In this document: in pieces, positions 1-64,000 of the stretch
Layout of the letters: every line of letters begins with the position of its first letter
How positions within the stretch are numbered: the stretch's first letter is position 1
IMG/VR virus record: IMGVR_UViG_3300028833_000094
Coordinates: 1 to 64,000 of that record
Reading direction: 5' to 3' (one strand)
Length of the DNA stretch: 64,000 nt
Source of the DNA: a virus
Lineage: Duplodnaviria > Caudoviricetes
The notes under the pieces: generated by a model
Told to the model about the DNA's origin: nothing
The model's input: only the letters and a program-made list of their open reading frames with translations
Databases searched by the model: none
Translations under genes and position numbers: made by a program

Positions 1-172
1 TCATTAAGTAGTCTCTTTTTGTAGCTTCAATATTCACACCATATTCATTTCCAAATATAGTTTGATTTATACTACATAGATGTCCGTCACCTTTAGGGGT
101 GTTTACAACCACCCCATAAGGCAGTTTTGCACAAAGATCTTGGAGCAATAGTTGTTTTTCTTCCTCTAACAT
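1..172 (-). CDS. Accessory phage protein, partial (runs off window start)
   Basis: Manual translation from ATG at 172: MLEEEKQLLLQDLCAKLPYGG..., open to position 1; follows the 175..363 stop directly. Confidence 0.6.
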   Translation of the reverse strand, partial: MLEEEKQLLLQDLCAKLPYGVVVNTPKGDGHLCSINQTIFGNEYGVNIEATKRDYLM

Positions 173-174
173 AA

Positions 175-363
175 TTAATCAAAATAATCTTTGTTAATAT
201 AATACACGCAGCCATCAGTAACAGGTTCTTCTGGGTGGTAGAAACTTGCATACTGAAAGTCTGTGTTCTTAATCTCCTGACCAAGCCAGTATCTGTAGCA
301 TTGATCTTTCTTCTTACACTTGTCTTGGGAACAATGTGCATAATCGTGACAATATTGGGGCAT
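175..363 (-). CDS. Small Cys-rich hypothetical protein
   Basis: HCSQDKCKKKDQCYRY...GC; tightly packed in minus-strand gene array. Confidence 0.6.
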   Translation of the reverse strand: MPQYCHDYAHCSQDKCKKKDQCYRYWLGQEIKNTDFQYASFYHPEEPVTDGCVYYINKDYFD

Positions 364-367
364 AACT

Positions 368-772
368 TTATTCTTTTACTTCCTCAATCTTAATCATTTC
401 TCCTTGCTCTTCGCAAGTCAGAGTTTCTCCATTATACACATTCCAAGACATATCTTTATCACTGTGGGTAGTCAGGTAGTGCAACGGCTCTCTGTATAGG
501 AGGTAAGACATTGCTATTGCTTTACGTTGGTGTTCATTAGGACATTGCCCTCCACTCCAACCATAAGATGATTCTCTGTGTTCCAATTCAGGTACAATGT
601 AGGGACGGACATAAGTTTCAAGATTCTCACGGGCTGCGTATGTATATTCAATATATGATGTAGCATTATCCATACCACATTGTCCTGAAAGAAACCTATG
701 CCAATCCTCTATGGCATCAACCATAAGCCGCAGTTGGCTTTCTGTCATTGTTATTCTATATTTCTTCTCCAT
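368..772 (-). CDS. Hypothetical protein
   Basis: ORF 368..871; ATG at 772 (MEKKYRI) abuts the upstream stop and is the likelier start. Confidence 0.7.
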   Translation of the reverse strand: MEKKYRITMTESQLRLMVDAIEDWHRFLSGQCGMDNATSYIEYTYAARENLETYVRPYIVPELEHRESSYGWSGGQCPNEHQRKAIAMSYLLYREPLHYLTTHSDKDMSWNVYNGETLTCEEQGEMIKIEEVKE

Positions 773-773
773 A

Positions 774-1187
774 TTATTCTCTTTTAATTGCTTCTTTAAA
801 TCCTTCGATAATAGTATGATTGCTACAGTATCTTGGCCAGCAGTTTTCAAGCCAACTGAGAGTGTCTTCAATTACATCAGCCCTTCCTTTCTCATACTCT
901 GTACGGAGGGCTTCTATCATATCCTTAGTTTGAGAGTTTAATCCCAATTTGAAGAAATGTTTAGCTATCAATAAAACTGGACTTTCTTTACTTTCAACAA
1001 ATTCTTTTGTTTGCACAAATTCTGTTGCTTCTTTCTCCAAGTCCACATCTTCCACTTCAAGAGTGTCGAGAAATGAAAGAATTTCATCACATTCATCTTT
1101 TCTTGAAAAGAGTCTATGTCTCTTGTAAATATCCCTCCTTTTTTCTATCTCCGCTACTAAAGCGGATTTGTCTATGTACTGTGTCAT
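774..1187 (-). CDS. Accessory protein, paralog of 4294..4815
   Basis: Shared AEIE(K/R)...E(I/V)LS(F/Y)(L/I)D(T/S)LE...DLExxA N-terminal module. Confidence 0.75.
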   Translation of the reverse strand: MTQYIDKSALVAEIEKRRDIYKRHRLFSRKDECDEILSFLDTLEVEDVDLEKEATEFVQTKEFVESKESPVLLIAKHFFKLGLNSQTKDMIEALRTEYEKGRADVIEDTLSWLENCWPRYCSNHTIIEGFKEAIKRE

Positions 1188-1189
1188 AA

Positions 1190-2605
1190 CTACTCCTCCG
1201 TTAGTTTCTTTAAATCGTTATAGAGTGACACAATAGCTTCTATATCATCAGGAGCATTTCCTTTTGACACAATACTAAGAGCATTTAATTGTGCTATACT
1301 CGGCTTCCAAGTGTATCTGTCTTTGAGGGATTTGAGCCAATCAAAAAACTTTTTTAGGTAAGACACATCATTCGAAAATGATAAAGCCATTAATTCAAGT
1401 TCCTTAAACCAACTTTCATCCTCTTCACTCCAAGCACAAGCAGGTTTATCATACATTGCTTCCTTTGCTTCTGCTGAAATCATGCGTTGTGGCTTTTTGT
1501 TGGGATTCAGAGTTTTTAGGAAAAACATAAGTTCTTGCATCTTTTTTATATCTACAGCATTATTTACTTTCTCTGCCTGCCTCCACTGTTCTTTAACAAG
1601 TGATTCAAGCTGACAGATACAACTCTCTTCTTGTGGACTCCATTTTACTGTTTTAGCAGGCTTCTGCTCATACAGTTTTTTAACTGCGGTAATGGCACAT
1701 TGATGTGATAAGATACCATCGTCTGTCTGGTAACCATCAACACTTCCAAAAGTCTTTTCAAGGATTCTTTGGGCATGAAAAAGACTATCAATGCCATAAT
1801 CCTCGCCATTATATTCTTCATCATCAATCTCCTTCAACTCTTTTTTCTCAGCATCCCATTCATATCCATCTTCTTTCATCTTTTGGAACAACAGGTCACG
1901 TTGTTCTTTGGTTGCTGGAGTCACTTCATCATGTGTCATAGGAAGTAATCCATTGCTAACTCCAAATCTACCATAAAGATTAATTCCACCATAGCCAAAT
2001 GGGTATTTCCCTTCCTCTAAGTACTCATTATATATAAAAGGCTTGTTGTTGCTTTGTAAAATGTCGCCATCCTTTGCATCTTTTATAGTCCAAAGATGAC
2101 ACATATATTCTTTATCAAATCCAATTGAATAATGATTATTTTGGTTATCAATTACTTCATACCAAGATTCACATACTTCAACGATTTTATAAATACCAAT
2201 ATTGTTTTGAACTATCCAATCACCAATCTTAAATTTCTGTTCAATCTTATCAGTAGGCTTTTGCTTGCTTTGCTTTTCAAGTTCATTTTTAGTATTACTT
2301 ATACCTTTTAAATAAGCATCGTCAACATCTTTTTTGGTAAAAGTTTCACCTTGCTTTTCAAGCCAAGCAATCTGGTTTTCTATATCTTTAACAAGAAAAT
2401 CTTTGGCTGAAGGTGAATCATTTCCATCTTCCACACATTTGCTATATTTTTTTAGTGTCTGTATGATACTTTTCTTCATTCTCTCATCCTCATCCTCGGA
2501 TTCTTTGAGTTCGGGGAAGATGCCTTCCATTAGGCTTTGATGACCATTAAATGCTGCTACTCTCGCCAGTTCAAGAGCCTCTTTGTATTTCTTTTCGTAG
2601 TTCAT
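1190..2605 (-). CDS. Modular accessory protein (FPELKES / WSEEDE family)
   Basis: 471 aa; YKEALE...IFPELKESEDE N-terminus, WSPQEE and WSEEDE modules; paralog of 3256..3905. Confidence 0.8.
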   Translation of the reverse strand: MNYEKKYKEALELARVAAFNGHQSLMEGIFPELKESEDEDERMKKSIIQTLKKYSKCVEDGNDSPSAKDFLVKDIENQIAWLEKQGETFTKKDVDDAYLKGISNTKNELEKQSKQKPTDKIEQKFKIGDWIVQNNIGIYKIVEVCESWYEVIDNQNNHYSIGFDKEYMCHLWTIKDAKDGDILQSNNKPFIYNEYLEEGKYPFGYGGINLYGRFGVSNGLLPMTHDEVTPATKEQRDLLFQKMKEDGYEWDAEKKELKEIDDEEYNGEDYGIDSLFHAQRILEKTFGSVDGYQTDDGILSHQCAITAVKKLYEQKPAKTVKWSPQEESCICQLESLVKEQWRQAEKVNNAVDIKKMQELMFFLKTLNPNKKPQRMISAEAKEAMYDKPACAWSEEDESWFKELELMALSFSNDVSYLKKFFDWLKSLKDRYTWKPSIAQLNALSIVSKGNAPDDIEAIVSLYNDLKKLTEE

Positions 2606-2608
2606 AGT

Positions 2609-2872
2609 CTAATATTTTATAAGTTTATACTTTCCGAAGTTATTTTCGAAGAATGAGATAGCCTTATCAATAATTTCTTCAAGATTGTTTCCACTACAAC
2701 GGAATGGGTAAACAGCTTCCTCATATCCACTAAACAGTTCTCCATCATAGACATATTCCAGAAACCAAATACCCCCACTTATGCTTATTCTTAAAGCATA
2801 GTTTCCTGTCAGTCTTCCACTTTCTTTAACAACTTCGCACGGAAGCTGCTTTAATTTTTCAAAGTAGTCCAT
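2609..2872 (-). CDS. Hypothetical protein
   Basis: 87-aa ORF in packed array. Confidence 0.65.
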   Translation of the reverse strand: MDYFEKLKQLPCEVVKESGRLTGNYALRISISGGIWFLEYVYDGELFSGYEEAVYPFRCSGNNLEEIIDKAISFFENNFGKYKLIKY

Positions 2873-2999
2873 AATTATTTATTTTTAAGTTCTTGTAAAA
2901 TATCCCATAATGTATTTGCTATTGAAGCAAGGGAGGATGCTATAAATACTAAACATCATACTATAATAAATCCTAATACCGATATAACTGTTACCATAA

Positions 3000-3227
3000 T
3001 TATTTCTCTTTTAATTGTTCAACAATATAATTCAATTCCTTTTGCCTACGTTCCTTACAATAGCGGCAGTTACCTTTGTGAACATACCCACAATAACCAT
3101 CTGCCTGAATATATTCACAAGAATCAAGTTCGAGAATTTGCCATTTGTCTATTCTTTGATAGTCTGGTGGATTATTGCACCCTACCATCATCAAGGTGGT
3201 GAGGACTAACAGAATAATCTTTCTCAT
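3000..3227 (-). CDS. Small predicted lipoprotein
   Basis: MRKIILLVLTTLMMVG-C lipobox; C-terminal HKGNCRYC motif. Confidence 0.65.
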   Translation of the reverse strand: MRKIILLVLTTLMMVGCNNPPDYQRIDKWQILELDSCEYIQADGYCGYVHKGNCRYCKERRQKELNYIVEQLKEK

Positions 3228-3255
3228 AACCAATCTTCAAATATTTCTATTCCAC

Positions 3256-3906
3256 TTATATAATTCTTTGTTTAAGGGTTTTTAGCCATGTTCTTATTCT
3301 TTCTATCTTATCTGGCACTATATTCAATAAAGATGCACAATTCATAACTTGTTCAATGCTTAATGCTATTTTCTCATCTTCCTCATTCCAAGGCTTCTGC
3401 TCACCTTGCTTTTCTAAATCAGATAACTCCATCCAAGATAATACATCACTATCTCTAACTACACCTGCCCATCTGTATTGTTCCCAGTACTCACCTTTCC
3501 ATTCACCTTCTGCAATACTATGAGTTGTCTTCATAAGCACAGAATGATTTACTTTTGGCTTGCAGTCTTCGATGTTTTTATTCCATTTGATAGGACTATT
3601 ACCTTGCTTTTCGAGAGCTGCCTTATAACCAAGATGGAATCCTTCTCTCTTTTCATGGTCAATGGTATAAGGAATGTTTTCAAGCCAAGTAAGCATATCA
3701 TCTTTATATATACCCTGACCATGTGCATTAACAAGGGCAATGATTCTTTTCCTTGTCTTTTCATCCTTTGACTCGCAGAGTTCAGGGAATAGGTCTTGCA
3801 AGTTGCTTATAAACGGCTTAGTTGTAGGATAGGCACATAATTGACGTGCCTTTTCTAAAGCCTCGTCATAGGCTTTTGCTTTTTCTTCTACTGATAGTTC
3901 TTTCAT
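3256..3906 (-). CDS. Modular accessory protein (FPEL-ES / WNEEDE family)
   Basis: MKELSVEEKAKAYDEALEKAR...LFPELCESKDE...PWNEEDE; paralog of 1190..2605. Confidence 0.75.
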   Translation of the reverse strand: MKELSVEEKAKAYDEALEKARQLCAYPTTKPFISNLQDLFPELCESKDEKTRKRIIALVNAHGQGIYKDDMLTWLENIPYTIDHEKREGFHLGYKAALEKQGNSPIKWNKNIEDCKPKVNHSVLMKTTHSIAEGEWKGEYWEQYRWAGVVRDSDVLSWMELSDLEKQGEQKPWNEEDEKIALSIEQVMNCASLLNIVPDKIERIRTWLKTLKQRII

Positions 3907-4063
3907 AACTTTTTTCTTTATTGTTAAGTTCAAAATTCTTAAAATTCCACCAATCCTTCATTGCTTTCTTAAGATGGGAAGCATCGGTGCTTATCATTTG
4001 GGCGGCATAATACATTGTATCTGCAAGTTTAACTGCCTTTGATAATTTTTCTTCTTGCGTCAT
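3866..4063 (-). CDS. Hypothetical protein
   Basis: MTQEEKL start typical of this array; ATGA overlap with upstream microprotein. Confidence 0.55.
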   Translation of the reverse strand: MTQEEKLSKAVKLADTMYYAAQMISTDASHLKKAMKDWWNFKNFELNNKEKSYERTISRRKSKSL

Positions 4064-4173
4064 GTCCTATTCCTCCACACACATACACAACAGTCCTTAC
4101 CATCATTCGTGCAATAGTAACAGTCATTGATGGTATTTCTGCGTATGTCTTCTAAGTTTCTATTTGTTTTCAT
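4060..4173 (-). CDS. 37-aa CxxC-x6-CxxC microprotein (copy 1)
   Basis: Manual translation MKTNRNLEDIRRNTINDCYYCTNDGKDCCVCVWRNRT; 21/37 identical to 5137..5250. Confidence 0.7.
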   Translation of the reverse strand: MKTNRNLEDIRRNTINDCYYCTNDGKDCCVCVWRNRT

Positions 4174-4293
4174 AATTTATTTTATATTTATAATTTCACG
4201 GCCAAAGGCAACTCCAATGAGTAATAATAGCCCAAGATAGTGCCAAATGTCACAAAAGAAAAACTCACACAGATATTTAATTATTTCCATAGT

Positions 4294-4815
4294 TTATTCC
4301 TCCATTTTAGGTAATTCGCAATCCAACCACCATTTTACATCAGGCATATTCCAACCACCTTTGTCATATCTCTTAGGCTTATAGCGAGTAACTTCGCCAG
4401 TTAGGATATTCTTACCATCCCAGTATTCAGGCGGTCTATGAGCAAACACAACCTTGTAATGTTCATTTTCTTCTACAAGAGCAATGACTTCTCTGTCCAC
4501 TTCTGGCAAGTCATCTCCATCAGCAGGTTTCCAAAGGTTTTCTTTCTGCCACTGAGCACCTGCTTTGAATACGTTCTCTACTTCACTTTTCCATTGTGGA
4601 GAGATATGACAAATAATACTTGGATATTGGCTTGCTGCTTCTTCCAAGTCATTGCTTACAGGGTCTTCTTCAAGGGAGTCGATGTAGGACAGTACTTCAT
4701 TGTATGCTTCATTCTTACAATTACATTCCATTGATATCTGTGAAGCACAACTACCCCAAGGTAGAGATTCTTTCAGCCTTTCAATCTCAGCTTTTATTTT
4801 TTCTATTTGTGTCAT
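4294..4815 (-). CDS. Accessory protein, paralog of 774..1187
   Basis: Shared N-terminal module; FKAGAQWQKE motif; WKPADGDDLPEVDREV domain. Confidence 0.75.
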   Translation of the reverse strand: MTQIEKIKAEIERLKESLPWGSCASQISMECNCKNEAYNEVLSYIDSLEEDPVSNDLEEAASQYPSIICHISPQWKSEVENVFKAGAQWQKENLWKPADGDDLPEVDREVIALVEENEHYKVVFAHRPPEYWDGKNILTGEVTRYKPKRYDKGGWNMPDVKWWLDCELPKMEE

Positions 4816-5136
4816 ATTACCAAATACTTACATAATAGTTTCCATTATTGTCCTGACTGAGTTCAAGACGTGTAATACTGTCACCTACTCCCTGATATAT
4901 AACAGGGATTTCACAAGAGGTTATCTGCCTTCCTATGGAAGTAGATTGGTCAATTAATTGTTGTAGTGTCATTGCTCAAACTTTTGTCCAGTTAATAACT
5001 CCCAACAGTTCTTAAAGCCTTCTTGGTAGGCATCCATAATAAGACCTGTTACATCTGCAACTATAGGTTTTACTTTGTTGTAACCCTCTTGCATTTTCTT
5101 TTTAACTTCTTCCTGTGTCATCATAATTGTTTTGTT

Positions 5137-5250
5137 TTATAGTTTATTTTTCCATAAACAGATTTTACAGTCTTTACTATTCTTTGTACAATAGAAACAC
5201 TCATTGATAGTGTTCTCTCGTATGTCTATAATACTTCTATTTGTTATCAT
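5137..5250 (-). CDS. 37-aa CxxC-x6-CxxC microprotein (copy 2)
   Basis: Manual translation MITNRSIIDIRENTINECFYCTKNSKDCKICLWKNKL. Confidence 0.7.
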   Translation of the reverse strand: MITNRSIIDIRENTINECFYCTKNSKDCKICLWKNKL

Positions 5251-5437
5251 GATTATAATTTTTTACATAACCAAAAGTAATAAATAGCTTTAACCATATA
5301 ATATCAAGAGTCCAGCAACCTTTTAGTAACTTGTCAAATCTTATTGTAGGAGTTATATATGCTCCATTCCAAAAACTATGCCAAACACATTCAGCAATAA
5401 TTATCTTGCGATTGTGATTCTTTAAATTAATCTTCAT
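5237..5437 (-). CDS. Hypothetical protein
   Basis: 66-aa ORF in packed array. Confidence 0.55.
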   Translation of the reverse strand: MKINLKNHNRKIIIAECVWHSFWNGAYITPTIRFDKLLKGCWTLDIIWLKLFITFGYVKNYNHDNK

Positions 5438-5449
5438 AATTTGTTATTT

Positions 5450-5638
5450 TTAAAGCATGTCTTTTAACATATAAGTAATCCAACCAGATATAACTACGCA
5501 TAGTAGATAGTAAATACTTTGATATTGTTCAGTAAATACCCCATCATTATAAGCGTAATGAAATCTGAAATATGCTCCCCCTAATGCAATAGTACATACT
5601 ATCAGGAAGACTATAAGAGTTTTTAAATTCTTTTTCAT
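5450..5638 (-). CDS. Small two-TM membrane protein
   Basis: MKKNLKTLIVFLIVCTIALGG...YYLLCVVISGWITY, two hydrophobic segments. Confidence 0.6.
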   Translation of the reverse strand: MKKNLKTLIVFLIVCTIALGGAYFRFHYAYNDGVFTEQYQSIYYLLCVVISGWITYMLKDML

Positions 5639-5666
5639 AATTGTTTTGTTTTTAGTTAATAAATAG

Positions 5667-5770
5667 TGGGGAAGACAGGAGTTGCACCCATTACACCAGT
5701 AAAATAGTGACAAAGACTACTAAGTGGTTTGCCTACCCGGACTCTCTTGTACTTTGAGACTCCCATCCCC
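5667..5770 (-). ncRNA. tRNA-like RNA (104 nt) with expanded anticodon region
   Basis: Acceptor GGGGATG/CTTCCCC-A (6/7 bp), T-arm-like ATGGG-TGCAACT-CCTGT, D-like TCTC/GAGA; preceded by the same hairpin as tRNA-Arg. Confidence 0.5.
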
Positions 5771-5997
5771 AGGTTGCCCCTCCGCTGAGAGGCTGTTAAA
5801 ATGTCCTTTTTATGAAAAAAATAAGTAACTTAGAACCCTCACGGGCTATTTCTTCTTAGGTCTCCATATCTCAAGAAGGGTATAAACTCTCTCTAGGTTA
5901 TTGACTTCTACAAAGTATGGAACCTTGTTTACAAATGCTACTTGTTCCACCAGTATCTTCTTACCTGATGGTATGAGTTTTACAATCTCTTTCATAC

Positions 5998-6330
5998 TCA
6001 TTTGCTATCAATATTCTTTATTAAAATCCAATTGCTTTTATCCTTTGCAGGAACTCTGCATCCATTACTTAGACCATAAGCTTCATCAAGATAGGTAGTT
6101 ACTTCAGCAGTAATGCCTGAGTTCTTATTGCAGATGATATCTCCAATCTTAAAGATAGTAGGATCATCAAAGGCAGCATACAGAGGATTGGTATGTATGG
6201 TTTTAAAGAATCCTCTCTCATCATACATATAATCTTGCTCTTCTAAGGCTTTGTCAATTAGTTTTCTTTCAGCACTGTCCTTATCCAAGTTTTTGACAAT
6301 GCTTAGTAGCAATTCTTGAAAATCTAACAT
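5998..6330 (-). CDS. Hypothetical protein
   Basis: ORF with FKIGD motif. Confidence 0.65.
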   Translation of the reverse strand: MLDFQELLLSIVKNLDKDSAERKLIDKALEEQDYMYDERGFFKTIHTNPLYAAFDDPTIFKIGDIICNKNSGITAEVTTYLDEAYGLSNGCRVPAKDKSNWILIKNIDSK

Positions 6331-6440
6331 ACTATTCAAATTTTTCGTGTTTGAATGTTAACTCACTCCTTTTCTTTCTGTTGGCTTGGACTTTGTCCCT
6401 TCCACCTTTATTCCAGTACCAGTCTTTCCAATATCCTGGC

Positions 6441-7013
6441 TTATGATACTCCTTCATCTTTCATATACTGTACATAGTCATACATGTGAATATCAGAACC
6501 TTCATAGAGCTTGTTATTCTTCTTGGCATAGCTCTTGATGGTAGATGAGAGGAAATTCTTCAGGTTCTTCCAGAGACTGTCTTCCTTGTACCACATGTGC
6601 TTATTATGCTCCATAATAGCTGAACTGTCTCCATAGAGATATGTCCAGTCTGGATTATAGATGCAGCAGACACACTTATTGGTAAGGCTCTTAGGCAGGT
6701 TAACCCACTCTTCAGCAAACTGATAGTAGCCTACATTCTCTCTTTCATACATGAGCCTGAACTTAGAGAATCCAAAGCTCATGCACCAAGAGATAAGACT
6801 CTCCAGACTGTAGAATGCTGGGCCAAAGGATGCTTTTCCATGACAGAGATTCCATTCCATGCCATTGTAGTTCACCCTGATGTCACAGACTTCTACATTG
6901 TAGAGTACTATCTGTTGATTAGCATTGACACTCTGACATCTCCAGAAAGCTGAGAATAGCTCATTAAAGAAGGATGACCTTAGGTAACTGAATGTATTAT
7001 GAGATGCTATCAT
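6441..7013 (-). CDS. PI-PLC-like (PLC-X) phosphodiesterase
   Basis: ASHN, WRCQ...Q, DIR and LCHG motifs of the PI-PLC X domain. Confidence 0.7.
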   Translation of the reverse strand: MIASHNTFSYLRSSFFNELFSAFWRCQSVNANQQIVLYNVEVCDIRVNYNGMEWNLCHGKASFGPAFYSLESLISWCMSFGFSKFRLMYERENVGYYQFAEEWVNLPKSLTNKCVCCIYNPDWTYLYGDSSAIMEHNKHMWYKEDSLWKNLKNFLSSTIKSYAKKNNKLYEGSDIHMYDYVQYMKDEGVS

Positions 7014-7188
7014 TTTAGTACTTCTTTATGAAAGGTTATCTGACCATCTGAAATCATCCATTGACAATCATTAGGCCTATGACCAAGTTCTCTTAGAATA
7101 TCATCTACATTGTACTCATCTTCAAATTGAGTATTGTAGATGTCTACTTCCCCTGTATTGAAATCAAGAATTATGAGCTTTTCCATAC

Positions 7189-7593
7189 TTAGTCCTCCAC
7201 ATATTCAGTTTCATCTTCTGTCCAGTTACTGCACTCTTCAATAAGATGCTTAATCCATCTTTCATTCTTGACTTCTCCCATTCTATTAAGGTCATTCTCA
7301 AGATACTGCTTGAAGAGTTCTATCAGCTGTAGAGGGGTGTGATAATCATTATCATGATACTCATCTGCCCAATTAGTATCAGAGGTATCATCTGGATCAT
7401 GGCCTCCTATGGTAATACCATCATCATATTCACACCACTCTCCACCAGGGACATAGTTATTGGTTAATACTGATACTGTCTTTGAGAGTGTTTGAGTGCA
7501 GGTGACATCAAACTCTTTCTCTGGGACATCTGGTTCATTCCAAGGGGCTCCAATCGTGGAGTCACTTACTCCAGGGGGATAATTGTCTAACAT
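7189..7593 (-). CDS. Acidic hypothetical protein
   Basis: NYPPG...APWNE N-terminus; 134 aa. Confidence 0.75.
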   Translation of the reverse strand: MLDNYPPGVSDSTIGAPWNEPDVPEKEFDVTCTQTLSKTVSVLTNNYVPGGEWCEYDDGITIGGHDPDDTSDTNWADEYHDNDYHTPLQLIELFKQYLENDLNRMGEVKNERWIKHLIEECSNWTEDETEYVED

Positions 7594-7597
7594 AATT

Positions 7598-7957
7598 CTA
7601 TTGTTCTATATAGTTATCAAACATTTGGGAGAACATGGAATGTTCCATGTAACAAACGGGACTTTCAATGTCTTTAAACATTCTTTCCCTTGCATCTTTA
7701 GTGATACCTACCAATCTTCCTGTACGATAGGGATTCTTTCCTGATTCACCATCCCTGACTTCAATAATCATCAAGCCCTTCTGGTCAATCACATTCTTAC
7801 AATCATCACAGAGGCCCATATAGATATCTCTGGGAGCTTCTACATCTCCTTTGAGCTTACCTAACAAGACTATACCAATCTCTTTGCCACAGCACTCACA
7901 ATGAGTTATGGAAGGATTGACTCCATGTTTCTTTGATAATGTTAGTCTTTCACTCAT
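7598..7957 (-). CDS. Putative Zn-binding protein
   Basis: CECCG ... CDDC pairs. Confidence 0.7.
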   Translation of the reverse strand: MSERLTLSKKHGVNPSITHCECCGKEIGIVLLGKLKGDVEAPRDIYMGLCDDCKNVIDQKGLMIIEVRDGESGKNPYRTGRLVGITKDARERMFKDIESPVCYMEHSMFSQMFDNYIEQ

Positions 7958-8733
7958 TTACTTGGTTTTTTAATGTCATTCAGTCTATCTGATATACTAT
8001 CACCAACCCATAAGAATATCTTTCCTTTAGCAGTATATTTATTATGACCACTTCCATCACATCCATTACAACATCTGGTGATATCTGAGACATGCATATT
8101 AAGGTCTCTACTGGCTGCAGAAGCAGAAGGATATGCCTTAAGGAATTTACCATCCAGAGAGTAGACATCTACTTCCCTATATTTAGGTCTTTTCTGACTT
8201 AGTCTATAGAGTTCTGCCTTAACTTCCTTTACCCTCTGCTTGATATCATCTTCAGGATATAGGAATATTCTCTTGTCAACAAACAGCCTTCTGCCTTTAC
8301 AGCAACTAGCAATAATCTGAGAAGAGACTCCCATTGATTGACCAGCCATCTTATAGGAAGGCCATTTAAACAAGAACCTTCCACCTAAGGTATATTCACA
8401 TATCTCTTTATTTGTACTGGCATGAGCAGGAAGCATCATTTGTACAGGATTGAGTTTCTTAAGTCTTTCCATGATATCATCTCCTCTATAGAGAAAAATG
8501 CTCATAGTCTTACTGCTATAAAGAAACTTTCCTTTACATATATTGCCAATAGCACTTCCACTTATATTATGGTAGTAACTGGCTTGGGTGATGCTTTCAA
8601 ATGATCTCAGGTAGACTCCTTCAAGTGTATATTCAACTACAGGCTTGTATAGCTCGTGTCTTCTTTTTACAGGTAATCTCTCTTGGAATTCCTTAAAATC
8701 ATCGAAATTATTAACTACGATATCTTCATCCAT
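7954..8733 (-). CDS. Tandem NUMOD1-repeat DNA-binding protein
   Basis: Three repeats of V.EY.L.G...(F/W/Y).S...A...I..(I/C)C(K/N)G; no nuclease motif seen. Confidence 0.75.
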   Translation of the reverse strand: MDEDIVVNNFDDFKEFQERLPVKRRHELYKPVVEYTLEGVYLRSFESITQASYYHNISGSAIGNICKGKFLYSSKTMSIFLYRGDDIMERLKKLNPVQMMLPAHASTNKEICEYTLGGRFLFKWPSYKMAGQSMGVSSQIIASCCKGRRLFVDKRIFLYPEDDIKQRVKEVKAELYRLSQKRPKYREVDVYSLDGKFLKAYPSASAASRDLNMHVSDITRCCNGCDGSGHNKYTAKGKIFLWVGDSISDRLNDIKKPSK

Positions 8734-9319
8734 CCATTCCCATAATTGTTAGAACACAATAATTAGCCATATCCATCAGGGTATCTCTCATAGACTCATT
8801 GACCTGCATTTTCTCTCCTTTTACCAGTTGCTTAAGCCTCTGCATCTTATCATTAATCCTTGCCACAGCAGGAACAAGGCCAAATTCCTTGATAGTATCA
8901 GAGAAACTGTTGCCATAGTCATGATTCTTCTTATTATAAAGCTCTTGCATTTCTTGGAGAATATCCTCAAATGAAACAGTATTAGAATCAGGAGATACAT
9001 TTTCCTTAGCTGTTTCAGCACCATAAGACTGCTTATATATTGTAGTCCAATCTTTGAAGGTATTGAAAGCTTCATCATCTGAAGGAACTAATACTTGCAT
9101 AAACTTTTTAGATTCTATTTTCATCGAGCCCTCTCGAATTGTATTAATAAACAGATTATTAACAATATTACGAGCTTGCTCTTTTAAATCTACGTCCTCA
9201 ATATCTTCTACATAATGGGCTAATAAATACTGCAACTGAAGAATAACAATTCTTCTGTTTTTTGTTCCTGCAGCAACGACAGAGTCATTGCCTACTGTAG
9301 AGTCAGTCTTCTTGCTCAT
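8726..9319 (-). CDS. DUF1599 / nucleotide-modification-associated domain 1 protein
   Basis: KNHDYGNSF...RINDKMQRL...ESMRDTLMDMANY. Confidence 0.75.
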   Translation of the reverse strand: MSKKTDSTVGNDSVVAAGTKNRRIVILQLQYLLAHYVEDIEDVDLKEQARNIVNNLFINTIREGSMKIESKKFMQVLVPSDDEAFNTFKDWTTIYKQSYGAETAKENVSPDSNTVSFEDILQEMQELYNKKNHDYGNSFSDTIKEFGLVPAVARINDKMQRLKQLVKGEKMQVNESMRDTLMDMANYCVLTIMGMDG

Positions 9320-9746
9320 TATTCTGCTCTGTTAGGTACTCATATTCTACTTGCTTGATGCCTTCAATCTGCATATCATAGCCCTGATGAGCTAACTGCT
9401 GAGCTCTCTGGTTAGCTTGAGAGAGGTCATTGGCCCATAGAAGGACTTTGTATCTCATGGATTTTTCATTACCATTATCATCATGGAAGATATCTCTAAG
9501 AGTAGCAATGAAGGTGAAGGCACTACCAGGCATTGTATCCTCACAGATTTCCTTAATAGGAGATTGTCTCAGAGATATAATCTCTGAAGAATCAACAGTA
9601 CCTAACTCCTGTTCATTGGCAAGACTGGACATTACTGCATACTCTGCCTCTGCATAGAGTTCCTTATCAATCAGGTAAGTCTCTGTCCTTTTTCTAAGCT
9701 TAGAATCAATGATTCTAGAGACTTTAGCTTTTACTTCTATCAACAT
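9303..9746 (-). CDS. DUF4494-like protein
   Basis: IEVKAK...TETYLID...AEAE pattern with a duplicated C-terminal half. Confidence 0.6.
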   Translation of the reverse strand: MLIEVKAKVSRIIDSKLRKRTETYLIDKELYAEAEYAVMSSLANEQELGTVDSSEIISLRQSPIKEICEDTMPGSAFTFIATLRDIFHDDNGNEKSMRYKVLLWANDLSQANQRAQQLAHQGYDMQIEGIKQVEYEYLTEQNNEQED

Positions 9747-9748
9747 GG

Positions 9749-9997
9749 TTATAACATAGCAACACTACGGCTGCCTTTCATATTTGAATTAATGTAGTTC
9801 TGACGCAATTTAGAGAGTTCCTGGAGAATCTCATCAGATGTCCAGGTCTTATCTATCTCTACAAGAGATGTACCATTGTAGGCAATAAAGAGGGAAGTTC
9901 CAAAGTCGGTCAAGGTGATTACTTCCTTAGACCGTTCCTGAATATCTTCCATCAGTCTTGACTGGGATTTCTCCCTGAGTTTCTTAAAGAATTCCAT
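9749..9997 (-). CDS. Hypothetical protein
   Basis: ORF 9749..10051; ATG at 9997 follows upstream stop. Confidence 0.65.
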   Translation of the reverse strand: MEFFKKLREKSQSRLMEDIQERSKEVITLTDFGTSLFIAYNGTSLVEIDKTWTSDEILQELSKLRQNYINSNMKGSRSVAML

Positions 9998-9998
9998 A

Positions 9999-10385
9999 TT
10001 ATACTGAAATTTCCATGTTACGTTTTGAGGGGAATGACTTGATAAAGTCAACTAACTTATTATATACTTCTACATCACAGTCTCCACTCCTGTCAACAAT
10101 CAGGAGAAGAATAGTTTGTAGGAGGTCACATACATCTGCATAGGATGTTCTCATCTCCTCATTGGCACCTTTCATTACCTTACGAAGATTATAGGCATCC
10201 TTAAGAAAGGCATTCCAGTATTTCTTCTGCTCATACTTAAAGCCTTTGAAACCTGCTTTCTTACGGTAGTCTATCACATCCTGCATCAATGCTTCACAGA
10301 TGTCTGGAAGAGTATAGAGAGTGGTCAGGCGAAGTTCTGCCTGACGCAAGTTCTCTATCTGAGTATCATTTAACTGTATGTCCAT
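9999..10385 (-). CDS. Hypothetical protein
   Basis: 128-aa ORF, packed. Confidence 0.7.
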   Translation of the reverse strand: MDIQLNDTQIENLRQAELRLTTLYTLPDICEALMQDVIDYRKKAGFKGFKYEQKKYWNAFLKDAYNLRKVMKGANEEMRTSYADVCDLLQTILLLIVDRSGDCDVEVYNKLVDFIKSFPSKRNMEISV

Positions 10386-10386
10386 A

Positions 10387-10572
10387 TTACCACGAATCTA
10401 TATCAGATATATCAGTTCTGGTTTCAGGTAAATCCTTTACTTGAACCCAAGTAGAATAACCTATACCACTATGCTTATCCTGAGTAACTTCTACTACTCC
10501 TACTGCAAGATTACCATCACAGTAGTTCTTCAGGGATTCTACTTCATCTTTGGTGAGGAATATCTTTTTCAT
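10387..10572 (-). CDS. Hypothetical protein
   Basis: MKKIFLTKDE...SGIG...DISDIDSW. Confidence 0.6.
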   Translation of the reverse strand: MKKIFLTKDEVESLKNYCDGNLAVGVVEVTQDKHSGIGYSTWVQVKDLPETRTDISDIDSW

Positions 10573-10583
10573 AATTATTAAGT

Positions 10584-12833
10584 TTAATGTATCCAATGGT
10601 CTGAGACAGATGCATCAGAGTCAAGAGTAAGAGTTTTCAAGAATGGCTGTGCTTCATTTTTCATTACTTCCTGTATTTTATTTTTTACCTCTTCAGCCAT
10701 TTCTTCAGGACATTCAACATTTATCTCATCATGTACAGGTATACAAAACTTGACTTTGTTAAAATAGCCTTTATCCACTATCCAGTCAAAGAGTGTTTTA
10801 TTAAATCTCTTAAAGATAATAGCTCCTGTTCCTTGTAAAGGACTGTTACAAGCATTCTTTTCCCATTTGGTTTTTGCTTTAAAATGTCTGGATACTTTCT
10901 TTGCTATTTCATCTCCAGTACCTTTATGATAATTTCTGTATTCTTCCCAGAATTCTTGAGTATAAGATTCTTGAACTTTCTTCCACCATTTCCAATCCCA
11001 CCAGAAAGCCTTATGACCTGTGACAGGAGAGATGAGAATATACCCATTATCCACTACAAATTTCTTTTGCTTATTTTGAAATTGGGCAATACCTGGAAAA
11101 CCTTTCATATAGTTATCATAGATACTTTTTGCAACCTGTGGATCCATTCCATACTGCTGGACTAAGGTACTATCATTGCCTGCATAGGCAAAACAAAACT
11201 CAGGTCCCTTAGCTTCCTGTCTGTAATTAATCCCACCTTTCTTATGATTTTCCTTTGAGAAATCCTTAATATCCTTAATAGGCATATCTCTAGGTATTTC
11301 ATTGGGATAAATCATATAGGCTACTGTAGAATGCATATCTTCTCCTTTTAAGAATACATCTAACATGTGTGTATCTTGAGAAAAGTCTGCCATTAGTACA
11401 GATTCCTGACCACAATAGTCTATAGAAATCCACACATTACCTTTTTCTGCACAGAAAGAAGCCCTTGTGACTTCATCAGAGGGTAGATTCTGAAGCTGTG
11501 GATAAGCACATTTCAGCTTTGTATCCTTTACTTCTTTAGTGACAGGCAATCCTTTGACTTTTGCCAAGGATTCATTCTGCTTTTGGGAGCCACAAGCCAA
11601 TCTACCAGTATCAGTACCTAAAGCCCTGAAGGTAGTGTGAACCCTATCAGTATAAGGATTAATAGCATTCAAATAGTTCTGACCATAGGTACTGCACACC
11701 TTCTGAGATTCTGTATATGCCAGATAGATATCATAGAATTCTGGATTTACATGTCTCTGAGGCTCTAATACAGAAGCATCAATACTATCCTTTTCTTCCT
11801 TTGTTTTCTTGTCTATACCCCTGCAATTAAATCCTAAGGCAGTCAGGAAAGGAATGACTTGTTTATTAGAGTTCCAATTAATATTAGCCTTTGGAGTTGT
11901 ATTCCATCCAAGGAATAAATCTCCTTGAAGGTTAATCTTAAGAAACCTGCTATCACCAAACTCAACTACATATTGATTTAATTTCTCTAAAGCATCTGTC
12001 ATCTTCTTATAGTCATCAGCCATTTTCTTCTGCCATAGGGGTACATTCATGTGAACCCCGCACCATTCATAATAGGCTATAGCAGGTATAAAGAGACATT
12101 CTACTTTTGCTGCATTTGTAAGTCCAAGTTCCCGAAGTCTTTTAGTTTGCATTTGCATAATCCTATAGAGAGGCTTTACATCATTTGCTGCATAAATAAT
12201 GTGCCTTGTTTCTAAATGATGCAGGTCTTGGGTAAATTCTTCCCTAACTTCCTTAGACATTTCTTCTCCCAAATACCTATAGCATAAGGCTTTTAATCCA
12301 GCACCACTGTGTTCATAGATAAAAGCTGCTACATCTGGAATATTTGCATAAAGAAGTTTCTTCTTCATATCTTTCTTTAAATCATTCCAATCAGGTACAC
12401 TATCTGTATATTCACAATAGTGCAGCATCTGCTCTTCTGTACAGCCCACCATAAACTTTGGATAACCCATATATAAAACCTGTTCAGCTGTCATGGTATC
12501 ATAACAATTGCGAAGGATAATATCATGGGCAAATAGGACTTTGCAGTCAAACTTCAAGTTCTGACCAATAATAAAACTATCTCTAATAATTCTATCATAT
12601 ACCTTAATATTAATAGTAGAAGCATCTACTACTATCTGAATAGTCCCTTCAATATTTCCAAATTGGAGCAACAGACACTTATCAATATGCGGATCAAGTC
12701 CTGTTGTCTCAGTATCCAGTAGAATTATATGATTTGTAAACCCTTCTAGAATCCTAAGAGACTCCTCAACAGAGATGATAGTGAAATCATCCCTGTCAAA
12801 GAGTTCCTGTTGAGCTGTGACCAGATAGATCAT
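10584..12833 (-). CDS. polA: DNA polymerase family A with 3'-5' exonuclease
   Basis: Exo I DTETTG, NLKFD, YAAND; motif A DYCGQE, motif B RQEAKGPEF..AY, motif C VHDE; TGRL. Confidence 0.95.
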   Translation of the reverse strand: MIYLVTAQQELFDRDDFTIISVEESLRILEGFTNHIILLDTETTGLDPHIDKCLLLQFGNIEGTIQIVVDASTINIKVYDRIIRDSFIIGQNLKFDCKVLFAHDIILRNCYDTMTAEQVLYMGYPKFMVGCTEEQMLHYCEYTDSVPDWNDLKKDMKKKLLYANIPDVAAFIYEHSGAGLKALCYRYLGEEMSKEVREEFTQDLHHLETRHIIYAANDVKPLYRIMQMQTKRLRELGLTNAAKVECLFIPAIAYYEWCGVHMNVPLWQKKMADDYKKMTDALEKLNQYVVEFGDSRFLKINLQGDLFLGWNTTPKANINWNSNKQVIPFLTALGFNCRGIDKKTKEEKDSIDASVLEPQRHVNPEFYDIYLAYTESQKVCSTYGQNYLNAINPYTDRVHTTFRALGTDTGRLACGSQKQNESLAKVKGLPVTKEVKDTKLKCAYPQLQNLPSDEVTRASFCAEKGNVWISIDYCGQESVLMADFSQDTHMLDVFLKGEDMHSTVAYMIYPNEIPRDMPIKDIKDFSKENHKKGGINYRQEAKGPEFCFAYAGNDSTLVQQYGMDPQVAKSIYDNYMKGFPGIAQFQNKQKKFVVDNGYILISPVTGHKAFWWDWKWWKKVQESYTQEFWEEYRNYHKGTGDEIAKKVSRHFKAKTKWEKNACNSPLQGTGAIIFKRFNKTLFDWIVDKGYFNKVKFCIPVHDEINVECPEEMAEEVKNKIQEVMKNEAQPFLKTLTLDSDASVSDHWIH

Positions 12834-13258
12834 TGCTTATTATAGGCTATGAGATTATTAAAGTCTAATACAATATTATTTTCTCTCAAGAATTTAGAGC
12901 CAAGCATTCCATGCAACTGAATACCATGACACCTGCGCATATTATCAAATGCTTCCTTAAGAGTATCTGAGATAATAAACATTCCTGTAAAGGATTCATT
13001 TTCATGCTGGAAAGTGATGTTACATCCTTCAACATCATATACACCTCCTACACCAGAAAGAGTTCCTTTATATCCAGACTTCTCATGTTCTATCTCAGGA
13101 AGGGCTTCCTTGTTGATTACATTATCATCTGAACCAGTATCAATAATAAAGTTAAGTTCCTTTTCGCCTTGATAGAAAGTTGCAATAGGAATGTTAGGAC
13201 TTGAGAATCCCTTAGCCAGGGAAAATGAAATAAAAGAGTTATGGTTATTCTTTTTCAT
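12830..13258 (-). CDS. Retropepsin-like aspartyl protease
   Basis: FIIDTGS catalytic motif and GMLGSKFL. Confidence 0.85.
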   Translation of the reverse strand: MKKNNHNSFISFSLAKGFSSPNIPIATFYQGEKELNFIIDTGSDDNVINKEALPEIEHEKSGYKGTLSGVGGVYDVEGCNITFQHENESFTGMFIISDTLKEAFDNMRRCHGIQLHGMLGSKFLRENNIVLDFNNLIAYNKQ

Positions 13259-13276
13259 AATAGATTTTAGTTTAAA

Positions 13277-13813
13277 TTATTTTCCTGTACCTTCTCCAAA
13301 ACCACTGCGCTCAGGGTTATTAAGGGAAGATACTGCTTTAAGCTTGACTCCACCAGAGAAGAGCCATTTTAGTTTTTGCAGGAAGGTTGCTTTCTGCGAG
13401 GGCACCACTTTGAACTGGGCAATCCTTGTACCTTTAGGAATGGTGACATCTCTTGTTGCCACAACAGGAAGTTTCCACTCATCCTTATCAGATGCATAGG
13501 TCCTATCTATAATACCCATAGAATTAGTCTGAATGAGTCCCCAGTTCTTAAAGGCAGAGCTTCTTGGAAGGAGATGGCATTCTGTACCTTTTGGCATCTC
13601 CATAGCTACTCCTAAAGGAATGAATGTCCAGTCAAAATCAACATCCCTCATCCTTATTTCAGGAGTCTCTTTCTTCTGGTTATACTTATGAAGCCTGTTT
13701 GCCTGAGGAGCTTTCAGTTTAATCTCTTCTGCCGTGCATAAATCAAACCAGTCTCCAATTTCAAAATCCACAGGAAAGCATCCTTTGGTTTTTTCTAATA
13801 CTTTAATTGTCAT
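13277..13813 (-). CDS. dut: Trimeric dUTPase
   Basis: Motifs FDL, PRSS, GIIDRTY, RIAQF, RSGFGEGTG. Confidence 0.92.
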   Translation of the reverse strand: MTIKVLEKTKGCFPVDFEIGDWFDLCTAEEIKLKAPQANRLHKYNQKKETPEIRMRDVDFDWTFIPLGVAMEMPKGTECHLLPRSSAFKNWGLIQTNSMGIIDRTYASDKDEWKLPVVATRDVTIPKGTRIAQFKVVPSQKATFLQKLKWLFSGGVKLKAVSSLNNPERSGFGEGTGK

Positions 13814-13923
13814 TATTAAGTTATAAATTATAAATATACATGAACAGTTTATAGCCTCCAACTGCTGCTATGAGGATTGCCCAGAACAAGATAATCACAA
13901 ACAGGCATCCACAGCAGCCTGAC

Positions 13924-14400
13924 TCATTTTTTATCTCCATCTTTCCAAAATGTTGAAGTTATGTCTGTAAGCTTATTATCTGGATGAGAGACCTTATACA
14001 GTCTCTGATTGGTAGTAGACTCATTGAGAGGTCCTAAATCCATATCAAATCTTCCTAACTTAAGATAATCTAGATATTCTAGAATTCCTAGATGATTCTT
14101 TGGAAGGATATCTAAGCCACAATACCAGGCTGTCTTGACTCTCTTATGGGCATACATGAAGAGTTCTGTAAGAGTATCTATATCATGCTCTCCACCAAAG
14201 AGACAGACACAAGTAATGCCTTGATGATTCTTGAGCAAAAGCTCAAGACACTGTGGTGTTAGAGGTGTACCTTTATCTTCCCAGAGGTCTCTTGAGTGGC
14301 AGCCAACACATCTCAATCGGCATCCAGAGATAGAGATGCCAAGTGTTATTTCACCTGGCACCTCTTTGAATATCTCCTTATAATAGAGGTATTTTAGCAT
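13924..14400 (-). CDS. nrdG: Anaerobic RNR activase (radical SAM)
   Basis: CRLRCVGCH, FGGE, TTNQR; adjacent to nrdD. Confidence 0.93.
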   Translation of the reverse strand: MLKYLYYKEIFKEVPGEITLGISISGCRLRCVGCHSRDLWEDKGTPLTPQCLELLLKNHQGITCVCLFGGEHDIDTLTELFMYAHKRVKTAWYCGLDILPKNHLGILEYLDYLKLGRFDMDLGPLNESTTNQRLYKVSHPDNKLTDITSTFWKDGDKK

Positions 14401-16691
14401 ACTGTTTCTTTTTTAGCAAAATATCTGTGAGAGCCTTCCTGCTGTCTTGCTTCAGACCATGCTTTGATGGGCCGTAAATAGCCTATAATGCGTGTCCATT
14501 GAGTTACTTTTTCTGAACCACATTCTGGACATTTATCAAATGGATGCTTAGCAATGAAACCACAATCATCACACTGAGTCTGGGGAACATTGAAGGTGAT
14601 ATAGGAATTACCTACCTGTACTGCATACTCAAGAAGCTTCTCATATTGCTCTTTAGAGAGATTATCCTGCAAGTTAAGGTGAGATGCCTGTCCACCATCA
14701 ATGGATTTAGCAATCTGACCACCTTGCATAGCTATCTTATCAAGAATAGAGGTATCATCATGGGCATCATAGATATAGCTATTGTACAGGTTTTCATCAT
14801 CGGGTACCCAATAATTTTCAGATTTATCCCAATTATAGTTCTTAACTCCAAGAGACTCAGCTGGCACAAGTTCCAAATTATACATAAACTTCTTCTCAGA
14901 ATGCTGCTTGTTGTAATCCTTGATTATTCCAAGAATCCAAGAAGCAAAGTCCATATACTCTTTGTTATTGCCTACTGTAAGTCCTAAGAATCTCGCTGCT
15001 TCATTCAAGCCATTAACACCAATGGTACTATAGAGCTTATCAAAAGAAATGTATCCTGCATTAACCTGGGGGAACATTCCTTGCTTTGCCAACTTATATA
15101 GACCTGTCTTATAGGCTTTCTGATAGTCATAGATTCTATCAAGGATGGATGTCAAATACTTATAAAAGAAAGTCCTATTTAAATAACTTAATTTATCTTT
15201 TAAAGGTATATTTCTCTGATAATCAACCCAAGCTTTATCTTCCTCTGTATAGTTCAATGGAGTTATTGAATCTATCTTATCATAATCTTCTTGCTTACTA
15301 GTCCAGAACTCTTTTCGTTGAATAGTACAATACTGTCTGTAAAAATCCTGAACAATTCTGTTGAGATTAAGAGTCATCACATTGCAAGAGCCTGTCTGAA
15401 CACCTGTGAGACCTGTAGTAGATGAGAAAGTATTTTCTGTGATTTCATTCCTTAGTCTACAGCAAGATGAGATACTATCAGCATTCTCTGAGAGATATAC
15501 AAAGAAAGAATCTCCTTCAGCCCATTGAGTAGTGATGAAATCTTTATACTCTTTATCAAGAACATCCTTACCATCAGTAAGAAGGCATACTGTCATAACT
15601 GGGAAAGTCAGAAGAGTCTTGGTTCTTTCTTTATTGAGCCACTTCATATATCTCTTCTGAAGCCAATTAACTGCATCCCAATGAGGCTTGGTTCCATCAG
15701 GGAAGGTGAAATCATCAAACATGGTATGCCAGTAATAGCTGTCAAAGACATTGAAGTTAGTGAAAGGAGACTGATAACCTCTATTGCCAGCTGGCTGATT
15801 GATATAGTGAGTTACTGACTGGAAATACTGGTCAATAATATCTCCTATAGTCCTATACTCAAGAGATGCACCACTGGTTACCATATCAGACTTCTGCCAA
15901 TAGTTCTCTCCCCATTCCTTTTCACAGAAGTAACTGAAGAAATTGAAGAACTCACCATAGGCTCCTGCACCTTTCTTCTGGGCAGAAAGCAGGAATACAA
16001 GATTCTGGAACTGTCCTACAAAAGAACTGAGATGCTTTGGGGCTTTATTCCTTGTACCATCCACACTACTTGTACCATCTACCAATAGAGGATAAAGAGT
16101 GTAGGCAGAACAATAAGGCTTGATACCACCTGTCTCATCATGCTGATAGAAGATGTGATGCTCCAAATCCTTGAGATACTGGTCTCTGTATGGAGAACCT
16201 ATTTCTGCAAGCATTTCCTTCATCCACTGACGCTGAATAATCCTGTTGGTATCCTTATACAACTCTCCTTCCAGAGTAGCCATATTCTTTTTATTAGAAT
16301 TAGCATTATCATCTGTATTAGAGAGATTGGTAGCAGATTCCTTAGACTCAGTGTACTTGTGTATATACTTCAGCTTGTCTGAGATTAGACGGGCTTGCTT
16401 ATGCTGCTCTCTATAGAGCATGTAAGCTTTACCTACAGGAAATTCAATGTGACAAAGAGTATTTTCCACAAAATCCTGAATTTCTTCTACAGCTATTTCA
16501 GAATCTTCTGTGCAATTATTCTTTAACCAAACAGACCACAATCTATCAAACCTTTTCTTATAAGGAGGATTGAAATCATAGTCTGTACCATTGAAATCCT
16601 TACCACAGGCTTTAAAAGCCTTTGCTATAGCACTCTCAATCTTCTTTGGGTTAAACTCCTCTTTGGAGCCATCTCTTTTTATAACCTTCAT
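14394..16691 (-). CDS. nrdD: Class III anaerobic ribonucleoside-triphosphate reductase
   Basis: ATP-cone VIKRDG, SCCRL finger loop, CDDC/CPEC, RIIGYL glycyl-radical motif. Confidence 0.95.
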   Translation of the reverse strand: MKVIKRDGSKEEFNPKKIESAIAKAFKACGKDFNGTDYDFNPPYKKRFDRLWSVWLKNNCTEDSEIAVEEIQDFVENTLCHIEFPVGKAYMLYREQHKQARLISDKLKYIHKYTESKESATNLSNTDDNANSNKKNMATLEGELYKDTNRIIQRQWMKEMLAEIGSPYRDQYLKDLEHHIFYQHDETGGIKPYCSAYTLYPLLVDGTSSVDGTRNKAPKHLSSFVGQFQNLVFLLSAQKKGAGAYGEFFNFFSYFCEKEWGENYWQKSDMVTSGASLEYRTIGDIIDQYFQSVTHYINQPAGNRGYQSPFTNFNVFDSYYWHTMFDDFTFPDGTKPHWDAVNWLQKRYMKWLNKERTKTLLTFPVMTVCLLTDGKDVLDKEYKDFITTQWAEGDSFFVYLSENADSISSCCRLRNEITENTFSSTTGLTGVQTGSCNVMTLNLNRIVQDFYRQYCTIQRKEFWTSKQEDYDKIDSITPLNYTEEDKAWVDYQRNIPLKDKLSYLNRTFFYKYLTSILDRIYDYQKAYKTGLYKLAKQGMFPQVNAGYISFDKLYSTIGVNGLNEAARFLGLTVGNNKEYMDFASWILGIIKDYNKQHSEKKFMYNLELVPAESLGVKNYNWDKSENYWVPDDENLYNSYIYDAHDDTSILDKIAMQGGQIAKSIDGGQASHLNLQDNLSKEQYEKLLEYAVQVGNSYITFNVPQTQCDDCGFIAKHPFDKCPECGSEKVTQWTRIIGYLRPIKAWSEARQQEGSHRYFAKKETVC

Positions 16692-16755
16692 TTCTTCATA
16701 TTGTTAAGCATTAAATTACTGGGGGAATTGTGATGAAATCACAATGTAAAAGACA

Positions 16756-17796
16756 TTACTTCTGATGGAGGCACTTGATGGTATTTACACCTTCCATAGT
16801 GATACCATTGGGGACTTGAGGCTTACAGTCAAGATATCCTTGGAGTTCCTTTCCTATCTCAAAGGGGTCTCTATACTCCTTTCCATTGTCATCTACAAGA
16901 GTTCCTACTGACTTGGTCAATGGGAATTCCCATACCAATGGAGTAAGAGTATTCTTATTGACTACAATGAAACGATAGTTCTCAAAGGAAAAATCCTTGA
17001 AATAATCATCCTTTAAGAGATTAGCACGGATAATTCTCCAATACAGTCTGGCTTGAATCATATAATTCCATTGGCAGAAGCTCTCTTCAAAGTCCCATTC
17101 TGTATGACTGCTGGTCTTCAGGTCTATTGGATAGATAACCTTTCTTTCATAATCAACTACTATCAGGTCACTCATACAACGATAGCCCACACCTTCAAAT
17201 CTGGCAGCAAATTTCAGCTGATAATATCTTCTTACAGGAGAGAGTTCATCATTATCAGCAAAATATCCACAAGTAGCAGGAGATTCTCTCAGTGCATTCA
17301 CCATAGCTACTGCCGTATTGAAGAGTTCACTGGAAATGACAGTCTTATCATTTGCATACTGTATATTATAATACTCTGCTATGTTTCCAGTCTTCAATAC
17401 TTCTGCATATCTCTTCTTATCCCATTTGTCTGCCTGCCAGAAACCTACTGACTTTGCAGTCTGGGAGACTATATCTTCAGGTATCTCCTCAAAAGTTTCA
17501 AACGGTAGACTGAGATTAAGTAGAGCTTTACAAATGTCAAGGCCACTATCTGTGACATTAATATCCAAAACTGTATAAAGACTTTGAAATTCATCTTCTC
17601 CACCTGTAAGAATGGTATCTACTACTGAACCCAGAAGGAGGGAGGGGCTCTCCTTCTTGTCAAACAAGTGTTCAAGCCCATTAAACCCTGTCTTCTCGTA
17701 TGTGCTCAGAGTACTATAGCTTAATTCTGGTCTTTGCCTGTACTCAGGTTCTGAGATTTGAAGGGAAATCTGATTTAATTCCTTCTGGATTTCCAT
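16756..17796 (-). CDS. PD-(D/E)xK exonuclease (RecE/RecB-like)
   Basis: LSYSTL, GSVVD, DLIVVD...IDLKTS, Y.IQA.LY. Confidence 0.85.
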   Translation of the reverse strand: MEIQKELNQISLQISEPEYRQRPELSYSTLSTYEKTGFNGLEHLFDKKESPSLLLGSVVDTILTGGEDEFQSLYTVLDINVTDSGLDICKALLNLSLPFETFEEIPEDIVSQTAKSVGFWQADKWDKKRYAEVLKTGNIAEYYNIQYANDKTVISSELFNTAVAMVNALRESPATCGYFADNDELSPVRRYYQLKFAARFEGVGYRCMSDLIVVDYERKVIYPIDLKTSSHTEWDFEESFCQWNYMIQARLYWRIIRANLLKDDYFKDFSFENYRFIVVNKNTLTPLVWEFPLTKSVGTLVDDNGKEYRDPFEIGKELQGYLDCKPQVPNGITMEGVNTIKCLHQK

Positions 17797-18077
17797 TATG
17801 CCTCATCATTTAAGCATTGAGCATCATATACCTTATATATTCTGCAGAGTTTCTGTAAAGTTTCTACAAAGTCGCCCCATAAGTCTATCTTTTCCTCAAA
17901 TGCATCCTGGGTCCTTTCGTCCCTATTATTGAACAAGAAGTCACACTCTTTGTTAATTTTAGGCAACTCATCATCTACTCTTTTGAGGAATTGCTGTCCC
18001 CAATATAACTTAACACTGTTACTCTCTTTACTGTCATTGCTACTAATTGTTGCTCTGTACTTTCTGATATCAAACAT
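17796..18077 (-). CDS. Hypothetical protein
   Basis: 93-aa ORF, stop/start overlap. Confidence 0.65.
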   Translation of the reverse strand: MFDIRKYRATISSNDSKESNSVKLYWGQQFLKRVDDELPKINKECDFLFNNRDERTQDAFEEKIDLWGDFVETLQKLCRIYKVYDAQCLNDEA

Positions 18078-18108
18078 AATTCTTAAAATTTTAGTTATTA
18101 ATAATAGG

Positions 18109-18699
18109 TTATAATTTTATTTTTACTAATTGCCAGTTGTACCCATACACATACTGAGTCTTTCCTGTAAGAGACCTTAGGATTGCTCCTATAGGCTTTC
18201 CCTTTAAGCCTAAGTTTTGCATTGCCTCTGAGATAGAGTCATACTTCATAGTGATAGAATCACTATTCAAAGAACGGGACTTTGGTTTAGGAGAAACTTC
18301 TATACATAAACCCAGATAAGTAAGGTGAGAGTCAAGAGCCTCAAGAAGATGCTTTCCTGCATCATGTATCTGATGGAAGATCACGTCAGGTTCATTCTCT
18401 GAAAGATACTTGAAAAGGAGTTTCTTCTTGATTTTCCACTCTGGAGTTTCAAAGCCCTTGCATTCAAGCATGATGGGGCCTATAATGAAATCTGGCGTAT
18501 AAGTGACTGATCTCACCTTATCTTTCTGGTATGGGCATCTGAATCCTTCTTGAAGGATGAGTTTCCTTGACTCATATTCAAAGGGTATATGCAAGGCATC
18601 CAGTACCTCAGCAGTCTTTACTTCCAGCTGAGACCTGTACTTTACACCTTTATATTCAAGGCATCTGTTATCCCCAAGATTCTGGATTCTCTCTGTCAT
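18109..18699 (-). CDS. PD-(D/E)xK endonuclease (T7 endo I / DUF1064-like) with C-terminal NUMOD1-like segment
   Basis: YRSQLE, YTPDF, LECKG; C-terminal YDSISEA...YGYNW. Confidence 0.8.
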   Translation of the reverse strand: MTERIQNLGDNRCLEYKGVKYRSQLEVKTAEVLDALHIPFEYESRKLILQEGFRCPYQKDKVRSVTYTPDFIIGPIMLECKGFETPEWKIKKKLLFKYLSENEPDVIFHQIHDAGKHLLEALDSHLTYLGLCIEVSPKPKSRSLNSDSITMKYDSISEAMQNLGLKGKPIGAILRSLTGKTQYVYGYNWQLVKIKL

Positions 18700-19079
18700 T
18701 TCTTCTTCTTGGTAGTTTTGGTTTCCTGAAATACTTCAATCAAAGTTACCAGCTTGTCCATTACCTTGTCAAGGTTACCCAGGACTTTCTTCTGCTGTAC
18801 TTCCAGTTTGTCAACCCTTTCTTCCAAAGCATCAAAGTCTTCTAACAGGGCTTCCAAAGTCTCACAAGGCTCATCCTCAAAGTCAAGAAGCTCATCATCC
18901 TCCACTTCCTGCTCTTCAATAATGCCCATTTCCAAAAGCAATGGAAGAGCAATAGGACTAAACTTCACTTCTCCCTTTACAGTGTGAACACCATGTTTTG
19001 TCTTCTTAGTCATATCCAGTTCAATGGTATCACCAAACTGGATTTCCTCATCAGTCTCTTTTACAAAATACTTTTTCAT
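18696..19079 (-). CDS. Hypothetical protein with coiled-coil C-terminus
   Basis: 127 aa, heptad-like C-terminal half. Confidence 0.7.
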   Translation of the reverse strand: MKKYFVKETDEEIQFGDTIELDMTKKTKHGVHTVKGEVKFSPIALPLLLEMGIIEEQEVEDDELLDFEDEPCETLEALLEDFDALEERVDKLEVQQKKVLGNLDKVMDKLVTLIEVFQETKTTKKKK

Positions 19080-19098
19080 TAAAATCCTTTTTATTAAA

Positions 19099-19803
19099 TT
19101 ATACTTCTTGAAACCACTCTATGCCATAACCATTCTGACCAATCAGGATACTATTTATCTGATTCCATATATCAGAAGGCATGTTTGTCCTTGTCCTTGC
19201 ATACCATGAAGGATGCCTTATCCTAATGACATGATTGAACCTGGTGTTTATATAAGGCTCAAATGACTGTGCATCAGTTCCCATCAGGACATAGACAATA
19301 CCTGTGAGATACTTTGAGAGATTGGTGAGCAAAGTCTTAATGAAAGGTCTCCACATTAGCCTATGACTGCCTGGCTTGCCAACCTCACAGGAAAGTGCTG
19401 AATTTAATAACAGCACCCCCTGTACTTCCCACTTCTCCAAACTTGCGTCAAAGTTAATATTTCCATGTGGAAGGGTAGGGTTGATTACAGATTCCCTTAG
19501 GATTTCTAATGACGGAGAAAATAAATTCTCTGGAGTATCTGATGAATTGGCAAAGGCAAGACCTGTAGCTACAGGGATTCTTGATGGAGAACCATCAAGC
19601 ACTGTGGCTTTAAGATTATTATAAGGGTCTTGACCCAAGATGACTACTCGGAGACTATTGTAAGGACACAGGTGGAAGGCTTTAAAAATATTTTTGAGAT
19701 TAGGACAGATGACTGGATAGACTGCTAACTTCTTCAGGATTCTTTCTGCTTCTTTCAGGTCAATGACCTTTGACCATTCTCCAAAGTATTCCTCAATTGT
19801 CAT
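19099..19803 (-). CDS. ung: Uracil-DNA glycosylase family 1
   Basis: ILGQDPY, GLAF, SPSL, GVLLLN, HPS. Confidence 0.95.
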   Translation of the reverse strand: MTIEEYFGEWSKVIDLKEAERILKKLAVYPVICPNLKNIFKAFHLCPYNSLRVVILGQDPYNNLKATVLDGSPSRIPVATGLAFANSSDTPENLFSPSLEILRESVINPTLPHGNINFDASLEKWEVQGVLLLNSALSCEVGKPGSHRLMWRPFIKTLLTNLSKYLTGIVYVLMGTDAQSFEPYINTRFNHVIRIRHPSWYARTRTNMPSDIWNQINSILIGQNGYGIEWFQEV

Positions 19804-20531
19804 GGCTTAATCTCCTCTATATAGTCTCTGGCTATCTGAAGCAAATCATTGTCTGTAACAGATACAGAAGGATATTTTACCTGTTTCAGGATAAATGGAG
19901 ACACATCTATTTCAATCTTGATATTATAGCTGCCACTATATCTGATAACAGAATCAGTAATTTGGGGATTTACCCTTCTTATACTCAATATTTCCATTGG
20001 AAACTTCTTGGCAATAAATCTCTCCATAGGATTTGACTGAGCCTGAAAACAGTCAGGACTGATTCTTATCAGGGGTCTTTCAAAGAAATAATCATAAGTC
20101 CTATCTTCAGAAGTGCTTGGTCTTCTCAATATCTGCCAGGAGCATATCATAACAGGCTTCAGATTTTCATCAAAGACTGCCCCATGTGTACCATAATACT
20201 TAAAAGGAGGATCGCCTGGTATGCCCAATTCTATAAGATGTGTATCATTACATTCAACAAGAACATCCTTCATATACCTGTTCAGGGTAACATAGTTAGG
20301 CTTTGTTCCCATTGAATATAGAGGTGCTACAAGCATATCCATGTCAGGATGCTTTTCTATATTCTTACTGAAAGCATCTAAGGCAAATACTGGGAGTTCA
20401 AAGGTATCACCGATAAGAATCTCCAGATACTTAATGGAAGTAGTTTTGCTATTTCCGTTCCTATTATAATGCCTTCTGTATGTCCAATTATCATATATCC
20501 TGCTTATTACTGTACTATAATCTAAAGCCAT
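19800..20531 (-). CDS. Hypothetical protein coupled to the E1 gene
   Basis: 243 aa; start overlaps E1 stop, stop overlaps ung start. Confidence 0.75.
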   Translation of the reverse strand: MALDYSTVISRIYDNWTYRRHYNRNGNSKTTSIKYLEILIGDTFELPVFALDAFSKNIEKHPDMDMLVAPLYSMGTKPNYVTLNRYMKDVLVECNDTHLIELGIPGDPPFKYYGTHGAVFDENLKPVMICSWQILRRPSTSEDRTYDYFFERPLIRISPDCFQAQSNPMERFIAKKFPMEILSIRRVNPQITDSVIRYSGSYNIKIEIDVSPFILKQVKYPSVSVTDNDLLQIARDYIEEIKP

Positions 20532-21724
20532 CAGTACTCAGTTTTAAATATCATATTCTGTGCATCATACTCAGTAAAGAAGGGAAGGTCATAAGGAATC
20601 ACTGGATTTAACTGATTGGCTACAAAGTTTGTGAAGAGATTAGTCATCAATGAGCTAATCATACAAGCAAGATAAGTGGTTTGCTTCATGGAACATACAG
20701 TCTCATCAGCTTCATCATCTGAGAAGAGATAGTTATTGGAATACCTTGCCATATTAGCAGTATCATCACCTGTAATGCAGAAGATTTGCAATGTATCTAT
20801 TGAGAGTCTGCCGTCCAGGAAGAGACATTTCTTCTTCTCTTCTTCAGGCTTAGACTCTACATGAGCTAACCATTGCCTGTAGAAGGTTCCTCTTGCTTCC
20901 ATATTATCAAAGCCGCACATCATTATATCAGAAGCCTCACTATTAGCTGTGAATTTCTCTGGTACAGCCATTACATGCTCTGTAGTAGTAAAATTATAAA
21001 TCTTATTTGCTACTGCATTTACCTTGAATTCACCTACATCTGTATGAGCAAACAACTGACCTGACATATTAGCCCTTTCCACCTCATCATCATCATATAA
21101 GGTAATGGCATCAGGATGCATCCTTGCTATCTGGAAAGCCAAGTTACTACCAATGCCTCCCATTCCTGCTATGATGATACGCTTCCTTTGGATTTCATTA
21201 TACCATTCAGTACCAGAGAATCTGGAAGTAGCATCATTCATTAATAAGGTAGGAGAATTAGGCTGAATTAGGGGAGATTCCTGAGGTTGCTGTGCCACAG
21301 CAACAGACTCTACAGATTCTGTACCAGAGGGTCTTTCTTCTACTCTTACAAGATTAAGATGTTGTACAGGTTCTCCATTGATTGATGCCCTGAATTCTCT
21401 GCCTCCTTCTAAAAGAGAATCATCAAGATGAACTGTTAATCCTCTGACAGACTCTGGATTGAATTCCATTAGTTCTTCAGTATTCTCTTCTACTTCCTCC
21501 TCTCTCCCTTCTTCATCTTCATCATCCTCCTCTACAATCTCTGCTTCCTGAACTTCAGAGAAACCTAAATCAGAAAGAATATCATCAAAGTCATTCTCTG
21601 ACAGTTCCTGAGTAGAAGACTCTGTAGGCTCTGTGATAGGTTCTGTAGAGGGAAGATTCTCTGTGGCAGACTGTGGTTCATCATCAAAGCCTAAGGAATT
21701 GAGCCATTCATCAATGTTATTCAT
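20531..21724 (-). CDS. E1/ThiF-family adenylyltransferase with acidic N-terminal extension
   Basis: IAGMGGIGS, DDDEVERANMSGQ, G.FK, FDN..AR, DGR; candidate catalytic Cys in ETVCSMKQ. Confidence 0.92.
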   Translation of the reverse strand: MNNIDEWLNSLGFDDEPQSATENLPSTEPITEPTESSTQELSENDFDDILSDLGFSEVQEAEIVEEDDEDEEGREEEVEENTEELMEFNPESVRGLTVHLDDSLLEGGREFRASINGEPVQHLNLVRVEERPSGTESVESVAVAQQPQESPLIQPNSPTLLMNDATSRFSGTEWYNEIQRKRIIIAGMGGIGSNLAFQIARMHPDAITLYDDDEVERANMSGQLFAHTDVGEFKVNAVANKIYNFTTTEHVMAVPEKFTANSEASDIMMCGFDNMEARGTFYRQWLAHVESKPEEEKKKCLFLDGRLSIDTLQIFCITGDDTANMARYSNNYLFSDDEADETVCSMKQTTYLACMISSLMTNLFTNFVANQLNPVIPYDLPFFTEYDAQNMIFKTEY

Positions 21725-22958
21725 ACATATAACGGTTTAAAACTTCCTTATACTGCTCGATAAAAGGGTTCTCTGGATAGTTATAAAGCTGTCTGTACAT
21801 GGCTGCTGCTATCTTTCCAAGATAAAGGTCATAGTCATTATAGAGTTCTGCAGGAACTTCTAGATCATCATACCTGTCCAAGAGAAACTCTACAATAAAT
21901 TCCTTCCAGTTATCAAAGCTTATAGTTGCATTACCAAAGATTTCAGCATACTTCTTATTCATGTGACGGACAATCCATTGCTTAAGGTCAATATCCTTAT
22001 TGACAATCAAAGAACAGGTAACCATCTGACAAACCAAATGATGGATAAGGTCAGGGTCTGGTTCCCAATCTTCGGCAGGAACTTCCAAATCCTTCATAGT
22101 GTCATCATCAAAGAGATTCTGTTCCTTACACTGTTCTTTAGGTAGAGGATAGAAAGCTTCATTGATTTCAGCAGACTTGTTCCTATTAGAATGAATCCAA
22201 CTGTAGAAGTCTTCATCTCTTTCCTCTTCTCTGTTGTTGTTACTGGTATTACTTAGGAACACCTGACTTTTTGTCTCAGATTTCTTAAGATTCTCAATCT
22301 CTTCAAATCTCTTGTCAAGGAAAGTAAATGGATTATCTGCTATCTCACGCTCTACATCAAGCATGAAATATTCAATAGAAGTAGTCTCTACCTCTTCCTC
22401 TCTCCCCACATCTCCTCCAGTCAATTGCTTGGGACCATCACCAAAGAATTCATAGGAAGAGCCCAAATATTCTGTGAAAACATTCTTCTTCTCCTGAACC
22501 TTACGAGTAATAGCAGCACAATATGTACCTGCATTATTGACGATGAGAGAGACAAAGCAATTAGTATCGTCTCCTTCACTCTGAAGAGTAGCAGTATCAG
22601 TACCTGAGAAGAAGCAGCTCATCTGATTGTGGGAATGGATGAGGCCCATATCACAGTTGAAGAGGTCAATATTATCTGCTATATAGCCTGCTATAGTCTC
22701 ATCATTGCGAAACTTAGTATAAGTAGCAGAACCTAAATCCATCGGATAGATATCCTCACAATGGATTTCAAGATTGTTGTCTTCAAAATTGCCCGTATGA
22801 GTATAAAATAAGATTCCTGACCATTCAAGTGTGGGAAACTTATTGCAGAGATACCTGATTTTCTCTTCTACCTTCTTAGGTACAAAGAGCTTATAGGTAG
22901 CAGACTGTTTGATGAGTGGAGGCAGTGGTGCTGCCTTGCTGGGAATTATTGTGTCCAT
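21717..22958 (-). CDS. JAB/JAMM (MPN+) metallopeptidase
   Basis: EWSG...IHSHNQMSCFFSGTD matches E-xn-HxH-x7-S-x2-D. Confidence 0.9.
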   Translation of the reverse strand: MDTIIPSKAAPLPPLIKQSATYKLFVPKKVEEKIRYLCNKFPTLEWSGILFYTHTGNFEDNNLEIHCEDIYPMDLGSATYTKFRNDETIAGYIADNIDLFNCDMGLIHSHNQMSCFFSGTDTATLQSEGDDTNCFVSLIVNNAGTYCAAITRKVQEKKNVFTEYLGSSYEFFGDGPKQLTGGDVGREEEVETTSIEYFMLDVEREIADNPFTFLDKRFEEIENLKKSETKSQVFLSNTSNNNREEERDEDFYSWIHSNRNKSAEINEAFYPLPKEQCKEQNLFDDDTMKDLEVPAEDWEPDPDLIHHLVCQMVTCSLIVNKDIDLKQWIVRHMNKKYAEIFGNATISFDNWKEFIVEFLLDRYDDLEVPAELYNDYDLYLGKIAAAMYRQLYNYPENPFIEQYKEVLNRYMYE

Positions 22959-24093
22959 TTTTATAATGATAATTTATTGTTTGTAAAATGTAATGAAGAA
23001 TACACATGGCTATCTTGTGACTGAGCAATACCACTAAAGCCTGTTCATCAGGGCCATTACCATGAGCAATATGGAGAGTTATAGCCCTTCCTTTGAAATC
23101 AAGTATGTATTGTCCTTCATACTGAGTATAGTTTACATGCTCATATCTACTAGACTTATAGAACTTGCCTTGTTTGGCTGTTACATTCAACAGTACTTCT
23201 GAATCATATAGTGCATTGACCATTTCAGGAGTACCATGCTGATTAACCCATTCTATGAAAGCATTGGAGATAGAGACCATATAGTCAAAATAAGGAAGGC
23301 CACATACAAATTCTCCTTTATTAAAACCAAAGGGTAATCTATTCAAAGAAATATAGTATTCAATAAAGTCTCCTAAGATATCTTCCAAGTCAAATCCATA
23401 ACTGCCCATCCATCTGGTCTCTCTATCCAAGTGGTTATAGGTTTCTTCTGAATACTTGCTGGTATATAGATATCCTGAAGAAGATATTTCTTCAAGCCTT
23501 ATATAAGGACCACCATTCAAAGACTCAACTGTGACATAGAGAGACAGTTCCTGACAGAAAAGCATCCATAGGGCTTCTTCTGAATTGTTCTTCAAGTCAA
23601 GGATAGTATGACGGATAGGGCCTCTTCCAAGACAAGGATTCTGAAAGCATACATTTCTCCAATCTAATCTTGGTACATGAGAATGGACATACCTTGTATT
23701 GAACTGCTGTTCAGAGAAGGTAGACCTTACTAGCTGGAATCCAGTATTCTCATAGGGAATATGTCCTTCCATAGTAATGACTATCTTTGCATAGAGGTCT
23801 TGAATATCCACAAATTTATCATGTTCATTGGTTACCCTTACATTAGGCCACCAAACAAATATAGTGGCTCTGACATCATTAAATCTTGACCTGAATCTTT
23901 CATAGTCACTATCACTAATTTCATATAAATCAGATTCAACCTTAAATCGTTCTAGTATCTCTGATAAATCTTCATTTGAAAGAAGCCCCTGTAAGTCTAC
24001 ATATCTTTCATCAAAGAAGTTCTTGAATACCTCATAGACATCATAGACAGGACTGAAGAGTTTCTGCCTTAATTCATTAATTGTATATTGCAT
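22891..24093 (-). CDS. Prokaryotic E2-like (UBC-fold) protein
   Basis: YVHSHV...NPCLGRGP resembles the E2 HP(N/H)...CL catalytic signature; lies between Ubl and JAB genes. Confidence 0.7.
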   Translation of the reverse strand: MQYTINELRQKLFSPVYDVYEVFKNFFDERYVDLQGLLSNEDLSEILERFKVESDLYEISDSDYERFRSRFNDVRATIFVWWPNVRVTNEHDKFVDIQDLYAKIVITMEGHIPYENTGFQLVRSTFSEQQFNTRYVHSHVPRLDWRNVCFQNPCLGRGPIRHTILDLKNNSEEALWMLFCQELSLYVTVESLNGGPYIRLEEISSSGYLYTSKYSEETYNHLDRETRWMGSYGFDLEDILGDFIEYYISLNRLPFGFNKGEFVCGLPYFDYMVSISNAFIEWVNQHGTPEMVNALYDSEVLLNVTAKQGKFYKSSRYEHVNYTQYEGQYILDFKGRAITLHIAHGNGPDEQALVVLLSHKIAMCILHYILQTINYHYKNGHNNSQQGSTTASTHQTVCYL

Positions 24094-24139
24094 ACTATTG
24101 GTTTTTAGTTGACATAGCATGTCAACATACTAAGTAAAA

Positions 24140-24178
24140 TAAAAAAGAGGGGAACAGAGTAAATACCCCATTCCCCCA
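24140..24178 (-). terminator. Possible intrinsic terminator/attenuator after the Ubl gene
   Basis: Minus strand GGGGAATGGGGTA...TACTCTGTTCCCC hairpin followed by T-run. Confidence 0.55.
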
Positions 24179-24198
24179 GACACAATCAATATTAACCC

Positions 24199-24855
24199 TT
24201 AAAGATTGGCAATCATGTCATCAATATCAGCATCAGAGATAGTAGGAGTAGCCTCATGGAGACGGTTAGCAAGCTCAGTGATAAGTTCATTGAGGACATA
24301 TACATCCTCAGTATAGAAAGAACCATCAGTCAGAAGAGCCTTGATGCCATCATAAATCCAGTTGACTGTATTAGCATGAGGAGCAGTCCTTACCTGAGGA
24401 ATACCAGTCTCCTCTTCAATATCTTCTTCATCATCCAATTCATGGGCAAAAGCCTCTGCTCTCTCAATCATGTAAGCAAGGTCAGCATTGCCTACCATAG
24501 TGTAGTTCTTGCCGAACTCTTCCTTGATGCTATCCTGGATGCCCAGTTCCTTAATCTTAGCATAGAGTTCCTTACGGTTCAAGAAGGCACCTGAAGCAAT
24601 TTGCTTGTTAGGATTAGTGAGCAGCATAACCAGGTTGTTGGTAGGCTGTCCCTTATACATTACATTCGTAGGAAGGAGAGAATCACGGGTAAGCAACTGA
24701 GTCTTAGAGATGCCTTCAGTAAAGGTCATGCCAGAGAAATCAATTCCCTGTTCAATCATCTGGTCCTGAAGTTCACCAAGAGTGGTGGCATTGGTTTCAA
24801 TACTGTAGCGACGCTGAGTTTTGTTGTTAGCAATAATAATGGTACGATTCTCCAT
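24199..24855 (-). CDS. Ubiquitin-like (beta-grasp) domain fused to a C-terminal helical/acidic domain
   Basis: Strand-strand-helix pattern RTIII..RYSIET.ATTLGELQ, final strand LVMLL then KQIASG (Gly89); first gene of the E2-JAB-E1 cluster. Confidence 0.7.
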   Translation of the reverse strand: MENRTIIIANNKTQRRYSIETNATTLGELQDQMIEQGIDFSGMTFTEGISKTQLLTRDSLLPTNVMYKGQPTNNLVMLLTNPNKQIASGAFLNRKELYAKIKELGIQDSIKEEFGKNYTMVGNADLAYMIERAEAFAHELDDEEDIEEETGIPQVRTAPHANTVNWIYDGIKALLTDGSFYTEDVYVLNELITELANRLHEATPTISDADIDDMIANL

Positions 24856-24875
24856 AATGTTTTAAACGTTTAAAA

Positions 24876-25883
24876 TTAATGAAATAAATTCTCTAATTGT
24901 TTGAAATCTTCTTTGTTTTTAAGGGACTTGAAATAGTCGGAAAAATCCTTCTTTCCCTTTAAGTCAGGCACAATATAAGGAAAGCCTGTTTGCCGAGAGA
25001 GTTTCTTGGCATCTTCAATACCTGGTGCATCCACATCATAGCAGATAAATATCTTCTTATATCTTCTCTTAAGTTCATTGACAGCAGTCTGACTGATGCC
25101 ATATCCTTCTCCCTGAGGAGCAATAGCAGGAATATGCAACTGACAAGAGATGCAAAGGGCATCCTTCAGACTACTGCAAATGATTAATCTATCACCATAT
25201 TCAGGAACCTTAGTCCATAAGGAGATAACTGATGAATCCATTTTCATACACCACTTATACTTCTTATTAAATGGCTGATAAATCTTGAGACTAAGGCTTC
25301 CATCCTTTCTTTCTGTAAAACAGTAGGCATGTTTATCTGCAGGGAAAATGTACTTATGGGATTTACCAGTTTCTTTATCCTTTTTAGTAATAATCTTATG
25401 AGAGATGGGATACACTTCAGCATATTTGAGCCATTGCTTCTCTATTCCATAAGAAGCCCAATATTCATAGTCATAATCTCTCCAAGGGCGGACAGCTACC
25501 TGAAGTTTGGTCAATTCAGAAGTTTCCTTACGTGTAAGAGTCTTAATCTGCTTATGCTTTACAGTGACATCAGAGCCTTCCTGCTTTTGCATGACCTCCA
25601 ATATCCTGTCAAATACCTGATGGAAGGTACAGTTCCATTTCTTACACAATAAATCCAACAGACTACCTTTGGTTTCACTCTCCCCAAAGTCCTTATATCG
25701 GATATGTTTATCTTTATCAAGATATATGCCAAAAGAAGGATTGCTGTCTCTCCTAAATGGAGAAGAGATTTTACACGGGATACTTGTTATCTCAGGAAAT
25801 ACTGCGGTAAGTATCTGGACTTCAGAATACTTCTCAAACAGTTCTGAGACTGTGATGCTGGATGATGTCTTGCCTACTATCAT
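24876..25883 (-). CDS. dnaG: DNA primase (crAss-type, TOPRIM)
   Basis: SPFRRDSNPSF..Y..KDFG, SSLKD, YDVDAPG, KDFSD. Confidence 0.88.
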   Translation of the reverse strand: MIVGKTSSSITVSELFEKYSEVQILTAVFPEITSIPCKISSPFRRDSNPSFGIYLDKDKHIRYKDFGESETKGSLLDLLCKKWNCTFHQVFDRILEVMQKQEGSDVTVKHKQIKTLTRKETSELTKLQVAVRPWRDYDYEYWASYGIEKQWLKYAEVYPISHKIITKKDKETGKSHKYIFPADKHAYCFTERKDGSLSLKIYQPFNKKYKWCMKMDSSVISLWTKVPEYGDRLIICSSLKDALCISCQLHIPAIAPQGEGYGISQTAVNELKRRYKKIFICYDVDAPGIEDAKKLSRQTGFPYIVPDLKGKKDFSDYFKSLKNKEDFKQLENLFH

Positions 25884-25924
25884 AAGATATTACTAAAAAG
25901 GGTTAGAAATGGGATGGAATACTA

Positions 25925-26908
25925 TTAATCCCAGGGCATTTCATTTGCTGCAAAGGGAAGTTCTTCCTGAGGTTTCTCCAGATTGGTAGGTTCTACAGAA
26001 TATTCCTGGAGTTCCTGTACACGATAGTCAATATTACTGTACAATCCACTCTGCTTAGCCCTTACAATATCACTCTCAAGCTTTGCAATAGCCTTGGCAT
26101 TAGGATTCTTATACAGAACAGTATCATAGCCAGTGCATACAGCCTGATACTGCTTACCTTCATTATTGGTACGGATACCATAGAGAAGAGTTACAGCAAG
26201 AGGCTTAATCTTCTTCTTGTTCTCAATCTCATTCCAGAGAACAGATACATCACCCTTGAAGAAGCTATCAAAATCACTCTTGTCAAGAGCCAGCATGTGG
26301 TTCTCATATACCAGTACATCATCCTTCTCAGCCTCTTCCTTGGTGAGTTCATTGATATGCTTCATCTTCTTCAGAAGGAAGGAACCATTGACATATTCAA
26401 AGGCATTAGGAATCAAGAGATACTTGCGGAGGAAATCAACCAGTTCAGGCTCACCCTTATAGGCAATGCGATACTGGGCAATCTTAGCATTACCACCAGA
26501 AGAAAGAGTAGGCTGCTTATGATTATTTGCATCCTCAGCATTCATCCAGAGAGAATTACCATAGGCATCAAGCACTCTTACCTTAGAGCCGTCAGCATTG
26601 GCATACTTCTCAGCCCTGATAGTAAAGGTAGCATGAGAAGTGATATCAATACCATTACAAGCTTCTGGAACAGTCTTTACAATAAAATCAAGACGGGCCC
26701 ACTTAACACCAGTCTGCTCATCAGTACCAAAATACTGTGGTTCATTTTGTACCTCACGGCCATAAATCTCTTCAAGCTGCTTCTTAGTAGGATTGAGGGC
26801 AATAATATCAGACTGGCCTAATCCAATGTAACGCTTGAACTCTGTAGTCTTAGTCTCCGCTGTCTTACCAATGGTAAGAAAACTAAAAGAATTAATTGTT
26901 TTGTCCAT
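25925..26908 (-). CDS. Single-stranded DNA-binding protein (crAss-type), putative
   Basis: YIGLG..IIALNPTK, RLDF; acidic aromatic tail ELPF...EMPWD; position between ATPase and primase. Confidence 0.65.
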   Translation of the reverse strand: MDKTINSFSFLTIGKTAETKTTEFKRYIGLGQSDIIALNPTKKQLEEIYGREVQNEPQYFGTDEQTGVKWARLDFIVKTVPEACNGIDITSHATFTIRAEKYANADGSKVRVLDAYGNSLWMNAEDANNHKQPTLSSGGNAKIAQYRIAYKGEPELVDFLRKYLLIPNAFEYVNGSFLLKKMKHINELTKEEAEKDDVLVYENHMLALDKSDFDSFFKGDVSVLWNEIENKKKIKPLAVTLLYGIRTNNEGKQYQAVCTGYDTVLYKNPNAKAIAKLESDIVRAKQSGLYSNIDYRVQELQEYSVEPTNLEKPQEELPFAANEMPWD

Positions 26909-26923
26909 TGTTGTTATACTTTA

Positions 26924-27481
26924 TTAATCATTAAAAAATGGCATTTCATCCTCTACAGAGACAGTCTCTTCAACCAGTTCCTCTGTATTCTCCACATCTG
27001 CATCAAAGTCAGAGCCTGGTACATCTTCTGTGGTAGGAGGCACAATAGTCTCTTCTTCATCAGGAAGAGTAATTACATACTGCTTAGTCTGCTCATCATA
27101 GGCTACAATGTCAGTAGGAAGATACTTAGTTACCACAATAGGCTTACCAGTCTTAGGATCAGTCTTTCCAGTAGGTTCCATTACCTTCTTCACAATGCTT
27201 GTGACATGTACACCCAGCATACTGACAATACCAGTCTCAAACAGTGCAATATCATTCTCCTTATTCTGCATCTGCAGTTCAAGGGAAGCACGTTTCTCTG
27301 CCAGTTCTAACTTAAGGTCTTCCTTCAACTTGGCCAATTTCTCTTCGGCCTTCTTCTTAAACTCTTCATCCAGGCCATCAATCTGAGCCTGAATCTTGTC
27401 TTTCTTACTGATAAGAGGTGCAATTGCCTTGGCAACACTCTTTGCCTGTTGAAATTCTGAATAAGAAATTCTTTTTTCCAT
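26924..27481 (-). CDS. Coiled-coil protein with acidic tail
   Basis: Heptad segment; C-terminal EDEMPFFND. Confidence 0.75.
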   Translation of the reverse strand: MEKRISYSEFQQAKSVAKAIAPLISKKDKIQAQIDGLDEEFKKKAEEKLAKLKEDLKLELAEKRASLELQMQNKENDIALFETGIVSMLGVHVTSIVKKVMEPTGKTDPKTGKPIVVTKYLPTDIVAYDEQTKQYVITLPDEEETIVPPTTEDVPGSDFDADVENTEELVEETVSVEDEMPFFND

Positions 27482-27538
27482 CTTAAAAAATTATTAGTAA
27501 TGTTATTTCTTTGAGTTGCTACAAAGTAGCAACATACT

Positions 27539-28348
27539 CTATTGCTTATCGAGGAATATCTTGGACATATCTACCTTGAGATTACCTTCTTCATCAGATT
27601 CAGCAACCTCAAATATCTTCTCCCTTAGATGGAGTGGGCGAGAGCCCTTGATATTATTATCACCACCTTTAAAAGTCAGGAGAGTCTTGTTACCCTGTCT
27701 GGATACATATCCAATGGCATCTGCTTCACCACAGATGATATCACCAGTCTTACCAGCCAAATCTACTGCCATCTCAGTAGTCTCCTCATCATTTTTTCGG
27801 ATTTGCTTATCCTTTACATGACACACCAGGATAAGAGTATCACAAAGGGGCTGGAACATGTGAATCATCTCCTTAAGAGCATTTCTCATATAAAGATAGC
27901 CTGCACCATTAGGAAGCTGTCTTACATCAGCCTTTGGGTCAGGAACCTTCTTACCATTCTCAATCAGGATATTGCCAACACGGTCTTTCTTATATCCCCA
28001 TGTAGCACCCATTGAAGTCTGGCGATAAAGATGTGCTGCATAAGGAAGAGACATCTCTTCAAGTCTGGTGGCATTATCAATGGTAATAAAGCGATAGAAT
28101 TTCTTTCCTGCTTCCTGATTCTTCTGTTCTATAGCAGTCTTGATATTGAAGATGTCATTAGCACTTCTTGCCTGAACACACATGACATCCAGAGACCTAT
28201 AGCCATCTTCCAAGTCAATGATAAGATTATTCTCAAGAGATGCCATCAAAGAAGACTTGCCTGATTTAGGCTTACCAAACAAGACCATCAATCTTGGGTT
28301 GTAGTCAGTTGCTTTCCTACGTTCTGTAGGCAACACAATGTTACTCAT
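27539..28348 (-). CDS. AAA_24 / Sak4-like ATPase
   Basis: GKPKSGKS Walker A, IIDLEDG, ITIDN, ILVCH, ADAIGY. Confidence 0.88.
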   Translation of the reverse strand: MSNIVLPTERRKATDYNPRLMVLFGKPKSGKSSLMASLENNLIIDLEDGYRSLDVMCVQARSANDIFNIKTAIEQKNQEAGKKFYRFITIDNATRLEEMSLPYAAHLYRQTSMGATWGYKKDRVGNILIENGKKVPDPKADVRQLPNGAGYLYMRNALKEMIHMFQPLCDTLILVCHVKDKQIRKNDEETTEMAVDLAGKTGDIICGEADAIGYVSRQGNKTLLTFKGGDNNIKGSRPLHLREKIFEVAESDEEGNLKVDMSKIFLDKQ

Positions 28349-28384
28349 TTCTTACTTCTACTCTTTTTTAAATGTTAGTAAATG

Positions 28385-28392
28385 CAAAGATA
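28385..28392 (-). promoter_or_regulatory. Bacteroidota -7 promoter element
   Basis: TATCTTTG (TAnnTTTG) on minus strand upstream of ATPase gene. Confidence 0.6.
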
Positions 28393-28453
28393 GCCGCCTC
28401 AGGAGAGACAGCCATCTTACTTAAATTCTTGATATGAAAATTGAAGAGGGTTA

Positions 28454-29608
28454 CTAAGGATTAGATAGTTCAAGTGAAGGATTTGTTCTTTCTAACTCAA
28501 ATCTTTGGGCACACCTATAGCAACTTTCAAGTCCTGCTGTATCATTATCTTTAGGTAATTCCTTAAAGGTACTTGTAGCACCATCAAAGAATAGGCTGCA
28601 GATATCACCGTTAGCTCCATAATCCCTATCTTCAAGAACTTCCAGGAATCTTGCATAGTCTTTCAGCTTTTCTATATTGTACCTGTTATATTCCTTTTTC
28701 TTGAACTTAAAAGGACTATATAATCCTAAGACAAGATTAGCATCCCTGGAGGTTGTCTTACAATCTCCTAATCCATCAGAGGTAGGTCTCATCCTATCTA
28801 ACTTGATATTCTCAATACCTTCCTGAGCCTGAGCCTGATGCTGAATCAAGACAAAAATATAATTTAACTGCTTTCTTAAGGTTATTCCGTACTTTGACAT
28901 CTTCTCAATAGCAAGAGCCTTAGTCTCTGCGCCTTTCTCAGGCATCAGATTAGCAGCATTATCCAATATGATTATCCTGAACTCATCCTCATCATTCTGA
29001 GTATAAGGCTTAATGGGGTCAATCTTCTTTCTTTCCTCCATCTCACCCGTCACTTCATTCATCTCAGATACAGTGATATAGTTCATGTGACCATGAGCCA
29101 TTGCTTCTTCACGACATTTTTTGTTGATTCCTGTAGGATTCTTCACAGTATCTTCAAATTCAACCATCTCTTCAAAGGCACGAATATATTTCTGATGCCT
29201 TTCATCATTCAGCAGTTCATCAATCTCAGCAGGATATGCCTTATCCACACCCCTTATATCACGGGGAGATATCCTTATACCATCAAGTTTAAATAAAAGA
29301 TGGCATAGAAATTCATTATACTTCTCATCTGCACCCATCTCCAAGGAGAAATACAAAACCTTCACCTTCAGGTTTTTCTCTGGGTAATCTACCATTGTAA
29401 ACAATGGGTCATACATAAAGAGATAATCAGACAGTTTTGACTTTCCCACTTTTTGATTTGCGGTAATAATAATATATTTACCCTGTTCAAATCCTGGGAA
29501 TACTTCCCTGAATCTCTTAAAAGGAATGGGAAGGCAGTTTAACTTACCTTCAAGAATTCTTTGTCTTCTCGCCTGATTCTTGGCTTGTACTTCTTCAAAT
29601 TTACTCAT
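28454..29608 (-). CDS. dnaB: DnaB-like SF4 replicative helicase
   Basis: ANQKVGKS, YFSLEM, IILDN, IQHQ, DANLVLGL. Confidence 0.9.
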   Translation of the reverse strand: MSKFEEVQAKNQARRQRILEGKLNCLPIPFKRFREVFPGFEQGKYIIITANQKVGKSKLSDYLFMYDPLFTMVDYPEKNLKVKVLYFSLEMGADEKYNEFLCHLLFKLDGIRISPRDIRGVDKAYPAEIDELLNDERHQKYIRAFEEMVEFEDTVKNPTGINKKCREEAMAHGHMNYITVSEMNEVTGEMEERKKIDPIKPYTQNDEDEFRIIILDNAANLMPEKGAETKALAIEKMSKYGITLRKQLNYIFVLIQHQAQAQEGIENIKLDRMRPTSDGLGDCKTTSRDANLVLGLYSPFKFKKKEYNRYNIEKLKDYARFLEVLEDRDYGANGDICSLFFDGATSTFKELPKDNDTAGLESCYRCAQRFELERTNPSLELSNP

Positions 29609-30213
29609 ACCATTCTAACTGTCCAATCATCATTATTATCCTCCTCTTCCTCGCTCCCCTTATTCTCAAGGAAAGTAGCAAGGTCAGAGATTTGCTCTAC
29701 ATGTCCTGTGCCATCTTCTGAAGGACGGATATCATCCTTTAAAATAAAATACTTGATAAGACGCATATTGGCATAGTTACCTCTGAAAGAAGCAACATAT
29801 CTACGGGTAGCATCAAGTATATCTTCATCGGAATAATTACCAAAGATAAGGAAGAACTTCTTCAGTTTCTTTACCACCTCAGCATTATTGCAACGATAAT
29901 AATAAGGTGTAACCTGTCCTGTACGGCTTCTCATCTTACCCTGGGGATATATTTCCCTCATCTTCTTGGCAAGATTAAGCAGCCTTTCCTCATCCTGTTC
30001 TCCAGAAGAGTCACAGAGAATCTCATCAAGTACTTCAGACCAGTGCTGGGTTACCAGAGGATTTCCATCCTTCATTACCAGTACTTCCCTGTCCTTAAGA
30101 TTCTTGATGATTTCCCTGGGTTTCTTAACCTGCCTGAACATAAGAGCCACCAGAAATTCTTCCAGTGTCAACTTATGTTTCAAGCAGATTTTCTCATCAA
30201 AGGCTATCTTCAT
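29605..30213 (-). CDS. Conserved replication-block protein (possible initiator/helicase loader)
   Basis: Coupled to dnaB by ATGA overlap; function inferred from position only. Confidence 0.6.
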   Translation of the reverse strand: MKIAFDEKICLKHKLTLEEFLVALMFRQVKKPREIIKNLKDREVLVMKDGNPLVTQHWSEVLDEILCDSSGEQDEERLLNLAKKMREIYPQGKMRSRTGQVTPYYYRCNNAEVVKKLKKFFLIFGNYSDEDILDATRRYVASFRGNYANMRLIKYFILKDDIRPSEDGTGHVEQISDLATFLENKGSEEEEDNNDDWTVRMV

Positions 30214-30500
30214 CTGATTTTTGCTTTCTTCATTACATATTCATAGTATTCCTTCATCCATTCACCAGAGTTCTCATGTTGCCATTCAACTCCAGTATAC
30301 AGATAGCAGTAACTGCTCTTATCACCTTTGTGATAGCCTCTCCATACCTTGTCACTACTCTTACCTCTGAGTTTTGACTCAATGTATTCCTTAGCAGCAG
30401 TACGAGTCTTAAAGAACTCTTTAGCCACTAATTCAAATTTGTCTTCCAAATCACCCTTGACCCAATCTTTGTCATGGTGATAAACTTCTACTTGGTACAT
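30210..30500 (-). CDS. Hypothetical protein
   Basis: 96-aa ORF, overlap-coupled. Confidence 0.65.
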   Translation of the reverse strand: MYQVEVYHHDKDWVKGDLEDKFELVAKEFFKTRTAAKEYIESKLRGKSSDKVWRGYHKGDKSSYCYLYTGVEWQHENSGEWMKEYYEYVMKKAKIR

Positions 30501-30676
30501 GATATAATTATTTAAGTTTTAAATACTCATCTGCTGCCTGTTCCAATCTCTTGGCATGTTCCAGAGGGAACTGGCAATCATAGTCTTTAGCATCAAATCT
30601 AAGACTAGCTGCAATACTTTTTACAGTCATAGCAAGTATCCTTGCACATCCTAACTTTTCTTTTTGTGTCATAGCT

Positions 30677-30889
30677 CTATGATAATCCTATAAATTTCTG
30701 ACCTACATCTATACCATCAGCATCAAATTTACTAATAAAGCCATTTCCTTTACATTCAGAAGATGACTCTACAACCGTTAATTCCTTAACTTCATTTATA
30801 GGATTATAGCTCCATTCACAATCCCACAATAATATTTCCAGGTCTTCAGGCAAAGCCTTTAATTGTTCAATTAATTCTCGATTTTTCAT
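30677..30889 (-). CDS. Hypothetical protein
   Basis: MKNRELIEQLKALPEDLEI N-terminus common in phage small proteins. Confidence 0.65.
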   Translation of the reverse strand: MKNRELIEQLKALPEDLEILLWDCEWSYNPINEVKELTVVESSSECKGNGFISKFDADGIDVGQKFIGLS

Positions 30890-32076
30890 ATTTCATTTAC
30901 TGAATGTATTACTTTTATATAATCCTTATTAAAATTTTCTGATAGTTTCTCGATAAGTTCCTGCTCTCTGGTATTTTCATAATAGGGAATAATAATTACA
31001 GGATGCTTATGACGAAGACTTCTGCCAAGACGCTGATAGGTAACAATATCAGATGATGACAGATTACACATAATGGCATACTTACAATCTACAAGATTGG
31101 CATTCTCATTGAGGATATTTACTGCTGTGATGTGATCAATCTTCTTTGAATTGAAATTATTGTAGATTTTTGCAGCATTTTTGTTCTGAGAGTGTATGCA
31201 GTTCTTGCCAAGCTGCTCTGTCTGAGCAATGGTATTACAGAAAGTTATAGTACGCTCTTTATCCAAATGCTTTAGAATCATCTTTACCCAAGGAAGTTTG
31301 CAATCAGCAAGAAATTTAAGTCTTATACCACAATACCTGAGCCAAGTTTGTCTCATTCTTGGATTGCCATTTTTAACTTTATCCTTGCCCCATTCCACCA
31401 ACTTATTAATTTCTATAAGTTTTTGCTTTTGAGTACATTTTAGAATGGCATGTCTGTTTTCCTTCCTACATTTCCATTTGTCTTTATACTCTCCATAGAA
31501 AATAGGCCCTCCTGCCTTAGGATTAATCTCTATAGTCTCAGACATCCTTGAGTTCTCTATCTGAAGAGGAAAGAGTAGGATAGTGGGCTCTGGCAATACT
31601 TCAGAATCAATGGCTTCAATAATGTCACAGGAGACTACCTGAGCATGATAATGATACTTGAACCATTGCTTTATCCTCAATGGGATAGTAGCACTCAGTC
31701 CTATCATATATCCGTAATGGACAGTTTTCAAGGCATCTATCCTAAGTTCACTGCCTATATGGTGGCATTCATCCATCAGGACAAAGTCAAAGGATTCTGA
31801 AGTATGCTTATGGAGAGACTCATAGCATTCCATAGTGACATCACATTTGATGCCTCCCCACTTCTTGAATTCATCTCTCCATGTTTGTTTATGTACTTTC
31901 TTTGCTACCAGAAGAAGCATCTTAGGCTTGTGGTCTTTATAGACAGCATCAGTGATCCAATTGACTAGGTCTATGGAAATCTTAGACTTCCCAAGTCCAG
32001 TCGCGGCTTCTAATAGTAGCACATTACTTTTGGTTAGTGCCGTTACACAAGCACTATAGATTTCTTCTCTTGTCAT
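30886..32076 (-). CDS. SF2 helicase
   Basis: AATGLGKS, DECH, GLSAT, QRLGRSLR. Confidence 0.9.
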   Translation of the reverse strand: MTREEIYSACVTALTKSNVLLLEAATGLGKSKISIDLVNWITDAVYKDHKPKMLLLVAKKVHKQTWRDEFKKWGGIKCDVTMECYESLHKHTSESFDFVLMDECHHIGSELRIDALKTVHYGYMIGLSATIPLRIKQWFKYHYHAQVVSCDIIEAIDSEVLPEPTILLFPLQIENSRMSETIEINPKAGGPIFYGEYKDKWKCRKENRHAILKCTQKQKLIEINKLVEWGKDKVKNGNPRMRQTWLRYCGIRLKFLADCKLPWVKMILKHLDKERTITFCNTIAQTEQLGKNCIHSQNKNAAKIYNNFNSKKIDHITAVNILNENANLVDCKYAIMCNLSSSDIVTYQRLGRSLRHKHPVIIIPYYENTREQELIEKLSENFNKDYIKVIHSVNEI

Positions 32077-32079
32077 AAT

Positions 32080-32460
32080 TTAATCTTCTTCTGTACCATA
32101 TCTAATGCATAAGATATAATCATCAAGATGCTTTTTTAGAATATGTCCAGGTATCTTACACCCTTGTAATATTCTCAATAGCTTTCTTCCTAAAACAGAT
32201 GATTCATCTTCATACCTAAAATCTTCATCAATACTTTTGGTAAATCCAAGGAATGGTAAGATGATGGAGATAGTAATATAGTCATCATCATCTATGAAGT
32301 TACACTCAATTTCTACAATAGGAAGGATAGAGGTAAAAGGACTTTCAAGTATTCCACTATATCCTACATATTTGTCAATATCATGAGGATCTTTCAACTT
32401 TACATAGTCTTGGTCCTTATATATTACATTGAGAAGTTTTTCAATTTTCTTTTGTTCCAT
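32080..32460 (-). CDS. Hypothetical protein
   Basis: 126-aa ORF. Confidence 0.65.
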   Translation of the reverse strand: MEQKKIEKLLNVIYKDQDYVKLKDPHDIDKYVGYSGILESPFTSILPIVEIECNFIDDDDYITISIILPFLGFTKSIDEDFRYEDESSVLGRKLLRILQGCKIPGHILKKHLDDYILCIRYGTEED

Positions 32461-32524
32461 AATTTAACTATACCAAATTTCTGGAAGTTCTGAGTCATCA
32501 TAGAATGATGACCTGCTGTAAAGA

Positions 32525-32758
32525 TTAAGCCACATCTTCATGGGCTTCCATACTTGAGAGATAACTGTCTGCTTCCTGACTCAGGAGATAATCCAAAGCA
32601 TCTTGCTCTGTCATCTCATCCTGGAGAGTCTTTGTAATCAGACAATTCAGTTCATAGATACATTCTCCAAGAGCATCCCTGTAGGGCAGAGGATGGGTAG
32701 TGTTACCCATACGCTCTGTCCACTGAGATATAAGTTTTTGCAAATCGGTAATCATCAT
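32525..32758 (-). CDS. Hypothetical protein
   Basis: 77-aa ORF, overlap-coupled. Confidence 0.65.
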   Translation of the reverse strand: MMITDLQKLISQWTERMGNTTHPLPYRDALGECIYELNCLITKTLQDEMTEQDALDYLLSQEADSYLSSMEAHEDVA

Positions 32759-33069
32759 AATCCTCTGATAACATTCAATAATCTGCGCCAGATAGATGAG
32801 TTACTGTGTACACCCATACCATTCTTACGGTTCTTAGATACATGCTTTGCTGAAGCAGTAAAGAAGCAGAGGGATTCAGGTTTCTTGGACAACACTGTAT
32901 ACCAGTGAGCCTGTACAGCCTGAGGAGTGCGCTGATATCCTGCATCATTGAGATGCTCAGACACCATCATGAAACACCTGTGAAGATTGTAGGGAGAGTT
33001 CTTCACATAGCGGAGTAACACTTGGTCTTCTTCAAAAGACCATCTTCTTTGATTTCTTCTTCTTTCCAT
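32755..33069 (-). CDS. Myb/SANT-like helix-turn-helix protein
   Basis: RRWSFEEDQVLL...RTPQAVQAHWY. Confidence 0.65.
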   Translation of the reverse strand: MERRRNQRRWSFEEDQVLLRYVKNSPYNLHRCFMMVSEHLNDAGYQRTPQAVQAHWYTVLSKKPESLCFFTASAKHVSKNRKNGMGVHSNSSIWRRLLNVIRGL

Positions 33070-33471
33070 TTTAATTATTTAAAAAATTAAACACTAAGTT
33101 TAAAAGAAATCCTACCCAGTCATCACGACTGAATAGGATAAGGTGTAAGAAAAAATGTATAAAGAAATATTGAACCACGATTTACAACATTTTCTTACTA
33201 AAATGCACGTATTTAAATATAACAAAAAACCCTTTACACCGCTGTGTTTCAGGTGCAAATATATATATAAAGAATTTATGATTAACTGAGTTAAGGAACG
33301 TGCTTAGACTATCTAAAAGAAAAACCCCAATGCCAGAAAGACCTGACACTGGGGAATAAAAACAAAATGACAAAGACTAAAAGTCTTTTAATTTACCAAC
33401 AATGTAATTGCCGATAGCAGCACCTATGATGATGGCTGCTGCAGCGAAAAGTACTGAAAAGAGAATGATTT

Positions 33472-33708
33472 TCATTGCTTATAGTAGCCTATATAGTTTT
33501 CATACTTAGGATTAGATGCAGAAAAGAAGCATCTTGCCATAATCTGAGCATTGGAATGATAGGATTTCTTCTTTCTCTGAGCCTTAATCTGGTTACTGAC
33601 CAGACGTTTCATTACTGGATTAAGTTCTGTACGGAAGGCTAAGAAGCACTTACCATTAAGTTCCAATTCTTTTTGAATGTCTTGGATTGCTAAATCTTTT
33701 GCTGACAT
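33472..33708 (-). CDS. Hypothetical basic protein
   Basis: 78 aa, preceded by AACCCTTTA motif. Confidence 0.65.
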   Translation of the reverse strand: MSAKDLAIQDIQKELELNGKCFLAFRTELNPVMKRLVSNQIKAQRKKKSYHSNAQIMARCFFSASNPKYENYIGYYKQ

Positions 33709-33854
33709 AATGTTAAATTTTAAAGGGTTTATAATTAAGTGAACTAAAATGCTGTATGAGAGGGTCAGATAAAAAAGAAGGAGAAGGAGAAGAAAGGAAT
33801 AATAATCCCTTCTTGCTCCCGCTCCTTATCTAACCCTTTAAATAACAATAATTG

Positions 33855-33993
33855 TGGGAATCAGGAGAATCGAACTCCTGTATAAGACCTACACAGTCCC
33901 TTCAGCTCAAGAAAACTTTTAAAGAGGCAGGACTGCTGTGACCTGCATTTCATACTTTTCTTGATTCAGTGTCTTATGCCACCGAGGATTCCC
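33855..33993 (-). ncRNA. tRNA-like RNA (139 nt) with a large structured insert replacing the anticodon loop
   Basis: Perfect acceptor GGGAATC/GATTCCC-A, canonical T-arm AGGAG-TTCGATT-CTCCT, ATAAGAC/GTCTTAT helix; 14 nt downstream of tRNA-Arg. Confidence 0.7.
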
Positions 33994-34007
33994 TTATAAA
34001 AATGGAG

Positions 34008-34079
34008 TAGTCCCAATGAGAATCGAACTCATATCTACTCTTTAGGAGAGAGTTATTCTATCCATTGAACTATGAGACC
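34008..34079 (-). tRNA. tRNA-Arg(CCT)
   Basis: GGTCTCA acceptor, TAGTTCAATGGATAGAATA D-arm, ACTCT-CTCCTAA-AGAGT anticodon arm, GTTCGATTC T-loop. Confidence 0.93.
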
Positions 34080-34459
34080 ATTTGCCCCACCGCTGTAGGG
34101 CTTTACTGCAATTTGTGAAATATGAAAAACTAAACCAATCGAAATTTAAATCAAGAAATATATGGCTGAAAATAATAATAAATTGCAGTAAGATGCCTTA
34201 TCTATTTTCACAAATAGAATAGGCTGGATAATTACACATATAAATGAAAAACACTTAAAGTTAGTCCTCAGCCTACTTATCACAAGCAAGCTGATGAATT
34301 TCGATTCAAGAAAACGCCTTAATCTATACTATTCTATACTCATTCAGTAATTTAGGTTTCAGTTGGTATCTATCATTTGTATTAAAGGACTCCAACTTAG
34401 AATCATCTTCATCAAAGTCCATCCATTCAGTCCATTGTTTACCTTTTGGACCCATATAT

Positions 34460-34738
34460 TCATATCTTTTCTGTATCATTGCTTAATACATTATAGATTC
34501 TGATTAAATCTTTCTTATGCATATCATCAAATTCAACTGGCTCATTGAAGCCTTGAATATTGAAGTAGATAATTCCTTCAGAAGGAATCTGAAAAGCACC
34601 AGTCACTATAGGCATCTGAAGAGAACTGAGTCCCATTGCCTGCTCTTCGCCTATAACTATATTACAATGCATAGGCTTTTCTTCACAAGTATCCATCAGG
34701 ATAGCAGATAACTTGTGTCTTAGTTGTTCTTTTGTCAT
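34460..34738 (-). CDS. Hypothetical protein
   Basis: 92 aa, preceded by AACCCTTTA motif. Confidence 0.7.
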   Translation of the reverse strand: MTKEQLRHKLSAILMDTCEEKPMHCNIVIGEEQAMGLSSLQMPIVTGAFQIPSEGIIYFNIQGFNEPVEFDDMHKKDLIRIYNVLSNDTEKI

Positions 34739-35424
34739 AATCTTAAAGGGTTAAAGTAGAGTAAAAAGGAAGGAGGACAGCCTAAGGAGATGCTATAATA
34801 AGCATGACTGTCCTTATCCTTCCAGAGAGACTTACTCCTTGTATTTCTTAAAGTAAAAGGAAAGGCAATTGCAAGGCTAAAGTACTTTCATTAATTAATA
34901 AGGGAAGTAAGCCTTGCTTGAGCCTTTCTTGGTTATATATCATTTTCCAGTTAATTGAGAAGTTATACTTTATACCAATGTATTTTGATTCGTATAAGGA
35001 CTCTATTGAGGGGAAATAGATTTGTCTTTTTGTAATAATTCCGTAAAAGGAAAACCAAAAATGAGATTTTCAGGAAATGAAAAGCCCCAAAATACCTTAG
35101 AAATAAGTATATGATATCTATATAGTGTGTAGATAAGGTGAGTGAAAAGTGTTATAGATTATGTGAATATTGAAGATTTGAGAGTCTTGAAAATAATGGT
35201 AAAGTGAGAGGGGAGGGTATTTTGTGTCCTTTTCCTCCACTAAATCATTTAATCTATATTACAAATAGACCATAATATGTTCTTTTTGTACGATTTCAAT
35301 ATTTATCATCTTTTTCTTATTTACACCTTATTATATATATAGAGGGCTAAGTCGATTGTCCCAAGGGCAAAAAATAAAATAAACAGTGGAATTAAGACCT
35401 TGAGGTAAGTCGCAAGGACCCTGA

Positions 35425-35465
35425 GAAAAAAATATAAAGGGGGTGGACATAGCCACTCCCCTTAT
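35425..35465 (-). terminator. Intrinsic terminator
   Basis: TAAGGGGAGTGG...CCACCCCCTTTA hairpin then T-run on minus strand. Confidence 0.7.
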
Positions 35466-35485
35466 TGAAGTCAATCTACAAAGAC

Positions 35486-35887
35486 TTATCCACGCTTTGC
35501 CAGATACTCTTTCTTGGCATCTTCAGACTCCCATACATCATATCTCACAATGCTGGGCTGACCTGCCTTCTTCAGTTCCTGACCAAAGATGAGATTAATC
35601 TTAATCTTGTCACCTTCGTCATAACCATTCTGGACAGCCTTACCAGCCTTCAACTCAATGCTGGAACCATCCTTAAAGGGAATTGTAAGACGCAGAGATG
35701 TAGAACCATCACTGAACTCTGCAGAAGTAACTTCTGCTTCATCACCCTGGATGTCCTTGTAATTGAACATCTCTGTTGCTTCGCAGATTTCTTCAAGGGT
35801 AAATGCATCACCTGTGGGAACCCACTCTGACTTGTTGAACACTGAGTTGTTTGCTACTGCCAGGAAACTTTTGCTAATAGTTGCCAT
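35486..35887 (-). CDS. Acidic beta-rich protein, paralog of 36726..37088
   Basis: MAT start; VFNK..., LRLTIPFKDG...EGDKI aligns with LKMSIPLEDG...EDDEI. Confidence 0.75.
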   Translation of the reverse strand: MATISKSFLAVANNSVFNKSEWVPTGDAFTLEEICEATEMFNYKDIQGDEAEVTSAEFSDGSTSLRLTIPFKDGSSIELKAGKAVQNGYDEGDKIKINLIFGQELKKAGQPSIVRYDVWESEDAKKEYLAKRG

Positions 35888-36074
35888 AATCTTTAAACTT
35901 TAAACTGTTAATAAATAAATGTGAACTGTGTGGGGAGACTAAGTCAAAGACTATCAATCTCCACCAAAAAAGGTAAGACGTGATATTTTGTTAAAGACAA
36001 GGACTATAACTTTAACTAAAGAAAGAAAATAAATAAAAGAAAGAAAGGTATAAATAAGTCGAAAATAAAAATGA

Positions 36075-36126
36075 AAAAATAAAAAAAGGGAAATCTAACC
36101 CCAAGGCCAGACTTCCCTTCTTTTTC
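36075..36126. terminator. Bidirectional-type intrinsic terminator
   Basis: AAGGGAAATCT...AGACTTCCCTT hairpin flanked by A- and T-runs. Confidence 0.6.
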
Positions 36127-36130
36127 TAAG

Positions 36131-36334
36131 TTACCATACTTCTACTACCGAATGATAATATCCATTTGATATTATTCGCCAATTTTCACCTGACTGAGGA
36201 GCCCTCACATCATGCAAAGCTTCCCTTATGCCAGGAGCAAGTGTCCATAAGAAAGTTTCATTAGGAACAATCTTTGCATCTGGATATTTCTCCAGCCATT
36301 TCTCAGGAGAGAAATAATGTTCTATATACACCAT
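36131..36334 (-). CDS. Hypothetical protein
   Basis: 67-aa ORF, packed. Confidence 0.6.
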   Translation of the reverse strand: MVYIEHYFSPEKWLEKYPDAKIVPNETFLWTLAPGIREALHDVRAPQSGENWRIISNGYYHSVVEVW

Positions 36335-36335
36335 A

Positions 36336-36665
36336 TTAATCTAAAATCCAAGTTTTGTTACTGAATATATTATCTTCCCATTCATCAGACAGATGATATG
36401 TTTCCACAGTTACACTATGTAACCATCCATTAATGTTGATATCAGAGGTTATCTGAAGAGTCCTATGATTCTCATCAAGCCATTTTGGATCAGAATATCT
36501 AGCATATCTGCCCATTCTGTTATTAGCAGCCTCATCATAGATACTTTGCATCAACTGCTGAGCAGTCTCTAAATCTTCAACAAGTCTTACAAGAAATGAT
36601 GATTCACTTCCTAACTCATGCTTATGGTGGCATGTAATAACATACCATAATTTCTTTTCTTCCAT
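36336..36665 (-). CDS. Hypothetical protein
   Basis: ATG at 36665 (MEEKKLW) preceded by AACCCTTTA motif. Confidence 0.7.
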   Translation of the reverse strand: MEEKKLWYVITCHHKHELGSESSFLVRLVEDLETAQQLMQSIYDEAANNRMGRYARYSDPKWLDENHRTLQITSDININGWLHSVTVETYHLSDEWEDNIFSNKTWILD

Positions 36666-36725
36666 ATTATTGTATATTAAAGGGTTAGTAAATGCCCTGC
36701 CTGTCACACAGGGCTATATAATATC

Positions 36726-37088
36726 TTAGATACACTCACCTGTTATATATCCATGAGACTTACCCATAGCCTTTTCCACACAGAATTTAACAGTCTTCAG
36801 GTCAATCTCATCATCTTCCTCAAAGTCATTCTCATAGGAGAGGTCAAACTCCCCTTCACCATCCTCCAGAGGGATAGACATCTTCAAGAAGATGCCCCCA
36901 TCCTTACGTTCTTTGGCAATTACTGTAGGATTGCCAGTTACATGAGCAAGTGCAGGGTCAATCAGCTCTGCATACTCACTGAGAGTCAGAGTCATAGACT
37001 CATCAGTTTTCCACTCACGCTTGATATACTGAGCCTTGTTGAACACTTCCTTAAGTTCAGCTACTTTCTTTGCACTAAATGTTGCCAT
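36726..37088 (-). CDS. Acidic beta-rich protein, paralog of 35486..35887
   Basis: See paralog; EDGEGEFDLSYENDFEEDDEID acidic tract. Confidence 0.75.
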   Translation of the reverse strand: MATFSAKKVAELKEVFNKAQYIKREWKTDESMTLTLSEYAELIDPALAHVTGNPTVIAKERKDGGIFLKMSIPLEDGEGEFDLSYENDFEEDDEIDLKTVKFCVEKAMGKSHGYITGECI

Positions 37089-37332
37089 AATACAAAACCT
37101 TCACATACAACTAGGCACAATGATTTAGCCCAGAGCCTCTTAGCGGAAGGTACTGGCTTTTGGTTGTTAATATAAAGGGTTATTGTGTTTCTCAGAGTGT
37201 AGATGTTAAGGGATCAGATGTCCCACTCATCAAGTGCTTCTTCTGGAGTGTATCCATGATCCATACACCAGATTACTTCTGCCTGCAGATTATATTTCTC
37301 TGCTTTAGCAATTGCTTCTTCTCTTGTCATAG

Positions 37333-37662
37333 TTATAACCTGTTGAATTCTTCTAAGTCAAAATTACTGTAGCTCACTTTCCTAAGAGGTTTATTGAACC
37401 ACAGATGCAGCAAATACCAGTTAACCTGGGCTCTCAGTCTCTGCTTTCTGAGATAATCATCAGATACCTCAATGCCTGAGAGAGCCTGATCCATAGCATC
37501 AATATATCTGCCTTCCTCTCTTTTAGCCCTCTCTTTGATGAAGGCATAAAGATCCAACACATCACGCTTGCCTCCTTGTTTTCTGTAATCCTCAAAGGAG
37601 TGGATAAGGATGCTCTCTTCTACTTTACCTTCAAAGAGAACGTTCTGATCTAATACTTGCAT
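37333..37662 (-). CDS. Hypothetical protein
   Basis: Early-region ORF. Confidence 0.65.
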   Translation of the reverse strand: MQVLDQNVLFEGKVEESILIHSFEDYRKQGGKRDVLDLYAFIKERAKREEGRYIDAMDQALSGIEVSDDYLRKQRLRAQVNWYLLHLWFNKPLRKVSYSNFDLEEFNRL

Positions 37663-37691
37663 AATCAATACTCTTTAATCATTGTTATATT

Positions 37692-37889
37692 CTAATCATT
37701 AATAGGAAGATGCTCCGCTCTAGTCTTAAAAACATACTTCACACCTATATTACTCCAGTACTGCTGTGCTTTACGCCCTGCAGTTTGAGCATCTTGTTTG
37801 GTTTTATAAAACTCACCTTCAAGATAATCTTCATATTCAAAGTTACCATTATTGTAGTCAAACTTGAATAATAGTCTATATACTTTCAT
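37692..37889 (-). CDS. Hypothetical protein
   Basis: Early-region ORF, packed. Confidence 0.6.
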   Translation of the reverse strand: MKVYRLLFKFDYNNGNFEYEDYLEGEFYKTKQDAQTAGRKAQQYWSNIGVKYVFKTRAEHLPIND

Positions 37890-37890
37890 C

Positions 37891-38154
37891 TTAGTATTCT
37901 TTAATTATTGTTGTTTTACCTGTATCAAGAAGCTGCTGAATTCTGAGTGTAGACTCATCAGCACTGTCAGATAGACTATCAATAAGGTCAGCAACCTCAC
38001 CAATAGTAGCACAATCATTCCAATCAATCTCCATCGGAGGATTAGGTAACATACCTTCTTCAGTTGCAAGGTCTTCCTTGGTCTTACACCATGTGAATGC
38101 CAAGAAGCAAGTACTATTCTTCCTTACTTCCAATACTTCTCTAAAATCTGCCAT
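37891..38154 (-). CDS. Hypothetical acidic protein
   Basis: Early-region ORF, packed. Confidence 0.65.
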   Translation of the reverse strand: MADFREVLEVRKNSTCFLAFTWCKTKEDLATEEGMLPNPPMEIDWNDCATIGEVADLIDSLSDSADESTLRIQQLLDTGKTTIIKEY

Positions 38155-38165
38155 AATTTTACTTG

Positions 38166-38561
38166 TTATTTGAATAATCCTTTTACTATAATACCCTCTA
38201 TTTCTGCTTCTGCTTGGTCTAAATATTTGTAATACAGAGTCCTATCAGTTCTTCTGAGAGCTGCATGTTTTCTTCTCAATAATTCTCCCACAGTGTGGAA
38301 GCCATTATCTTCCTCCCATGCTACATAGTACACATTACCTATCATAGTAAGTTTAGAGCTCAGAAAGAACAATCCAGAACCTTCCTCAAGAGTGACAAAG
38401 AGTTTTATCCAACCAGGATGCCTATCTCCATAAGGAGCAATCCTAACACTCTCAACATTGTAATCTACAACCTTGTCACCAGGATATACCTTATGACCAT
38501 TACTTGCAAATGCATCAATAGCTGCATTCAAAATGTCAATTACTAATTCTTTCGTTTCCAT
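38166..38561 (-). CDS. Hypothetical protein
   Basis: Early-region ORF. Confidence 0.65.
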   Translation of the reverse strand: METKELVIDILNAAIDAFASNGHKVYPGDKVVDYNVESVRIAPYGDRHPGWIKLFVTLEEGSGLFFLSSKLTMIGNVYYVAWEEDNGFHTVGELLRRKHAALRRTDRTLYYKYLDQAEAEIEGIIVKGLFK

Positions 38562-38688
38562 AATATTCAATTGTTAAATGATTTGATTTTCCAATATTGA
38601 TTCCCATAAGCAAACCTGTAATTGTCTGCCTGCTTCCAAGAAGGAAAGCTACCTATGTAGCCCCCTTCAGAGTCATAGAGTCTATACA

Positions 38689-39039
38689 TTATAATTCCTC
38701 CTCAACCTGTTTCTTGATAAAGACAACCTTTGGAACTTCTATGCAGCTAGTCTTAATAAACCGTACTCTGCTAATATCAGAGGCAATAATGTCAATTGTG
38801 GAACTCTCATAATACCCAGCAGGAAATTTCTTATTACCTACTACTGGCTGGATAGTCAGCTTATAAGTGTCCTTACAATATGCTCCAAGAATAGAGCACA
38901 CCTGTTCTTCAGAAAGCCTTGTTTCAAGCAGAGTATCAATAGCTCTCTGCTGTTCATGAGTCATAGGATCCTCATAGGATACCTTAACGATGAAATACTT
39001 TCTTTCCAGTCTCTGTGAATTGAATCTTACTGTAATCAT
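38689..39039 (-). CDS. Hypothetical protein
   Basis: Preceded by AACCCTTTA motif. Confidence 0.7.
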   Translation of the reverse strand: MITVRFNSQRLERKYFIVKVSYEDPMTHEQQRAIDTLLETRLSEEQVCSILGAYCKDTYKLTIQPVVGNKKFPAGYYESSTIDIIASDISRVRFIKTSCIEVPKVVFIKKQVEEEL

Positions 39040-39065
39040 GATTTTATTATTTTAAAGGGTTAATA

Positions 39066-39224
39066 CTATTTATTCTTTAAAGGTTTGAACTCAGTGGTTT
39101 CCCACATTTTTCTTTTAAGCTCCCAGTAAGCTCTATAACCTTCTGAGAGTGTAGAAAACTGATGCCTAGTACTAGCTGACATCTTACCAGCTTTCCAATT
39201 CTCGATAAAATTCTTGATTTTCAT
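39066..39224 (-). CDS. Hypothetical small protein
   Basis: ATG at 39224 (MKIKNF) preceded by AACCCTTTA motif. Confidence 0.6.
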   Translation of the reverse strand: MKIKNFIENWKAGKMSASTRHQFSTLSEGYRAYWELKRKMWETTEFKPLKNK

Positions 39225-39455
39225 AATTCTGTTTTGTTTTAAAGGGTTATAGTGCAGCTCACTTTGTATAAGGTGGAGCTGCATGACCTTGATTAGTCTT
39301 CAGAATAATCTTCTTCCTTAATCATGTAAGCATGAGTATTCTTCCACTGTGTTTCAATGTAAGACTCAGCTTCTTCTCTAGTCTCAAAAGGCATGTGGTC
39401 CTCAAACCATTTTTCTGTACCTTTCAGTCTGCTGTAAACCTGAAATAGTATCATA

Positions 39456-39674
39456 TTACATTCTCATTATTTGAGTAATAGTGAAACTCGTATAGAGCTT
39501 CATCAATCTAACAAACTCTTCCTTAGCAGCCTGCCTATTAGGACAAGTAATCCTAATGTTTGCACTCTTACTGAAGAAGCACACTGAATATGTGCTCTTG
39601 TAATGATTCTCATCTTTACGGATGGTGATGGTAGCACTCTCGGTCTTTACCATCTTATAGCTTCTAATTTTCAT
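39456..39674 (-). CDS. Hypothetical protein
   Basis: Early-region ORF, packed. Confidence 0.6.
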   Translation of the reverse strand: MKIRSYKMVKTESATITIRKDENHYKSTYSVCFFSKSANIRITCPNRQAAKEEFVRLMKLYTSFTITQIMRM

Positions 39675-39675
39675 A

Positions 39676-39870
39676 TTATTTGTTATTTAAATTGTTAGTA
39701 ATAGTTTCATCAATGAGAGCAATCATTCCAGCTCCCAAGAACAGAGTAACAACAACACCATAGATGCTATTGGAGAACAGTGCAGTAATGATAGTAGCCA
39801 TACTGCCAGATACCAGAACAGCTCCCCTGAGGAGAGCTGCCTGTAATGATTTGCTTATAATTCTTTTCAT
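39676..39870 (-). CDS. Small membrane protein
   Basis: Two hydrophobic segments. Confidence 0.6.
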   Translation of the reverse strand: MKRIISKSLQAALLRGAVLVSGSMATIITALFSNSIYGVVVTLFLGAGMIALIDETITNNLNNK

Positions 39871-39880
39871 ATTATTAAGA

Positions 39881-40261
39881 TTATTCCCAACCCATCATTC
39901 TCGCATGATTGTACCAAGCAAGCTCTTGGGCCATCCATTCTCTGTACTCTTCCTCATATTCCAGGTCATTTATCATTTGCTGGTATGCTTCAGCAGAATA
40001 ATATTCTAACATAGTTTCCATATCAAAGATAGACATACCTACTTCATTACAGAAGTCTACAGCATCTACTCTTTCACAGAAGAGTATTACATCATCAACA
40101 TCCCAGTCAGTACTGTTGTCTTGATAGATAGAAAGAACTGGAATCAGATTATTGCCCTTGACAGCATACTGCACATTGGCAGTGCATTTGTAGGGATTAC
40201 CATTGACCTGCTTAATCAAATCCAGAATAAACTGGTCATCATAATTTGTTAAATTTACCAT
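39881..40261 (-). CDS. Acidic hypothetical protein
   Basis: 126 aa, D/E-rich. Confidence 0.7.
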   Translation of the reverse strand: MVNLTNYDDQFILDLIKQVNGNPYKCTANVQYAVKGNNLIPVLSIYQDNSTDWDVDDVILFCERVDAVDFCNEVGMSIFDMETMLEYYSAEAYQQMINDLEYEEEYREWMAQELAWYNHARMMGWE

Positions 40262-40278
40262 TTTCTTTATTATTTATA

Positions 40279-40545
40279 TTATAAGAATGCAGCAATCATT
40301 ATAGCCTGAATAGGTGTCCAAGCCATTAAGAATATACAAATATTAGTTACCCATTCCTTCTGATTATCAATGAAGGCAATAGGCAATAGCAGAGAGACAG
40401 CAACAATAGAGAGTATTACACTGGATACAATCTCCCTATTGTAAGGTCTTAACACACCAGCAGCAAATGCTGCAATACCCAACATTAGGGCTGTACCAAT
40501 TATGGCAAGCCCTAATACTTTCATGAATTCTTTCATTAGATACAA
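40279..40545 (-). CDS. Three-TM membrane protein
   Basis: Three hydrophobic segments. Confidence 0.65.
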   Translation of the reverse strand: MYLMKEFMKVLGLAIIGTALMLGIAAFAAGVLRPYNREIVSSVILSIVAVSLLLPIAFIDNQKEWVTNICIFLMAWTPIQAIMIAAFL

Positions 40546-40973
40546 TATTTGAGTGAATAGATAGTCTCATCATAGGCTTCCTGCATCTCAGCGAGGTAAT
40601 CCTGATAGTGTTCCCATTCCCACTCCTTAGAGGGAATATCCCATTCATTACAGGCCTCCTCAAAGGAATGCCCTAATCTCATCCAAGCCTCAATCTGAGG
40701 TCTGTAAGTGAGTGCCCAATGCTCCAGAGATTCATCATTCAGAGTCTGATAGTCAGAGACAAGCAGTCTCATCCAAATCTTATCAACATCCCAGAGTGAG
40801 ATAGAAAGAAGGGAATCTTCAGGGTCATCTACTATTCCACAGCAGTCAGCACCAACTGCTATATCATTGTTGATCATCTTCTGGATAGCTTCCAGAGCTA
40901 CTGTTGCTGGCATGTCATTCCAGCCAAGTTTCTTGACAATCAGCATAATTGCTGAGAACTCTTGTTTGTTCAT
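40536..40973 (-). CDS. Acidic hypothetical protein, first gene of the leftward block
   Basis: 145 aa, D/E- and W-rich. Confidence 0.7.
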   Translation of the reverse strand: MNKQEFSAIMLIVKKLGWNDMPATVALEAIQKMINNDIAVGADCCGIVDDPEDSLLSISLWDVDKIWMRLLVSDYQTLNDESLEHWALTYRPQIEAWMRLGHSFEEACNEWDIPSKEWEWEHYQDYLAEMQEAYDETIYSLKYCI

Positions 40974-41183
40974 TGCTGTTATTTATTAGGGTTGTGACAG
41001 TCTTTCCTGCCTCAGTAGTTGAGTTTGTAGCATTTGTAGCATTAGTGATGCTTCAGTCTCAGTTGCTGAGGATGAGTAATTCTTTGCTATATTATTACTG
41101 AGAATCAGTCAGTCTGCAAAGACCCAGGGGGGATGAACCCCAACTGTCAAAGACAGGGGGAGGTGTGATATGTTATGACACAT

Positions 41184-41308
41184 CTTTACACATATCTCAT
41201 ATTTTTATCTATTATCTCCCACCTTTACACATACTTTGCATTTTTCCCAAGTCCCCACGCCTTTACACATACCCAATATTTTTTGGAATATCTCCCCTTT
41301 TACACACA
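41184..41308 (+). repeat. Four direct repeats (C/T)TTTACACA(T/C)A with about 38-bp period at the strand switch
   Basis: Copies start at 41184, 41223, 41261, 41298. Confidence 0.75.
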
Positions 41309-41393
41309 TTCTTCATTCCACTTAGAGCAATTCTTAGCTATAGAACAGTCCAATCTTTTTATAATATTTTTGTGCATTATAAATAGTAGAAGT

Positions 41394-41786
41394 ATGGGAA
41401 ATATAAAGTTGCATAACATGGAAGTAATGGAGCAAGCTAAGTATAGGGCAAGACAAATGGATACTTGGCCTTCTCCATTAGAAGAAAGAATGAAAGAGTT
41501 CTTAGACAGGCACTATGTGGAATATGAGTCTCAAAAGATATTCTATATCTATGCTGATGATGGATGGATAATAAGGTATTATATAGCTGATTTCTATATA
41601 CCAGAGAAAGAGGTTATTATAGAGGTAGATGGTAAGTTCCATGATGAACACAAGCTACATGACAAGAACAGGACTAAGGATATTCAAGAACAGTATCCTT
41701 CTATAGAGGTATTAAGGTATAGGTGGAAAGATTTGTCTGATATGGATAAAATGGATGATCTATTGTGTAGGATAAACGCTATATAA
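41394..41786 (+). CDS. DUF559/Vsr-like endonuclease
   Basis: SPLEE, YIADFY, IEVDGKFH, EVLRY; ATG at 41394 is the likelier start. Confidence 0.85.
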   Translation: MGNIKLHNMEVMEQAKYRARQMDTWPSPLEERMKEFLDRHYVEYESQKIFYIYADDGWIIRYYIADFYIPEKEVIIEVDGKFHDEHKLHDKNRTKDIQEQYPSIEVLRYRWKDLSDMDKMDDLLCRINAI

Positions 41787-41838
41787 TTGATGTAAAGCAT
41801 TAAATCATAGGGATTTATACAGTTTTCTCGGCATTATT

Positions 41839-41869
41839 TTTGGTGAAATAACTTTATTTTGTACCTTTG
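41839..41869 (+). promoter_or_regulatory. Bacteroidota primary-sigma promoter
   Basis: TTTG(41839)-19 nt-TACCTTTG(41862). Confidence 0.7.
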
Positions 41870-41900
41870 CATCCAAGAAGTTTAACTAAAACTTGATACG

Positions 41901-42212
41901 ATGAAAGGGTTAAAGGAGTATCTTAGGAAACATGGTAGACACTTTACTGAGGAACTGGCTCATGCTGTCATGGGGAATACTTGGACCTATGATGAGATAG
42001 ATGCCATCATCCAGAAGAAGGTATACTATAATGTTTCTGGTTGTACTAAGGGGGATATAGTTTATTTCTGTAATGGAATGAATTTATATACCAAGCATGA
42101 TATTATAAAGAATGTGATTCCCATGCTTATGACAGTAGATGCCTATGAGGATATATTTACCTTATGGGCCAAAGTATATGGGGATTGCTTTGATTTTACC
42201 AAGTTTGTATAG
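41901..42212 (+). CDS. Hypothetical protein
   Basis: YLRKHGRHFTEELA; has its own promoter. Confidence 0.75.
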   Translation: MKGLKEYLRKHGRHFTEELAHAVMGNTWTYDEIDAIIQKKVYYNVSGCTKGDIVYFCNGMNLYTKHDIIKNVIPMLMTVDAYEDIFTLWAKVYGDCFDFTKFV

Positions 42213-42261
42213 AATAATTTTCTGTTTTATAATTATTTAAGAAATTTTGTTCAAGTAAAAT

Positions 42262-42292
42262 TTTGGTATTATATTATTAGTTTGTATCTTTG
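42262..42292 (+). promoter_or_regulatory. Bacteroidota primary-sigma promoter
   Basis: TTTG(42262)-19 nt-TATCTTTG(42285); no ORF follows. Confidence 0.7.
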
Positions 42293-42294
42293 CA

Positions 42295-42722
42295 GCGACC
42301 CTTGGAAGTAGTAGTTCCATGTTCAGGCTATTAAGGTCCAGTGGATATATAGAGCCTTAGAAGTCGGGTTGTAAGTGCTTATAGCACTGAGATATTCAGG
42401 ATACTCAAGCCCCGATAGGTCAAAAAATGCTTGGTTATAAGTCTGGTGTCCCGCCTAACTACTATGGGAAAGAGGCTGAGGGTAAAGTGGACATTAGGGA
42501 GTTCTAAAGCTTACGAGTTAAGTTTATACTGACCGCCCAGATGAAGTGCCAAGTTAATGAGGTTAGGAAAATCCTTTAGGGACTTCTTATACCTTTTTGA
42601 ATAGTAAAATATCTCAGGCTATGCAGCTGTTGTGAAACACCTGTGTACTTACAAATACTAGGATACAATTTAAAAAGTGTCTTCAAGATAAGAGAGGCCT
42701 AAGTGTAGGCTTCTCTTTCTTT
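42295..42722 (+). ncRNA. Candidate large structured ncRNA (about 420 nt)
   Basis: Promoter upstream, terminator hairpin at 42690-42722, no ORF of 60 aa or more in any frame, many complementary segments. Confidence 0.6.
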
Positions 42723-42726
42723 ATTT
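42690..42726 (+). terminator. Intrinsic terminator
   Basis: AAGAGAGGCCTA-AGTG-TAGGCTTCTCTT hairpin followed by T-rich tract. Confidence 0.75.
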
Positions 42727-42796
42727 CTTAGCATTATCCTAAGATTCATTGTACCTAAAAGATTGTTTCTTATTTTTGCAACAAAATAAGAAGAAT

Positions 42797-43405
42797 ATGA
42801 ATAAATATTTTATTGCAGCTATAGTGGTTCTCTTTGCTACCATAGGATTTATGTGGAAGCAAGTAAGGGATGCAAATGAGAAATGGAAGGTTTCTGAGGG
42901 TAATGTAAAGGCCTATGCATCCATGTTTGACAATAGCAAGAAACAGAATGCTGCTTTGCTATTGACTGTAGATCAGCTTGAATATTTCAAGGATTCTGTA
43001 CTTCAGGAGCTTGATGCTACCAGGAAGGAACTGAAGGTAAAGGATAAGGACTTAAAGGCTTTACAGCAGGTTAAGTCCAGTTTCTCCAGGACAGATACTA
43101 TTACAATAACCCAGGTGGATACTTTGTTTAAAGAACCCTCCTTGGCTATTGATACTGTATTGGGAGATGAATGGTATAAGCTTAATCTAGGACTTAAGTA
43201 TCCTTCTACGATTGCAGTAAAGCCATACTTTAAGAGTGAGAAACATATCGTAGTCTCCAGTAAGAAAGAGACTGTTAATCCTCCAAAGAAGTTCTTTCTT
43301 TTGAGATGGTTTCAGAAAAAGCATCGAGTTCTTCATATAGATGTTGTTGAGAAAAATCCTTATGTGAGTGATGAAACTAGTAGATACGTTGAGATTATCA
43401 GGTAA
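42797..43405 (+). CDS. Spanin (Rz)-like lysis protein, putative
   Basis: Single N-terminal TM, coiled coil, DTxT repeats, KKFFLLRWF...NPY C-terminus. Confidence 0.6.
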   Translation: MNKYFIAAIVVLFATIGFMWKQVRDANEKWKVSEGNVKAYASMFDNSKKQNAALLLTVDQLEYFKDSVLQELDATRKELKVKDKDLKALQQVKSSFSRTDTITITQVDTLFKEPSLAIDTVLGDEWYKLNLGLKYPSTIAVKPYFKSEKHIVVSSKKETVNPPKKFFLLRWFQKKHRVLHIDVVEKNPYVSDETSRYVEIIR

Positions 43406-43431
43406 CGGTTTGTTTGTTTTTTGTGAATAGA

Positions 43432-44616
43432 TTATCTATTTGAATTTTCTGTTTTTGTTTTTCCTCCTGCCTGTGAAGGTGGGAGGTTTTTAATGGCTTC
43501 CACTACTGTCTCATCCAATAGCTTGGCATATACCTGTTCTGTAATCCTGGTAGAGGAGTGACCACATATTCTGGATACTATCTGCATGGGTACCCCTTCA
43601 TTTAATAATAAGGTAGCTCCTGTATGTCTTGCCCAATGTGTACTCAGGGGTTTGTCTATTCCAGATGATTGTGCTACTACCTTCAGGTACTCATTGTACT
43701 TGACATTGGATATAATGGGTAGTCTGCCATTATATTTCATCAGGATATTCCAGGCAGGGGATAGGATAGGGATGGTAAAGGGTTTATCTGTCTTCAGCCT
43801 GTGTCCAGTATAGACCTTCATATCTTTAATCTCTTGTACAGATTTTATATTAAAGTATCTCAAATCCGAATAGCTTAGACAGGTATAGGTTTGGAAAATA
43901 AACACATCTCTGACTTTCTCCAGACTTTCAGTAGGCATCTTAGAGGTTTTTATCTTATGGAATTCTTCTGGAGTCAGGCATTTCTCAAGACTCTTTATGT
44001 CCCTGCCTTTATCTATACAGATATTCTTATAGGGATTCTTAGTCATGTGACCTTCATTAATAGCATCCAAGATGACAGAATTAAGATGCCTGTGGTAATT
44101 ATGCCATTTAGTATAGAGACACATTCCCTTACTTGCCAGGTAATTGTCAAAAGCTATAAGATTTAATTCATTTACATCCTTGAATCTCTTAATACCTCCC
44201 CATTCTTTAAAGACTTTCAGAAACAAGTTGTACCTGTCTATGCTTCTTGGAGCCTTACCATATTTCCTTATATCAAATCTCTGATGACAATAATCCAGGA
44301 AATTAATATTCTTTCTCTGAATCTTTAACCTGGCTGGTATGGAGAATATATCTATATTCCCCTCATTGGTCATATCAAGGAGTATCTGCCTTACATCAGT
44401 AAGCATCTTATCCAGAGTACTGCTAATCTGAAGGATATCAGGACAATTCAGGATCTTCCCTTTCTTCCACTGGTTTATATACAGCATGATACCAGTGGCA
44501 ATGTACTTTTGCTTATAGTTATAGGTAATTCTCATCTCTACTGCAGACTTTACAGTAAGGGATGCATTCTTTCTTCTGTTGAACACAAAAGTGATTTGAG
44601 GCTGTTTGTTAATCAT
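43432..44616 (-). CDS. int: Tyrosine integrase, Bacteroidota (IntDOT-like) type
   Basis: N-terminal arm-binding pattern (VEMRITY..KQKYIATGI...QW), TCLSYSD, RLKT, HWARH, GHSS, VYA. Confidence 0.92.
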   Translation of the reverse strand: MINKQPQITFVFNRRKNASLTVKSAVEMRITYNYKQKYIATGIMLYINQWKKGKILNCPDILQISSTLDKMLTDVRQILLDMTNEGNIDIFSIPARLKIQRKNINFLDYCHQRFDIRKYGKAPRSIDRYNLFLKVFKEWGGIKRFKDVNELNLIAFDNYLASKGMCLYTKWHNYHRHLNSVILDAINEGHMTKNPYKNICIDKGRDIKSLEKCLTPEEFHKIKTSKMPTESLEKVRDVFIFQTYTCLSYSDLRYFNIKSVQEIKDMKVYTGHRLKTDKPFTIPILSPAWNILMKYNGRLPIISNVKYNEYLKVVAQSSGIDKPLSTHWARHTGATLLLNEGVPMQIVSRICGHSSTRITEQVYAKLLDETVVEAIKNLPPSQAGGKTKTENSNR

Positions 44617-44664
44617 ATTTAAAAAGTAAAATAGGTAGTTAACTTCTCTTTTGAAGAAGCTTAG

Positions 44665-44894
44665 TGTAATAAATAAAAAAGTAGGGTGTAATAAATATGT
44701 AATAAATTAAGGGCTAAAAAATGGATGATAGGCCTGTATTTCCTACCATCCCTTGGGTTCTTAGTACACCCGCAGGGGTTCGAACCCTGGACACCCTGAT
44801 TAAGAGTCAGGTGCTCTACCAACTGAGCTACGGGTGCATGTTGAGGGGGTATGTAATGAATTTTAGGAAGAGCTGTCATAAATATGTAATGAAT
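44665..44894. mobile_element. attP-like site: tRNA-Lys core flanked by six arm-type repeats
   Basis: TGT(A/C)AT(A/G)AAT at 44665, 44687, 44698 and 44852, 44874, 44885. Confidence 0.7.
44765..44837 (-). tRNA. tRNA-Lys(CTT)
   Basis: GCACCCG/CGGGTGT acceptor, TAGCTCAGTTGGTAGAGC, CCTGA-CTCTTAA-TCAGG, GGTTCGAACCC. Confidence 0.96.
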
Positions 44895-44930
44895 TATATA
44901 AAATACGTGAAGATTGTAGGGGTTTGGTTG

Positions 44931-44938
44931 CAAAGATA
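44931..44938 (-). promoter_or_regulatory. -7 promoter element facing tRNA-Lys/int
   Basis: TATCTTTG on minus strand. Confidence 0.55.
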
Positions 44939-45036
44939 GTGAATAATCCTGAGATAGGAGAAGGATGGGAACCTTAAATAATTTTAAAATTAGGATAAAA
45001 TTACAAAGAAGATTAGGTTATTTAAAGAAGATTGTT

Positions 45037-45044
45037 TATCTTTG
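45037..45044 (+). promoter_or_regulatory. -7 promoter element for the packaging block
   Basis: TATCTTTG upstream of 45161. Confidence 0.55.
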
Positions 45045-45160
45045 TGGCGTATTTCATAACTTCATAAGTTATTGAGAAATAGGATAATAACGAAAAAGGT
45101 TAAACTATTACTTTAAGACAATTTTCATTATACTAATAATTAAATTAAAAGGATACAATC

Positions 45161-45376
45161 ATGGCAATATCAAAAAAACAGGAACAACAGTGGCAGGCTC
45201 AGGATGATGCCAGAGTCATGGCCCAGTATCAGGAGATTATCAATGACAAGGCAAGGATGGGCAGAGCCATCAAGGAAGCCAGTAAGCAAGCCTCAGACTT
45301 AAGTAAGAGGGCTAATGCAATGAAGAATGCCGCCAATGTGAAGGCAAATGGTGGCACTCTCAGGAGGAAGAAGTAA
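45161..45376 (+). CDS. Small basic helical protein
   Basis: WQAQDDARVM...; first gene of block. Confidence 0.7.
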   Translation: MAISKKQEQQWQAQDDARVMAQYQEIINDKARMGRAIKEASKQASDLSKRANAMKNAANVKANGGTLRRKK

Positions 45377-45408
45377 TCTGGTTATTAGACTTCCATATAT
45401 AATAAGGT

Positions 45409-45837
45409 ATGTCAGTAGAAGAGAAGAACCAGGAATATGATTCAGAGCCAGTGAAATACTGTGCCAGATGTTTCTCTTTGAAGATAAAGTATGAAGAGAG
45501 CATTGATGCTGAATGCTGCGGTGACTGTGGAAGTTCTGATATATTGGAATCCTCTATAGAAGAATGGGAGAAGAAGTATGAGAGGAAGTATGGGAAGAAG
45601 TTTGTCCAGAAGCAGGAAGATCCTCAGAAGAGCTTTATCTTCAAGATGTCTCTTGACAAACTAAAGCTCAAAGTCTACGAGAGCAGTAACTGGAGAGAGA
45701 TTATCAAGGCCATCTATCCCAAGTTTCCAGGAGGCTATGGAAAAGCAGACTCCATCATACTATTCTTTGATACACTCATCAAGCAGAATAAACTGAATGA
45801 GCTGAAATTATTTTTGTATAAGCATTTTAAATATTAG
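45409..45837 (+). CDS. Zn-ribbon protein
   Basis: YDSEPVKYCARCFSLKI...CGDCGS. Confidence 0.75.
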   Translation: MSVEEKNQEYDSEPVKYCARCFSLKIKYEESIDAECCGDCGSSDILESSIEEWEKKYERKYGKKFVQKQEDPQKSFIFKMSLDKLKLKVYESSNWREIIKAIYPKFPGGYGKADSIILFFDTLIKQNKLNELKLFLYKHFKY

Positions 45838-45863
45838 AATAATTAATAAAAATATTAGAAACT

Positions 45864-46223
45864 ATGGAAGAGCAGAAGTTAAAGAGCAAGGAAATTAAGA
45901 TGAATCCCAATGCAGAGGCAAAGCCTCAGCCTGCTGAGAATCAGAAACTCACTTATGAGCAGTTGAATCAGGCTTGTATGGAGCTGAGTCAGCAGAACCA
46001 GCAGATGCAGACCTATATCAAGAAACTCCATCAGCAGATGGGGCAGATGAATGCTCTCTTGGAGACAAGACGTATGGACTATCTCTTTAAGGTGATTGAG
46101 CTTCACACCAAGTATGAGAAATGGTTTGATTCTGATTTTGTCCTGAAGTGTGCTGAAGAGGTACAGGAATCCCTGACTATCCCTGAGGAAACAGAGCAGG
46201 AAGATAACAAAGAGCAAAACTGA
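45864..46223 (+). CDS. Coiled-coil protein
   Basis: KLTYEQLN...RMDYLFKVI. Confidence 0.75.
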   Translation: MEEQKLKSKEIKMNPNAEAKPQPAENQKLTYEQLNQACMELSQQNQQMQTYIKKLHQQMGQMNALLETRRMDYLFKVIELHTKYEKWFDSDFVLKCAEEVQESLTIPEETEQEDNKEQN

Positions 46224-46225
46224 TT

Positions 46226-46666
46226 ATGGAGAGTGAAGTTCAGACAAAGAAAGAAGGATGGAACTGGTCAAGGCATAAGCCCAATAATGTACTCAACATT
46301 GATGCCAGTTCCAGCATGGACTTCTTCAAATGGTGGTGTACCCTGATACACCCCTTTGTAGAACTGACCCCCAGGGAGATAGATGTCATAGCCTCCTTCC
46401 TCAAACAGAGGCTTGAACTTTCCCAGCAGGTTCCTCCCGAACTGGTGGACAGGCTTTTGATGAGCAATGAGACCAAGAGTAAGGTTATTGAAGACTGTCA
46501 TATTACACAGTCACACTTCTATGTGGTGATGAGTACCTTAAAGAAGAAGAAAGTAATCTCTGACAAAGGTATCAATCCCAGGCTGATTCCTAATGTAAGG
46601 AAGGATGACAACGGAGTATTCCAGTTACTGATTCTCATTAAGAATAACCAGAAGAATGACCTATGA
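46226..46666 (+). CDS. Winged-HTH DNA-binding protein, putative
   Basis: LTPREIDV...ITQSHFYVVMSTLKKKKVI. Confidence 0.65.
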   Translation: MESEVQTKKEGWNWSRHKPNNVLNIDASSSMDFFKWWCTLIHPFVELTPREIDVIASFLKQRLELSQQVPPELVDRLLMSNETKSKVIEDCHITQSHFYVVMSTLKKKKVISDKGINPRLIPNVRKDDNGVFQLLILIKNNQKNDL

Positions 46667-46967
46667 AGAAATCATAGCTCAGGTATCAGAGTCTACGGGA
46701 GTGTCCAGGACATTAGTAGATAAGACCTATAAGGCTTATTGGAAGGCAGTCAGGGAGCATATTACATCCCTTCCCTTAAAGGAAGAACTTACAGATGAAG
46801 AGTTCCTTAATCTCAGGCCAAATGTCAATATCCCCTCTATAGGCAAGCTCTATGTCACGTTAGACAGATACCATAACCTAAAGAAGCAGTTCAAGCTTTA
46901 CTATAAGAATTATAAAGGAAAAGACAAATATAAAAAGGATAGCAATGATAAAGATAAAGAAGATTAA
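46656..46967 (+). CDS. HU/IHF-like protein
   Basis: MTYEEIIAQVSESTGVS...VNIPSIGKLYV. Confidence 0.7.
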   Translation: MTYEEIIAQVSESTGVSRTLVDKTYKAYWKAVREHITSLPLKEELTDEEFLNLRPNVNIPSIGKLYVTLDRYHNLKKQFKLYYKNYKGKDKYKKDSNDKDKED

Positions 46968-47373
46968 ACCACTGTTCACTAATTTGGTAACAACAGGTGA
47001 GAAGTATGAGCAGGATATGTATGATGCACATGGGCTGATTGAATGTAAGAAGGGAGATCTTAAGACCTATCAGATAGTAGTGGCAGTAGGACCACTGGTA
47101 AGAGACATCCAGCCTGGCGATAAGGTGATGATTGATGTGATGAACTATGCAGTCAGGAAGTATGACCCTAACTCCATTAAGAATGACATGGATATGAATA
47201 AGGTCATTGACTTCAAGTTTAACTGGGTTCAGGTAGAAGATGAGAAGGGAGAGCCGCAGGATTGCCTGTTCCTAAGTGACAGGGACATTCTGTTTTCATT
47301 TGAAGGAGAAGAAGTTCAGGGTAATAAGAATCCTATTATAACTCCAGAGAAGCCTAAAATCATTATAAGCTGA
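46945..47373 (+). CDS. GroES-like co-chaperonin fold protein
   Basis: IKPL, VVAVGP, IQPGDKV, LSDRDIL mirror GroES motifs. Confidence 0.7.
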   Translation: MIKIKKIKPLFTNLVTTGEKYEQDMYDAHGLIECKKGDLKTYQIVVAVGPLVRDIQPGDKVMIDVMNYAVRKYDPNSIKNDMDMNKVIDFKFNWVQVEDEKGEPQDCLFLSDRDILFSFEGEEVQGNKNPIITPEKPKIIIS

Positions 47374-47394
47374 GTAGAAGTTGTTTTTGGGAGA

Positions 47395-47428
47395 AGAGGC
47401 CTGGGCTATTTGGCCTGGGCCTTTTTTA
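47395..47428 (+). terminator. Intrinsic terminator
   Basis: AGGCCTGGGCT...GGCCTGGGCCT hairpin plus T-run. Confidence 0.65.
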
Positions 47429-47466
47429 GATTTGAGAATTTTGTAGAGGTAAATTGAGAATTTTGT

Positions 47467-48024
47467 ATGAAGCTTATTAGATACGAGGATTACCAGATAA
47501 AATTAGCAGATGAGGCATTCTTGGTGAGACCTATCAGGAGACTGTTTCATCAGGACAGGAGTGAAAAAAAGGAAAACTTTTGGAGACAGATATCCTTTAT
47601 GTACTTCATGGTAAGTCCTTCCAGCAGCTACTCTTATATTCTTGACATGGAAGAAAGAGCAGCAGAGATTATCAAGCAGGAAGGATTACCTAGTGACTTT
47701 AAGCCTTCAGATTTATTGAAGGAAGCTATGGAGATATACAGGAAGCTGACTATTACTCCTTCACAGAAACTGTTGGAGTCATCTCTTATTGCAGCAGATA
47801 CTGTTTCAAAATTTCTCAGGGACCCCGACATTCTGACAGCAGAGGACAGAAATGGTAAACCCAAGTATCAGATTTCATCCATTACAGCAGCCTTGAAGAA
47901 TGTGGAAGGAATAGTCAATTCCCTTCAGACACTTCAGAAGAAGGTAGAGCAGGAACTGGAAGCAGATGAAGGAAAGGCAAGAGGTTCTCAGGAATTGACC
48001 TTAGGAGATATAGGATTGGATTAA
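47467..48024 (+). CDS. Conserved gene upstream of terL (candidate small terminase subunit)
   Basis: 185 aa, helical; position only. Confidence 0.55.
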   Translation: MKLIRYEDYQIKLADEAFLVRPIRRLFHQDRSEKKENFWRQISFMYFMVSPSSSYSYILDMEERAAEIIKQEGLPSDFKPSDLLKEAMEIYRKLTITPSQKLLESSLIAADTVSKFLRDPDILTAEDRNGKPKYQISSITAALKNVEGIVNSLQTLQKKVEQELEADEGKARGSQELTLGDIGLD

Positions 48025-48061
48025 GGAGTTTCCACAAAATGAAAACATACGGTAAAGGATT

Positions 48062-50308
48062 GTGATGGATAATGTAATTTTTAATAAATGCCAGACTCCC
48101 CTGGAAGAGCTGGAGCTAGGAAAGTATCCACAGGAGGTACAGGAGAATTTCTGGGACTTTATGAATAATGTTCCCTTTATCAGATGGATGGTTTCCCCTA
48201 ACAGGCCCCTTGTATCCCAGCTTCCAAGGGATGAGTTTGGCAGGGCTATCATAGATGTTACCAAGCCTCCTATATTAGAAGGTTCAGACTATTTCAGGCA
48301 ATCAGCCTTACAATGGCAGGAGAATGAAAAATACACCAACCTTAGACCTAATGCCAATCCTAACAGTGAATATGGAAGATGGATAAGAGAGGAGAGACAG
48401 AGAGGCTGGGAAGGCTTTGTCAATCCTGATACAGGTATGTGGGTAACAGGAGACTACTACTGGATGCTGAACTATTGTCCTATGCATTTGGTAGTAAAGA
48501 GAGATGATGGCTTTGAGATGCGTACTACCAGGCATCCAGGTTTCTGGGATGGGCAGTTTCTCCTTTCTCACTATGTTCTTCAGGCGAGACAACATAAGAA
48601 ACATGCAGATGCACTGGCCAGTCGTGGTAAAGGTAAGACCTCCTTTGGTGCTGGAATGCTTTCCAAGAGATTTGAGATAGGAGAGTTTGAGAATAACAGA
48701 AGTGAGGTGCAATGTATGGTTACTGCTACGGATAGGACCAAGCTGATAGGAACTAACCAGATACTCTCCGTCTTTGTAGATAACATAGACTTCTGTGCCA
48801 AGAACACACAGTTTGCTGCAAGAAGATTAAAGAGTAGTGTACAGGAGCTTGTATGGCAGTCAGGCTACAAGAAGTCAGGAAGTGATGTAGCCTATGGCAG
48901 TAAGAACTCAGTATCAGGTATTATCACAGGTGTCAATCAGGATAAGCTGAATGGTTCGCGTGGTGTACTTTATCTGATTGAGGAGGCAGGTATTTTCAAG
49001 AATCTAAGAGAGATGTATAACATGATCAGGCCTTCAGTAGAGCAAGGTTCCTCTGTATTCGGTGAAATCTATATGTATGGTACGGCTGGTGATGACCAGA
49101 GTGACTTTACAGCCTTTGCAGAAATGTTTTATTCTCCAGACGGTTATAACCTGTATGGACTGGAAAATGTATATGACAAGGAAGGTCAGGGCAGGAAGGA
49201 GTGTGGCTTCTTCTATCCAGCCTATATGAACTATGATGATACTTGTATAGACAAGGATGGTAATTCAGATGTCAGTAAGGCACTCTTGATGCTTTGTATG
49301 GACAGGTATAAAGTGAAGTATGGTTCAACAGATATCAATACTATTACCAAGCGTATTTCACAATATCCTATTACTCCACAGGAAGCTATCATCAGGAGTC
49401 AGGGAAATATGTTCCCTATTACAGAACTGAACAACAGGCTTAATCAGATAGATAATAATCCTAATGAGTATGATGATGTCTATGTAGGAGAGCTTATACA
49501 GGAAAAAGATGGTACTATACAATTCCAGCCCACAGGTGAGCTTCCCATCAGAGACTTTCCTACTAAGGATAATAAGGTAGTGGGAGCATTGGAAATATAT
49601 GAGATGCCTCAGAAGAACAGTGAAGGAAAGGTTCCTTATGACAGATATGGATTTGGATTGGACCCCTTTGATGATGATGAATCAGGTACTATGTCATTAG
49701 GAAGTATCTTTGTCATGGACTTCTGGACAGACAGGATAGTAGCAGAGTTTACAGGAAGGCCACAATTTGCCAATGACCTGTATGAGAAAGTGAGACTGCT
49801 ATGCCTATTCTATAACATGAAGGGACTCTATGAGAATAACTTAAAAGGTATTTTCTCCTATTTCAGTATGAGGAACTGTACCTATATGTTGGCTGATACT
49901 CCAGAGTACTTAAGAGACAGACAGCTTGTCACCTCTATTGGATATGGTAATAAGGCAAAAGGTGTAAGAGCTGTTACTCCTATTATCAAGGCAGGATTCA
50001 GGATGATCAGGGACTGGCTGCTTAAACCAGTTACCAAGATAGAGCATGATGCAGAAGGTAATGAGGTAGAAGTTACCGTACCCAATCTATATAATATAAG
50101 GAATAGGGCTTTGCTCAAAGAATTGATACAATGGAATCAATATGGTAACTTCGATAGAGTGATGGCCCTTGTACAATTGATGCTCTATAGGGAAGAGAAG
50201 ATGATTCTCTATCAGGGAGATATCAAGAGTGCGGAACATGTACCAACAGGTCTTGAGGCAGATGACTATTGGAGTAAGAATTATCCAGGGAAGAAAGACC
50301 AATGGTAA
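48062..50308 (+). CDS. terL: Terminase large subunit
   Basis: SRGKGKT Walker A, YLIEEAG Walker B, YGTAG, GLDPFD nuclease, NFDRV. Confidence 0.93.
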   Translation: MMDNVIFNKCQTPLEELELGKYPQEVQENFWDFMNNVPFIRWMVSPNRPLVSQLPRDEFGRAIIDVTKPPILEGSDYFRQSALQWQENEKYTNLRPNANPNSEYGRWIREERQRGWEGFVNPDTGMWVTGDYYWMLNYCPMHLVVKRDDGFEMRTTRHPGFWDGQFLLSHYVLQARQHKKHADALASRGKGKTSFGAGMLSKRFEIGEFENNRSEVQCMVTATDRTKLIGTNQILSVFVDNIDFCAKNTQFAARRLKSSVQELVWQSGYKKSGSDVAYGSKNSVSGIITGVNQDKLNGSRGVLYLIEEAGIFKNLREMYNMIRPSVEQGSSVFGEIYMYGTAGDDQSDFTAFAEMFYSPDGYNLYGLENVYDKEGQGRKECGFFYPAYMNYDDTCIDKDGNSDVSKALLMLCMDRYKVKYGSTDINTITKRISQYPITPQEAIIRSQGNMFPITELNNRLNQIDNNPNEYDDVYVGELIQEKDGTIQFQPTGELPIRDFPTKDNKVVGALEIYEMPQKNSEGKVPYDRYGFGLDPFDDDESGTMSLGSIFVMDFWTDRIVAEFTGRPQFANDLYEKVRLLCLFYNMKGLYENNLKGIFSYFSMRNCTYMLADTPEYLRDRQLVTSIGYGNKAKGVRAVTPIIKAGFRMIRDWLLKPVTKIEHDAEGNEVEVTVPNLYNIRNRALLKELIQWNQYGNFDRVMALVQLMLYREEKMILYQGDIKSAEHVPTGLEADDYWSKNYPGKKDQW

Positions 50309-50434
50309 TAGGAGAGTAATCATAGAATGATTACTTAAAAGACGGGACAGGCAGTAAATTTAGTTTTAGCCTACTGTAAAGAAGGGATGTTTTCTTAGCA
50401 TCCCTTTTATTGTGTCTTAACGGGAAATTAAGGA

Positions 50435-50467
50435 TTTGAGCAAAAGCCTTTCAAATCAGTACTTTTG
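50435..50467 (+). promoter_or_regulatory. Bacteroidota promoter for the capsid operon
   Basis: TTTG(50435)-21 nt-TACTTTTG(50460). Confidence 0.6.
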
Positions 50468-50509
50468 CAATACGAAGGATAGTAGAATAACTAAAAGAGA
50501 AGGATAACA

Positions 50510-51703
50510 ATGGCAATGTTAGATTTTAACAACATCCTTGGTGAGCAGGAGATTGATGGCCTGTTCTCAGATACCGAGGAACCTGCTACTCAGGAGGAGT
50601 CAGCAGAATCTGACAAGGAGAAGTCAGATGGGACAGTAAATGGTGATACACAAAAGACTACTGAGGTTGTAAATCCCGATGACCTTTTTAGTGGAGACAC
50701 GATTGAGGAAGAAGAGGAGAAGACACAGCCAGAGAGCGTAGGTAGTGGAAAGAATAAAGAGGAAAAGGAAGATGCCACCGCTGGTAAGGGCAGTGACACT
50801 TCTCCAAACTTCTACTCTTCCATTGCCAATGCCTTGGCAGTGGATGGTATCTTCCCCAACTCTGATGAAGCTGCAGTAAGCAAAGTGGACTCTGCTGAGT
50901 CACTCAGTGAGTTGATTGAGGCAGAGATTAATGCCCGCTTTGATGATAAGCAGCGTAGGATTTCAAAAGCTCTTGAGAATGGTGTGGAGCCCAGTCAGAT
51001 TAGGCAGTATGAAGGAGTACTGGAACAGATTTCCAATATTACTGACAATCAGTTGACTGCAGAGAGTGAAGAAGGAGAACGTCTGAGAAGAAACCTGATT
51101 TATCAGGATTATCTCAACAAAGGCTATACTCCAGAGAAAGCTCAGAAGATGACTCAGCGCACCTTTGATTCAGGAACAGACATTGAGGATGCAAAGGATG
51201 CCCTCCAAGGCAACAGGGAATTCTTCCAGGCTCAGTATGATAAACTGTTGGAAGAGGCCCAGAAAGCAGCAGAAAAGGATAAGGCAGAGTTGCAGAAGCA
51301 AGAAGCCAATCTGAAGAAGAGCATTTTGGAAGACAAGCAACTGATGGGAGACATGGAGTTGAATCAGGATGTCAGGAAGAAAATCTATGATAACATCTCC
51401 AGGCCAGTGTACAGAGACCCAGAATCAGGTCAGTACCTGACAGCCCTTCAGAAGTATGAATCAGAGAATCATGCAGACTTTATGAAGTATGTAGGTCTCT
51501 TCTACACATTGACTGATGGCTTTAAAGACTTTAAGAGTTTTGCCAAGGCTGAAGTCAAGAAAGAAATGAGAAAAGGTCTTAGGGAGTTGGAACAGACCCT
51601 GAATGGTAGCAGGAGGACTTCAGATGGTAGTCTTAACCTGGTAGGAAGCAGGAAAGAAGATCCAGAATCATTCCTCAGCGCAGGATTTAAGCTAGCTCTC
51701 TAG
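50510..51703 (+). CDS. Acidic protein preceding MCP (putative scaffold)
   Basis: Highly acidic N-terminus, coiled coils, directly upstream of MCP as in crAss-like phages. Confidence 0.7.
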   Translation: MAMLDFNNILGEQEIDGLFSDTEEPATQEESAESDKEKSDGTVNGDTQKTTEVVNPDDLFSGDTIEEEEEKTQPESVGSGKNKEEKEDATAGKGSDTSPNFYSSIANALAVDGIFPNSDEAAVSKVDSAESLSELIEAEINARFDDKQRRISKALENGVEPSQIRQYEGVLEQISNITDNQLTAESEEGERLRRNLIYQDYLNKGYTPEKAQKMTQRTFDSGTDIEDAKDALQGNREFFQAQYDKLLEEAQKAAEKDKAELQKQEANLKKSILEDKQLMGDMELNQDVRKKIYDNISRPVYRDPESGQYLTALQKYESENHADFMKYVGLFYTLTDGFKDFKSFAKAEVKKEMRKGLRELEQTLNGSRRTSDGSLNLVGSRKEDPESFLSAGFKLAL

Positions 51704-51756
51704 ACATTAAAAATACAAGGTAAAAAGATTGTTTTTAATGTTTAACATTTTATATA

Positions 51757-53265
51757 ATGGGTAAATTAGGTAAATTTCAGAGTTTTGAGTTCGACAGCTG
51801 GGGAAAGACCAGTAAGTTGAACCACCTTGGTGGTATTTTCAGGTTGCATCCTCAGATGGCAACAGAGATGATGGTCCAGCTTTTGGCTTTCCATAAGGGT
51901 AAGACCTTGGACACATTCCTCTCACAGTTCCCCACTAAGGAATTTGACAGTGATGATGAGTACACCTGGCAGGTGATTGGTTCTATGGTTAAGAACCTTC
52001 CCCTTGTAGAAGCTCGTACTCTTGATGGCACAGTGGTAGCTGACAATGTAAATGCAGGTGCCAATGGTGAACCTTTCTATGTAGTATTTGATGAAGACCT
52101 GTTTGCTGATGGTGCAGTGATTGTTGGTGAGCTGAATGAAATCTATCCCCTCCGCATTTTGGGTGATGGCTATCGTGAAGGTACTAACATTCGCTATAAG
52201 GTACAGCTGATGGGTGGTGTTATTGGTGGTATGCCTGGTGAGCAGCTCCAGCCTGGTAAGAGGTTCTCTAAGGAGTATGCTCCTGTTGAGCGTGAGTTCT
52301 CTCGCAAGGTTGATGATATCACCTTCTCCAGTCCTATCATGATGCGTAATGAGTTCAGCTCTATCCGTATGCAGCATAAGGTATCTGGTGCTCTCATCAA
52401 CAAGAAGATTGCCTTTGGTATTCCTGTAGAAGTTCCCAACAATAATGGCTACACTGTCAAGACCTATGACATGTGGATGCACTATGAGCAGTGGGTACTT
52501 GAGCAGCAGTGGAATGCAGCTAAGAACAAGCTGATTGCTTATGGCCGTAGCAACCGCAACAAGAATGGTGAGTATCTTGACATTGGTAAGAGTGGTGAGG
52601 TTATTCGCATGGGTGCAGGTCTGTTCCAGCAGATGGAAGTTAACAACACAGACTTCTACAACAACTTCTCTCTGAAGAAGATTGAGGATGCCCTGTACAA
52701 CCTGAGTGCAGCTAATCTTGACATGAAAGACCGTGTATTCATCCTGAAGACTGGTGAGCGTGGTGCTGCCCAGTTCCATAAGGCAGCTCTTGATACTATC
52801 AGTGGCTGGCAAGCATTCACTACCAATGCAGACCAGATTGGTATGGTACGCAAGGTGAACTCTCCCCTGCATGACAATGCTTTGAGTATTGGTGCTCAGA
52901 TTGTTGAGTTCAAGGCTCCTAATGGTGTAACTGTACGTGTAGATGTAGATCCCATGTATGATGATCCTGTACGCAACAAGATTATGCATCCTAATGGTGG
53001 TCCTGCCTATTCTTACCGTTATGACATCTTTGACATTGGTACTATGGACCAGCCTAACATCTTCAAGGTAGGTGTCAAGGGTCAGGTAGGTGACTACACT
53101 TCTTATGAGTGGGGCTTCCGCAATCCATTCACTGGCAAGATGGGCAATGAGTACATGAGCCATGATGAGGATTCTGCAACTATTCACAAGTTCACTACTA
53201 CTGGTGTATGTGTTCTTGATCCTACAAGGACAATGAGCATTATTCCTGCAGTACTTCGTGGTTAA
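51757..53265 (+). CDS. Major capsid protein (crAss-like)
   Basis: 502 aa; strong high-expression codon bias; EYTWQ, MRNEFS.IR, GAGLFQQ, TGERG, PMYDD motifs recalled from crAss-like MCPs. Confidence 0.88.
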   Translation: MGKLGKFQSFEFDSWGKTSKLNHLGGIFRLHPQMATEMMVQLLAFHKGKTLDTFLSQFPTKEFDSDDEYTWQVIGSMVKNLPLVEARTLDGTVVADNVNAGANGEPFYVVFDEDLFADGAVIVGELNEIYPLRILGDGYREGTNIRYKVQLMGGVIGGMPGEQLQPGKRFSKEYAPVEREFSRKVDDITFSSPIMMRNEFSSIRMQHKVSGALINKKIAFGIPVEVPNNNGYTVKTYDMWMHYEQWVLEQQWNAAKNKLIAYGRSNRNKNGEYLDIGKSGEVIRMGAGLFQQMEVNNTDFYNNFSLKKIEDALYNLSAANLDMKDRVFILKTGERGAAQFHKAALDTISGWQAFTTNADQIGMVRKVNSPLHDNALSIGAQIVEFKAPNGVTVRVDVDPMYDDPVRNKIMHPNGGPAYSYRYDIFDIGTMDQPNIFKVGVKGQVGDYTSYEWGFRNPFTGKMGNEYMSHDEDSATIHKFTTTGVCVLDPTRTMSIIPAVLRG

Positions 53266-53269
53266 AAAG

Positions 53270-53318
53270 AGAAGGTAAGGAGGGGGACTTAGGTTCCTCT
53301 CCTGCCAATCTTTTTTAT
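53270..53318 (+). terminator. Terminator after MCP
   Basis: AGGAGGGGGACTT...AGGTTCCTCTCCT hairpin plus T-run. Confidence 0.65.
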
Positions 53319-53362
53319 TATGATGAAGAAACGATACAACTAATAAATAAATAGGAGAAGTA

Positions 53363-54373
53363 ATGGCAAACAAGAAGAGAGTAGAAGGAGAAGAGATGCC
53401 AAACTTTGGAAGGATTGTACTGGACACAGAGGAGCATCTCCAAGAAGTCCCCAAAAGGGCAATGGCAGAGGTAGAACCTCAGCCTACACAAAAAAGACAA
53501 GAGGCTGGTGAGCCTATCAACTGTCTGAGAAATGAACGGATTATTGTAAGATTTGTCCCCAGTCCAAGTGCTATGGTTCAGACTAAAGGACATGTACTTT
53601 GGGGAGGAATGGCAGAAGGAGCAAGAAGGAGCTTTGTAGTTCCAAGACTTCGTTCAGGACAGTATGTCAATGTTCTTACTGATAATGAGATGGCATTCCT
53701 GGAGCAGGCCATGCGTTTGGAGAAAGGAGCACTGAGTATCTATAACAAGCGTGACAACTTCTGGGATGACAATAATCCAGAGGGATGTGGAAAGGTGATA
53801 CTGTTCAAGCAGGATAACTACCTTGACCTTAGTGACCCTCTTGATTACATCAAATACAAAGTGCTGCTTGCCAATAAGGACTATATCTGTCCTTCCATGC
53901 AAGAGCTTGAGGACAGGCCTAAAGCAACCTATCAGTATGTAATCATCTCAGAGAATGCAGAGGTACAGATGAACCTTAGCAAGAATGATGCAAAGATGGA
54001 GTGCTTTATGGAATATGGAGCTATCCGCAATGACAAGGATACTCTCCGTGCTATTCTTGAGATTCTTACTGGCAGACCTGTTACAGCTCAGACCAAGCTT
54101 GATTTCCTTCAGGCAAAGGTAATGGAGTATATAGAGAGTGATTCCCGCAGGTTCCTCAGCACTATCAAGGATCCACTTCTTCCTGCAAAGGTACTTATCA
54201 AGAAAGGTGTTGAAGCAGGTATTATTACACGAAGGAATGACCTTTACTACTATGATGGTTCTCCGATGTGTGAAATGGGAGAGGATAGCACACTGACAAA
54301 TGCGGCCAAGTATATCACTAATGTGAAGAGGCAAGAGCTTAAATATACCTTAGAAGCAAGATTAAAAGATTGA
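53363..54373 (+). CDS. Conserved crAss-like protein following MCP
   Basis: LDLSDPLDYIKYKVLL motif; synteny. Confidence 0.75.
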   Translation: MANKKRVEGEEMPNFGRIVLDTEEHLQEVPKRAMAEVEPQPTQKRQEAGEPINCLRNERIIVRFVPSPSAMVQTKGHVLWGGMAEGARRSFVVPRLRSGQYVNVLTDNEMAFLEQAMRLEKGALSIYNKRDNFWDDNNPEGCGKVILFKQDNYLDLSDPLDYIKYKVLLANKDYICPSMQELEDRPKATYQYVIISENAEVQMNLSKNDAKMECFMEYGAIRNDKDTLRAILEILTGRPVTAQTKLDFLQAKVMEYIESDSRRFLSTIKDPLLPAKVLIKKGVEAGIITRRNDLYYYDGSPMCEMGEDSTLTNAAKYITNVKRQELKYTLEARLKD

Positions 54374-54436
54374 TAACAACAGGGGAAGTATAGGGGCTAT
54401 TCATTAGCCCCATACAGAACCTTAAAAATAAGTACT

Positions 54437-55471
54437 ATGACTATAACAGAGTTTTCAAACCAGTTTGATGTTCTTTATAATAACATTACTTCAAATCAGG
54501 CCCCTGGTCTGAATGAATATGAAAAAAGTGTATTCCTTACCAAGGCTCAAAATGAGATAGTGAAGAACTATTTCACTGCCAATAGTAAAGGCAATAACAT
54601 TGGGCAGGGCTTTGATGACTCTGCTAAGAGGCAGGCAGATTTCTCCTGCTTAATGAAAACAGCTCATTGTGATCTTAATAGTAATCCTGGATCATCTAGT
54701 AGGTATATATATGCTTTTACATATAATAATTTCAGTCCTGCTACTACTATAAATTCTAGTGGCTCTGTTTATGCCATCTATAATGGGGAAATAGTAGAAC
54801 CATATAATCATCCTATTCCTGCCTCTAAATATACTATAACAAGTGTAGATGCTTGGAATGATGTTATTGTTGGTACTGGAAGTGGCGTAGAAGTAGAGTT
54901 TCACGGTCTATATTCAAGGATACATTATGTAGAAGGAGGTGCTGATAATAGTATTTCAGTAAGTCAGGTTCAAATAGATGTACTTAGTGTAGACAACAGA
55001 ATTGATCCTAGAAGCAGTCTATATATATTTCCAGATAGTGTTTTTATTGTTATCAATGAAGCACTTTATACATCAGATGGTAGTATTCTCCAAGTAGTTC
55101 CACTAAGATATGATGAATATTTAAGATTAATGTCTAAGCCTTTTAAACGCCCTTTAAAGAATCAGGCATGGAGATTAATTAATTCTGGAACATCTGTTAA
55201 TGATGTGAAGAATGCCGAAATCATCACTAATCTTGGTGTTTCTATTTCTACCTATATGATTAGGTACATCAGAAAACCAGAGCCGATTATATTAGCAAAT
55301 CTTGATGGTTTGACTATTGAGGGGAAAGGAATTCCATCAGAATGTGAACTAGACTCAGTTCTTCATGAGGATATCCTTCAGAGGGCAGTAGAATTAGCTA
55401 AGGTTGCTTGGACAGCAACTGGTCAGGATAATGCACAGATGGTGCTTCAGGCAGGACAAAGGAGTGAATAA
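54437..55471 (+). CDS. Tail ring protein paralog 1, with about 110-aa insertion
   Basis: MT..EFS..FD.L.N, EYEKS..LTKAQ, RYIRKP.PI, LH..I...AV. Confidence 0.75.
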   Translation: MTITEFSNQFDVLYNNITSNQAPGLNEYEKSVFLTKAQNEIVKNYFTANSKGNNIGQGFDDSAKRQADFSCLMKTAHCDLNSNPGSSSRYIYAFTYNNFSPATTINSSGSVYAIYNGEIVEPYNHPIPASKYTITSVDAWNDVIVGTGSGVEVEFHGLYSRIHYVEGGADNSISVSQVQIDVLSVDNRIDPRSSLYIFPDSVFIVINEALYTSDGSILQVVPLRYDEYLRLMSKPFKRPLKNQAWRLINSGTSVNDVKNAEIITNLGVSISTYMIRYIRKPEPIILANLDGLTIEGKGIPSECELDSVLHEDILQRAVELAKVAWTATGQDNAQMVLQAGQRSE

Positions 55472-55517
55472 TTGCAATATAATTGCCAATTAAATAACGT
55501 AACTAAAAATACAGGAT

Positions 55518-56294
55518 ATGACAGTTAAGGAATTTAGTGATTTGTTTGATACTCTCCTTAATAGCTATGCTACTACAGCATCATTTGGAGAAGATTCTTC
55601 TAAGGCAGATGTCACTTTGGATGAGTATGAGAAGTCTGTCCTCCTGACTCAGGCTCAAGATATGATAATTAAGTCTTACTTCTATAGCAATCTTAATAGC
55701 CAAGGACAGGGTTTTGATGATAGTGAGAGAAGGCAGGTAGACTTTTCAAGTCTAATTAAGGTTGCAACTCTTACACAATCAAGTAGCCAAACTAATATCT
55801 TTGATGAGAGGGGTATCTTGTTTGATATGCCTAAAAAGACTGGAGGAAGTACTGATGTACTATTTATCCTTAATGAAAGACTCCTTGTTCCTACTGGAGA
55901 AGGGACAGCCAAAGACAGTTATGTTATTATCCCTCTGAACTATAAGGAGTATGACAGAGAGATGTCTAAAGCTTATGCTCAACCTTTGAAGAAGCAGGCA
56001 TGGAGATTATTTCAGAATACTGCTACTGGTTTTGACGTGCAGTCAGAACTGATACCTATTTGGGATGTTGTAGATTCTCAGAATAAAAGTGGCATTGTTT
56101 ATAAAATAAGATATGTCCAGCGTCCTGATCCAATTGTATTAGTAAATCTGCCCGATGGGCTTAGTATTGATGGATTTAGTACAGAGCAATCTTGTACATT
56201 GAATCCTATCCTTCATGTGGATATCCTGAATAGGGCAGTGGAACTGGCACTGACTACCAGAGGAAGAGTTAGTAATAGAAGTCAAGGAGAATAA
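55518..56294 (+). CDS. Tail ring protein paralog 2
   Basis: Same motifs (EFSDLFD, EYEKSVLLTQAQ, QAWRL, RYVQRPDPI). Confidence 0.75.
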   Translation: MTVKEFSDLFDTLLNSYATTASFGEDSSKADVTLDEYEKSVLLTQAQDMIIKSYFYSNLNSQGQGFDDSERRQVDFSSLIKVATLTQSSSQTNIFDERGILFDMPKKTGGSTDVLFILNERLLVPTGEGTAKDSYVIIPLNYKEYDREMSKAYAQPLKKQAWRLFQNTATGFDVQSELIPIWDVVDSQNKSGIVYKIRYVQRPDPIVLVNLPDGLSIDGFSTEQSCTLNPILHVDILNRAVELALTTRGRVSNRSQGE

Positions 56295-56300
56295 TAGACT

Positions 56301-57032
56301 ATGACAGTATCAGAGTTTTCAGACGGATTTGATGTCCTGGTTAACAGCTACAGGAGAATCAGGAGCTTTGACAACCAGGAGGCTACTGACAGTATCGAGT
56401 TTAATGAGTATGAGAAGAGTTTCTATCTTACCAAAGCTCAAGAGGAATTTGTCAGGAGTCTCTACAATGGCAGGAATCCTTCAGGTCTGAGCTTTGAAGA
56501 AACTGAAGAACAGAGGAGACTTCTCTCCAATCTCATAGGAGAGGCACTTCTTGATAAGGAGGATAATCCTGGAATCATTGGAATGAGGTTTGCTGAGTCA
56601 GCGGTCTTTACACTTGATCCTGACCTTTGGTTTATTACCTATGAAGAGGCAACAGTAGATGCTGGTAATGGTAAATGTGGAGGTAACCTTTCTCAGGAAG
56701 TGGTTCCTGTTACTCAGGATGAATTCCATAGAATCAAGAAGAATCCTTTCAGGGGAATTAATAGGAGAAGGGCTCTAAGGCTTGACTTGTCAGATGACAG
56801 GGTTGAGATAGTCAGTAAGTATCCTATTACCAAATATTATGTAAGATATATGAAGAAACCTACTCCTATCATTCTTGTGAGATTGCCGAACAATCTTGAG
56901 ATAGAAGGAGACAGAGGGCCTTCAGAATGTATCCTCAATGATAAGCTTCATCAGGATTTACTTGACTTGGCTGTGAGGATGGCTTTAAGAAGTAAAGGTA
57001 TATCAATACCTACAAATAGAAATAATGATTGA
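56301..57032 (+). CDS. Tail ring protein paralog 3
   Basis: Same motifs (EFSDGFD, EYEKSFYLTKAQ, RYMKKPTPII). Confidence 0.75.
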   Translation: MTVSEFSDGFDVLVNSYRRIRSFDNQEATDSIEFNEYEKSFYLTKAQEEFVRSLYNGRNPSGLSFEETEEQRRLLSNLIGEALLDKEDNPGIIGMRFAESAVFTLDPDLWFITYEEATVDAGNGKCGGNLSQEVVPVTQDEFHRIKKNPFRGINRRRALRLDLSDDRVEIVSKYPITKYYVRYMKKPTPIILVRLPNNLEIEGDRGPSECILNDKLHQDLLDLAVRMALRSKGISIPTNRNND

Positions 57033-57094
57033 TAAAAGTCCTTTGGGCTAAGCCATAGCCACTGGACAATGTTTAACTTAAATATTTTAATGTT

Positions 57095-58072
57095 ATGGCA
57101 AACTTTAGTGTAAATCAGGTACGACAGTTTTATGTACTGAATGGTGAGTATGCAGAGACAGTAACAGCTGCTTCCAATAATGGTACTATTGGTGGCCTGA
57201 AGGAAATTAAGGGTCTTCTTGGCCCAGAAGTTATGTTCTTCTATAAGGGAGCTGATAATGAGACTGTACTTCCCAGCGACATTATTCCTCTGAAGAATAT
57301 CACTTATGCAAAGGCTTACGCTGCTGCAGATTTGGCTACTAAGATGCGCAAGGTAAAGGTTACTCTTGCAATCACTCCTACTGCTGGTCAGGATTGTGTT
57401 CTGGGTATTAACTTCAAGAACTTCTTCAGCTCAGGTGATGCTTCTCAGTATTACAAGGATGCTGCTGTTCATGTAACCAGTGCAATGGTATCAGATGTCA
57501 AGGAATTCTATAAGGCAATGGTAGCTGAGCTTAATGCTTGCTTCAGCCGTGAGGATGGTGCAACTGCTACTACTAATCCTTATCTTACCTTCAGTGCTGG
57601 TACTGCAGGTTCAGAGGATGGTATCTATATTGAGGAGAAGCCTCAGGCTTGGAAGCTTGGTACCATGAAGGCTCGCAGGATTATGTTTGATGTTCTCCCT
57701 GGCACTGTTCTTGATAATGGTGATGATGTTATCTGGGGGACTGTAGCTGAGCAGACTCCTACCACTACTGTTAACAATGGTCAGCAGATTGCAGACCTTG
57801 AGTGGTTCTGTGCAGGTGAGCGTGGTGACCAGTATAGGATGAAGGGATGGCCTAACTATGTACATACTGACTATCTGGTAGATCCTACTCAGGCTTACAA
57901 TGTATTGGAGATTCACTATGCATTCACTGATACTGGTGTAAATAGCTACCGTACTGAGAAAGAGATTACCATTGTGGCAAAGACTGCAGCTCATCTGACT
58001 AGCTTCATTACAGCCTTCAATGCTTTGGATTCTGTAGAAGCTGCTGGATTTGCAATTGAAGGTCTTTCCTAA
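57095..58072 (+). CDS. Abundant virion protein (auxiliary capsid protein by synteny)
   Basis: FSVNQVRQFYV, IADLEWFCAGERGD; MCP-like codon bias; followed by terminator. Confidence 0.7.
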   Translation: MANFSVNQVRQFYVLNGEYAETVTAASNNGTIGGLKEIKGLLGPEVMFFYKGADNETVLPSDIIPLKNITYAKAYAAADLATKMRKVKVTLAITPTAGQDCVLGINFKNFFSSGDASQYYKDAAVHVTSAMVSDVKEFYKAMVAELNACFSREDGATATTNPYLTFSAGTAGSEDGIYIEEKPQAWKLGTMKARRIMFDVLPGTVLDNGDDVIWGTVAEQTPTTTVNNGQQIADLEWFCAGERGDQYRMKGWPNYVHTDYLVDPTQAYNVLEIHYAFTDTGVNSYRTEKEITIVAKTAAHLTSFITAFNALDSVEAAGFAIEGLS

Positions 58073-58099
58073 GCTGTGGTAAAACCACAACCTACTGAG

Positions 58100-58143
58100 A
58101 AATTGGGGAGAGGGAGACTAATCCCTTTCCCCTTTAATTTTTA
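58100..58143 (+). terminator. Intrinsic terminator
   Basis: GGGGAGAGGGA...TCCCTTTCCCC hairpin plus T-rich tract. Confidence 0.65.
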
Positions 58144-58162
58144 ACTTAAAATAGATAGAGCT

Positions 58163-58480
58163 ATGAAATATTTGAAAGTGGTATGTTCCAATACTGCACC
58201 TAATGTAAGGGATGCTCTTTGGCTGAAGCCTACAGACGGTGGCTTTACTCTCTATGCTCTTAATGGTGGGTGGAAGCCTGTCAAGATGGAGGAAGGAGAT
58301 GATGAGCCTAAGGCTGAGTATGATGCAGCAGGAGCTGCTGAAGCAGTTAAGACAGCAGTCATTGGTTCTGTGAAAGATAAGAAGACAGCCAATACTATCA
58401 ATGGTGCCAAAGCCTATGCAAAGGATGTAGCAGATGCTGTGAAATCCTATGTGGATGAGAAATTGGCAAAGTTGGATTAA
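58163..58480 (+). CDS. Small virion fibre-like protein
   Basis: AP....LWLKP N-terminus; TINGAKAYAKD coiled stalk-like segment. Confidence 0.6.
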   Translation: MKYLKVVCSNTAPNVRDALWLKPTDGGFTLYALNGGWKPVKMEEGDDEPKAEYDAAGAAEAVKTAVIGSVKDKKTANTINGAKAYAKDVADAVKSYVDEKLAKLD

Positions 58481-58529
58481 TAAAGAAGTTGTCATATAAT
58501 GACAACATAAATAACAAAACGTAGAAGCA

Positions 58530-59183
58530 ATGAGTGTAATATTTGACCAATTAAGGGTTTCTGATGATGGCAAGAGGCTTTTCATAGATTTGCATGTCAA
58601 TCAGGCAACTTACTTTAATGACTACTATCTGAAGAGCCTTACTGTTACTACTGCTGAGTATGTACCAGAATCTGTCAGTGGAATACCTGAGGATTATATC
58701 TATAAGAAAACCTATCCAGATACTGAGGAAGGACGTGTCAAAGAAGACCATTTGCTGCTGAATGTAGGAGACTTGGCTTATGGTACTGTTCAGGCTCCTA
58801 ATACCTTTAGTGGGCCTTTGCTCTTTGTCTTTGCAGAAATCCAAATCCTTGGAAGTGTTGACCCTTGTACTCCTTGTGGTCTTGATGGAGACTATGCTGT
58901 AGCAGTTACCTTTGATACTAATCTGCTGTATCAGCGAGTGATGGATTATACCAAGCAGTTTGGAGATAATTGCACTATTCCTACTGGATTCACTGATTAC
59001 ATTCTCTTGTGGAATGCATTTAAGGCCAGTGTGGAGACAGAGCATTATGTTCCTGCTATCAAGTACTACAACATGTTGTTTGGTATTCCTCATGAGTCTC
59101 CTACAAGAGATGGAAGCCATAGTCCCTTTGGAGGGGCGGGTGCTACCAGTAAGATAATTAAACCTTGTAACTGCAATGGATGA
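58530..59183 (+). CDS. Tail hub-like structural protein A (by synteny)
   Basis: FDQLRVSDDGKRL.ID, PCG, C-terminal CNCNG. Confidence 0.6.
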   Translation: MSVIFDQLRVSDDGKRLFIDLHVNQATYFNDYYLKSLTVTTAEYVPESVSGIPEDYIYKKTYPDTEEGRVKEDHLLLNVGDLAYGTVQAPNTFSGPLLFVFAEIQILGSVDPCTPCGLDGDYAVAVTFDTNLLYQRVMDYTKQFGDNCTIPTGFTDYILLWNAFKASVETEHYVPAIKYYNMLFGIPHESPTRDGSHSPFGGAGATSKIIKPCNCNG

Positions 59184-59568
59184 GCTGATTTATAATGGAG
59201 TAGGCTCCTACTACAATGCCTTGGAGAAGACAGGCTACATGAGCTATGCTAATATGCAGAAGCTTTTGCTGCTTATCTTCTACAGGGACTTTGTATTCCA
59301 TGACTACAGGGGATTATTGAGTAAGGAGGACTACCGTCTGATAGAGAGAGCTTTAGACTGTCTTTGGGGCAGTACGTGTTTAATACCTTATCCAGATTAT
59401 TTGAAGATGGGAAAATTACATTTAGGTGAGATGACCGAAGTAGGTCAGAGACTCAGGAATATTGAGAATACTAAGGTTGTCAAAGTTAAGACTCCTGAAG
59501 AAGATGGCACTGAAGCCTATGAGAAGGTAATCAATGACATTGAGATTCCTGAAGATTCAGGTGATTGA
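59176..59568 (+). CDS. Tail hub-like structural protein B (by synteny)
   Basis: YYNALEKTGY...CLWGSTCLIPYP. Confidence 0.6.
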   Translation: MDELIYNGVGSYYNALEKTGYMSYANMQKLLLLIFYRDFVFHDYRGLLSKEDYRLIERALDCLWGSTCLIPYPDYLKMGKLHLGEMTEVGQRLRNIENTKVVKVKTPEEDGTEAYEKVINDIEIPEDSGD

Positions 59569-59668
59569 GCCTTACTAAGTAAGGTACTTAACTCAGTAAA
59601 TAAAATCTTTAATACGGCTCAGGAGTATACTAAAATGTTGTACTTTTGAGCCGTAATATATAATAACT

Positions 59669-60367
59669 ATGAAAGTAAGAGAGGTCGTATATATGTGCCT
59701 TGACATGCTCAAGGGTTTCAGCGATGACTTTGTATATACAGAGGATCACCTGATATTCCTCTTGAAGAAGTACAGGGCCTTTCTGATTAAGAAAGAGCAG
59801 GACAAGGAGAAAGCCTCTACTGATGTAGCTTCAGAGTTTGAGTATCAGGAGATATGTCTTGACTTGGAGAAGGTAGCAGCTATTGATGGTGAGCCTTGTA
59901 CAGGAGGTTATTATCAGCGTACTACAGCAAAGATTCCTAAGATACTGGAAGGTACTCAGCCCAGAATCTATCCTATGGATTATTTCCAGGGTATCAATGT
60001 AAGCTATATCAGCAGGGACAGGATGAGGTATGTGGGAACCAATCCTTATCTCCAGAATATCCTCTATGTAGCCTTAGGTCCAGATATGCATCTGTATCTG
60101 AACAGTAACAATCCACAGTTCTTCTATATGAAGAAACTTAGGATGAGTGCTATCTTTGAGGATTTTGATGAAGCAGTGGATTTGCTTTGTGATAATGGAG
60201 ATGATTCCACAGAAGGCTGTGATGTACTGGATTCAGAATTTCCTATCAGGGAATATCTGGTTCCTCCTTTAATTGAACTGGTAGTAAAAGAGCTTTCAGG
60301 TTTCAAGTACCAGAAGGAGGATGTACAGAATAATGCCAAGGATAATATGCCTGAGAACTCCCGATAA
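59669..60367 (+). CDS. Tail ring protein (by synteny)
   Basis: REVVYMCLD, YQEICLDLE, D.EFPI...LV. Confidence 0.65.
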   Translation: MKVREVVYMCLDMLKGFSDDFVYTEDHLIFLLKKYRAFLIKKEQDKEKASTDVASEFEYQEICLDLEKVAAIDGEPCTGGYYQRTTAKIPKILEGTQPRIYPMDYFQGINVSYISRDRMRYVGTNPYLQNILYVALGPDMHLYLNSNNPQFFYMKKLRMSAIFEDFDEAVDLLCDNGDDSTEGCDVLDSEFPIREYLVPPLIELVVKELSGFKYQKEDVQNNAKDNMPENSR

Positions 60368-60370
60368 GCC

Positions 60371-60910
60371 ATGCAGACACTGGAAGAGTTCAAGACAGCA
60401 CACATGCCCAAAAGGACAGGTAAGGGTAACAGAAATATCATTGTCACCAATTCATGGGGTGTGTATGACGCATATAAGCTAATCAGAAAGAATGGATGGT
60501 ACAATATTGGGAGACCTCTGAAAGAGAAAGAGTTCTATGCTATAATAAGAGGAGTCAATAAACTTCTGGCAGAGAATATCATCAATGGTGAGACTGTGAA
60601 GTTTCCTGAGAAGATGGGACTCTTAGAGTTAAGGAAATGGGAGAAAGGAGTCAGTATTGTAAATGGCAAGTTGAAGGTAAACTATCCAATAGACTGGGGA
60701 GAAACCTGGAAGCTATGGTACAATGACCCTGAGGCATTTAAGAACAAAACCTTATTAAGAGATGAGAAAAATGATATATTCTCTATAAGGTATGTCAAGA
60801 ACAATGCTACCTATGAGAACAAGCTGTTCTATCAGTTTGTGCTTAACCGTAAGATAAAGAAGCGTCTCAAAGTGAATATTAAGAATGATAAAATAGATAC
60901 ACTATGGTAA
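60371..60910 (+). CDS. Divergent IHF-like protein of crAss-like phages
   Basis: IINGETVKFPEKMGLLELRK, IDWGET. Confidence 0.65.
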   Translation: MQTLEEFKTAHMPKRTGKGNRNIIVTNSWGVYDAYKLIRKNGWYNIGRPLKEKEFYAIIRGVNKLLAENIINGETVKFPEKMGLLELRKWEKGVSIVNGKLKVNYPIDWGETWKLWYNDPEAFKNKTLLRDEKNDIFSIRYVKNNATYENKLFYQFVLNRKIKKRLKVNIKNDKIDTLW

Positions 60911-61665
60911 GTGAGATTAGATATACAACAGTTAAGAGAGTATTGGATGACTTGCTTGACCATCCCCAGTTAAGGGATTTAACCTTGGAACAAGTAGTCA
61001 GGCATGTAATCCGCTTTATTGCTCTACATGGATATCCCAAACTCTACGAAGACAAGATAGAGAATGTGGAGATTCATGAGTTCAGGGGTTTGCTTCCTTG
61101 TGACCTGATAAAGATTATTCAAGTGAAAGACTTGAAGCACCATGTGTGTATGAGAGCTATGACAGATAATTTCACTCCAGGAATGAGACCTGAGATAGAG
61201 GAGAGAGGAAAGAGGAGAGAGGAGAGAGATATGCACCATCATCCATTCCATCATCCTCATCATTTCTGGCATGGAGAACCAGCCTTTAAAACTCAGGGAA
61301 GGGTTATCTATACCTCATTCCCTGAAGGAATCATTCAGATAGCCTATAAGTCTATTCCTGTAGATGAAGATGGGTATCCTAAATTGATTGATAATGAGGT
61401 ATATCTTGGTGCTTTGGAAGCCTATATCAAGAAGCAGGTATTTACCGTGAAATTTGATACAGGAAAGATTTCCTCTGGTGTACTGGATAATGCCAAGCAA
61501 GACTATGCTTTCCTTGCCAAAGAACTTCAGGCAGAATTCACTATTCCTTCTGTCAGTGAAGCAGAGGCTATGTCAAGGCAGTATCAGACATTGATTCTTA
61601 ATATGAGAAGCTTTGACAGAGGATTTAAGGATTTAGGTAATAGAGAGTATTTGAGGAGACATTAA
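60904..61665 (+). CDS. Tail tubular/ring protein with His-rich insert
   Basis: LPCDL, IAYKSIPVDEDGYPKL; directly before muzzle gene. Confidence 0.7.
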   Translation: MVSEIRYTTVKRVLDDLLDHPQLRDLTLEQVVRHVIRFIALHGYPKLYEDKIENVEIHEFRGLLPCDLIKIIQVKDLKHHVCMRAMTDNFTPGMRPEIEERGKRREERDMHHHPFHHPHHFWHGEPAFKTQGRVIYTSFPEGIIQIAYKSIPVDEDGYPKLIDNEVYLGALEAYIKKQVFTVKFDTGKISSGVLDNAKQDYAFLAKELQAEFTIPSVSEAEAMSRQYQTLILNMRSFDRGFKDLGNREYLRRH

Positions 61666-61705
61666 AGATTCAGGATTCAGGTTTCAAGATTAAAGATTAA
61701 GGAGA

Positions 61706-64000
61706 ATGAAAAGAGTAGAATCACATATATTCCAGGGAATGCAGAGAGATGTGAGTATCTCTAAGCAGCAGCCTCAGTTTCTATGGGATGCAGTAAATAT
61801 CAGACTGACAGCCAGAGAAGGTGATACCTTGATGAGTATTACCAATGAGAAGGGTTCTGTTGAAAGTGGTATATATTGTACAGGCTCCTATATGGGACAT
61901 TGTGTCATAGGTAATAACCTTGTAGTGTTCACTACAGATGATGGATATGATTATATCTACAGAATAACAAAGATGGAAGAAGGTTTCTTCAAAAAGAAGA
62001 AACTTTATGGTGGAAGTATAGGGCAACCAAGTCTTGGTTTTGACCCATCATATCCTCTTCAAACACTGGGTGTGTATGAGAATGAACATATCCAAAAAGT
62101 ATATTGGACAGATGGAATTAATCAGCCAAGAGTTATCAATATTGTAAAAGACCTTCTTAATTCTGCTGCAACTGAATATTACAATGAAAAGTCTTTTGAT
62201 TTTGTCCCTGAGATGCAGCTTGATGATTCTATTCATGTTAAAAAACTTAGTGACAGCAGCGGAAGCTTTCCCTCAGGTGTAATTCAGTATGCTGTTACCT
62301 ATTATAATAAATATGGGCAGCAGAGTAATATCAGCTGTGTATCTCCTCTGATACCTATCTCATTTTTTGGAAGAGCTGGAAGTCCTGAAGAAAAAGTAAG
62401 TAATTCATTTAGAATTGTAATTAATAATCCTGATACTACTTTTGAATATTTAAGACTTTACTCTATATTTAGAAGTAGCCTGAACGGTACTCCTATTTGT
62501 AAGAGAGTAGAAGATGTAAAATTAGGAGATGGAGGAACCAGCGGTACTTACTATAAAATGGAAACTTCTGGAACTATTATTTCTAATTATTTCTGGGTTA
62601 CAGGCGCTTACCAGGCTACTGAAAGTAATGGAGACCCTTTTAATCAATCTGGATTTGTATATACTGAGCATGTTCCCTATGTTAATAATGGCTCTTTTTT
62701 CCATATACAAAAGGGCAGCAGTACAGAACACCTAGTAATTAAAATAAAACAACAAAATAATACATATAAATATATTACCTGGGGTGATGCTACAGAAATT
62801 TTTATATCTAAAAACTCCTTAGCTGGAGGTGCTGGTACAGCATATTATGTTGTAGGAGCTGATGGCATGAATGAGACAGGTGATTTTAGAAATGCAGCGA
62901 ATTTATTTATATCCACAGAAGAAATACAATATGTAGAGAAAAGAACTGTGGAGAATGTTACTATTACCGATAATGGTAGTATTGGAGAAAATATTGATCC
63001 ACAGGAGTTGTTTTATATTGGAGGTGATGAAATCGTTGCAGAAACTATAGAATCTAAAGATGGAACTTTGTTTTTGGGTAATATTGTACTAAAGCAAGCT
63101 CAAATAGAAAGTTTAAAGAGTAGTATTAAAAATGGTGTAACTATTACTAACAACAATACAAGACAAGTTTCCAGAGCTATTGCTTTAAATAGTAATAATT
63201 ATAAATGGGGAAGTTCTCTAAATTCAACGGGAGCTGATGATTATGCTACTAATCCTGCAGGATTTAAGTATGGGGAGCATTACAGACTTGGTGTTCAATT
63301 TCAATACAAGAATGGAAAATGGAGTGAGCCTGTATATATACCTAATATGTCTGGTAATACTGATATAGGAAGTTATATATGTAATGAAAATCCTGAATAT
63401 AATGAAAGTTCTAGTTCAAGTAGTTCTGAGGTATATAACATCCCATGTTTTAAAGGTGTTTTAAGTAGTGATATTAGGATTGCTTTACAGAGTAAAGGAT
63501 ATAAAAGAGTAAGAGGAGTTGTGGTTTTTCCTACAACTTCAGATAGACTTATTCTGGCACAGGGAATATTAAATCCTACTGTGTCTTGTGTTACTGCTCA
63601 TGATCAACATTCTCCTGATTATCAAAGTTCTTGGTTTTTCAGACCTTGGATCTCTTCAAGTTTTAATAATGATAGTAATATATTAGAAGGAGCTGTAGTT
63701 GAATGGGAACACAATACTAAGTTATTTGGTTTCAATGACAGAGGTGCAGAAATACAGGGATTGCCAGTAAACTATACCAATTGGAGTATGATGGGCAACA
63801 CTATTAATTTTGGAGGAGGGCCTTTTAGTCCTGTTTATTTTGATAATGTTAATATTGGAAATAAAAATAATCCCAAATATGTGACAGTTAGACAAGATTT
63901 AGCAGATAGTGTTTTCTATGTAGACCAACAATATGTTACTATGCATTCTCCTGAATTTGAGTTTGAGGATTCCTTGAAGAATTTAGATTTCATAGAAACA
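61706..64000 (+). CDS. Tail stabilisation/muzzle protein, partial (runs off window end)
   Basis: ATG at 61706: MKRVESHIFQGMQRDVS...NIR...SITNEKG; KVYWTDGINQPRVINI, YRLGVQFQ..GKWSEP, HSPE; absent from ORF track because no stop in window. Confidence 0.8.
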   Translation, partial: MKRVESHIFQGMQRDVSISKQQPQFLWDAVNIRLTAREGDTLMSITNEKGSVESGIYCTGSYMGHCVIGNNLVVFTTDDGYDYIYRITKMEEGFFKKKKLYGGSIGQPSLGFDPSYPLQTLGVYENEHIQKVYWTDGINQPRVINIVKDLLNSAATEYYNEKSFDFVPEMQLDDSIHVKKLSDSSGSFPSGVIQYAVTYYNKYGQQSNISCVSPLIPISFFGRAGSPEEKVSNSFRIVINNPDTTFEYLRLYSIFRSSLNGTPICKRVEDVKLGDGGTSGTYYKMETSGTIISNYFWVTGAYQATESNGDPFNQSGFVYTEHVPYVNNGSFFHIQKGSSTEHLVIKIKQQNNTYKYITWGDATEIFISKNSLAGGAGTAYYVVGADGMNETGDFRNAANLFISTEEIQYVEKRTVENVTITDNGSIGENIDPQELFYIGGDEIVAETIESKDGTLFLGNIVLKQAQIESLKSSIKNGVTITNNNTRQVSRAIALNSNNYKWGSSLNSTGADDYATNPAGFKYGEHYRLGVQFQYKNGKWSEPVYIPNMSGNTDIGSYICNENPEYNESSSSSSSEVYNIPCFKGVLSSDIRIALQSKGYKRVRGVVVFPTTSDRLILAQGILNPTVSCVTAHDQHSPDYQSSWFFRPWISSSFNNDSNILEGAVVEWEHNTKLFGFNDRGAEIQGLPVNYTNWSMMGNTINFGGGPFSPVYFDNVNIGNKNNPKYVTVRQDLADSVFYVDQQYVTMHSPEFEFEDSLKNLDFIET

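Follow-up and report, generated by a model that had tools for sequence, protein, structure and literature searches.

A putative ubiquitin-like conjugation cassette encoded among the replication genes of a tailed phage

Described systems and layout of the phage locus

Sets of a ubiquitin-like modifier (Ubl), an E1, an E2 and a JAB peptidase have been studied so far as bacterial anti-phage defences, and their occurrence in a phage genome suggests that the phage probably tags proteins on its own account. The Bil systems (types I and II), a bacterial anti-phage defence, consist of the four separate proteins BilA (Ubl), BilB (E2), BilC (JAB deubiquitinase) and BilD (E1) (PMC10557695), and Bil is also cited as such a defence, from Hor et al. 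2024, in PMC11601596. Bub operons encode BubA (Ubl), BubB (E2), BubCD (a JAB-E1 fusion) and the serine protease BubE (PMC11601596). In type II CBASS, Cap2 is an E2-E1 fusion and Cap3 is a JAB, and the substrate is the CD-NTase C-terminus, not a Ubl. Plasmids and ICEs carry PRTRC, a ParB-related, ThiF-related cassette with the Pfam families Prok_Ub, alpha-hel2, Prok-E2_D, DUF2016 with Prok-JAB, and ThiF, a composition that agrees with operon type 6d of Iyer, Burroughs and Aravind 2006 (PMC1779556). Finally, the tail-assembly genes of phages lambda and T1 include TAPI (Ubl plus a C-terminal domain) and TAPK (JAB plus NlpC/P60) (Iyer 2006).

The window analysed here, a stretch of 64,000 nucleotides from the record of a crAss-like phage, had been predicted to carry four contiguous, co-oriented genes of this kind between a primase and a UDG gene. 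These genes were found on the minus strand in the following arrangement.

24876-25883: primase flanking the cluster (PHROG 3e-42; Pfam Toprim_2)
24199-24855, minus strand: putative Ubl precursor, 218 aa (ORF list)
24148-24177, minus strand: terminator-like hairpin in the spacer between the Ubl and E2-like genes (scan)
22891-24120, minus strand: E2-like protein, full ORF span, 409 aa (ORF list)
21717-22958, minus strand: JAB/JAMM metallopeptidase, 413 aa (ORF list)
20531-21724, minus strand: E1-like adenylating enzyme, 397 aa (ORF list)
19800-20531, minus strand: fifth co-conserved gene X, 243 aa, no family assigned
19099-19803: UDG flanking the cluster (Pfam 1.3e-10)

All the motifs quoted in the original prediction (KQIASG; HSH and PCLG; E/HSH/S/D; GxGxxG; the Cys in VCSMKQ) were located in the translations, and the observation of a four-gene cluster bearing them is confirmed. 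The local order, primase-Ubl-E2-JAB-E1-X-UDG, places the cluster among DNA-replication genes, and consecutive genes overlap from the second onwards (E2/JAB by 68 nt, JAB/E1 by 8 nt, E1/X by 1 nt and X/UDG by 4 nt). The hairpin behind the Ubl gene consists of 13 pairs followed by CTTTTTTATT, and would allow the modifier to be made in excess over the enzymes. RNAfold predicted a hairpin in this spacer in all 11 other loci that were folded, hence in 12 of 12 with the present window; the hairpin of the crAss-like loci is G+C-rich and that of Flavobacterium phage Fpv3 (L014) A/T-rich, the sequence varies between loci, and a T-run or T-rich tail follows in most of them.

PRTRC (C-F-B-A-ThiF) has its Ubl, (extra protein), E2, JAB and E1 genes in this order too and is likewise borne by mobile elements near replication and recombination genes (SNF2, SSB, UvrD, RdgC). 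However, ParB, alpha-hel2, Prok_Ub and Prok-E2_D gave no match in the phage genome. PRTRC is, to our knowledge, functionally uncharacterised. The BilABCD gene order is also Ubl-E2-JAB-E1, and Bil shares with the phage cassette four separate proteins with equal roles, but Bil is bacterial and acts against phages. The Bub operons share the Ubl, E2, E1 and JAB parts, whereas neither the JAB-E1 fusion nor BubE occurs in the phage cassette. Unlike type II CBASS, the cassette keeps its E2-like and E1 proteins separate and lacks a CD-NTase or effector, and unlike TAPI/TAPK, which have no E1 or E2 and lie in a tail-morphogenesis module, it sits in a replication module. The locus is a phage-borne variant of the prokaryotic Ubl-conjugation systems, a real cassette of a new variety. 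ThiF-like and peptidase genes are already annotated in crAss-like phages, where public records label the members just "ThiF" and "metalloprotease"; a literature search found no paper on the cassette.

Putative modifier precursor, JAMM peptidase and E1-like enzyme

The beta-grasp fold proposed for 24199-24855 was recovered by structure modelling. In the AF2 model (pLDDT 79.8) residues 1-89 form a ubiquitin-type beta-grasp with a disordered tail at residues 85-90, and Foldseek matched them to PDB chains of ubiquitin, UBX, ISG15 and the bacterial Ubl 8tyx (E 6e-4 to 6e-3, probability 1.00). The KQIASG motif covers residues 84-89. Gly89 (codon 24589-24591) is kept in all 119 homologues, preceded by Ser in 116, and distant lineages carry GG at this position (KSGG in Fpv3, KGG in the L013 locus). 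Beyond Gly89 lies a conserved small helical domain (about residues 92-140); next come a variable, acidic linker and a C-terminal helical domain, which closes with DIDDMIANL. We propose that the JAMM peptidase would cut the 218-aa precursor behind the invariant Gly89, releasing a beta-grasp modifier of 89 residues and a helical passenger protein of 129. Cleavage by the neighbouring JAB has likewise been predicted for TAPI, also a phage-encoded Ubl domain ending in a conserved Gly and fused to a C-terminal domain, and the Bil Ubl carries extra residues behind its conserved Gly that are trimmed by the JAB enzyme. The PRTRC-C Ubl extends shortly beyond its Gly in two of three sequences and ends with it in the third, whereas the phage Ubl carries the 129-aa passenger domain. 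Since a conserved folded domain follows Gly89, the 218-aa protein could instead be an uncleaved Ubl-domain adaptor.

The JAMM peptidase with an intact motif was borne out both by the motif and by profile matches. E45 (22824-22826), H108-S-H110 (22629-22637) and S118 with D121 (22596-22607) complete the pattern E..HxHx7Sx2D, and none of these residues varies among 12 diverse sequences. The single sequence matched Pfam Prok-JAB at E 0.011, under the Pfam cut-off, and the PADLOC model of the CBASS JAB at 3.7e-4. A profile of 12 homologues matched only JAMM isopeptidases, namely P. furiosus JAMM1, CSN5 and Rpn11-like chains, with the motif aligned (E 0.004-0.04). The best of these solved relatives was archaeal JAMM1. 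In these archaeal systems a JAMM enzyme processes both Ubl fusions and conjugates. The archaeal SAMP/UbaA/JAMM1 system resembles the phage cassette also in its minimal, ThiF-size E1; however, it is cellular, it has no E2 and its SAMPs serve sulfur transfer too. The phage JAB lacks the N-terminal DUF2016 domain of its PRTRC counterpart and carries behind its JAMM part a conserved C-terminal domain with no assigned function.

The assignment of 20531-21724 to the ThiF/E1 family was confirmed by a Pfam ThiF match at 7.3e-18. The core (residues 162-397) contains R168, GMGGIGS 187-193, G222, K234, D273, R306 and Cys344 (20693-20695), the latter lying in VCSMKQ and corresponding in position to ThiF Cys184 and the PRTRC 'CS' motif; these motifs are invariant among 13 phage sequences. 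Within the acidic N-terminal arm (residues 1-160) a motif of the type D-x-[WI]-L-x-x-L-G-F occurs twice. This minimal core with an acidic arm differs from the Bil E1, which has inactive and active adenylation domains and a CYS insertion. The BilD model of PADLOC matched at 3e-7, with no match to the BilA, BilB or BilC models, and the best PADLOC scores were given by CBASS E1-E2 models (down to 8e-12). PRTRC ThiF was the longest and best cellular match (NCBIfam PRTRC_ThiF, 6e-13; BLASTP, 7e-15), with the RF and Cys-Ser motifs aligned, and the PDB matches comprised PaaA, UBA5, MccB, TcdA and UBA1. Equivalents of ThiF R11, K83, D127 and R132 are retained, but every homologue has Gly (G222) in place of ThiF Arg70, which PRTRC ThiF keeps, and Ala in place of Ser66. 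As Arg70 and Ser66 contact the ATP phosphates in ThiF, where the roles of the active-site residues are described (PMC12596934), normal E1 adenylation is not assured.

The ThiF kinship raises the question of a sulfur-carrier pathway of ThiS/MoaD type, in which the E1 would activate the beta-grasp protein to form a thiocarboxylate used to thiolate tRNA, DNA or a cofactor, with the JAB doing no more than trim the precursor. Public records indeed name the E1 'thiamine biosynthesis protein ThiF', ThiF models head the NCBIfam rows, though all score far under their cut-offs, and sulfur-transfer operons also hold a JAB with a Ubl and an E1 (Iyer 2006). However, the ORF list, in line with the prediction, shows no thiamine or molybdopterin genes nearby, and the ThiS, rhodanese and cysteine desulfurase families were all absent in a search of the complete 116-kb phage genome. 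Ubiquitin, ISG15 and UBX are the proteins that the modifier model resembles, with no ThiS or MoaD among the PDB matches listed, and the set always includes a protein with invariant Cys and His and a UBC-like fold. We therefore regard a sulfur-carrier role as very improbable.

The E2-like protein

Homologues of the product of 22891-24120 begin at Met10 of the 409-aa ORF, so the true start is probably at 24093, giving a protein of 400 aa. In the AF2 model (pLDDT 85.5) a UBC/RWD-like N-terminal domain (about residues 11-215) is followed by a C-terminal alpha/beta domain (residues 228-392) with no assigned family and a disordered tail closing with a conserved TYQTVxY[LI]. The order of elements is a helix, a beta-meander, HSH146-148 (23677-23685), a loop with Cys163 in PC163LG (23632-23634) and then helices, and the conserved His and Cys are located where the active-site loop of E2 enzymes lies. 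Of 250 full-length homologues, at least 238 carry CxG and 232 the HSH..C motif; 12 very diverse members of this family, which is confined to viruses, share Y-x-HSH, C-x-G, E199 and G203 without exception.

The prediction of a UBC fold in 22891-24093 was supported by structure comparison, at weak Z scores, and not at sequence level. Two structure searches with VIA-align returned mostly E2, UEV and RWD chains, at Z 3-6.3, a range that the tool itself calls common for unrelated arrangements. These folds made up about 30 of the 50 top chains in the exhaustive search and about 36 of 50 in a second look, with most of the E2 core covered, and included the Cap2 E2 domain (7to3_A, residues 7-153), the CdnG-E2 complex chain 8yjy_B and chain 9eav_D of the BubCD-BubB-BubA complex. 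Foldseek against the PDB with the same model gave no match, and Pfam, PADLOC, NCBIfam and PDB profile searches, E2 family profiles included, returned nothing significant. Comparison by hhalign of the phage E2-like and Ubl profiles with PRTRC B and C was not significant either; the sole alignment with PRTRC-B (Prok-E2_D) pairs the two Cys motifs, and the CxG around the Cys is common to both proteins. In the phage protein the HSH lies upstream of the Cys, whereas the His is downstream in the 6d E2s and in the Bil E2 (CEHH). Bil E1 and E2 use cysteines, and the phage E1 and E2-like proteins keep invariant ones, in contrast to Bub, which acts through Tyr/Ser oxyesters without catalytic cysteines.

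The model suggests that the 400-aa protein is a probable transfer enzyme of E2 type, but H146, H148, C163 and E199 might just as well bind a metal, HxH...C...E being also a typical metal-ligand pattern. The pathway might then be partial, with E1, JAB and Ubl active and the 400-aa protein acting as a non-catalytic RWD/UEV-type scaffold or metal-binding protein, while the E1 would transfer the modifier directly or carry out other C-terminal chemistry of the kind done by MccB and PaaA, such as amidation, cyclisation or nucleotidylation. RWD and UEV chains do score level with true E2s against the model, family profiles are silent, the E1 core matches, among PDB sequences, the peptide-modifying enzymes PaaA and MccB best, and the Arg to Gly change makes the E1 active site deviant. 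On the other hand, Cys163 sits, as in E2 enzymes, in a CxG loop right before the first long helix past the beta-meander and is never substituted in the homologues examined, its motif is paired with that of PRTRC-B in the non-significant alignment, and the gene stands where both PRTRC and Bil have their E2 gene. Moreover, the ORF list shows no RiPP-like short precursor peptide nearby. Taken together, we consider such a partial pathway unlikely.

Proposed modifier cycle and conservation of the cassette

The reading that we favour, with moderate confidence, is that the phage encodes a self-contained cassette of its own for conjugating a ubiquitin-like protein, expressed together with the replication genes, and the analysis supports the ubiquitination-like pathway originally suggested. 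Once released, the modifier would be adenylated at Gly89 by the E1-like enzyme, loaded onto Cys344, handed to Cys163 beside the HSH in the UBC-like domain of the 400-aa protein and moved to lysines of target proteins, and the same JAMM peptidase might later remove the tag. Targets may be selected by the C-terminal domains of the E2-like protein and the JAB, or by the fifth protein, which evolves fast. The original prediction named replisome proteins, host defence proteins or competing phages as possible targets. No E3, target or ParB partner was identified for the cassette; its place among the replication genes and the relationship of its E1 to plasmid PRTRC cassettes point to targets among replication proteins or in mobile-element-versus-host conflict.

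The cluster order recurs in 11 IMG/VR loci, crAss001 (gp79-gp75), cr85_1 and bajarodcaudo virus, far exceeding chance, and is kept in other Steigviridae and in rumen and other IMG/VR phages. The cassette also occurs in Fpv3, where the gene order is a variant one and all catalytic motifs are retained. The catalytic residues are all conserved across these very distant phages, and gene overlaps recur along with synteny across Steigviridae, IMG/VR phages and Fpv3. Among phage records with the E1, 74 of 75 are crAss-like or Fpv-type, with the cassette present in the loci examined. What the data show is a fold or family for each of the four proteins, conservation of the catalytic residues, and the conserved synteny and operon structure.

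This conservation bears on a counter-defence device, in which parts of host Ubl immunity (Bil, type II CBASS, Bub) would have been copied to undo or swamp it, the JAB stripping host tags off phage proteins or CD-NTases and Ubl, E1 and E2 serving as decoys or re-targeting defence proteins. Bacterial E1/E2/JAB/Ubl systems are anti-phage defences (PMC10557695, PMC11601596), the E1 matches CBASS E1-E2 and BilD models, and the fifth gene evolves fast, like conflict genes. However, reversal needs a deconjugating peptidase alone, and here the whole set is retained, its catalytic residues intact, over very long evolutionary distances and in phages of Bacteroides, Flavobacterium and rumen hosts. The core proteins are highly conserved, which is atypical for arms-race genes, and the cassette forms part of the core replication operon, with translational coupling to UDG. 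Counter-defence is, in our opinion, quite unlikely.

Members of a group I intron family interrupt the HSH codons of the E2-like gene in the L008 locus and of the JAB gene in the L005 and L012 loci; as splicing restores both HSH motifs, these codons are the most constrained sites.

Gene X gave no match in Pfam, PHROG, PADLOC, NCBIfam or the PDB, and only Y112, G117 and P221 are invariant in it. Absent from the original prediction, it is a fifth co-conserved, translationally coupled gene, whose start overlaps the E1 stop and whose stop overlaps the UDG start; its position is filled in crAss001 (gp75), cr85_1, bajarodcaudo virus and 8 IMG/VR loci.

Layout and distribution of the cassette

The original prediction had placed four contiguous, co-oriented genes between those for a primase and a uracil-DNA glycosylase (UDG), and the ORF listing bore out this arrangement on the minus strand with the coordinates reported below. 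The sequence motifs that it had quoted for the four products, a ubiquitin-like (Ubl) precursor, an E2-like protein, a JAB metallopeptidase and an E1-like enzyme, were all found and each was mapped to coordinates.

Features of the cassette and its flanks (positions in the window)
24876-25883, flanking gene, DnaG-type primase (PHROG 12622, 3e-42; Pfam Toprim_2)
24199-24855, minus strand, Ubl gene (ORF of 218 aa)
24148-24177, hairpin of 13 pairs plus T-run, after the Ubl gene
22891-24120, minus strand, E2-like gene, likely start 24093 (ORF of 409 aa)
21717-22958, minus strand, JAB gene (ORF of 413 aa)
20531-21724, minus strand, E1 gene (ORF of 397 aa)
19800-20531, minus strand, fifth gene, X (ORF of 243 aa)
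19099-19803, flanking gene, UDG (Pfam UDG, 1.3e-10)

The E2-like gene likely starts at 24093, because its homologues begin at Met10 (MQYT...) of the 409-residue ORF, whose numbering is used here. The E2-like and JAB genes overlap by 68 nt, JAB and E1 by 8 nt, E1 and the fifth gene by 1 nt, and the fifth gene and UDG by 4 nt; given this run of overlaps from E2 to UDG, the fifth gene (19800-20531) should therefore be translationally coupled. Its product evolves fast, and searches for a family, a PDB relative or a usable Atlas neighbour found nothing. The Ubl gene is set apart from the overlapping genes by the hairpin and T-run. RNAfold predicted a hairpin in this spacer in all 12 loci analyzed. 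The hairpins of the crAss-like loci are rich in G+C and that of Flavobacterium phage Fpv3 in A/T; the hairpin sequences differ between loci, and in most of these a T-run or T-rich stretch comes next. This arrangement fits the production of more modifier than enzyme.

The check on cluster conservation proposed in the original prediction showed a gene order shared by Steigviridae and IMG/VR loci, with a variant in Fpv3. The order primase-Ubl-E2-JAB-E1-X-UDG was found in crAss001 (gp80 to gp74), in cr85_1 (Steigviridae), in the bajarodcaudo virus and in 11 IMG/VR loci, while Fpv3 displays the order primase-UDG-gp55-gp54-gp53-ThiF. Pairwise BLASTP linked all four proteins (E values of 1e-7, 8e-10, 2e-22 and 5e-36), and Fpv3 retains all the catalytic motifs of the cassette. 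The E1 occurs in 75 records of the phage collection, 74 of them crAss-like or Fpv-type phages; the p-crAssphage accessions NC_024711 and JQ995537 (Intestiviridae) do not form part of this collection.

The suspicion that parts of the cassette might already be annotated in crAss-like phages proved right, as GenBank records name some of them. The crAss001 annotation is limited to a "metalloprotease domain" and a "thiamine biosynthesis protein ThiF", and the bajarodcaudo virus E1 is recorded as an "E1 enzyme family protein". The cassette is hidden in public records because its E1 is labelled as thiamine biosynthesis, and a search of the literature on crAss-like phages found no paper linking them to E1, JAB or ubiquitin-like conjugation.

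An HMM search returned 2,529 clusters of the E2-like family at 50% identity. Among 185,579 species genomes, it was detected in three contigs only, all in metagenome bins and phage-like in appearance, and the family is in effect virus-only. The three contigs were in bins named Agathobacter, Bacilli and Waltera, and one of them is 111 kb long; all three probably come from crAss-like phages and were misassigned during binning.

Properties of the four proteins

The Ubl precursor was modelled with AlphaFold from a 43-sequence alignment (pLDDT 79.8). Residues 1-80 form a strand-strand-helix-strand...strands arrangement, followed by a tail at residues 85-90 with pLDDT <50 and then by helical domains. 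A Foldseek search against the PDB retrieved ubiquitin variants, UBX, ISG15 and the bacterial Ubl 8tyx_A (probability 1.00, E 6e-4 to 6e-3, target-normalised TM up to 0.74), so that the model and its matches together give the ubiquitin-like beta-grasp fold that had been proposed for 24199..24855. No Pfam match, ubiquitin, ThiS and Prok_Ub included, was obtained for the 43 family members, and ThiS and Prok_Ub were not found in the phage genome. Gly89 is conserved in 119 of 119 homologues, preceded by Ser in 116 (SG) and by Leu in three (LG), and far more distant lineages end the domain in KSGG (Fpv3) or KGG (locus L013). The protein carries a conserved Gly ending a flexible tail, as in ubiquitin-like modifiers, where cleavage would expose it. 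Neither the Ubl and E2-like proteins of the window nor their distant counterparts in Fpv3 and L013 matched any relevant family in Pfam, PADLOC and NCBIfam scans.

The JAB protein had been described as a JAMM peptidase with an intact E/HSH/S/D motif, and both the complete motif and profile matches to JAMM enzymes only corroborated this assignment. The motif E45...H108-S-H110-x7-S118-xx-D121 is invariant in 12 diverse JAB sequences, including those of Fpv3 and L013. The match to Pfam Prok-JAB scored 16 bits, under the cut-off of 25 (E 0.011), and that to the PADLOC JAB model had an E value of 3.7e-4. When the family profile was compared with the PDB, JAMM isopeptidases alone were retrieved (P. 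furiosus JAMM1, CSN5 and Rpn11-like proteins, E 0.004-0.04), with the JAMM motif aligned in these matches.

The E1 matched Pfam ThiF (PF00899) over residues 171-283 with 65 bits (cut-off 28.1; E 7.3e-18), and its GMGGIGS segment (residues 187-193) provides the GxGxxG of a Rossmann-type nucleotide-binding core. Its best solved relatives in the PDB are PaaA, UBA5, MccB, TcdA and UBA1. PADLOC returned CBASS E1-E2 models down to 8e-12 and, more weakly, BilD (3.2e-7), and NCBIfam returned ThiF family 2 together with PRTRC_ThiF at 6e-13. In E. coli ThiF, ATP/Mg2+ and the substrate tail are bound by Arg11, Ser66, Arg70, Gln71, Lys83, Asp127 and Arg132 (PMC12596934). The phage E1 retains the equivalents of Arg11 (R168), Gln71 (Q223), Lys83 (K234), Asp127 (D273) and Arg132 (R306); its ligand set is incomplete because Gly222 occupies the position of Arg70 and Ala218 that of Ser66, in all 13 phage E1 sequences aligned (NM[SA]GQ). 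The two substitutions are a departure in the ATP-phosphate site that extends across the family. Cys344, within C-[ST]-x-K-Q-T, is retained by every intact phage E1 and pairs in alignment with the Cys-Ser of a ThiF from PRTRC, a cassette of plasmids and ICEs. Judging from the motif order, Cys344 would occupy the position of ThiF Cys184 and MoeB Cys187, in the segment leading into the helix after the crossover loop.

Two further features of the E1 genes were also observed. An acidic amphipathic motif occurs twice in the N-terminal arm (window 21560-21724), as NIDEWLNSLGF and as DFDDILSDLGF, and both copies are similar to the conserved C-terminal end of the Ubl precursor, DIDDMIANL (24199-24240); motifs of these types recur in crAss-like loci, and the arm is wholly absent from Fpv3, L013 and the bajarodcaudo virus. 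In L013 (7010-7855), the E1 frame stops just upstream of the catalytic-Cys segment and restarts 33 nt further on as a new ORF; the interruption could stem from an error in sequencing, or from disruption or recoding of the gene. Among the cellular relatives considered, a Bacillus plasmid ThiF with good coverage was set aside, its context being peptide modification and not a Ubl cassette.

The E2-like protein matched no relevant family in Pfam, PADLOC or NCBIfam. Pfam searches with 42 members gave no match to UQ_con or Prok-E2_A to E at E up to 10, UQ_con and Prok-E2_D had no match anywhere in the phage genome, hmmsearch of two family profiles (A1 and A5) against PDB sequences found nothing at E up to 10, and no bridge to a named family emerged among the best 150 of the 2,529 relatives from the HMM search. 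BFVD yielded uncharacterised phage proteins only, and the one sequence-level lead was an ESM Atlas neighbour cluster (score 0.88) in which 14% of the members carry Prok-E2_D. The predicted structure has a pLDDT of 85.5, exceeding 90 over most of residues 11-200, and contains a helix (23-36), four strands (41-44, 85-97, 103-115 and 129-136) and two further helices (168-178 and 182-195). The invariant HSH motif (146-148) and the invariant Cys163, the latter in a loop, sit between the last strand (residues 134-136) and helix 168-178.

In an exhaustive VIA-align comparison with 48,161 chain representatives, about 30 of the 50 best matches were E2, UEV or RWD chains, as were about 36 of 50 at a second look, with 110-137 residues aligned to E2s of about 150 residues. 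The E2-type matches included Ubc9, Ubc13, Ubc8, UBE2E1, E2S and the Cap2 E2 domain, with the CBASS CdnG-E2 complex appearing in the second look; those of UEV or RWD type included the UEV domains of Tsg101 and VPS37A, the RWD domains of GCN2 and RWDD, the BRISC UEV subunit and kinetochore RWDs. FANCL, FTS and one chain of entry 9eav, the BubCD-BubB-BubA complex, were also among the top 50. Support for the UBC fold is moderate because the Z scores, 3-6.3, lie in a range that the tool rates unremarkable and Foldseek against the PDB returned nothing at E <=0.001; the reading derives from the near-uniform identity of the matches and not from the Z scores. The original prediction of a UBC fold for 22891..24093 is thus upheld by a model with the helix-meander-helices order and by mostly E2, UEV or RWD matches at these Z values, and we consider it very probable that the domain adopts this fold.

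The joint HSH...C motif was recognized by a regular expression in 232 of 250 full-length homologues; six of the remaining 18 were inspected and all six retain CxG.GP. Across 12 very diverse members, the sole invariant cluster comprises Y-x-H-S-H, C-x-G, E199 and G203. We consider it likely that the protein is a catalytic E2 acting through its His/Cys site. The main alternative is a metal-binding site with two His residues, a Cys and a Glu as ligands. A partial pathway, in which the E2-like protein is non-catalytic, would accommodate the UEV and RWD matches and leaves the invariant Cys163 to be accounted for; we regard it as unlikely.

Additional features lie at the two ends of the protein. In the C-terminal tail (window 22891-22941), a disordered linker (residues 393-409, pLDDT <50) precedes a conserved terminal peptide, TYQTVxY[LIV]; an aromatic-aliphatic C-terminus occurs in nearly all of the 250 homologues and resembles a partner-docking motif. 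Residues 11-57 (window 23950-24093) gave sub-threshold matches in 23 of 42 members to PF25565, a family of plant ubiquitin-like domains (best E 1.3e-4), and residues 5-84 weakly resemble EF-hand lobes in structure searches.

Several loci carry insertions at the HSH codons. In locus L008 (3801-4958), the first part of the E2-like gene ends in ...YMH and the second opens with SH...PCLG; between them lie a LAGLIDADG gene and a group I intron, the only copy to score in Rfam (RF00028, 69.7 bits). In L005 (4077-6035), and at the same place in L012, the JAB gene breaks off at ...LVH and continues as SHH, and two LAGLIDADG genes separate its parts. At both their 5' and 3' ends, the introns of the E2-like and JAB genes are homologous, and both are inserted behind the first His codon of an HSH motif, at CAT|TCNCAT; the same intron family is thus present in two non-homologous cassette genes of different phages. 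As predicted from these junctions, splicing would bring back YMH-SH in the E2-like protein and LVH-SHH in JAB. Homing elements usually insert in the most constrained DNA of retained genes, and the placement of the introns therefore argues that both HSH sites are critical and that the E2-like and JAB genes are functional.

Comparison with known conjugation systems

The longest cellular matches of the phage E1 are plasmid PRTRC ThiF proteins (BLASTP, 7e-15). By Pfam, the PRTRC cassette consists of Prok_Ub (C), alpha-hel2 (F), Prok-E2_D (B), DUF2016 with Prok-JAB (A) and ThiF, and it adjoins ParB, SNF2, SSB, UvrD and RdgC genes; its composition agrees with operon type 6d as described by Iyer et al. 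2006 (PMC1779556). Its order of Ubl, extra protein, E2, JAB and E1 parallels that of the phage cassette. However, ParB_N, Prok_Ub and Prok-E2_D have no match in the phage genome, alpha-hel2 and DUF2016 had none in Pfam scans of the phage proteins, and significant similarity is confined to the E1. The phage cassette was consequently rejected as a PRTRC member on partner genes and family membership, despite the shared order. Profile comparison by hhalign with single and three-sequence alignments of PRTRC B, C and F gave nothing significant; the sole E2 alignment reported, phage against PRTRC B, pairs both CxG cysteine motifs and is itself not significant.

The closest characterised analogue is Bil, which likewise uses four separate proteins and cysteine chemistry, the Gly of its BilA-type Ubl being exposed by the Bil JAB enzyme. 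The cassette was nonetheless rejected as a Bil system, since BilD alone of the four models matched and PADLOC gave no rows for BilA, BilB or BilC at E up to 1. Bub differs in using oxyesters, without the cysteines present in the phage E1 and E2-like protein; Cap2 of CBASS is a fusion protein acting on a CD-NTase; and the lambda tail-assembly proteins TAPI/TAPK, the only phage Ubl-JAB pair described previously, come without E1 or E2. We regard the cassette as a phage-borne form of prokaryotic Ubl conjugation, distinguished by an E2 lineage confined to viruses, by the passenger domain of its Ubl precursor and by the loss of a canonical Arg from its E1.

Proposed pathway and significance

The analysis established the fold or family of each of the four proteins, the conservation of their catalytic residues and the structure of the operon. 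In the proposed mechanism, JAB would cleave the Ubl precursor after Gly89, and the E1 would adenylate the modifier and form a thioester on Cys344. The modifier would then pass to Cys163 of the E2-like protein, leading to an isopeptide bond with targets, and JAB could reverse the tagging. Either the additional C-terminal domains or the fifth protein, which evolves fast, might choose the targets.

A further alternative is sulfur transfer, the E1 being labelled as thiamine biosynthesis in public records. The original prediction had noted that no sulfur-transfer genes lie nearby, and this extends to the phage genome, in which no ThiS, rhodanese or cysteine desulfurase gene was found; we regard this alternative as very improbable. 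A counter-defence role, which overlaps the conjugation reading, is suggested by the resemblance to defence systems and appears rather improbable, the cassette lying within a replication operon. We favour a true conjugation pathway, with some reserve. For the fuller proposal, the chances are about even: virulent and integrating crAss-like phages, together with their Flavobacterium-phage relatives, would own a complete Ubl pathway, with a precursor-released modifier, an E1 without the canonical phosphate-binding Arg and a virus-only E2, that tags replication or host proteins during infection.

Prokaryotic Ubl conjugation was characterised only recently, as a bacterial anti-phage defence. In a large group of Bacteroidota phages, some of them cultured and tractable (crAss001, DAC15 and FpV-type phages), the same four-part logic is found on the phage side, inside the core replication operon. 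If true, the fuller proposal would give the first system for tagging proteins to be demonstrated in a bacterial virus, the equivalent on the viral side of Bil, Bub and CBASS defences. Real conjugation would raise the testable question of which proteins the phage tags during infection, provide mechanistic studies with a new E2 lineage and with a minimal E1 whose active site is unusual, and link phages to the PRTRC cassettes of plasmids, which to our knowledge are still uncharacterised.

Finally, two replication-module proteins encoded on the minus strand of the window (25925-26908 and 26924-27481) were observed to have acidic-aromatic C-termini, ...EELPFAANEMPWD and ...EDEMPFFND respectively, which resemble the C-terminal tips of single-stranded-DNA-binding proteins.

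Follow-up and report, generated by a model that had tools for sequence, protein, structure and literature searches.

A tRNA-shelled phage RNA with a conserved core of interlocked pseudoknots and a probable triple helix

The locus and its genome setting

The window, i.e. the whole 64,000-nucleotide stretch of phage DNA analysed here, belongs to a 116-kb genome that is assigned to the crAss-like phages on the basis of its major head protein, terminase and integrase families. The window harbours an RNA gene on its minus strand (33993-33855), 13-14 nt downstream of tRNA-Arg(CCU), annotated at 34007/8-34079, in agreement with the 14 nt given in an earlier reading made from the letters alone (hereafter the sequence-only reading). 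The tRNA-Arg gene lies upstream and is probably co-transcribed with the RNA. Covariance model R1 scores the window copy, the sole one in its genome, at 162 bits, and the fold energy of the RNA beats that of 200 of 200 shuffles (z = -3.06). The 3' end consists of a discriminator A followed by CAA, and ACCA is encoded in three homologues (L030, L032 and L106). The locus comprises the following features.

34007..34079, minus strand: tRNA-Arg(CCU), a frequent, not obligatory, neighbour of the RNA across the family
33852..33993, minus strand: whole RNA gene, a tRNA-like shell around a conserved core
33987..33993, minus strand: acceptor stem, 5' strand, pairing with 33856-33862; G3-C70
33978..33986, minus strand: stemless D-like loop with GG, 9 nt, variable among homologues
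33971..33977, minus strand: closing helix P2, 5' strand, pairing with 33882-33888
33967..33969, minus strand: helix A, 5' strand CUG, 3 bp, pairing with CAG at 33936-33938
33956..33964, minus strand: helix B, purine strand, 9 bp, pairing with 33907-33915; positions 4-8 would receive the third strand
33939..33951, minus strand: hypervariable loop, 13 nt here and 13-51 nt in the family, joining helix B to strand A'
33929..33935, minus strand: helix C, 5' strand CAGUCCU, 7 bp, pairing with GGGACUG at 33894-33900; the conserved pseudoknot
33927..33928, minus strand: helix D, 2 bp, pairing with 33905-33906 and separated from helix C by a UGAA bulge at 33901-33904
33921..33925, minus strand: third strand UCUUU, predicted to form a pyrimidine-motif triplex on helix B; an AAAAG turn follows at 33916-33920
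33863..33879, minus strand: T arm, loop UUCGAUU
33761..33837, minus strand: long hairpin downstream of the RNA, -41.8 kcal/mol

The downstream hairpin, possibly a terminator or processing site, has comparable counterparts downstream of the RNA at L005, L006, L007 and L009. Further hairpins occur at 34084-34320 (minus strand) of the window and upstream of L001 and L005-L009: repeated ones with GUGA-type loops precede the RNA in most crAss-like relatives, and a hairpin with an AGCG loop is located 5' of tRNA-Arg in the window and 5' of the RNA itself in L018/L025. At 43432-44837 (minus strand) an intact tyrosine integrase adjoins tRNA-Lys(CUU), which suggests a temperate crAss-like phage; used as host markers, the two give no close host match. 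Judged from the crAss-like carriers, the hosts are probably Bacteroidota.

A conserved core in a variable shell

Homologues were searched for in IMG/VR and JGI metagenomes using exact and degenerate DNA patterns and checked by script, yielding 25 distinct members, all in uncultured phages. The carriers comprise crAss-like phages, temperate phages of 67-72 kb and about 50% GC, and jumbo phages of up to 363 kb. A full tRNA-like shell is present in 21 of the 25 members, a degenerate one in a single jumbo-phage member (L035 = L028) and none in three (L104, L107 = L109 and L108 = L110), all from jumbo phages. The core is seen within a tRNA shell, within a degenerate one, or without any shell among tRNAs. 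In L104 the space from tRNA-Asn to the next tRNA-like gene is taken up exactly by the bare core and its closing helix, and in L108 the bare core comes after tRNA-Leu. An ordinary P2-type closing helix is retained in the shell-less members. The core is near-identical in phages whose nearby helicases are 32% identical, while flanking DNA is unlike even between the closest copies, and neither a protein family common to all carriers (six genomes compared) nor a constant neighbouring gene across loci was found. The RNA is usually located near tRNA genes; the complete 67-kb carrier G005 has no tRNA gene according to ARAGORN. The records searched hold one copy each, L007 two, and in the stretch of one relative (L003) the RNA is not seen though tRNA-Arg is present, as expected for an accessory gene.

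The core, of about 90 nt, is near-invariant and consists of four covarying helices that form two interlocked pseudoknots, with the strand order A-B-loop-A'-C-D-third strand-B'-D'-C'. In alignment A4 (23 sequences) the 21 core pairs are 99% paired, 13 of them have changed on both sides and every helix covaries, as compared to 39-52% pairing in slid-register controls; the covariation counts take in related sequences, the independent events being few (about 3-4 for the triplex). Helix C is likewise 99% paired, with five of its seven pairs changed on both sides, and helix A occurs as CUC/GAG and CAC/GUG in distant members. The fixed unpaired residues gather at one junction: two adenosines (A-A) that follow helix A, a U·G pair and the bulged UGAA. 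Since two search patterns contained UGAA and the AAAAG turn, the invariance of both is partly circular, being independent only in members found by the 5' or shell patterns. Taken together, this is very probably a real structured RNA with the interlocked-pseudoknot and triplex fold.

The sequence-only reading had described a structured, possibly pseudoknotted insert. The pseudoknot stands, but its register does not, as the suggested CACAG/CUGUG pairing reaches 3-5 of 5 pairs and the conserved one is CAGUCCU/GGGACUG; two further helices and the triple helix had been missed. The suggested GCAGG/CCUGC hairpin forms all five pairs in the window copy only and 0-3 of 5 in 18 others, and is not conserved because its 5' strand falls in the hypervariable loop.

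The UCUUU segment between helix D and strand B' mirrors the pyrimidine strand of helix B, and we infer a triplex of five U·A-U or C·G-C layers with the U-rich strand in the major groove of helix B. At helix B positions 5, 6 and 7 the purine, its Watson-Crick partner and the third-strand base change together in a parallel register, whereas slid registers give at most one double change. The purine and third strands read AGAAA/UCUUU in the window, AGAGA/UCUCU in L030, AAAGA/UUUCU in L032 and AAGAA/UUCUU in L106. Over seven haplotypes, 32 of 35 triads are U·A-U or C·G-C, which 12 of 5040 permutations equal or better, the exceptions being U·C-G in one subfamily, A·G-C in one member and one broken pair. 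L106 and L108 were found with a pattern leaving the third strand unconstrained. The sequence comparison thus argues strongly for a pyrimidine-motif triple helix. The triplex covariation also accounts for the anticodon-like YUYUAAA loop; a suppressor anticodon (UUA/CUA loop) was rejected, given that the bases in question belong to the third strand and covary with helix B, and that other members read differently.

Most of the shell had been correctly recognised from the letters. The acceptor stem GGGAAUC/GAUUCCC with its following A, the T arm with the UUCGAUU loop, P2 (AUAAGAC/GUCUUAU) and the 9-bp helix B (UCAAGAAAA/UUUUCUUGA) are all present in the window and covary across 19 homologues (in the T arm, its stem), and the D region is short and stemless, with 9 nt in the window copy. 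For acceptor, T stem, P2 and helix B together, 93.5% of cells are paired versus 40-61% in slid controls (19 shelled sequences). RNAalifold recovers helix C and the shell only, the method being unable to draw pseudoknots. The stacked acceptor/T helix is constant at about 12 bp in the 21 shelled members, and this stack, the lack of an anticodon arm and the ACCA encoded in three members support the earlier view of an RNA processed like a tRNA yet non-decoding. Among shelled members, position 3:70 holds G-C, A-U or, in 2 of 21, G·U, and the discriminator is A, G or U; the window copy has G3-C70, and G3·U70 is absent from it as originally stated. Column conservation is 0.74-0.89 in the shell versus 0.91-0.96 in the core: the tRNA-like part is not the conserved unit, the core is.

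Unrelated loops are carried by cores that are 99-100% identical (L006/L009, window/L006), and L019 and L030 have a common loop on cores that are 78% identical; the loops are therefore exchanged as alleles. They change faster than simple drift would give, and a passive linker does not fully account for the rate. The loop may represent a return strand across helix B that is free to vary and is swapped by recombination. Two members with long loops contain a strong hairpin of their own, more in keeping with a tolerant insertion site than with a guide; most loops are unstructured. The loop lengths are spread over all three frames, and a tag peptide encoded by the loop was rejected, as no reading frame is preserved and in-frame stops are frequent.

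In the carriers' own genomes the loops have no significant match; a self-targeting guide was rejected, the 12-nt match at window 8800 being mRNA-sense and equalled in 5 of 60 shuffles. The L023 loop matches 19 nt just past the ATG of a Bacteroidia gene (L102 532-557, plus strand), relatives of which carry PF13715. In 301 Bacteroidia genomes, which may not be hosts, the L023 loop gives 4 matches versus 9 for a control pattern, and compared to shuffles the loops show no excess of start-codon likeness (p = 0.11 and 0.42). This 19-nt match is probably due to chance; a loop mimicking gene starts, of which it is the sole instance, was rejected as unsupported by control pattern and shuffles.

Relation to known RNAs

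Recognition by ARAGORN or Rfam, to which the sequence-only reading had looked, does not occur: neither names the RNA, Rfam E-values of up to 10 included, and at gathering and E-value thresholds Rfam returns only true tRNAs in the window and 14 loci. BLASTN gives T-arm or chance matches only, in INPHARED phages as in plasmids, the 16 matches of a GTDB pattern scan are all false on inspection, and none of 150 Bacteroidia genomes yields a match to the core model. In the literature searched, also with the exact core motifs, the RNA is undescribed; it may still be an unnamed entry among the 10,006 candidates of a viral RNA survey (PMC10690425).

Compared to canonical tRNA (RF00005), the window RNA lacks the D stem and the anticodon stem with its 7-nt loop, whereas the family does have a T arm with TΨC loop on which the acceptor stacks, and its 3' end is compatible with CCA. 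tmRNA (RF00023) resembles the phage RNA in its acceptor stem, stemless D loop, long helix replacing the anticodon arm, T arm and pseudoknot behind this helix, but differs by a fixed G3·U70, a GGAC connector, a tag frame and a size of about 370 nt, as opposed to about 140 nt without these in the window; furthermore, the phage core persists without a tRNA-like domain. Two Bacteroidia tmRNAs compared have GGAC before the T arm and UUUGAC in the D loop, both missing from the phage RNA, and an SmpB gene was not found in the window's phage genome. The tmRNA likeness noted earlier is restricted to the shell; the accompanying remark that there is no room for a tag ORF holds, the loop not being frame-preserving and the L035 member having no such frame. 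Membership of the tmRNA family was rejected, as G3·U70, the GGAC connector with the SmpB-binding D-loop, and a tag frame with resume site and stop all fail. Separately, the 363-kb jumbo phage encodes a permuted tmRNA and SmpB (L110 11499-11814, minus strand; G313:274661-275071) besides its shell-less core.

Theta and minimal HDV-like ribozymes resemble the phage RNA in being small double-pseudoknot RNAs associated with phage tRNAs, and in gut phages they occur beside phage tRNAs (PMC10879173). Membership was rejected because the one C that could be catalytic takes part in helix D and is replaced by G in one subfamily, nested P3/L3 and P1.1 are absent, and the core is not located at a tRNA 3' end. 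In size, position and ends, T4 rnaC (species 1, 139 nt) comes closest to the phage RNA; like rnaD (species 2) it is of unknown function (PMC3014915; PMC12685909). Both come from a phage tRNA operon, match the phage RNA in size and lie downstream of tRNA-Arg, and rnaC has a T arm and acceptor-like ends. However, the full model scores rnaC at 18.6 bits, below T4's real tRNA-Leu and tRNA-Gly and thus a tRNA-level match only, and the core model has no match in the T4 rnaC/rnaD region, i.e. the inner domain is not homologous.

Major-groove U·A-U and C·G-C triples on a pseudoknot helix are known from telomerase RNA and the SAM-II and preQ1-II/III aptamers. These are of the H-type, whereas the phage core has two interlocked pseudoknots and a fold-back third strand, and for the triplex riboswitch families (SAM-II, preQ1-II/III and guanidine-III) there is no Rfam match and no constant downstream gene class. 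In tracrRNA-crRNA of Cas12e (CasX) and Cas12k, the triplex purine strand also directly precedes a variable segment, near a pseudoknot stem, and the likeness of the phage core to the CasX guide RNA may extend to finer strand order. In contrast to these guides, the variable segment of the phage RNA is internal and tethered at both ends, and no array, effector gene, PAM or target was found. In Cas12k and Cas12e guides a central triplex on repeat purines links to the guide duplex (bioRxiv 10.1101/2021.07.06.451292; PMC11685505). The RNA represents a new family within a known, unexplained kind, the phage tRNA-like stable RNAs, and is set apart by its separable, uncatalogued triple-helix core and hypervariable loop.

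Other tRNA-like RNAs were seen alongside. A second tRNA-shaped RNA of a different family is located at window 5667-5770 (minus strand); it is homologous to an RNA of the unrelated phage G005 (L054 about 1656-1765; alignment score 82 versus 33 for the best of 300 shuffles) that lies directly downstream of the present family's member there. Upstream of the latter, at L054 about 1182-1298 (plus strand), is a third tRNA-shelled RNA with a UGCCGCA acceptor and T arm, without an anticodon arm. G005, which is without a canonical tRNA gene, hence holds a cluster of three different tRNA mimics. In the tRNA cluster of a jumbo phage, an RNA of about 255 nt that has no Rfam match and combines a tRNA-like acceptor and T arm with a long structured interior is found directly upstream of the core-bearing RNA (L035 about 6833-7090, minus strand). 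The temperate phage G004 has a long element whose end is formed by a T arm and an acceptor-like stem (L060 about 1500-1760, minus strand), and at L104 1689-1811 (plus strand) a tRNA-like gene of about 123 nt with a long anticodon-region insertion directly follows the shell-less core, in a cluster that also has a tRNA with anticodon UUA.

Proposed function and alternatives

Based on these comparisons, we propose that the working part of this phage non-coding RNA gene would be its rigid domain of about 90 nt. Host RNase P and the CCA-adding enzyme act on tRNA-type ends, and judging from the anatomy, in which the core takes the anticodon arm's place, these enzymes together with 3' trimming could release a stable RNA. 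In jumbo phages, the bare core in tRNA operons, between or after real tRNAs, would be freed by processing of those tRNAs. Function presumably resides in the core, with the shell as a processing and stability device, and we consider it quite probable that the shell is only packaging that excises and stabilises the core. Judging from the distribution, the RNA would act in trans on a host factor, because it moves among unrelated phage families without an accompanying phage protein; its target is probably host-encoded, since no phage protein is common to all carriers. Our tentative preference, for which we would not claim an even chance, is a counter-defence decoy whose core, by its fixed tertiary surface, may engage a host RNA-binding defence protein. 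The lack of a host counterpart of the core, in the 150 Bacteroidia genomes and the GTDB scan, counts against it, because likeness to some RNA of the host might be expected of a decoy.

A different kind of decoy had been put forward in the sequence-only reading, for tRNA-targeting nucleases, or else a ribosome or synthetase ligand. This proposal is weakened by a shell more variable than the core, with varying pair 3:70 and discriminator, and by the three jumbo phages without a shell. The wider idea that the shell itself functions, as tRNA-body decoy, synthetase or ribosome ligand or minimal tmRNA, can draw on the covarying acceptor and T arm of 21 members, the ACCA of three, G3·U70 in two distinct members and the tRNA genes usually nearby. 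We regard it as unlikely, as the shell is degenerate in a fourth jumbo phage, tRNA identity positions vary, the Bacteroidia tmRNA GGAC and UUUGAC are missing, the loop keeps no frame and frequently contains stops, and one jumbo carrier has its own tmRNA and SmpB besides a shell-less core. A decayed pseudo-tRNA or chance structure, to which the adjoining tRNA gene might point, has a negligible probability and is refuted by covariation: the insert is conserved and structured in 23 cores with extensive compensatory change, near-identical even where helicases have diverged, and present in a phage without tRNA genes.

Alternatively, the core could scaffold the variable loop as a guide for a host RNA-guided protein, in the manner of a permuted type V single guide (repeat-spacer-tracr), in agreement with the triplex purine strand that ends in AAG immediately before the variable segment, the many discrete loop alleles on identical cores, the mostly unstructured loops and the L023 match past an ATG. 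This is rather improbable in our estimate: a TnpB/Cas12f-like domain (PF07282) is not over the cut-off in five carrier phages, the window's phage genome has no reverse transcriptase, the loops lack significant matches in their own genomes, the L023 match and start-codon likeness do not exceed the controls, and the loop is tethered at both ends and holds a strong hairpin in two members. We give the same small likelihood to the formulation in which the core mimics the triplex scaffold of a host RNA-guided protein, as guide or decoy scaffold with interchangeable loops delivered by tRNA processing; if true, this would be a mobile phage RNA that redirects or blocks host RNA-guided machinery with no phage protein needed. 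Pseudoknots with major-groove triples also make up the ligand pockets of the SAM-II, preQ1-II/III and guanidine-III riboswitches, and the fixed unpaired residues gathered at one junction would suit an aptamer or sponge that holds a small molecule, for instance a cofactor or a nucleotide immune signal, in a pocket where C, D and B meet. We doubt this, given no riboswitch match in Rfam and neither an expression platform nor a constant downstream gene. A new small self-cleaving ribozyme processing tRNA-operon transcripts appears more doubtful still; the compact double pseudoknot, variable joining strand, superficial HDV-type likeness and position of theta ribozymes next to phage tRNAs (PMC10879173) speak for it, but the sole candidate catalytic C is base-paired and replaced in one subfamily, nested P3/L3 and P1.1 are absent, and the core is inside the shell instead of at a tRNA 3' end.

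In conclusion, the same domain occurs shelled, degenerate-shelled and bare, which makes the tRNA frame a natural, swappable carrier. The core itself is a compact, uncatalogued fold whose triple helix we infer from sequence alone, and a rigid scaffold of about 90 nt that accepts inserts of 13-51 nt could serve for RNA display. That shell and cargo are separable offers a way to test what phage tRNA-like stable RNAs do, T4 rnaC and rnaD likewise. A core common to unrelated phage families without a partner gene is the pattern expected for an RNA acting on a host defence or signalling factor.

Follow-up and report, generated by a model that had tools for sequence, protein, structure and literature searches.

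A predicted stand-alone gene for a compactly folded RNA in an exchangeable slot beside the integrase of Prevotella phages

The window analysed here is a stretch of 64,000 nucleotides, the first 64 kb of a 116,467-base IMG/VR virus record (IMGVR_UViG_3300028833_000094). At positions 42262-42726 of its plus strand lies an ORF-free unit, bounded by a promoter on the 5' side and a strong terminator on the 3' side. The following features make up the locus:

41397-41786: gene for a DUF559/Vsr-like endonuclease, upstream of the RNA
41901-42212: ORF of 103 aa, upstream of the RNA
42262-42292, plus strand: Bacteroidota-type promoter, with a -33 box TTTG (42262-42265), a 19-nt spacer and a -7 box TATCTTTG (42285-42292)
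42685-42726, plus strand: intrinsic terminator, a 12-bp GC-rich stem (42690-42717) followed by a U tract, from terminator prediction
42797-43405: gene for a membrane-anchored DUF6549/phrog_14010 protein, downstream of the RNA and with a TAnnTTTG box of its own
43432-44616, minus strand: tyrosine integrase gene, downstream of the RNA
44764-44837, minus strand: tRNA-Lys gene, downstream of the integrase

The large terminase is encoded further downstream, beyond the tRNA-Lys gene. The RNA gene is in a swappable accessory slot beside the integrase and not in a lysis or packaging operon, and the placing of it near the lysis and packaging genes in a preliminary description, which was made from the letters of the window, has to be given up.

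Boxes of the TTTG and TATCTTTG type are the -33/-7 consensus of Bacteroidota sigma-A promoters, and transcription would start near 42297. A pattern scan for TTTG-N18-21-TAnnTTTG gave three matches in the 64-kb window (at 41839, 42262 and 50435), while 1.15 are expected. The other two perfect consensus promoters (41839-41869 and 50435-50467) are found upstream of the 103-aa ORF and of a gene starting at 50510, respectively. In the homologous loci L142, L010, L158 and L164 and in the L143 group, both boxes stand at an unchanged distance from the RNA. The terminators of related cassettes occupy the equivalent position and use another stem sequence.

The ORF list holds no ORF longer than 36 aa between promoter and terminator; the two short ORFs inside the unit have 26 and 33 aa. 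No reading frame was found to be kept open across the homologues. The longest stop-free stretch shifts in strand, frame and place from one homologue to another and is only 40 codons long in L143, and the alignments show loops with indels of 1 and 2 nt, i.e. not multiples of three. All the sequence elements named in the preliminary description are present, and its account of a TTTG-19-TATCTTTG promoter, an ORF-free tract and a strong terminator (a 12-bp stem with a T tract) is right; the conserved small ORF that could have explained the region otherwise was not found in any frame across the homologues. The folding energy is mildly unusual when compared with shuffled sequences (z = -2.1 for the plus strand and -1.4 for the minus strand). 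The thermodynamic argument is weak on its own, and the case rests on comparative evidence.

We collected 11 sequence-distinct versions of the RNA from IMG/VR phage records, ruminant metagenome contigs and four MAG contigs of Prevotellaceae or Bacteroidales. The first homologues came from loci carrying the downstream gene, namely L002 (99% identical) and L010 (76%). Motif scans starting from conserved blocks gave the metagenome contigs L138-L145, and the same approach gave the viral contigs L148, L151 and L164 and the MAG contigs L155 (Prevotella sp., goat caecum), L158 (Prevotellaceae), L162 (Bacteroidales, rumen) and L163; several of the exact-motif scans returned mostly chance matches. Two covariance models, R1 for domain 2 and R2 for domain 1, reached more divergent members, i.e. 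L166 (Prevotella sp. RGIG8056, water-buffalo rumen), G552 (L187) and G597 (L188). The homologues score 87-155 bits with R1 and 73-158 bits with R2. The copy in L163 (CAAGQJ010000026.1, 88.6 kb), which is binned as 'Bacilli bacterium', aligns and scores identically to the copy in L164, a 122.9-kb IMG/VR phage record, and L163 is probably a mis-binned phage contig.

The family is rare. It is present in 2 of the 151 sampled genomes of the genus Prevotella; a BLAST search of 401 genomes of the family with the Prevotella copy returned only that copy (1/401); and in 185,579 species genomes exact motifs matched 4-5 contigs. The family is carried by about 8 viral records, one of 48 further related viral records has the RNA, and BLAST of three family members against 50,697 GenBank phage records gave no match. 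Five viral records were searched whole, four of them estimated to be at least 90% complete, and an integrase was found in all five. Overall, the RNA is carried by integrase-bearing gut and rumen phages of Prevotella with genomes of ~110-125 kb, and leftover copies are found in a few Prevotella chromosomes.

These chromosomal copies indicate that Prevotella is the host. They were found via the RNA itself and form a biased sample, on which we put little weight in regard to selection. In Prevotella RGIG8056 the copy has housekeeping surroundings, with a glutamine synthetase gene to one side and a polysaccharide locus to the other. Directly after it comes a 206-aa portal fragment (L167:10323-10943; G518:C72) that matches the N-terminal first quarter of the 827-position phage portal family phrog_6547, and the locus looks like a small prophage remnant. 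In Prevotella RGIG1804 (L155) the copy has a degenerate promoter and is part of an AT-rich island of 1.2 kb that separates ribE from purU. In the same island a 22-nt unit, GTAAGTCATATACTTTTGTAGT, occurs five times in tandem, at ~500 nt upstream of the RNA (L155:2040-2160). The L162 copy covers domain 2 onward only and is flanked by a type III restriction gene and a Mokosh-like helicase gene. An association with defence islands was considered and dropped, since this partial copy is the only one so placed.

We derived the structure by RNAalifold on 8 sequences (55 pairs, 28 of them compensatory), refined it by hand, and counted the pairs on 9 and then on 11 sequences. In the common core of ~260 nt (42297-42554), an A-rich linker connects a domain with a four-way junction to one with a three-way junction. 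The elements of the fold, all on the plus strand, are as follows:

42297-42421: domain 1, built as a four-way junction; pairing is at 90-100% in every helix, and all helices have compensatory changes
42297-42300 with 42418-42421: P1, the closing stem of domain 1
42303-42319: P2, a hairpin with the 7-nt loop GUAGUAG
42309-42314: UAGUAG of the P2 loop, the 5' strand of the kissing interaction with 42459-42464
42325-42329 with 42353-42357: P3, with an inner triloop hairpin at 42337-42345 (UCC-AGU-GGA)
42363-42368 with 42411-42416: P4, with an inner hairpin at 42374-42388
42422-42428: single-stranded A-rich linker AAAAAAU, in which AAAAA is nearly invariant in all homologues
42429-42554: domain 2, a three-way junction; 95% paired, 16 of 22 pairs compensatory
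42429-42435 with 42548-42554: P5
42441-42446 with 42537-42542: P6, opening together with P5 into the three-way junction
42448-42451 (GUCC) with 42489-42492 (GGAC): P7, which is CCCC/GGGG in L166
42453-42455 (GCC) with 42474-42476 (GGC): P8, in which the pair G42453-C42476 changes from G-C to A-U (5 versus 5 sequences)
42459-42464: CUACUA of the P8 loop, the 3' strand of the kissing interaction with 42309-42314
42477-42487: internal loop UGAGGGUAAAG, near-invariant, with GGGUAAA identical in 11 of 11 sequences
42497-42498 (GG) with 42533-42534 (CC): P9, followed by tandem G.A pairs that are Watson-Crick pairs in L166
42507-42525: P10, a hairpin of wholly different sequence in L158, L155 and L164, with the pairing kept
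42555-42600: domain 3, a long hairpin with base AAUGAG/CUUUUU and tip UCC-UUUA-GGGA, found in all lineages except the L143 and L164 groups
42604-42684: lineage-specific 3' tail, with hairpins at 42616-42650 (GAAA-type loop) and 42660-42683

Over the 50 tested pairs and 11 sequences, 95.3% of the cells are paired; shifting the 3' partners by 1-3 columns leaves 32-46%. Changes on both sides were observed in 32 of the 50 pairs, and in 2-9 with slid partners. None of 500 shuffles reached the observed covariation score. The covariation supports 12 helices and one pseudoknot, and it is strand-specific, as the G.U pairs are valid on the plus strand only. Three unpaired motifs, i.e. the UGAGGGUAAAG loop, UAUAA and the A-rich linker, persist in lineages whose other positions differ by ~30%, and such a pattern is typical for tertiary contacts or binding sites.

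The two domains are joined by a 6-bp loop-loop pseudoknot, which is 100% paired in all 11 sequences in seven versions: UAGUAG/CUACUA, UGGUAG/CUACCA, UUGUAG/CUACAA, UGGCAG/CUGCUA, UAGCAG/CUGCUA, UCACAG/CUGUGA and UCAUAG/CUAUGA. One alignment column pair (22-203) takes five pair types, AU, CG, GU, GC and UA. An independent repeat search placed the kissing pair among the three longest inverted repeats of the region. The pseudoknot is predicted to clamp the two domains, and as far as the sequence goes the contact may be made either within one molecule or between two.

Our structure agrees in part with the pairings that had been proposed for the region. Five of the nine covary (42325/42353, 42364/42411, the hairpin at 42374-42388, 42430/42549 and 42442/42537). 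The proposed pair 42454/42562 clashes with the covarying GCC/GGC of P8, and the bases of 42336/42488 belong to the covarying local hairpin UCC-AGU-GGA; both pairs break in L142, L010 or L164. The perfect 10-bp pair 42387/42608 does exist; dinucleotide shuffling produces a perfect 10-mer complement 11% of the time, and L010, L142 and the lineages without the tail do not preserve the pair. The GAAA-capped hairpin is present (42616-42650) in one lineage only and shows no covariation. Pseudoknots had been deduced from crossing pairs, and one is indeed there, formed by 42309-42314 and 42459-42464, while the two pairs from which they had been deduced are unsupported. The general idea of a large, ornate phage non-coding RNA of unknown class is borne out by the 12 covarying helices and the pseudoknot, and the covariation check among homologues that it had called for gave the compensatory pairs counted above.

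The conserved RNA is the first ~260-310 nt, and the last ~120 nt are a lineage-specific tail; the unit of ~420 nt is as the preliminary description had it, and the conserved RNA is only its first part. The L143 and L164 groups end at a terminator-like hairpin right after domain 2, so the minimal core of the family is about 260 nt. The stems of domain 3 vary in a compensatory way (AGGU/ACCU, AGGU/GCCU, AGUC/GGCU and AGUU/AACU), as read from the alignment and not formally counted. Domain 3 was also considered as an intrinsic terminator, and is not called one since its U run is base-paired inside the hairpin. The fold of 42604-42726 has z = -3.2, and the tail is common only to L002, L142 and partly L010. 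Both strands of the P4 internal loop have perfect, nested complements in the tail, at 42369-42376/42647-42654 (8 nt) and 42387-42396/42608-42617 (10 nt). These complements are within chance by shuffling and neither is kept in L142 or L010; they could form a lineage-specific alternative conformer.

Other lineages differ at their ends as well. In the complete 123-kb phage G549 the RNA is separated from the shared terminator by a tRNA whose anticodon loop is of the CAU type (L010:2820-2888); the tRNA is inside the promoter-terminator unit of the RNA and hence should be co-transcribed with it. An extra structured leader of ~140 nt, ending in a hairpin and a U run, was observed between the TAnnTTTG box and domain 1 in L166 (1204-1352), L187 (2100-2250, minus strand) and L188 (1200-1350). 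Since L166, L187 and L188 have no promoter directly upstream of the RNA, processing from longer transcripts is possible.

The RNA gene behaves as an insertion-like cassette, since no RNA separates the orf103-like gene from the DUF6549 gene in L006, where the two are neighbours at a distance of 113 nt. In L003 and in L005, L007 and L009 the same promoter and an equivalent terminator surround wholly different ORF-free inserts of ~450-550 nt. The alternative inserts are of two mutually unrelated types:

L003:2440-2945: alternative insert
L006:585-1075: alternative insert
L009:2366-2900: alternative insert
L005 and L007, 1905-2470: alternative inserts

Both types have the hairpin-loop motif UUAAAGCAGGUUUU in common. 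The cassettes of L003, L005 and L009 were considered as family members and rejected, as they show no relationship by R1 or R2. The L003-type insert has a homologue elsewhere in L006, and 14 compensatory pairs between the two sequences suggest that it is probably another structured RNA. The alternative inserts are probably further large RNAs in an exchangeable RNA slot. The genome G552 has an alternative cassette in the slot and a divergent copy of our family ~40 kb away. The family as a whole occurs in at least four contexts: the integrase slot, beside a DUF559-like gene, divergent from an amidase-portal operon (G552) and upstream of an RNase H gene (G597). The bacterial copies lie between unrelated genes.

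We compared the RNA with the known families. Rfam 15 (4227 covariance models) at the gathering score gave two tRNAs only in the whole window, and nothing in the RNA region. With E up to 10, the best matches in 42100-42900 are GibS (22.6 bits; threshold 115) and BTnc231 (16.2 bits; threshold 80.4). These matches have E about 1 and are located on the terminator tail. The homologues and the alternative cassettes gave nothing beyond tRNAs in Rfam. ARAGORN predicted only a tRNA-Arg and the tRNA-Lys in the window, both outside the RNA region, and we found no description of the RNA in the literature.

Membership of individual classes was considered and rejected case by case. ROOL and GOLLD have no model match even at E up to 10, and they measure ~580 to ~800 nt against the ~300 nt and two junctions found here. 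Bacterial RNase P RNA gave no Rfam match of type A or B, the sole pseudoknot is a variable loop-loop helix, and no GGAAAGUC-type RNase P motif was seen on reading the window sequence. For a tmRNA or tRNA-like RNA nothing came from ARAGORN or Rfam. Group I and II introns have no Rfam match in the region, the unit has its own promoter and terminator, and the flanking ORFs are complete, and adjacent in L006. The earlier exclusion of a tmRNA, and of an RNase P or group I core, therefore stands. The downstream elements differ in every lineage, at odds with a riboswitch or cis-leader class, and a HEARO-type nuclease-associated RNA is contradicted by nuclease homologues without the RNA and RNA copies without the nuclease. 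A retron or DRT template RNA was rejected as no RVT_1 match was found in G000, G549, G550, G551 and G552. Since every membership test that we ran failed, the RNA is filed as a new family. Our analysis predicts that positions 42297-42725 form a stand-alone gene whose product is a compactly folded non-coding RNA of this family, and we are nearly certain that it is a real structured RNA gene.

The function that we favour, at a confidence no higher than middling, is that of a shaped RNA acting in trans. The host RNA polymerase would start at the consensus Bacteroidota promoter and end at the intrinsic terminator. The first ~260 nt would fold into two multi-helix domains linked by the A-rich strand and locked by the 6-bp loop-loop pseudoknot, with the hairpin of domain 3 following. 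The RNA would then act in trans and be recognised by its tertiary structure. Its partner might be further molecules of the same RNA or a protein, i.e. a host or phage factor for which it would serve as a scaffold, sponge or decoy. It would not be a cis-regulator, an mRNA or a simple antisense RNA. The RNA is independent of its neighbours, as the downstream gene has its own conserved promoter, the two flanking genes adjoin each other without the RNA in L006, and the family occurs in the several contexts listed above. A point against the proposed mechanism is that no gene neighbour is conserved. An accessory, moron-like role in infection or lysogeny is suggested by the position beside the integrase, in a promoter-to-terminator cassette that can be swapped. 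As the family is small and rare, purifying selection for a function in trans is argued from the structure alone.

An unlikely alternative is that the RNA is a ribozyme, either self-cleaving or catalysing RNA processing, e.g. of phage tRNA precursors. Its size, multi-junction fold, pseudoknot and invariant unpaired nucleotides are typical of ribozymes, a tRNA is in the same transcription unit in L010, and the phage of the window encodes tRNAs. However, none of the Rfam ribozyme families matches (RNase P, group I and II introns and small self-cleavers among them), we recognised none of the known catalytic core motifs, and the link with a tRNA is seen in one lineage only.

It also seems improbable that the RNA regulates by base pairing, e.g. 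by targeting phage or host mRNAs as the immunity or superinfection-exclusion RNA of a temperate phage. Such a role would fit its location beside the integrase, near the region of early/late divergence, the strong host-type promoter that could fire in a lysogen, and the copies that persist in Prevotella chromosomes by phage debris. However, the loops that vary most are paired with one another instead of with an external target, those single strands that are conserved are short and rich in A and U, and the chromosomal persistence is a biased observation, the copies having been found by searching for the RNA.

The small nuclease gene near the RNA raises the question of a ribonucleoprotein in the manner of HEARO/IscB or the TnpB omega-RNAs, with the RNA as partner or guide of the DUF559-like (Vsr-type) nuclease. 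The genes concerned are:

41397-41786 of the window: DUF559/Vsr-like gene, at most ~0.5 kb upstream of the RNA
L142:885-1238: DUF559/Vsr-like gene, directly upstream of the RNA
L143:2593-2994: DUF559/Vsr-like gene, directly downstream of the RNA (L143 group)
L164:735-1136: DUF559/Vsr-like gene, directly downstream of the RNA (L164 group)

The D...EVD catalytic motif is intact in the window and in L142. It is replaced, with loss of the catalytic Asp residues (AQF, EINP/EIPY), in the L143 and L164 copies, which are probably inactive judging from this motif; the replacement and the repeated adjacency could be taken in favour of a partnership. However, seven viral contigs encode homologues of the nuclease with 64-79% identity and have no RNA within 2.5 kb, and no such gene stands beside the RNA in L010, G552 and the bacterial loci (G597 was read on the downstream side only). 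The pattern fits a free-standing homing endonuclease, and we read the nuclease as a homing-type enzyme of the same variable region and not as an obligate partner, which makes an RNA guide for it decidedly unlikely. HEARO and the IscB omega-RNA are likewise structured RNAs of a few hundred nt adjoining a small nuclease gene, as in some lineages here. They differ in that the neighbour in our case has a DUF559/Vsr-like PD-(D/E)xK fold and is not IscB or HNH-RuvC, the association is facultative, and the Rfam HEARO model gives no match.

A related case is found in phage T4, whose stable RNAs species 1 and 2 (rnaC and rnaD) are RNAs of the tRNA cluster with unassigned function, in a region colonised by free-standing homing endonucleases. 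Like our RNA, they are phage-encoded, lie with or near tRNA genes and belong to a region of homing endonucleases. They are shorter, however, and the tRNA linkage of our RNA is limited to one lineage (L010); the likeness is one of kind.

Control of downstream read-through by a cis-acting leader or riboswitch is highly unlikely. It would be suggested by the L143 and L164 groups, where the terminator-like hairpin after the core is followed by an ORF ~90 nt away, and by domain 3 ending in a U run. But this U run is paired, as described, and what lies downstream varies: the tail and terminator, a tRNA, a nuclease-like ORF, RNase H, the portal fragment or a convergent ribE. In addition, the next gene in the window has its own conserved promoter, and the gene pair occurs without the RNA. 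In the lysine and cobalamin riboswitch aptamers the arms of a multi-way junction are clamped by loop-loop kissing of ~6 bp, and our RNA shares this kissing-loop clamp. It is larger than these aptamers, consists of two domains, has no consistent downstream gene or expression platform, and does not match them in Rfam.

That there is no RNA gene at all, and the region holds a decayed or very small protein gene or a chance spacer structure, as the ORFs of 26 and 33 aa and an energy z of only -2.1 might suggest, is virtually excluded and already refuted by the lack of a shared open frame, the indels that are not multiples of three and the massive strand-specific covariation with its plus-strand G.U pairs.

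The RNA has its nearest counterparts in ROOL and GOLLD, large ornate RNAs of prophages and bacteria (PMC5737381, PMC12286853). They too are large, multi-junction and pseudoknotted and have their own expression signals (PMC5737381, PMC12286853). As with our RNA, they occur sporadically in phages, prophages and a few bacterial genomes, often near tRNA genes, and have no assigned function. ROOL was also first seen in rumen metagenomes, and loop-loop contacts matter in the assemblies of both. Our RNA differs from them in having no sequence or covariance-model similarity to either and only two junctions; its conserved part of ~300 nt is about half of the 581 nt of ROOL. The hosts are Bacteroidota and their phages here, and Bacillota or Fusobacteria for ROOL and GOLLD.

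We speculate, as a possibility that is itself doubtful, that the RNA represents a new functional class of Prevotella-phage RNA, e.g. a new ribozyme or RNA-only oligomers built through its loops, exchanged as a cassette with at least two unrelated large RNAs of the same slot. If the oligomer reading is true, the rapidly covarying complementary loops would pair between molecules, as in ROOL and GOLLD.

Large RNAs of bacteria and phages with complex covarying folds are rare, and they have turned out to be ribozymes, riboswitches, cores of ribonucleoproteins and, lately, RNA-only cages. The phage group that carries our RNA is very abundant and hard to cultivate, and to our knowledge almost nothing has been reported about its non-coding genes. 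The small size of the family tempers an otherwise high interest for RNA biology and for the phages of this group. The fold is defined well enough for experiments, with 12 helices and a kissing loop for which natural compensatory variants are available. The exchangeable RNA cassette suggests that these phages trade structured RNAs in the way that morons or anti-defence genes are traded.

Follow-up and report, generated by a model that had tools for sequence, protein, structure and literature searches.

A probable integration module with a tRNA-Lys attachment site in a Steigviridae-like rumen crAss phage

The integrase gene and presumed attachment site described here occupy positions 43432 to 44938 of a 64,000-nucleotide stretch (the window) of a 116,467 bp crAss-like phage genome from the sheep gut, whose contig ends overlap by about 130 bp, so that the assembly is complete and circular. 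Judged by its MCP, TerL, lysis regulator and zinc-finger factor, the phage would be a Steigviridae-like member of the Crassvirales: the MCP, which matches phrog_11589, is 61-63% identical to those of IAS virus, cr112_1 and crAss001 (63% for IAS virus and crAss001), and TerL matches phrog_6681. The first-pass annotation had placed the integrase antisense in the late block. The gene does lie on the minus strand, but at a switch between strand groups and not within the late block, with a short plus-strand group at 41175-43405 (an endonuclease, a 103-aa ORF and a lysis-regulator homologue) on one side and a plus-strand late operon, running from 45161 to TerL at 48062, on the other. The lysis-regulator homologue (42749..43405, plus strand) is convergent with the integrase gene and matches the crAss001-type "lysis regulatory protein/holin" at 45%. 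The late operon opens with two genes (45161..45837, plus strand), one for a basic protein of 71 aa and one for a zinc-finger protein of 142 aa, a homologue of the crAss001-type "putative transcription factor"; both mark the phage side of the P arm. When the region was compared with deposited phages by megablast, only a 56-bp tRNA match was returned.

The integrase (43432..44616, minus strand), located 148 bp downstream of a tRNA-Lys(CTT) gene, is an intact ORF of 394 aa of the IntCTnDOT type, and the earlier call of a full-length tyrosine integrase is borne out by three Pfam domains, namely Arm-DNA-bind_5 (25.0 bits, cut-off 22.6), Phage_int_SAM_5 (34.9 bits, cut-off 22.3) and Phage_integrase PF00589 (45.4 bits, cut-off 27.1), which give an architecture of N-terminal arm-binding, SAM_5 core-binding and catalytic domains. 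Its C-terminal motifs align with those of solved integrases and of XerA/XerD. The catalytic set would consist of S248 (at the Arg I position), R273, K275, H327, R330, H353 and Y363, of which K275, H327, R330, H353 and Y363 are unchanged in 25 homologues. In the IntCTnDOT subgroup, the catalytic Arg I is found at either of two alternative positions (PMC8138268), and in the same 25 homologues the two positions covary perfectly, with S248 accompanied by R273 in 21 and R248 by Ala or Ser at 273 in the other four. The first catalytic Arg is probably supplied by R273, and the suggestion that Ser replaces it at the usual position, as in IntDOT, is upheld by this covariation. The domain set and the Arg I position both point to a tyrosine recombinase of the IntCTnDOT subgroup. 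Compared with a 99%-identical copy (L011), dN/dS is 0.02, and to judge from its sequence the integrase is intact and under strong purifying selection.

The presumed core of attP is the whole tRNA-Lys(CTT) gene (44764..44837, minus strand), recognised by ARAGORN and by the Rfam tRNA model (71.1 bits) as the canonical tRNA upstream of the integrase that had been read from the letters. A plain phage-encoded tRNA would look alike. The P' arm (44665..44707, minus strand) holds three arm-type sites, each reading ATTTATTACA in integrase orientation, at 44698, 44687 and 44665, and the P arm (44852..44894, minus strand) holds ATTCATTACA, ATTTATGACA and ATTCATTACA (same orientation) at 44885, 44874 and 44852. 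Thus, the 10-mer does occur three times on each side of the tRNA with identical spacing, as first noticed: in both arms two sites lie 11 bp apart and the third follows 22 bp on towards the integrase, and all six TGTMATRAAT sites share one orientation. The motif occurs 7 times in the window against 1.56 expected, a count reached in none of 100 shuffles. Between the last arm site and the integrase start lies a block of 31 bp (44634..44664, minus strand) with a short inverted repeat, CTTCT..AGAAG, that is identical in a relative with an 86% identical integrase (L002) and may serve as operator or bind an accessory factor. The tRNA is followed by a terminator hairpin (44716..44751, minus strand; 10-bp stem, -17 kcal/mol, then six U), homologous to the hairpin that follows the identical host tRNA-Lys. 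On its other side a TATCTTTG box (44931..44938, minus strand), which fits the Bacteroidota -7 consensus TAnnTTTG, points to the tRNA and the integrase; it is kept in all relatives examined, also precedes host tRNA genes and is probably a promoter. Across the whole 116,467-bp genome we found no second piece of the tRNA-Lys and no att repeat beyond a chance 12-mer, which extends the earlier failure to see a second tRNA fragment and leaves the genome with no second att copy. By analogy with the relatives, the crossover would fall in the T-arm/3' acceptor part of the tRNA.

The same layout recurs in syntenic relatives. At least 14 crAss-like contigs have the integrase gene in the same place, flanked by the late operon and the lysis-regulator gene; their integrases are 56-86% identical and, where the locus reaches it, TerL is 77-80% identical. 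Arm repeats stand on both sides of a tRNA or of a tRNA 3' fragment in all eight relatives read, these being the ones with assembled upstream sequence. Their geometry is constant, while the core varies (whole tRNA-Lys, whole tRNA-Val or T-arm/3' ends of tRNA-Ser) and the arm motif changes together with the integrase. Alignment with L002 shows one difference in the 60 positions of the arm 10-mers, none in the 74 of the tRNA and 127 in the 410 (31%) of the remaining intergenic sequence (Fisher p = 4e-8); the arm sites have been kept as well as the tRNA, unlike the spacers. The core fragments of two relatives, L004 and L007, match the 3' end of a Prevotella tRNA-Ser(CGA) over 44/46 and 26/26 bp, respectively, and such 3' fragments are non-functional and of no use in translation. 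RepL-like genes are found a few genes from the integrase in relatives.

Homologous integrases in host chromosomes show the other half of the pattern. Among 80 homologous integrase loci in genomes of rumen Prevotella and other Bacteroidales, 63 lie just 3' of a tRNA on the same strand, at a median distance of 264 bp. Flanks were read at eight of these Prevotella/Bacteroidales loci: arm repeats occur in seven, only on the integrase side, and upstream of the tRNA in none, which is the pattern of attL. The three-site arm geometry, with other motifs, is also seen in integrated Prevotella copies. One of the nearest bacterial homologues (L017) belongs to an NBU-like mobilizable element with a relaxase, at a tRNA-Ser. 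The search for a near-identical Bacteroidota tRNA-Lys that had been proposed at the outset was successful: the tRNA-Lys(CTT) is 74/74 identical in one of 401 sampled genomes (G186) from the family of the Prevotella MAG and 73/74 identical in two more. With a host locus that carries the identical tRNA-Lys (L094), the phage shares 151 bp at 85%, covering the tRNA and the terminator hairpin. We presume from this sequence identity that a Prevotella-like rumen bacterium provides attB in the form of its tRNA-Lys(CTT) gene.

Host-phage junctions were found for two relatives. In L014, housekeeping genes are followed by tRNA-Ser(CGA), the P' arm, an integrase that falls within the 99%-supported clade of crAss integrases in the integrase tree, and four genes with homologues in crAss relatives. 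In L212, a pectate lyase and a CotH protein are followed by tRNA-Ser(CGA), a 5'-truncated integrase gene and four crAss genes in phage order. Homologues of the lysis regulator come after the integrase in both contigs, and both junctions are of the attL type. The two could be chimeric, because they are short metagenomic contigs joined at sequence that phage and host share; a chimera is less likely for L212, because a deletion distinguishes its junction from the free form. Neither an attR nor a full-length prophage of the relatives was seen, and for the 116-kb phage itself neither an integrated copy nor an attL or attR junction turned up in the JGI contig scan, the Logan contigs or the 401 genomes, so that the junction search proposed with the first reading succeeded for the relatives and not for this phage. 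The exact paired-arm pattern gave 96 hits in JGI metagenome contigs, mostly in unrelated AT-rich sequence and none at a junction; the few true ones either have the attP form or lie on contigs that are cut within the tRNA. When contigs from four Logan runs are placed on 43400-46400, all of them break inside the tRNA, at a summed depth of about 20,000x contributed by many organisms, and attP is therefore indistinguishable from attL and attR in these contigs. A joint from 44634 to 45077 that skips the whole attP (runs X3 and X12) has only 23 matching letters on one side and was read as stemming from relatives with a different core and not from a deletion form. Close-clade TerL was found in 0 of 401 sampled genomes from the genus of the Prevotella MAG, the single TerL match being distant, TAG-recoded and at 36%. 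The MAGs that hold L014 and L090 gave no MCP match, although MAGs are incomplete.

As for the control of lysogeny, no repressor or excisionase was recognised with Pfam and NCBIfam among the ORFs around the module (with Pfam, 20 ORFs at 35.5-48 kb), in agreement with the initial remark that no CI-like repressor is visible. Small divergent regulators are easily missed. The ORF at 46656-46967 has a sub-threshold HU/IHF-like match (E = 0.034).

Taken together, we consider it likely that 43432-44938 is a complete integration module, made up of a heterobivalent integrase and its attP, of a Steigviridae-like rumen crAss phage. Since relatives of the module adjoin tRNA genes in Prevotella chromosomes, this branch of phages very probably integrates, and the arms, the conserved layout, the attL homologues, the identical attB candidate and the junctions of relatives all favour the original proposal that the phage owns an attP and could integrate at tRNA-Lys. 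We infer integration by the 116-kb phage itself, as well as the position of the crossover and the maintenance and reversal of lysogeny. In the mechanism that we envisage, attP would comprise a P arm with three sites, a core formed by the whole tRNA-Lys(CTT) and its terminator, and a P' arm with three sites. The N-terminal domain of the integrase would bind the six 10-mers, while its core-binding and catalytic domains would act inside the tRNA, probably in the T-arm or at the 3' end, and the tRNA core would recombine with its identical counterpart, the tRNA-Lys(CTT) gene of a Prevotella-like rumen bacterium. Because the core is a whole tRNA, both junctions should keep an intact gene after integration, with the integrase beside attL.

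Other explanations account for parts of these data. The integrase and its site might, like Cre/lox or Xer, work on the phage genome alone, to circularise it or to resolve multimers of an episomal phage-plasmid, with no integration into the host. Integrated copies are indeed scarce, the prototypic crAssphage has been reported to be a phage-plasmid that does not integrate, and RepL genes are known from other Crassvirales (PMC10983915), to which the RepL-like genes near the integrase in relatives may be added. We nevertheless regard this as improbable, as the recombinases of resolution systems are simple and have neither arm-binding domains nor arm sites, the core here is host tRNA sequence, and the homologues encoded in host chromosomes adjoin tRNA genes and show the attL pattern, in addition to the two junction contigs. 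It is just as hard to believe, if not slightly harder, that the tRNA merely serves translation and that the integrase is decaying or hitch-hiking, in which case the module would no longer mediate lysogeny. Steigviridae crAss-like phages do often encode tRNAs (PMC13503771), ARAGORN found a second one, Arg-CCT, in this genome, and the 20 ORFs yielded neither repressor nor excisionase; against this stand the strong purifying selection on the integrase with its invariant catalytic residues, the conservation of the arm sites on a background that has diverged by 31%, and the relatives that hold at this place only tRNA 3' fragments, useless for translation. That the integrase belongs to a small integrative element, a satellite or mobilizable island inserted in a phage tRNA gene, is suggested by the NBU-like mobilizable elements among its nearest bacterial homologues, such as L017 with its relaxase, and is still highly improbable: both arms flank one core with no second att copy in the genome, the integrase gene is alone between the att site and conserved crAss genes, and its position is kept in a phage clade that has diverged and has integrases that group together in one clade. 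Finally, we give almost no credence to an assembly artefact that joined phage and bacterial DNA, a concern raised with the first reading and nourished by the breaks inside the tRNA in many samples, because both flanks of the site have equal contig depth in four runs from four studies and the same junctions on both sides are present in L002, a 4.1-kb contig that spans the whole site, and in a circularly permuted contig of 113.9 kb cut 32 bp 3' of the tRNA.

The integration module thus preferred resembles the lambda-type POP' attP in that the integrase has an N-terminal arm-binding domain, arm-type sites flank a core shared with the host and integrated homologues retain one arm beside the integrase; it differs in that the integrase belongs to the IntCTnDOT-type sequence family and in that the six co-oriented arm sites form two identically spaced triplets. 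With IntDOT and the integrases of NBU1 and NBU2 it shares the Arm-DNA-bind_5, SAM_5 and catalytic domains, the alternative downstream Arg (as in IntDOT), Bacteroidales hosts and tRNA 3'-end targets. IntN2 of NBU2, for example, integrates at the 3' end of Bacteroides tRNA-Ser genes (PMC6692515, PMC8138268), whereas here the target is tRNA-Lys(CTT) and, instead of a conjugative or mobilizable element, the carrier is a 116-kb podophage-type crAss genome. Among deposited phages, the integrases of LoVEphage, BI-TP1 and PV4-TP1, temperate 70-kb siphophages of Bacteroides and Phocaeicola, match best and are distant in sequence (36% identity over 93% of the length); no crAss-like genome with a close homologue was among the phage-collection matches inspected. 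Fionnbharth-like mycobacteriophages are likewise temperate, target a host tRNA gene and carry a whole tRNA of the same isotype, but in their case the core of attP measures about 10 bp, and the host tRNA, which is destroyed, is complemented by a phage tRNA located elsewhere (PMC10865867).

The mechanism of recombination is textbook, and it is its presence in a Steigviridae-like crAss lineage that is unusual. Cultured crAss001, the IAS virus group and Carjivirus communis share MCP (61-63%), TerL, the lysis regulator and the zinc-finger factor with this phage but are without an integrase, and cultured crAss-like phages have been portrayed as unable to enter lysogeny or as phage-plasmids (PMC8375218, PMC11054128, PMC10983915). 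The initial statement that characterised crAss-like phages are not known to integrate is therefore correct for the cultured isolates and too broad for the group, as integrases and predicted prophages of some crAss-like lineages are already present in catalogue papers (PMC9980608, PMC12454387, PMC13503771). In the catalogue studies that count integrase genes, we found no description of an attachment site for crAss-like phages. We would further propose, tentatively and at slightly less than even chances, that the whole rumen Steigviridae-like clade is temperate and that its integrase was repeatedly retargeted (Ser, Lys, Val) by way of host tRNA segments, which would have been taken at excision and have left tandem tRNA fragments in some attP sites, while in the 116-kb phage the whole functional tRNA-Lys with its terminator would serve both as attP core and as phage tRNA.

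The module bears on the question of how crAss-like phages manage to persist alongside their hosts. Cultured members lack lysogeny genes and have been called virulent, carrier-state or plasmid-like. With arms, core, candidate attB and host resolved to the base, and with its ties to host-phage junctions in Prevotella, the present module makes integrative lysogeny testable in a concrete case, predicts the host of an uncultured rumen phage and might furnish a tool for integration at tRNA-Lys in Prevotella, a genus in which genetic manipulation is difficult. Should the clade indeed be temperate, a crAss lineage would for the first time have a defined attP/attB pair and a predicted host, and its integrative lysogeny could be tested directly.

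Judged from its sequence, the source of the window is a crAss-like phage; its major capsid protein (51757-53265) shares 61-63% identity with the capsid proteins of IAS virus, cr112_1 and crAss001, and 48062-50308 encodes a 748-aa crAss-type large terminase (TerL). The window covers the first 64 kb of a single contig of 116,467 bp whose ends overlap by ~130 bp, which indicates a complete, circularly assembled genome, and the phage sequence is present in both sheep and cattle gut metagenome runs. The int gene (43432-44616, minus strand), placed in the late block by the first-pass annotation, in fact occupies the boundary between two plus-strand gene groups. It encodes a 394-aa tyrosine integrase with Arm-DNA-bind_5, Phage_int_SAM_5 and Phage_integrase domains, the domain set of Bacteroidota arm-binding integrases. 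Over 120 metagenomic proteins match it at 60% identity or more, and K275, H327, R330, H353 and Y363 are invariant across 25 of these when aligned. The proposed replacement of the first catalytic Arg by Ser, as in IntDOT, was supported: position 248 (S248, motif TCLSYSD) is Ser in 21 of 25, all with R273, and Arg in the other four, which have Ala or Ser at 273. This swap is a property of the IntCTnDOT subgroup, including IntDOT and the NBU integrases, in which the arginine sits at one of two alternative places (PMC8138268). Relative to a 99%-identical copy from a different sample, dN/dS was 0.02, and the gene is evidently intact and under selection.

The start of int is 148 bp from a canonical tRNA-Lys(CTT) gene (44764-44837, minus strand, as int; ARAGORN; Rfam, 71.1 bits), which lies upstream on the same strand and is followed at its 3' end by a terminator hairpin with a 10-bp stem and U6 run. 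The 10-mer TGTMATRAAT occurs three times on each side of the tRNA, all in one orientation, at 44665, 44687 and 44698 (P' arm, towards int) and at 44852, 44874 and 44885 (P arm, towards the late operon), with one further copy in the 64 kb; the total of 7 compares with 1.56 expected and was reached in 0 of 100 shuffles. As such, the first-pass annotation was correct in every detail about the integrase, the tRNA and the two triplets, and its failure to see a second tRNA-Lys fragment extends to the whole 116,467-bp genome, where no other att-like repeat was found either. Compared with its relative L002, this phage has a single mismatch in the 60 arm-site positions and none in the 74 of the tRNA, against 127 in the 410 positions of the remaining intergenic region (p = 4e-8). 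Three blocks at 44960-45077 (CAAAGATAAACAAT, TTAAATAACCTAAT and TTATTTAAGGTT, int orientation), placed between the late operon start and attP and conserved in most relatives, are probably the regulatory region for the divergent late and int promoters. Further into the late operon, the N-terminus of a 103-aa protein (46656-46967) resembles HU/IHF below threshold (Bac_DNA_binding, E = 0.034); a protein that bends DNA could help to assemble the intasome, but this gene is one of the late genes kept in all syntenic relatives. The DUF559/endonuclease-I-like ORF at 41175-41786 has an implausible 70-residue N-terminal extension, its true start probably lying near residue 75, and its homologues keep their position in relatives and in the host-phage junction contig L212.

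Integrases 56-86% identical occupy the equivalent position in at least 14 other crAss-like contigs, several of them 108-123 kb long: on one side are the first genes of the late operon, on the way to TerL, and on the other is a convergent gene homologous to that for the 'lysis regulatory protein' of crAss001. TerL is 77-80% identical in those relatives whose locus extends to it. In all eight relatives with the upstream region read, arm repeats precede a tRNA or part of one, which is followed by three more arm repeats and then int; in this int-side triplet two repeats are 11 bp apart and the third is 22 bp further on. The arm motif shifts with the integrase, being ATTYATKACA in this phage and ATTnTGTACA or ATTCTTTACA in relatives. 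The attP core is a whole tRNA-Lys(CTT) in L002 and a whole tRNA-Val(CAC) in L010; L004-L008 and L215 retain just the stretch of tRNA-Ser-like genes from the T-arm to the 3' end, in some cases as two tandem fragments. Such pieces are incapable of tRNA function yet are kept at one place by int, and are thus sensible only as recombination cores. The tandem 3'-end fragments in L005 (from 2888 upstream, about -120 to -210 from int), L006 and L007, and, in L010 (5680-5710), a piece of a different tRNA shortly before the whole tRNA-Val, resemble traces of earlier imprecise excisions or target changes. In some relatives, small RepL-like genes (PF05732), taken as a sign of a plasmid-like lifestyle in Crassvirales (PMC10983915), lie a few genes from int (L012, 9402-9866; also near P0054 and P0100), and none was seen at the corresponding place of the window.

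Scanning a single genome for each prokaryote species revealed 80 loci with integrase relatives (39-69% identity), nearly all in rumen Prevotella and other Bacteroidales. At 63 of these 80, int is preceded on its own strand by a tRNA gene whose end is 214-928 bp away (median 264), the tRNA being Ser-CGA (28), Ser-TGA (20), Lys-TTT (7), Ser-GGA (5), Gln (2) or Arg (1); six of the 80 loci are too short for a tRNA call. Where flanks were read, seven of eight loci had arm-like repeats between tRNA and int only, as in the junction contig L014 (GTATTACAC three times on the int side, 11 + 22 spacing), the bacterial locus L042 had no obvious repeats, and all eight had a normal Bacteroidota promoter and no repeats upstream of the tRNA. 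The chromosomal loci hence have the layout of an attL state, in contrast to the two-armed attP of the phage genomes. At one such locus, the isolate Prevotella aff. ruminicola Tc2-24 carries an NBU-like mobilizable element that encodes a relaxase, and the NBU2 integrase is known to direct integration at a tRNA-Ser 3' end (PMC6692515). When 98 integrases were placed in a maximum-likelihood tree, those borne by crAss-like phages and that of L014 all fell into one clade (SH-aLRT 99), with the remaining 78 bacterial integrases outside it.

The nearest thing to direct evidence of integration by the clade comes, at the level of assembled sequence, from two contigs in which bacterial DNA is joined to crAss-type DNA at a tRNA. 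In L014 (18.5 kb, from a Prevotella MAG), ApbE, M3 peptidase, S41 peptidase and 5-formyl-THF cyclo-ligase genes precede tRNA-Ser(CGA), the P' arm and a full-length Int, past which lie four genes that all have homologues in crAss relatives and encode a lysis-regulator homologue, a 116-aa protein, a DUF5675 protein and a 113-aa protein; the cores of L004 and L007 match its tRNA at 44/46 and 26/26 bp. In L212 (15 kb, IMG/VR), genes for a pectate lyase with a dockerin and for a protein with a CotH domain lead to a promoter and an entire tRNA-Ser(CGA). An int without its first ~24 codons follows (7928-8020), the P' arm being entirely missing, and after it come four intact crAss genes, ordered as in the phage and sharing 48-90% identity with their counterparts in free relatives; L215, the closest free form, has the identical 32-bp tRNA-Ser 3' end as attP core. 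Mis-assembly could hardly yield the deletion in L212, which resembles the decay of a prophage that has become fixed and suggests that this prophage end is no longer able to excise, although both contigs are short and metagenomic. Junctions of the kind sought by the first-pass annotation were found for these two relatives, both of attL type, and for this phage neither attL nor attR was present in JGI contigs; contigs of public runs break inside the tRNA, where attP and attL/attR are indistinguishable.

The search that the first-pass annotation had proposed for a near-identical Bacteroidota tRNA-Lys was successful: in a sample of 401 genomes of the family to which the Prevotella MAG belongs, tRNA-Lys(CTT) matches the phage copy at 74/74 positions in one (G186), 73/74 in two and ~91% in most. 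The similarity in G186 runs through the terminator hairpin (151 bp, 85%) and ends at the tRNA 5' end, and its locus has a host promoter and no arm sites, so that it looks like an empty attB. The phage thus carries a copy of a host tRNA-Lys gene and terminator, probably captured via imprecise excision. Among 401 genomes sampled from the genus of the Prevotella MAG, no TerL close to the clade was present. One of them, G633, has a distant crAss-type TerL (L216, G633:C203:14565-16484; 36% identity) whose seven in-frame TAG codons assign it to a crAss-like phage with a recoded stop codon, which is either integrated in G633 or was binned with it. As the first-pass annotation had stated for a CI-like repressor, no repressor or excisionase was recognised among the 20 ORFs neighbouring the module. 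Given the conserved site, the attL-state homologues, the junctions of relatives and the identical tRNA, we consider it quite likely, in support of the first-pass interpretation, that the phage owns a functional int/attP module mediating integration into a host tRNA-Lys(CTT); integration by this very phage, its crossover point and its lysogeny control are inferred.

The mechanism is the textbook one, in which a heterobivalent tyrosine integrase and its POP' attP target a tRNA 3' end, in the IntCTnDOT/NBU version of Bacteroidota, and the unusual part is the carrier. Cultured crAss-like phages, in contrast to this phage with its int/attP module, have no lysogeny genes, and the literature presents them as unable to form lysogens or as phage-plasmids (PMC8375218, PMC11054128, PMC10983915). 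Earlier mentions of integrases in crAss-like phages stay at catalogue level: PMC9980608 cites Yutin et al. 2021, 12 crAss-like prophages have been predicted in pig MAGs (PMC12454387), and integrase modules were reported in Intestiviridae and Zeta genomes and, rarely, in Steigviridae (PMC13503771); we found no description of an attachment site for crAss-like integrases in the literature. The attP core is a whole tRNA instead of the usual 3' fragment, and whereas mycobacteriophages with 'tRNA-dependent lysogeny' destroy the host gene and make up for it with a separately encoded tRNA of their own (PMC10865867), here the whole tRNA is itself the core. Together, the module is of a familiar type, occurs in a lineage of phages where it was not expected, and can be tested directly.
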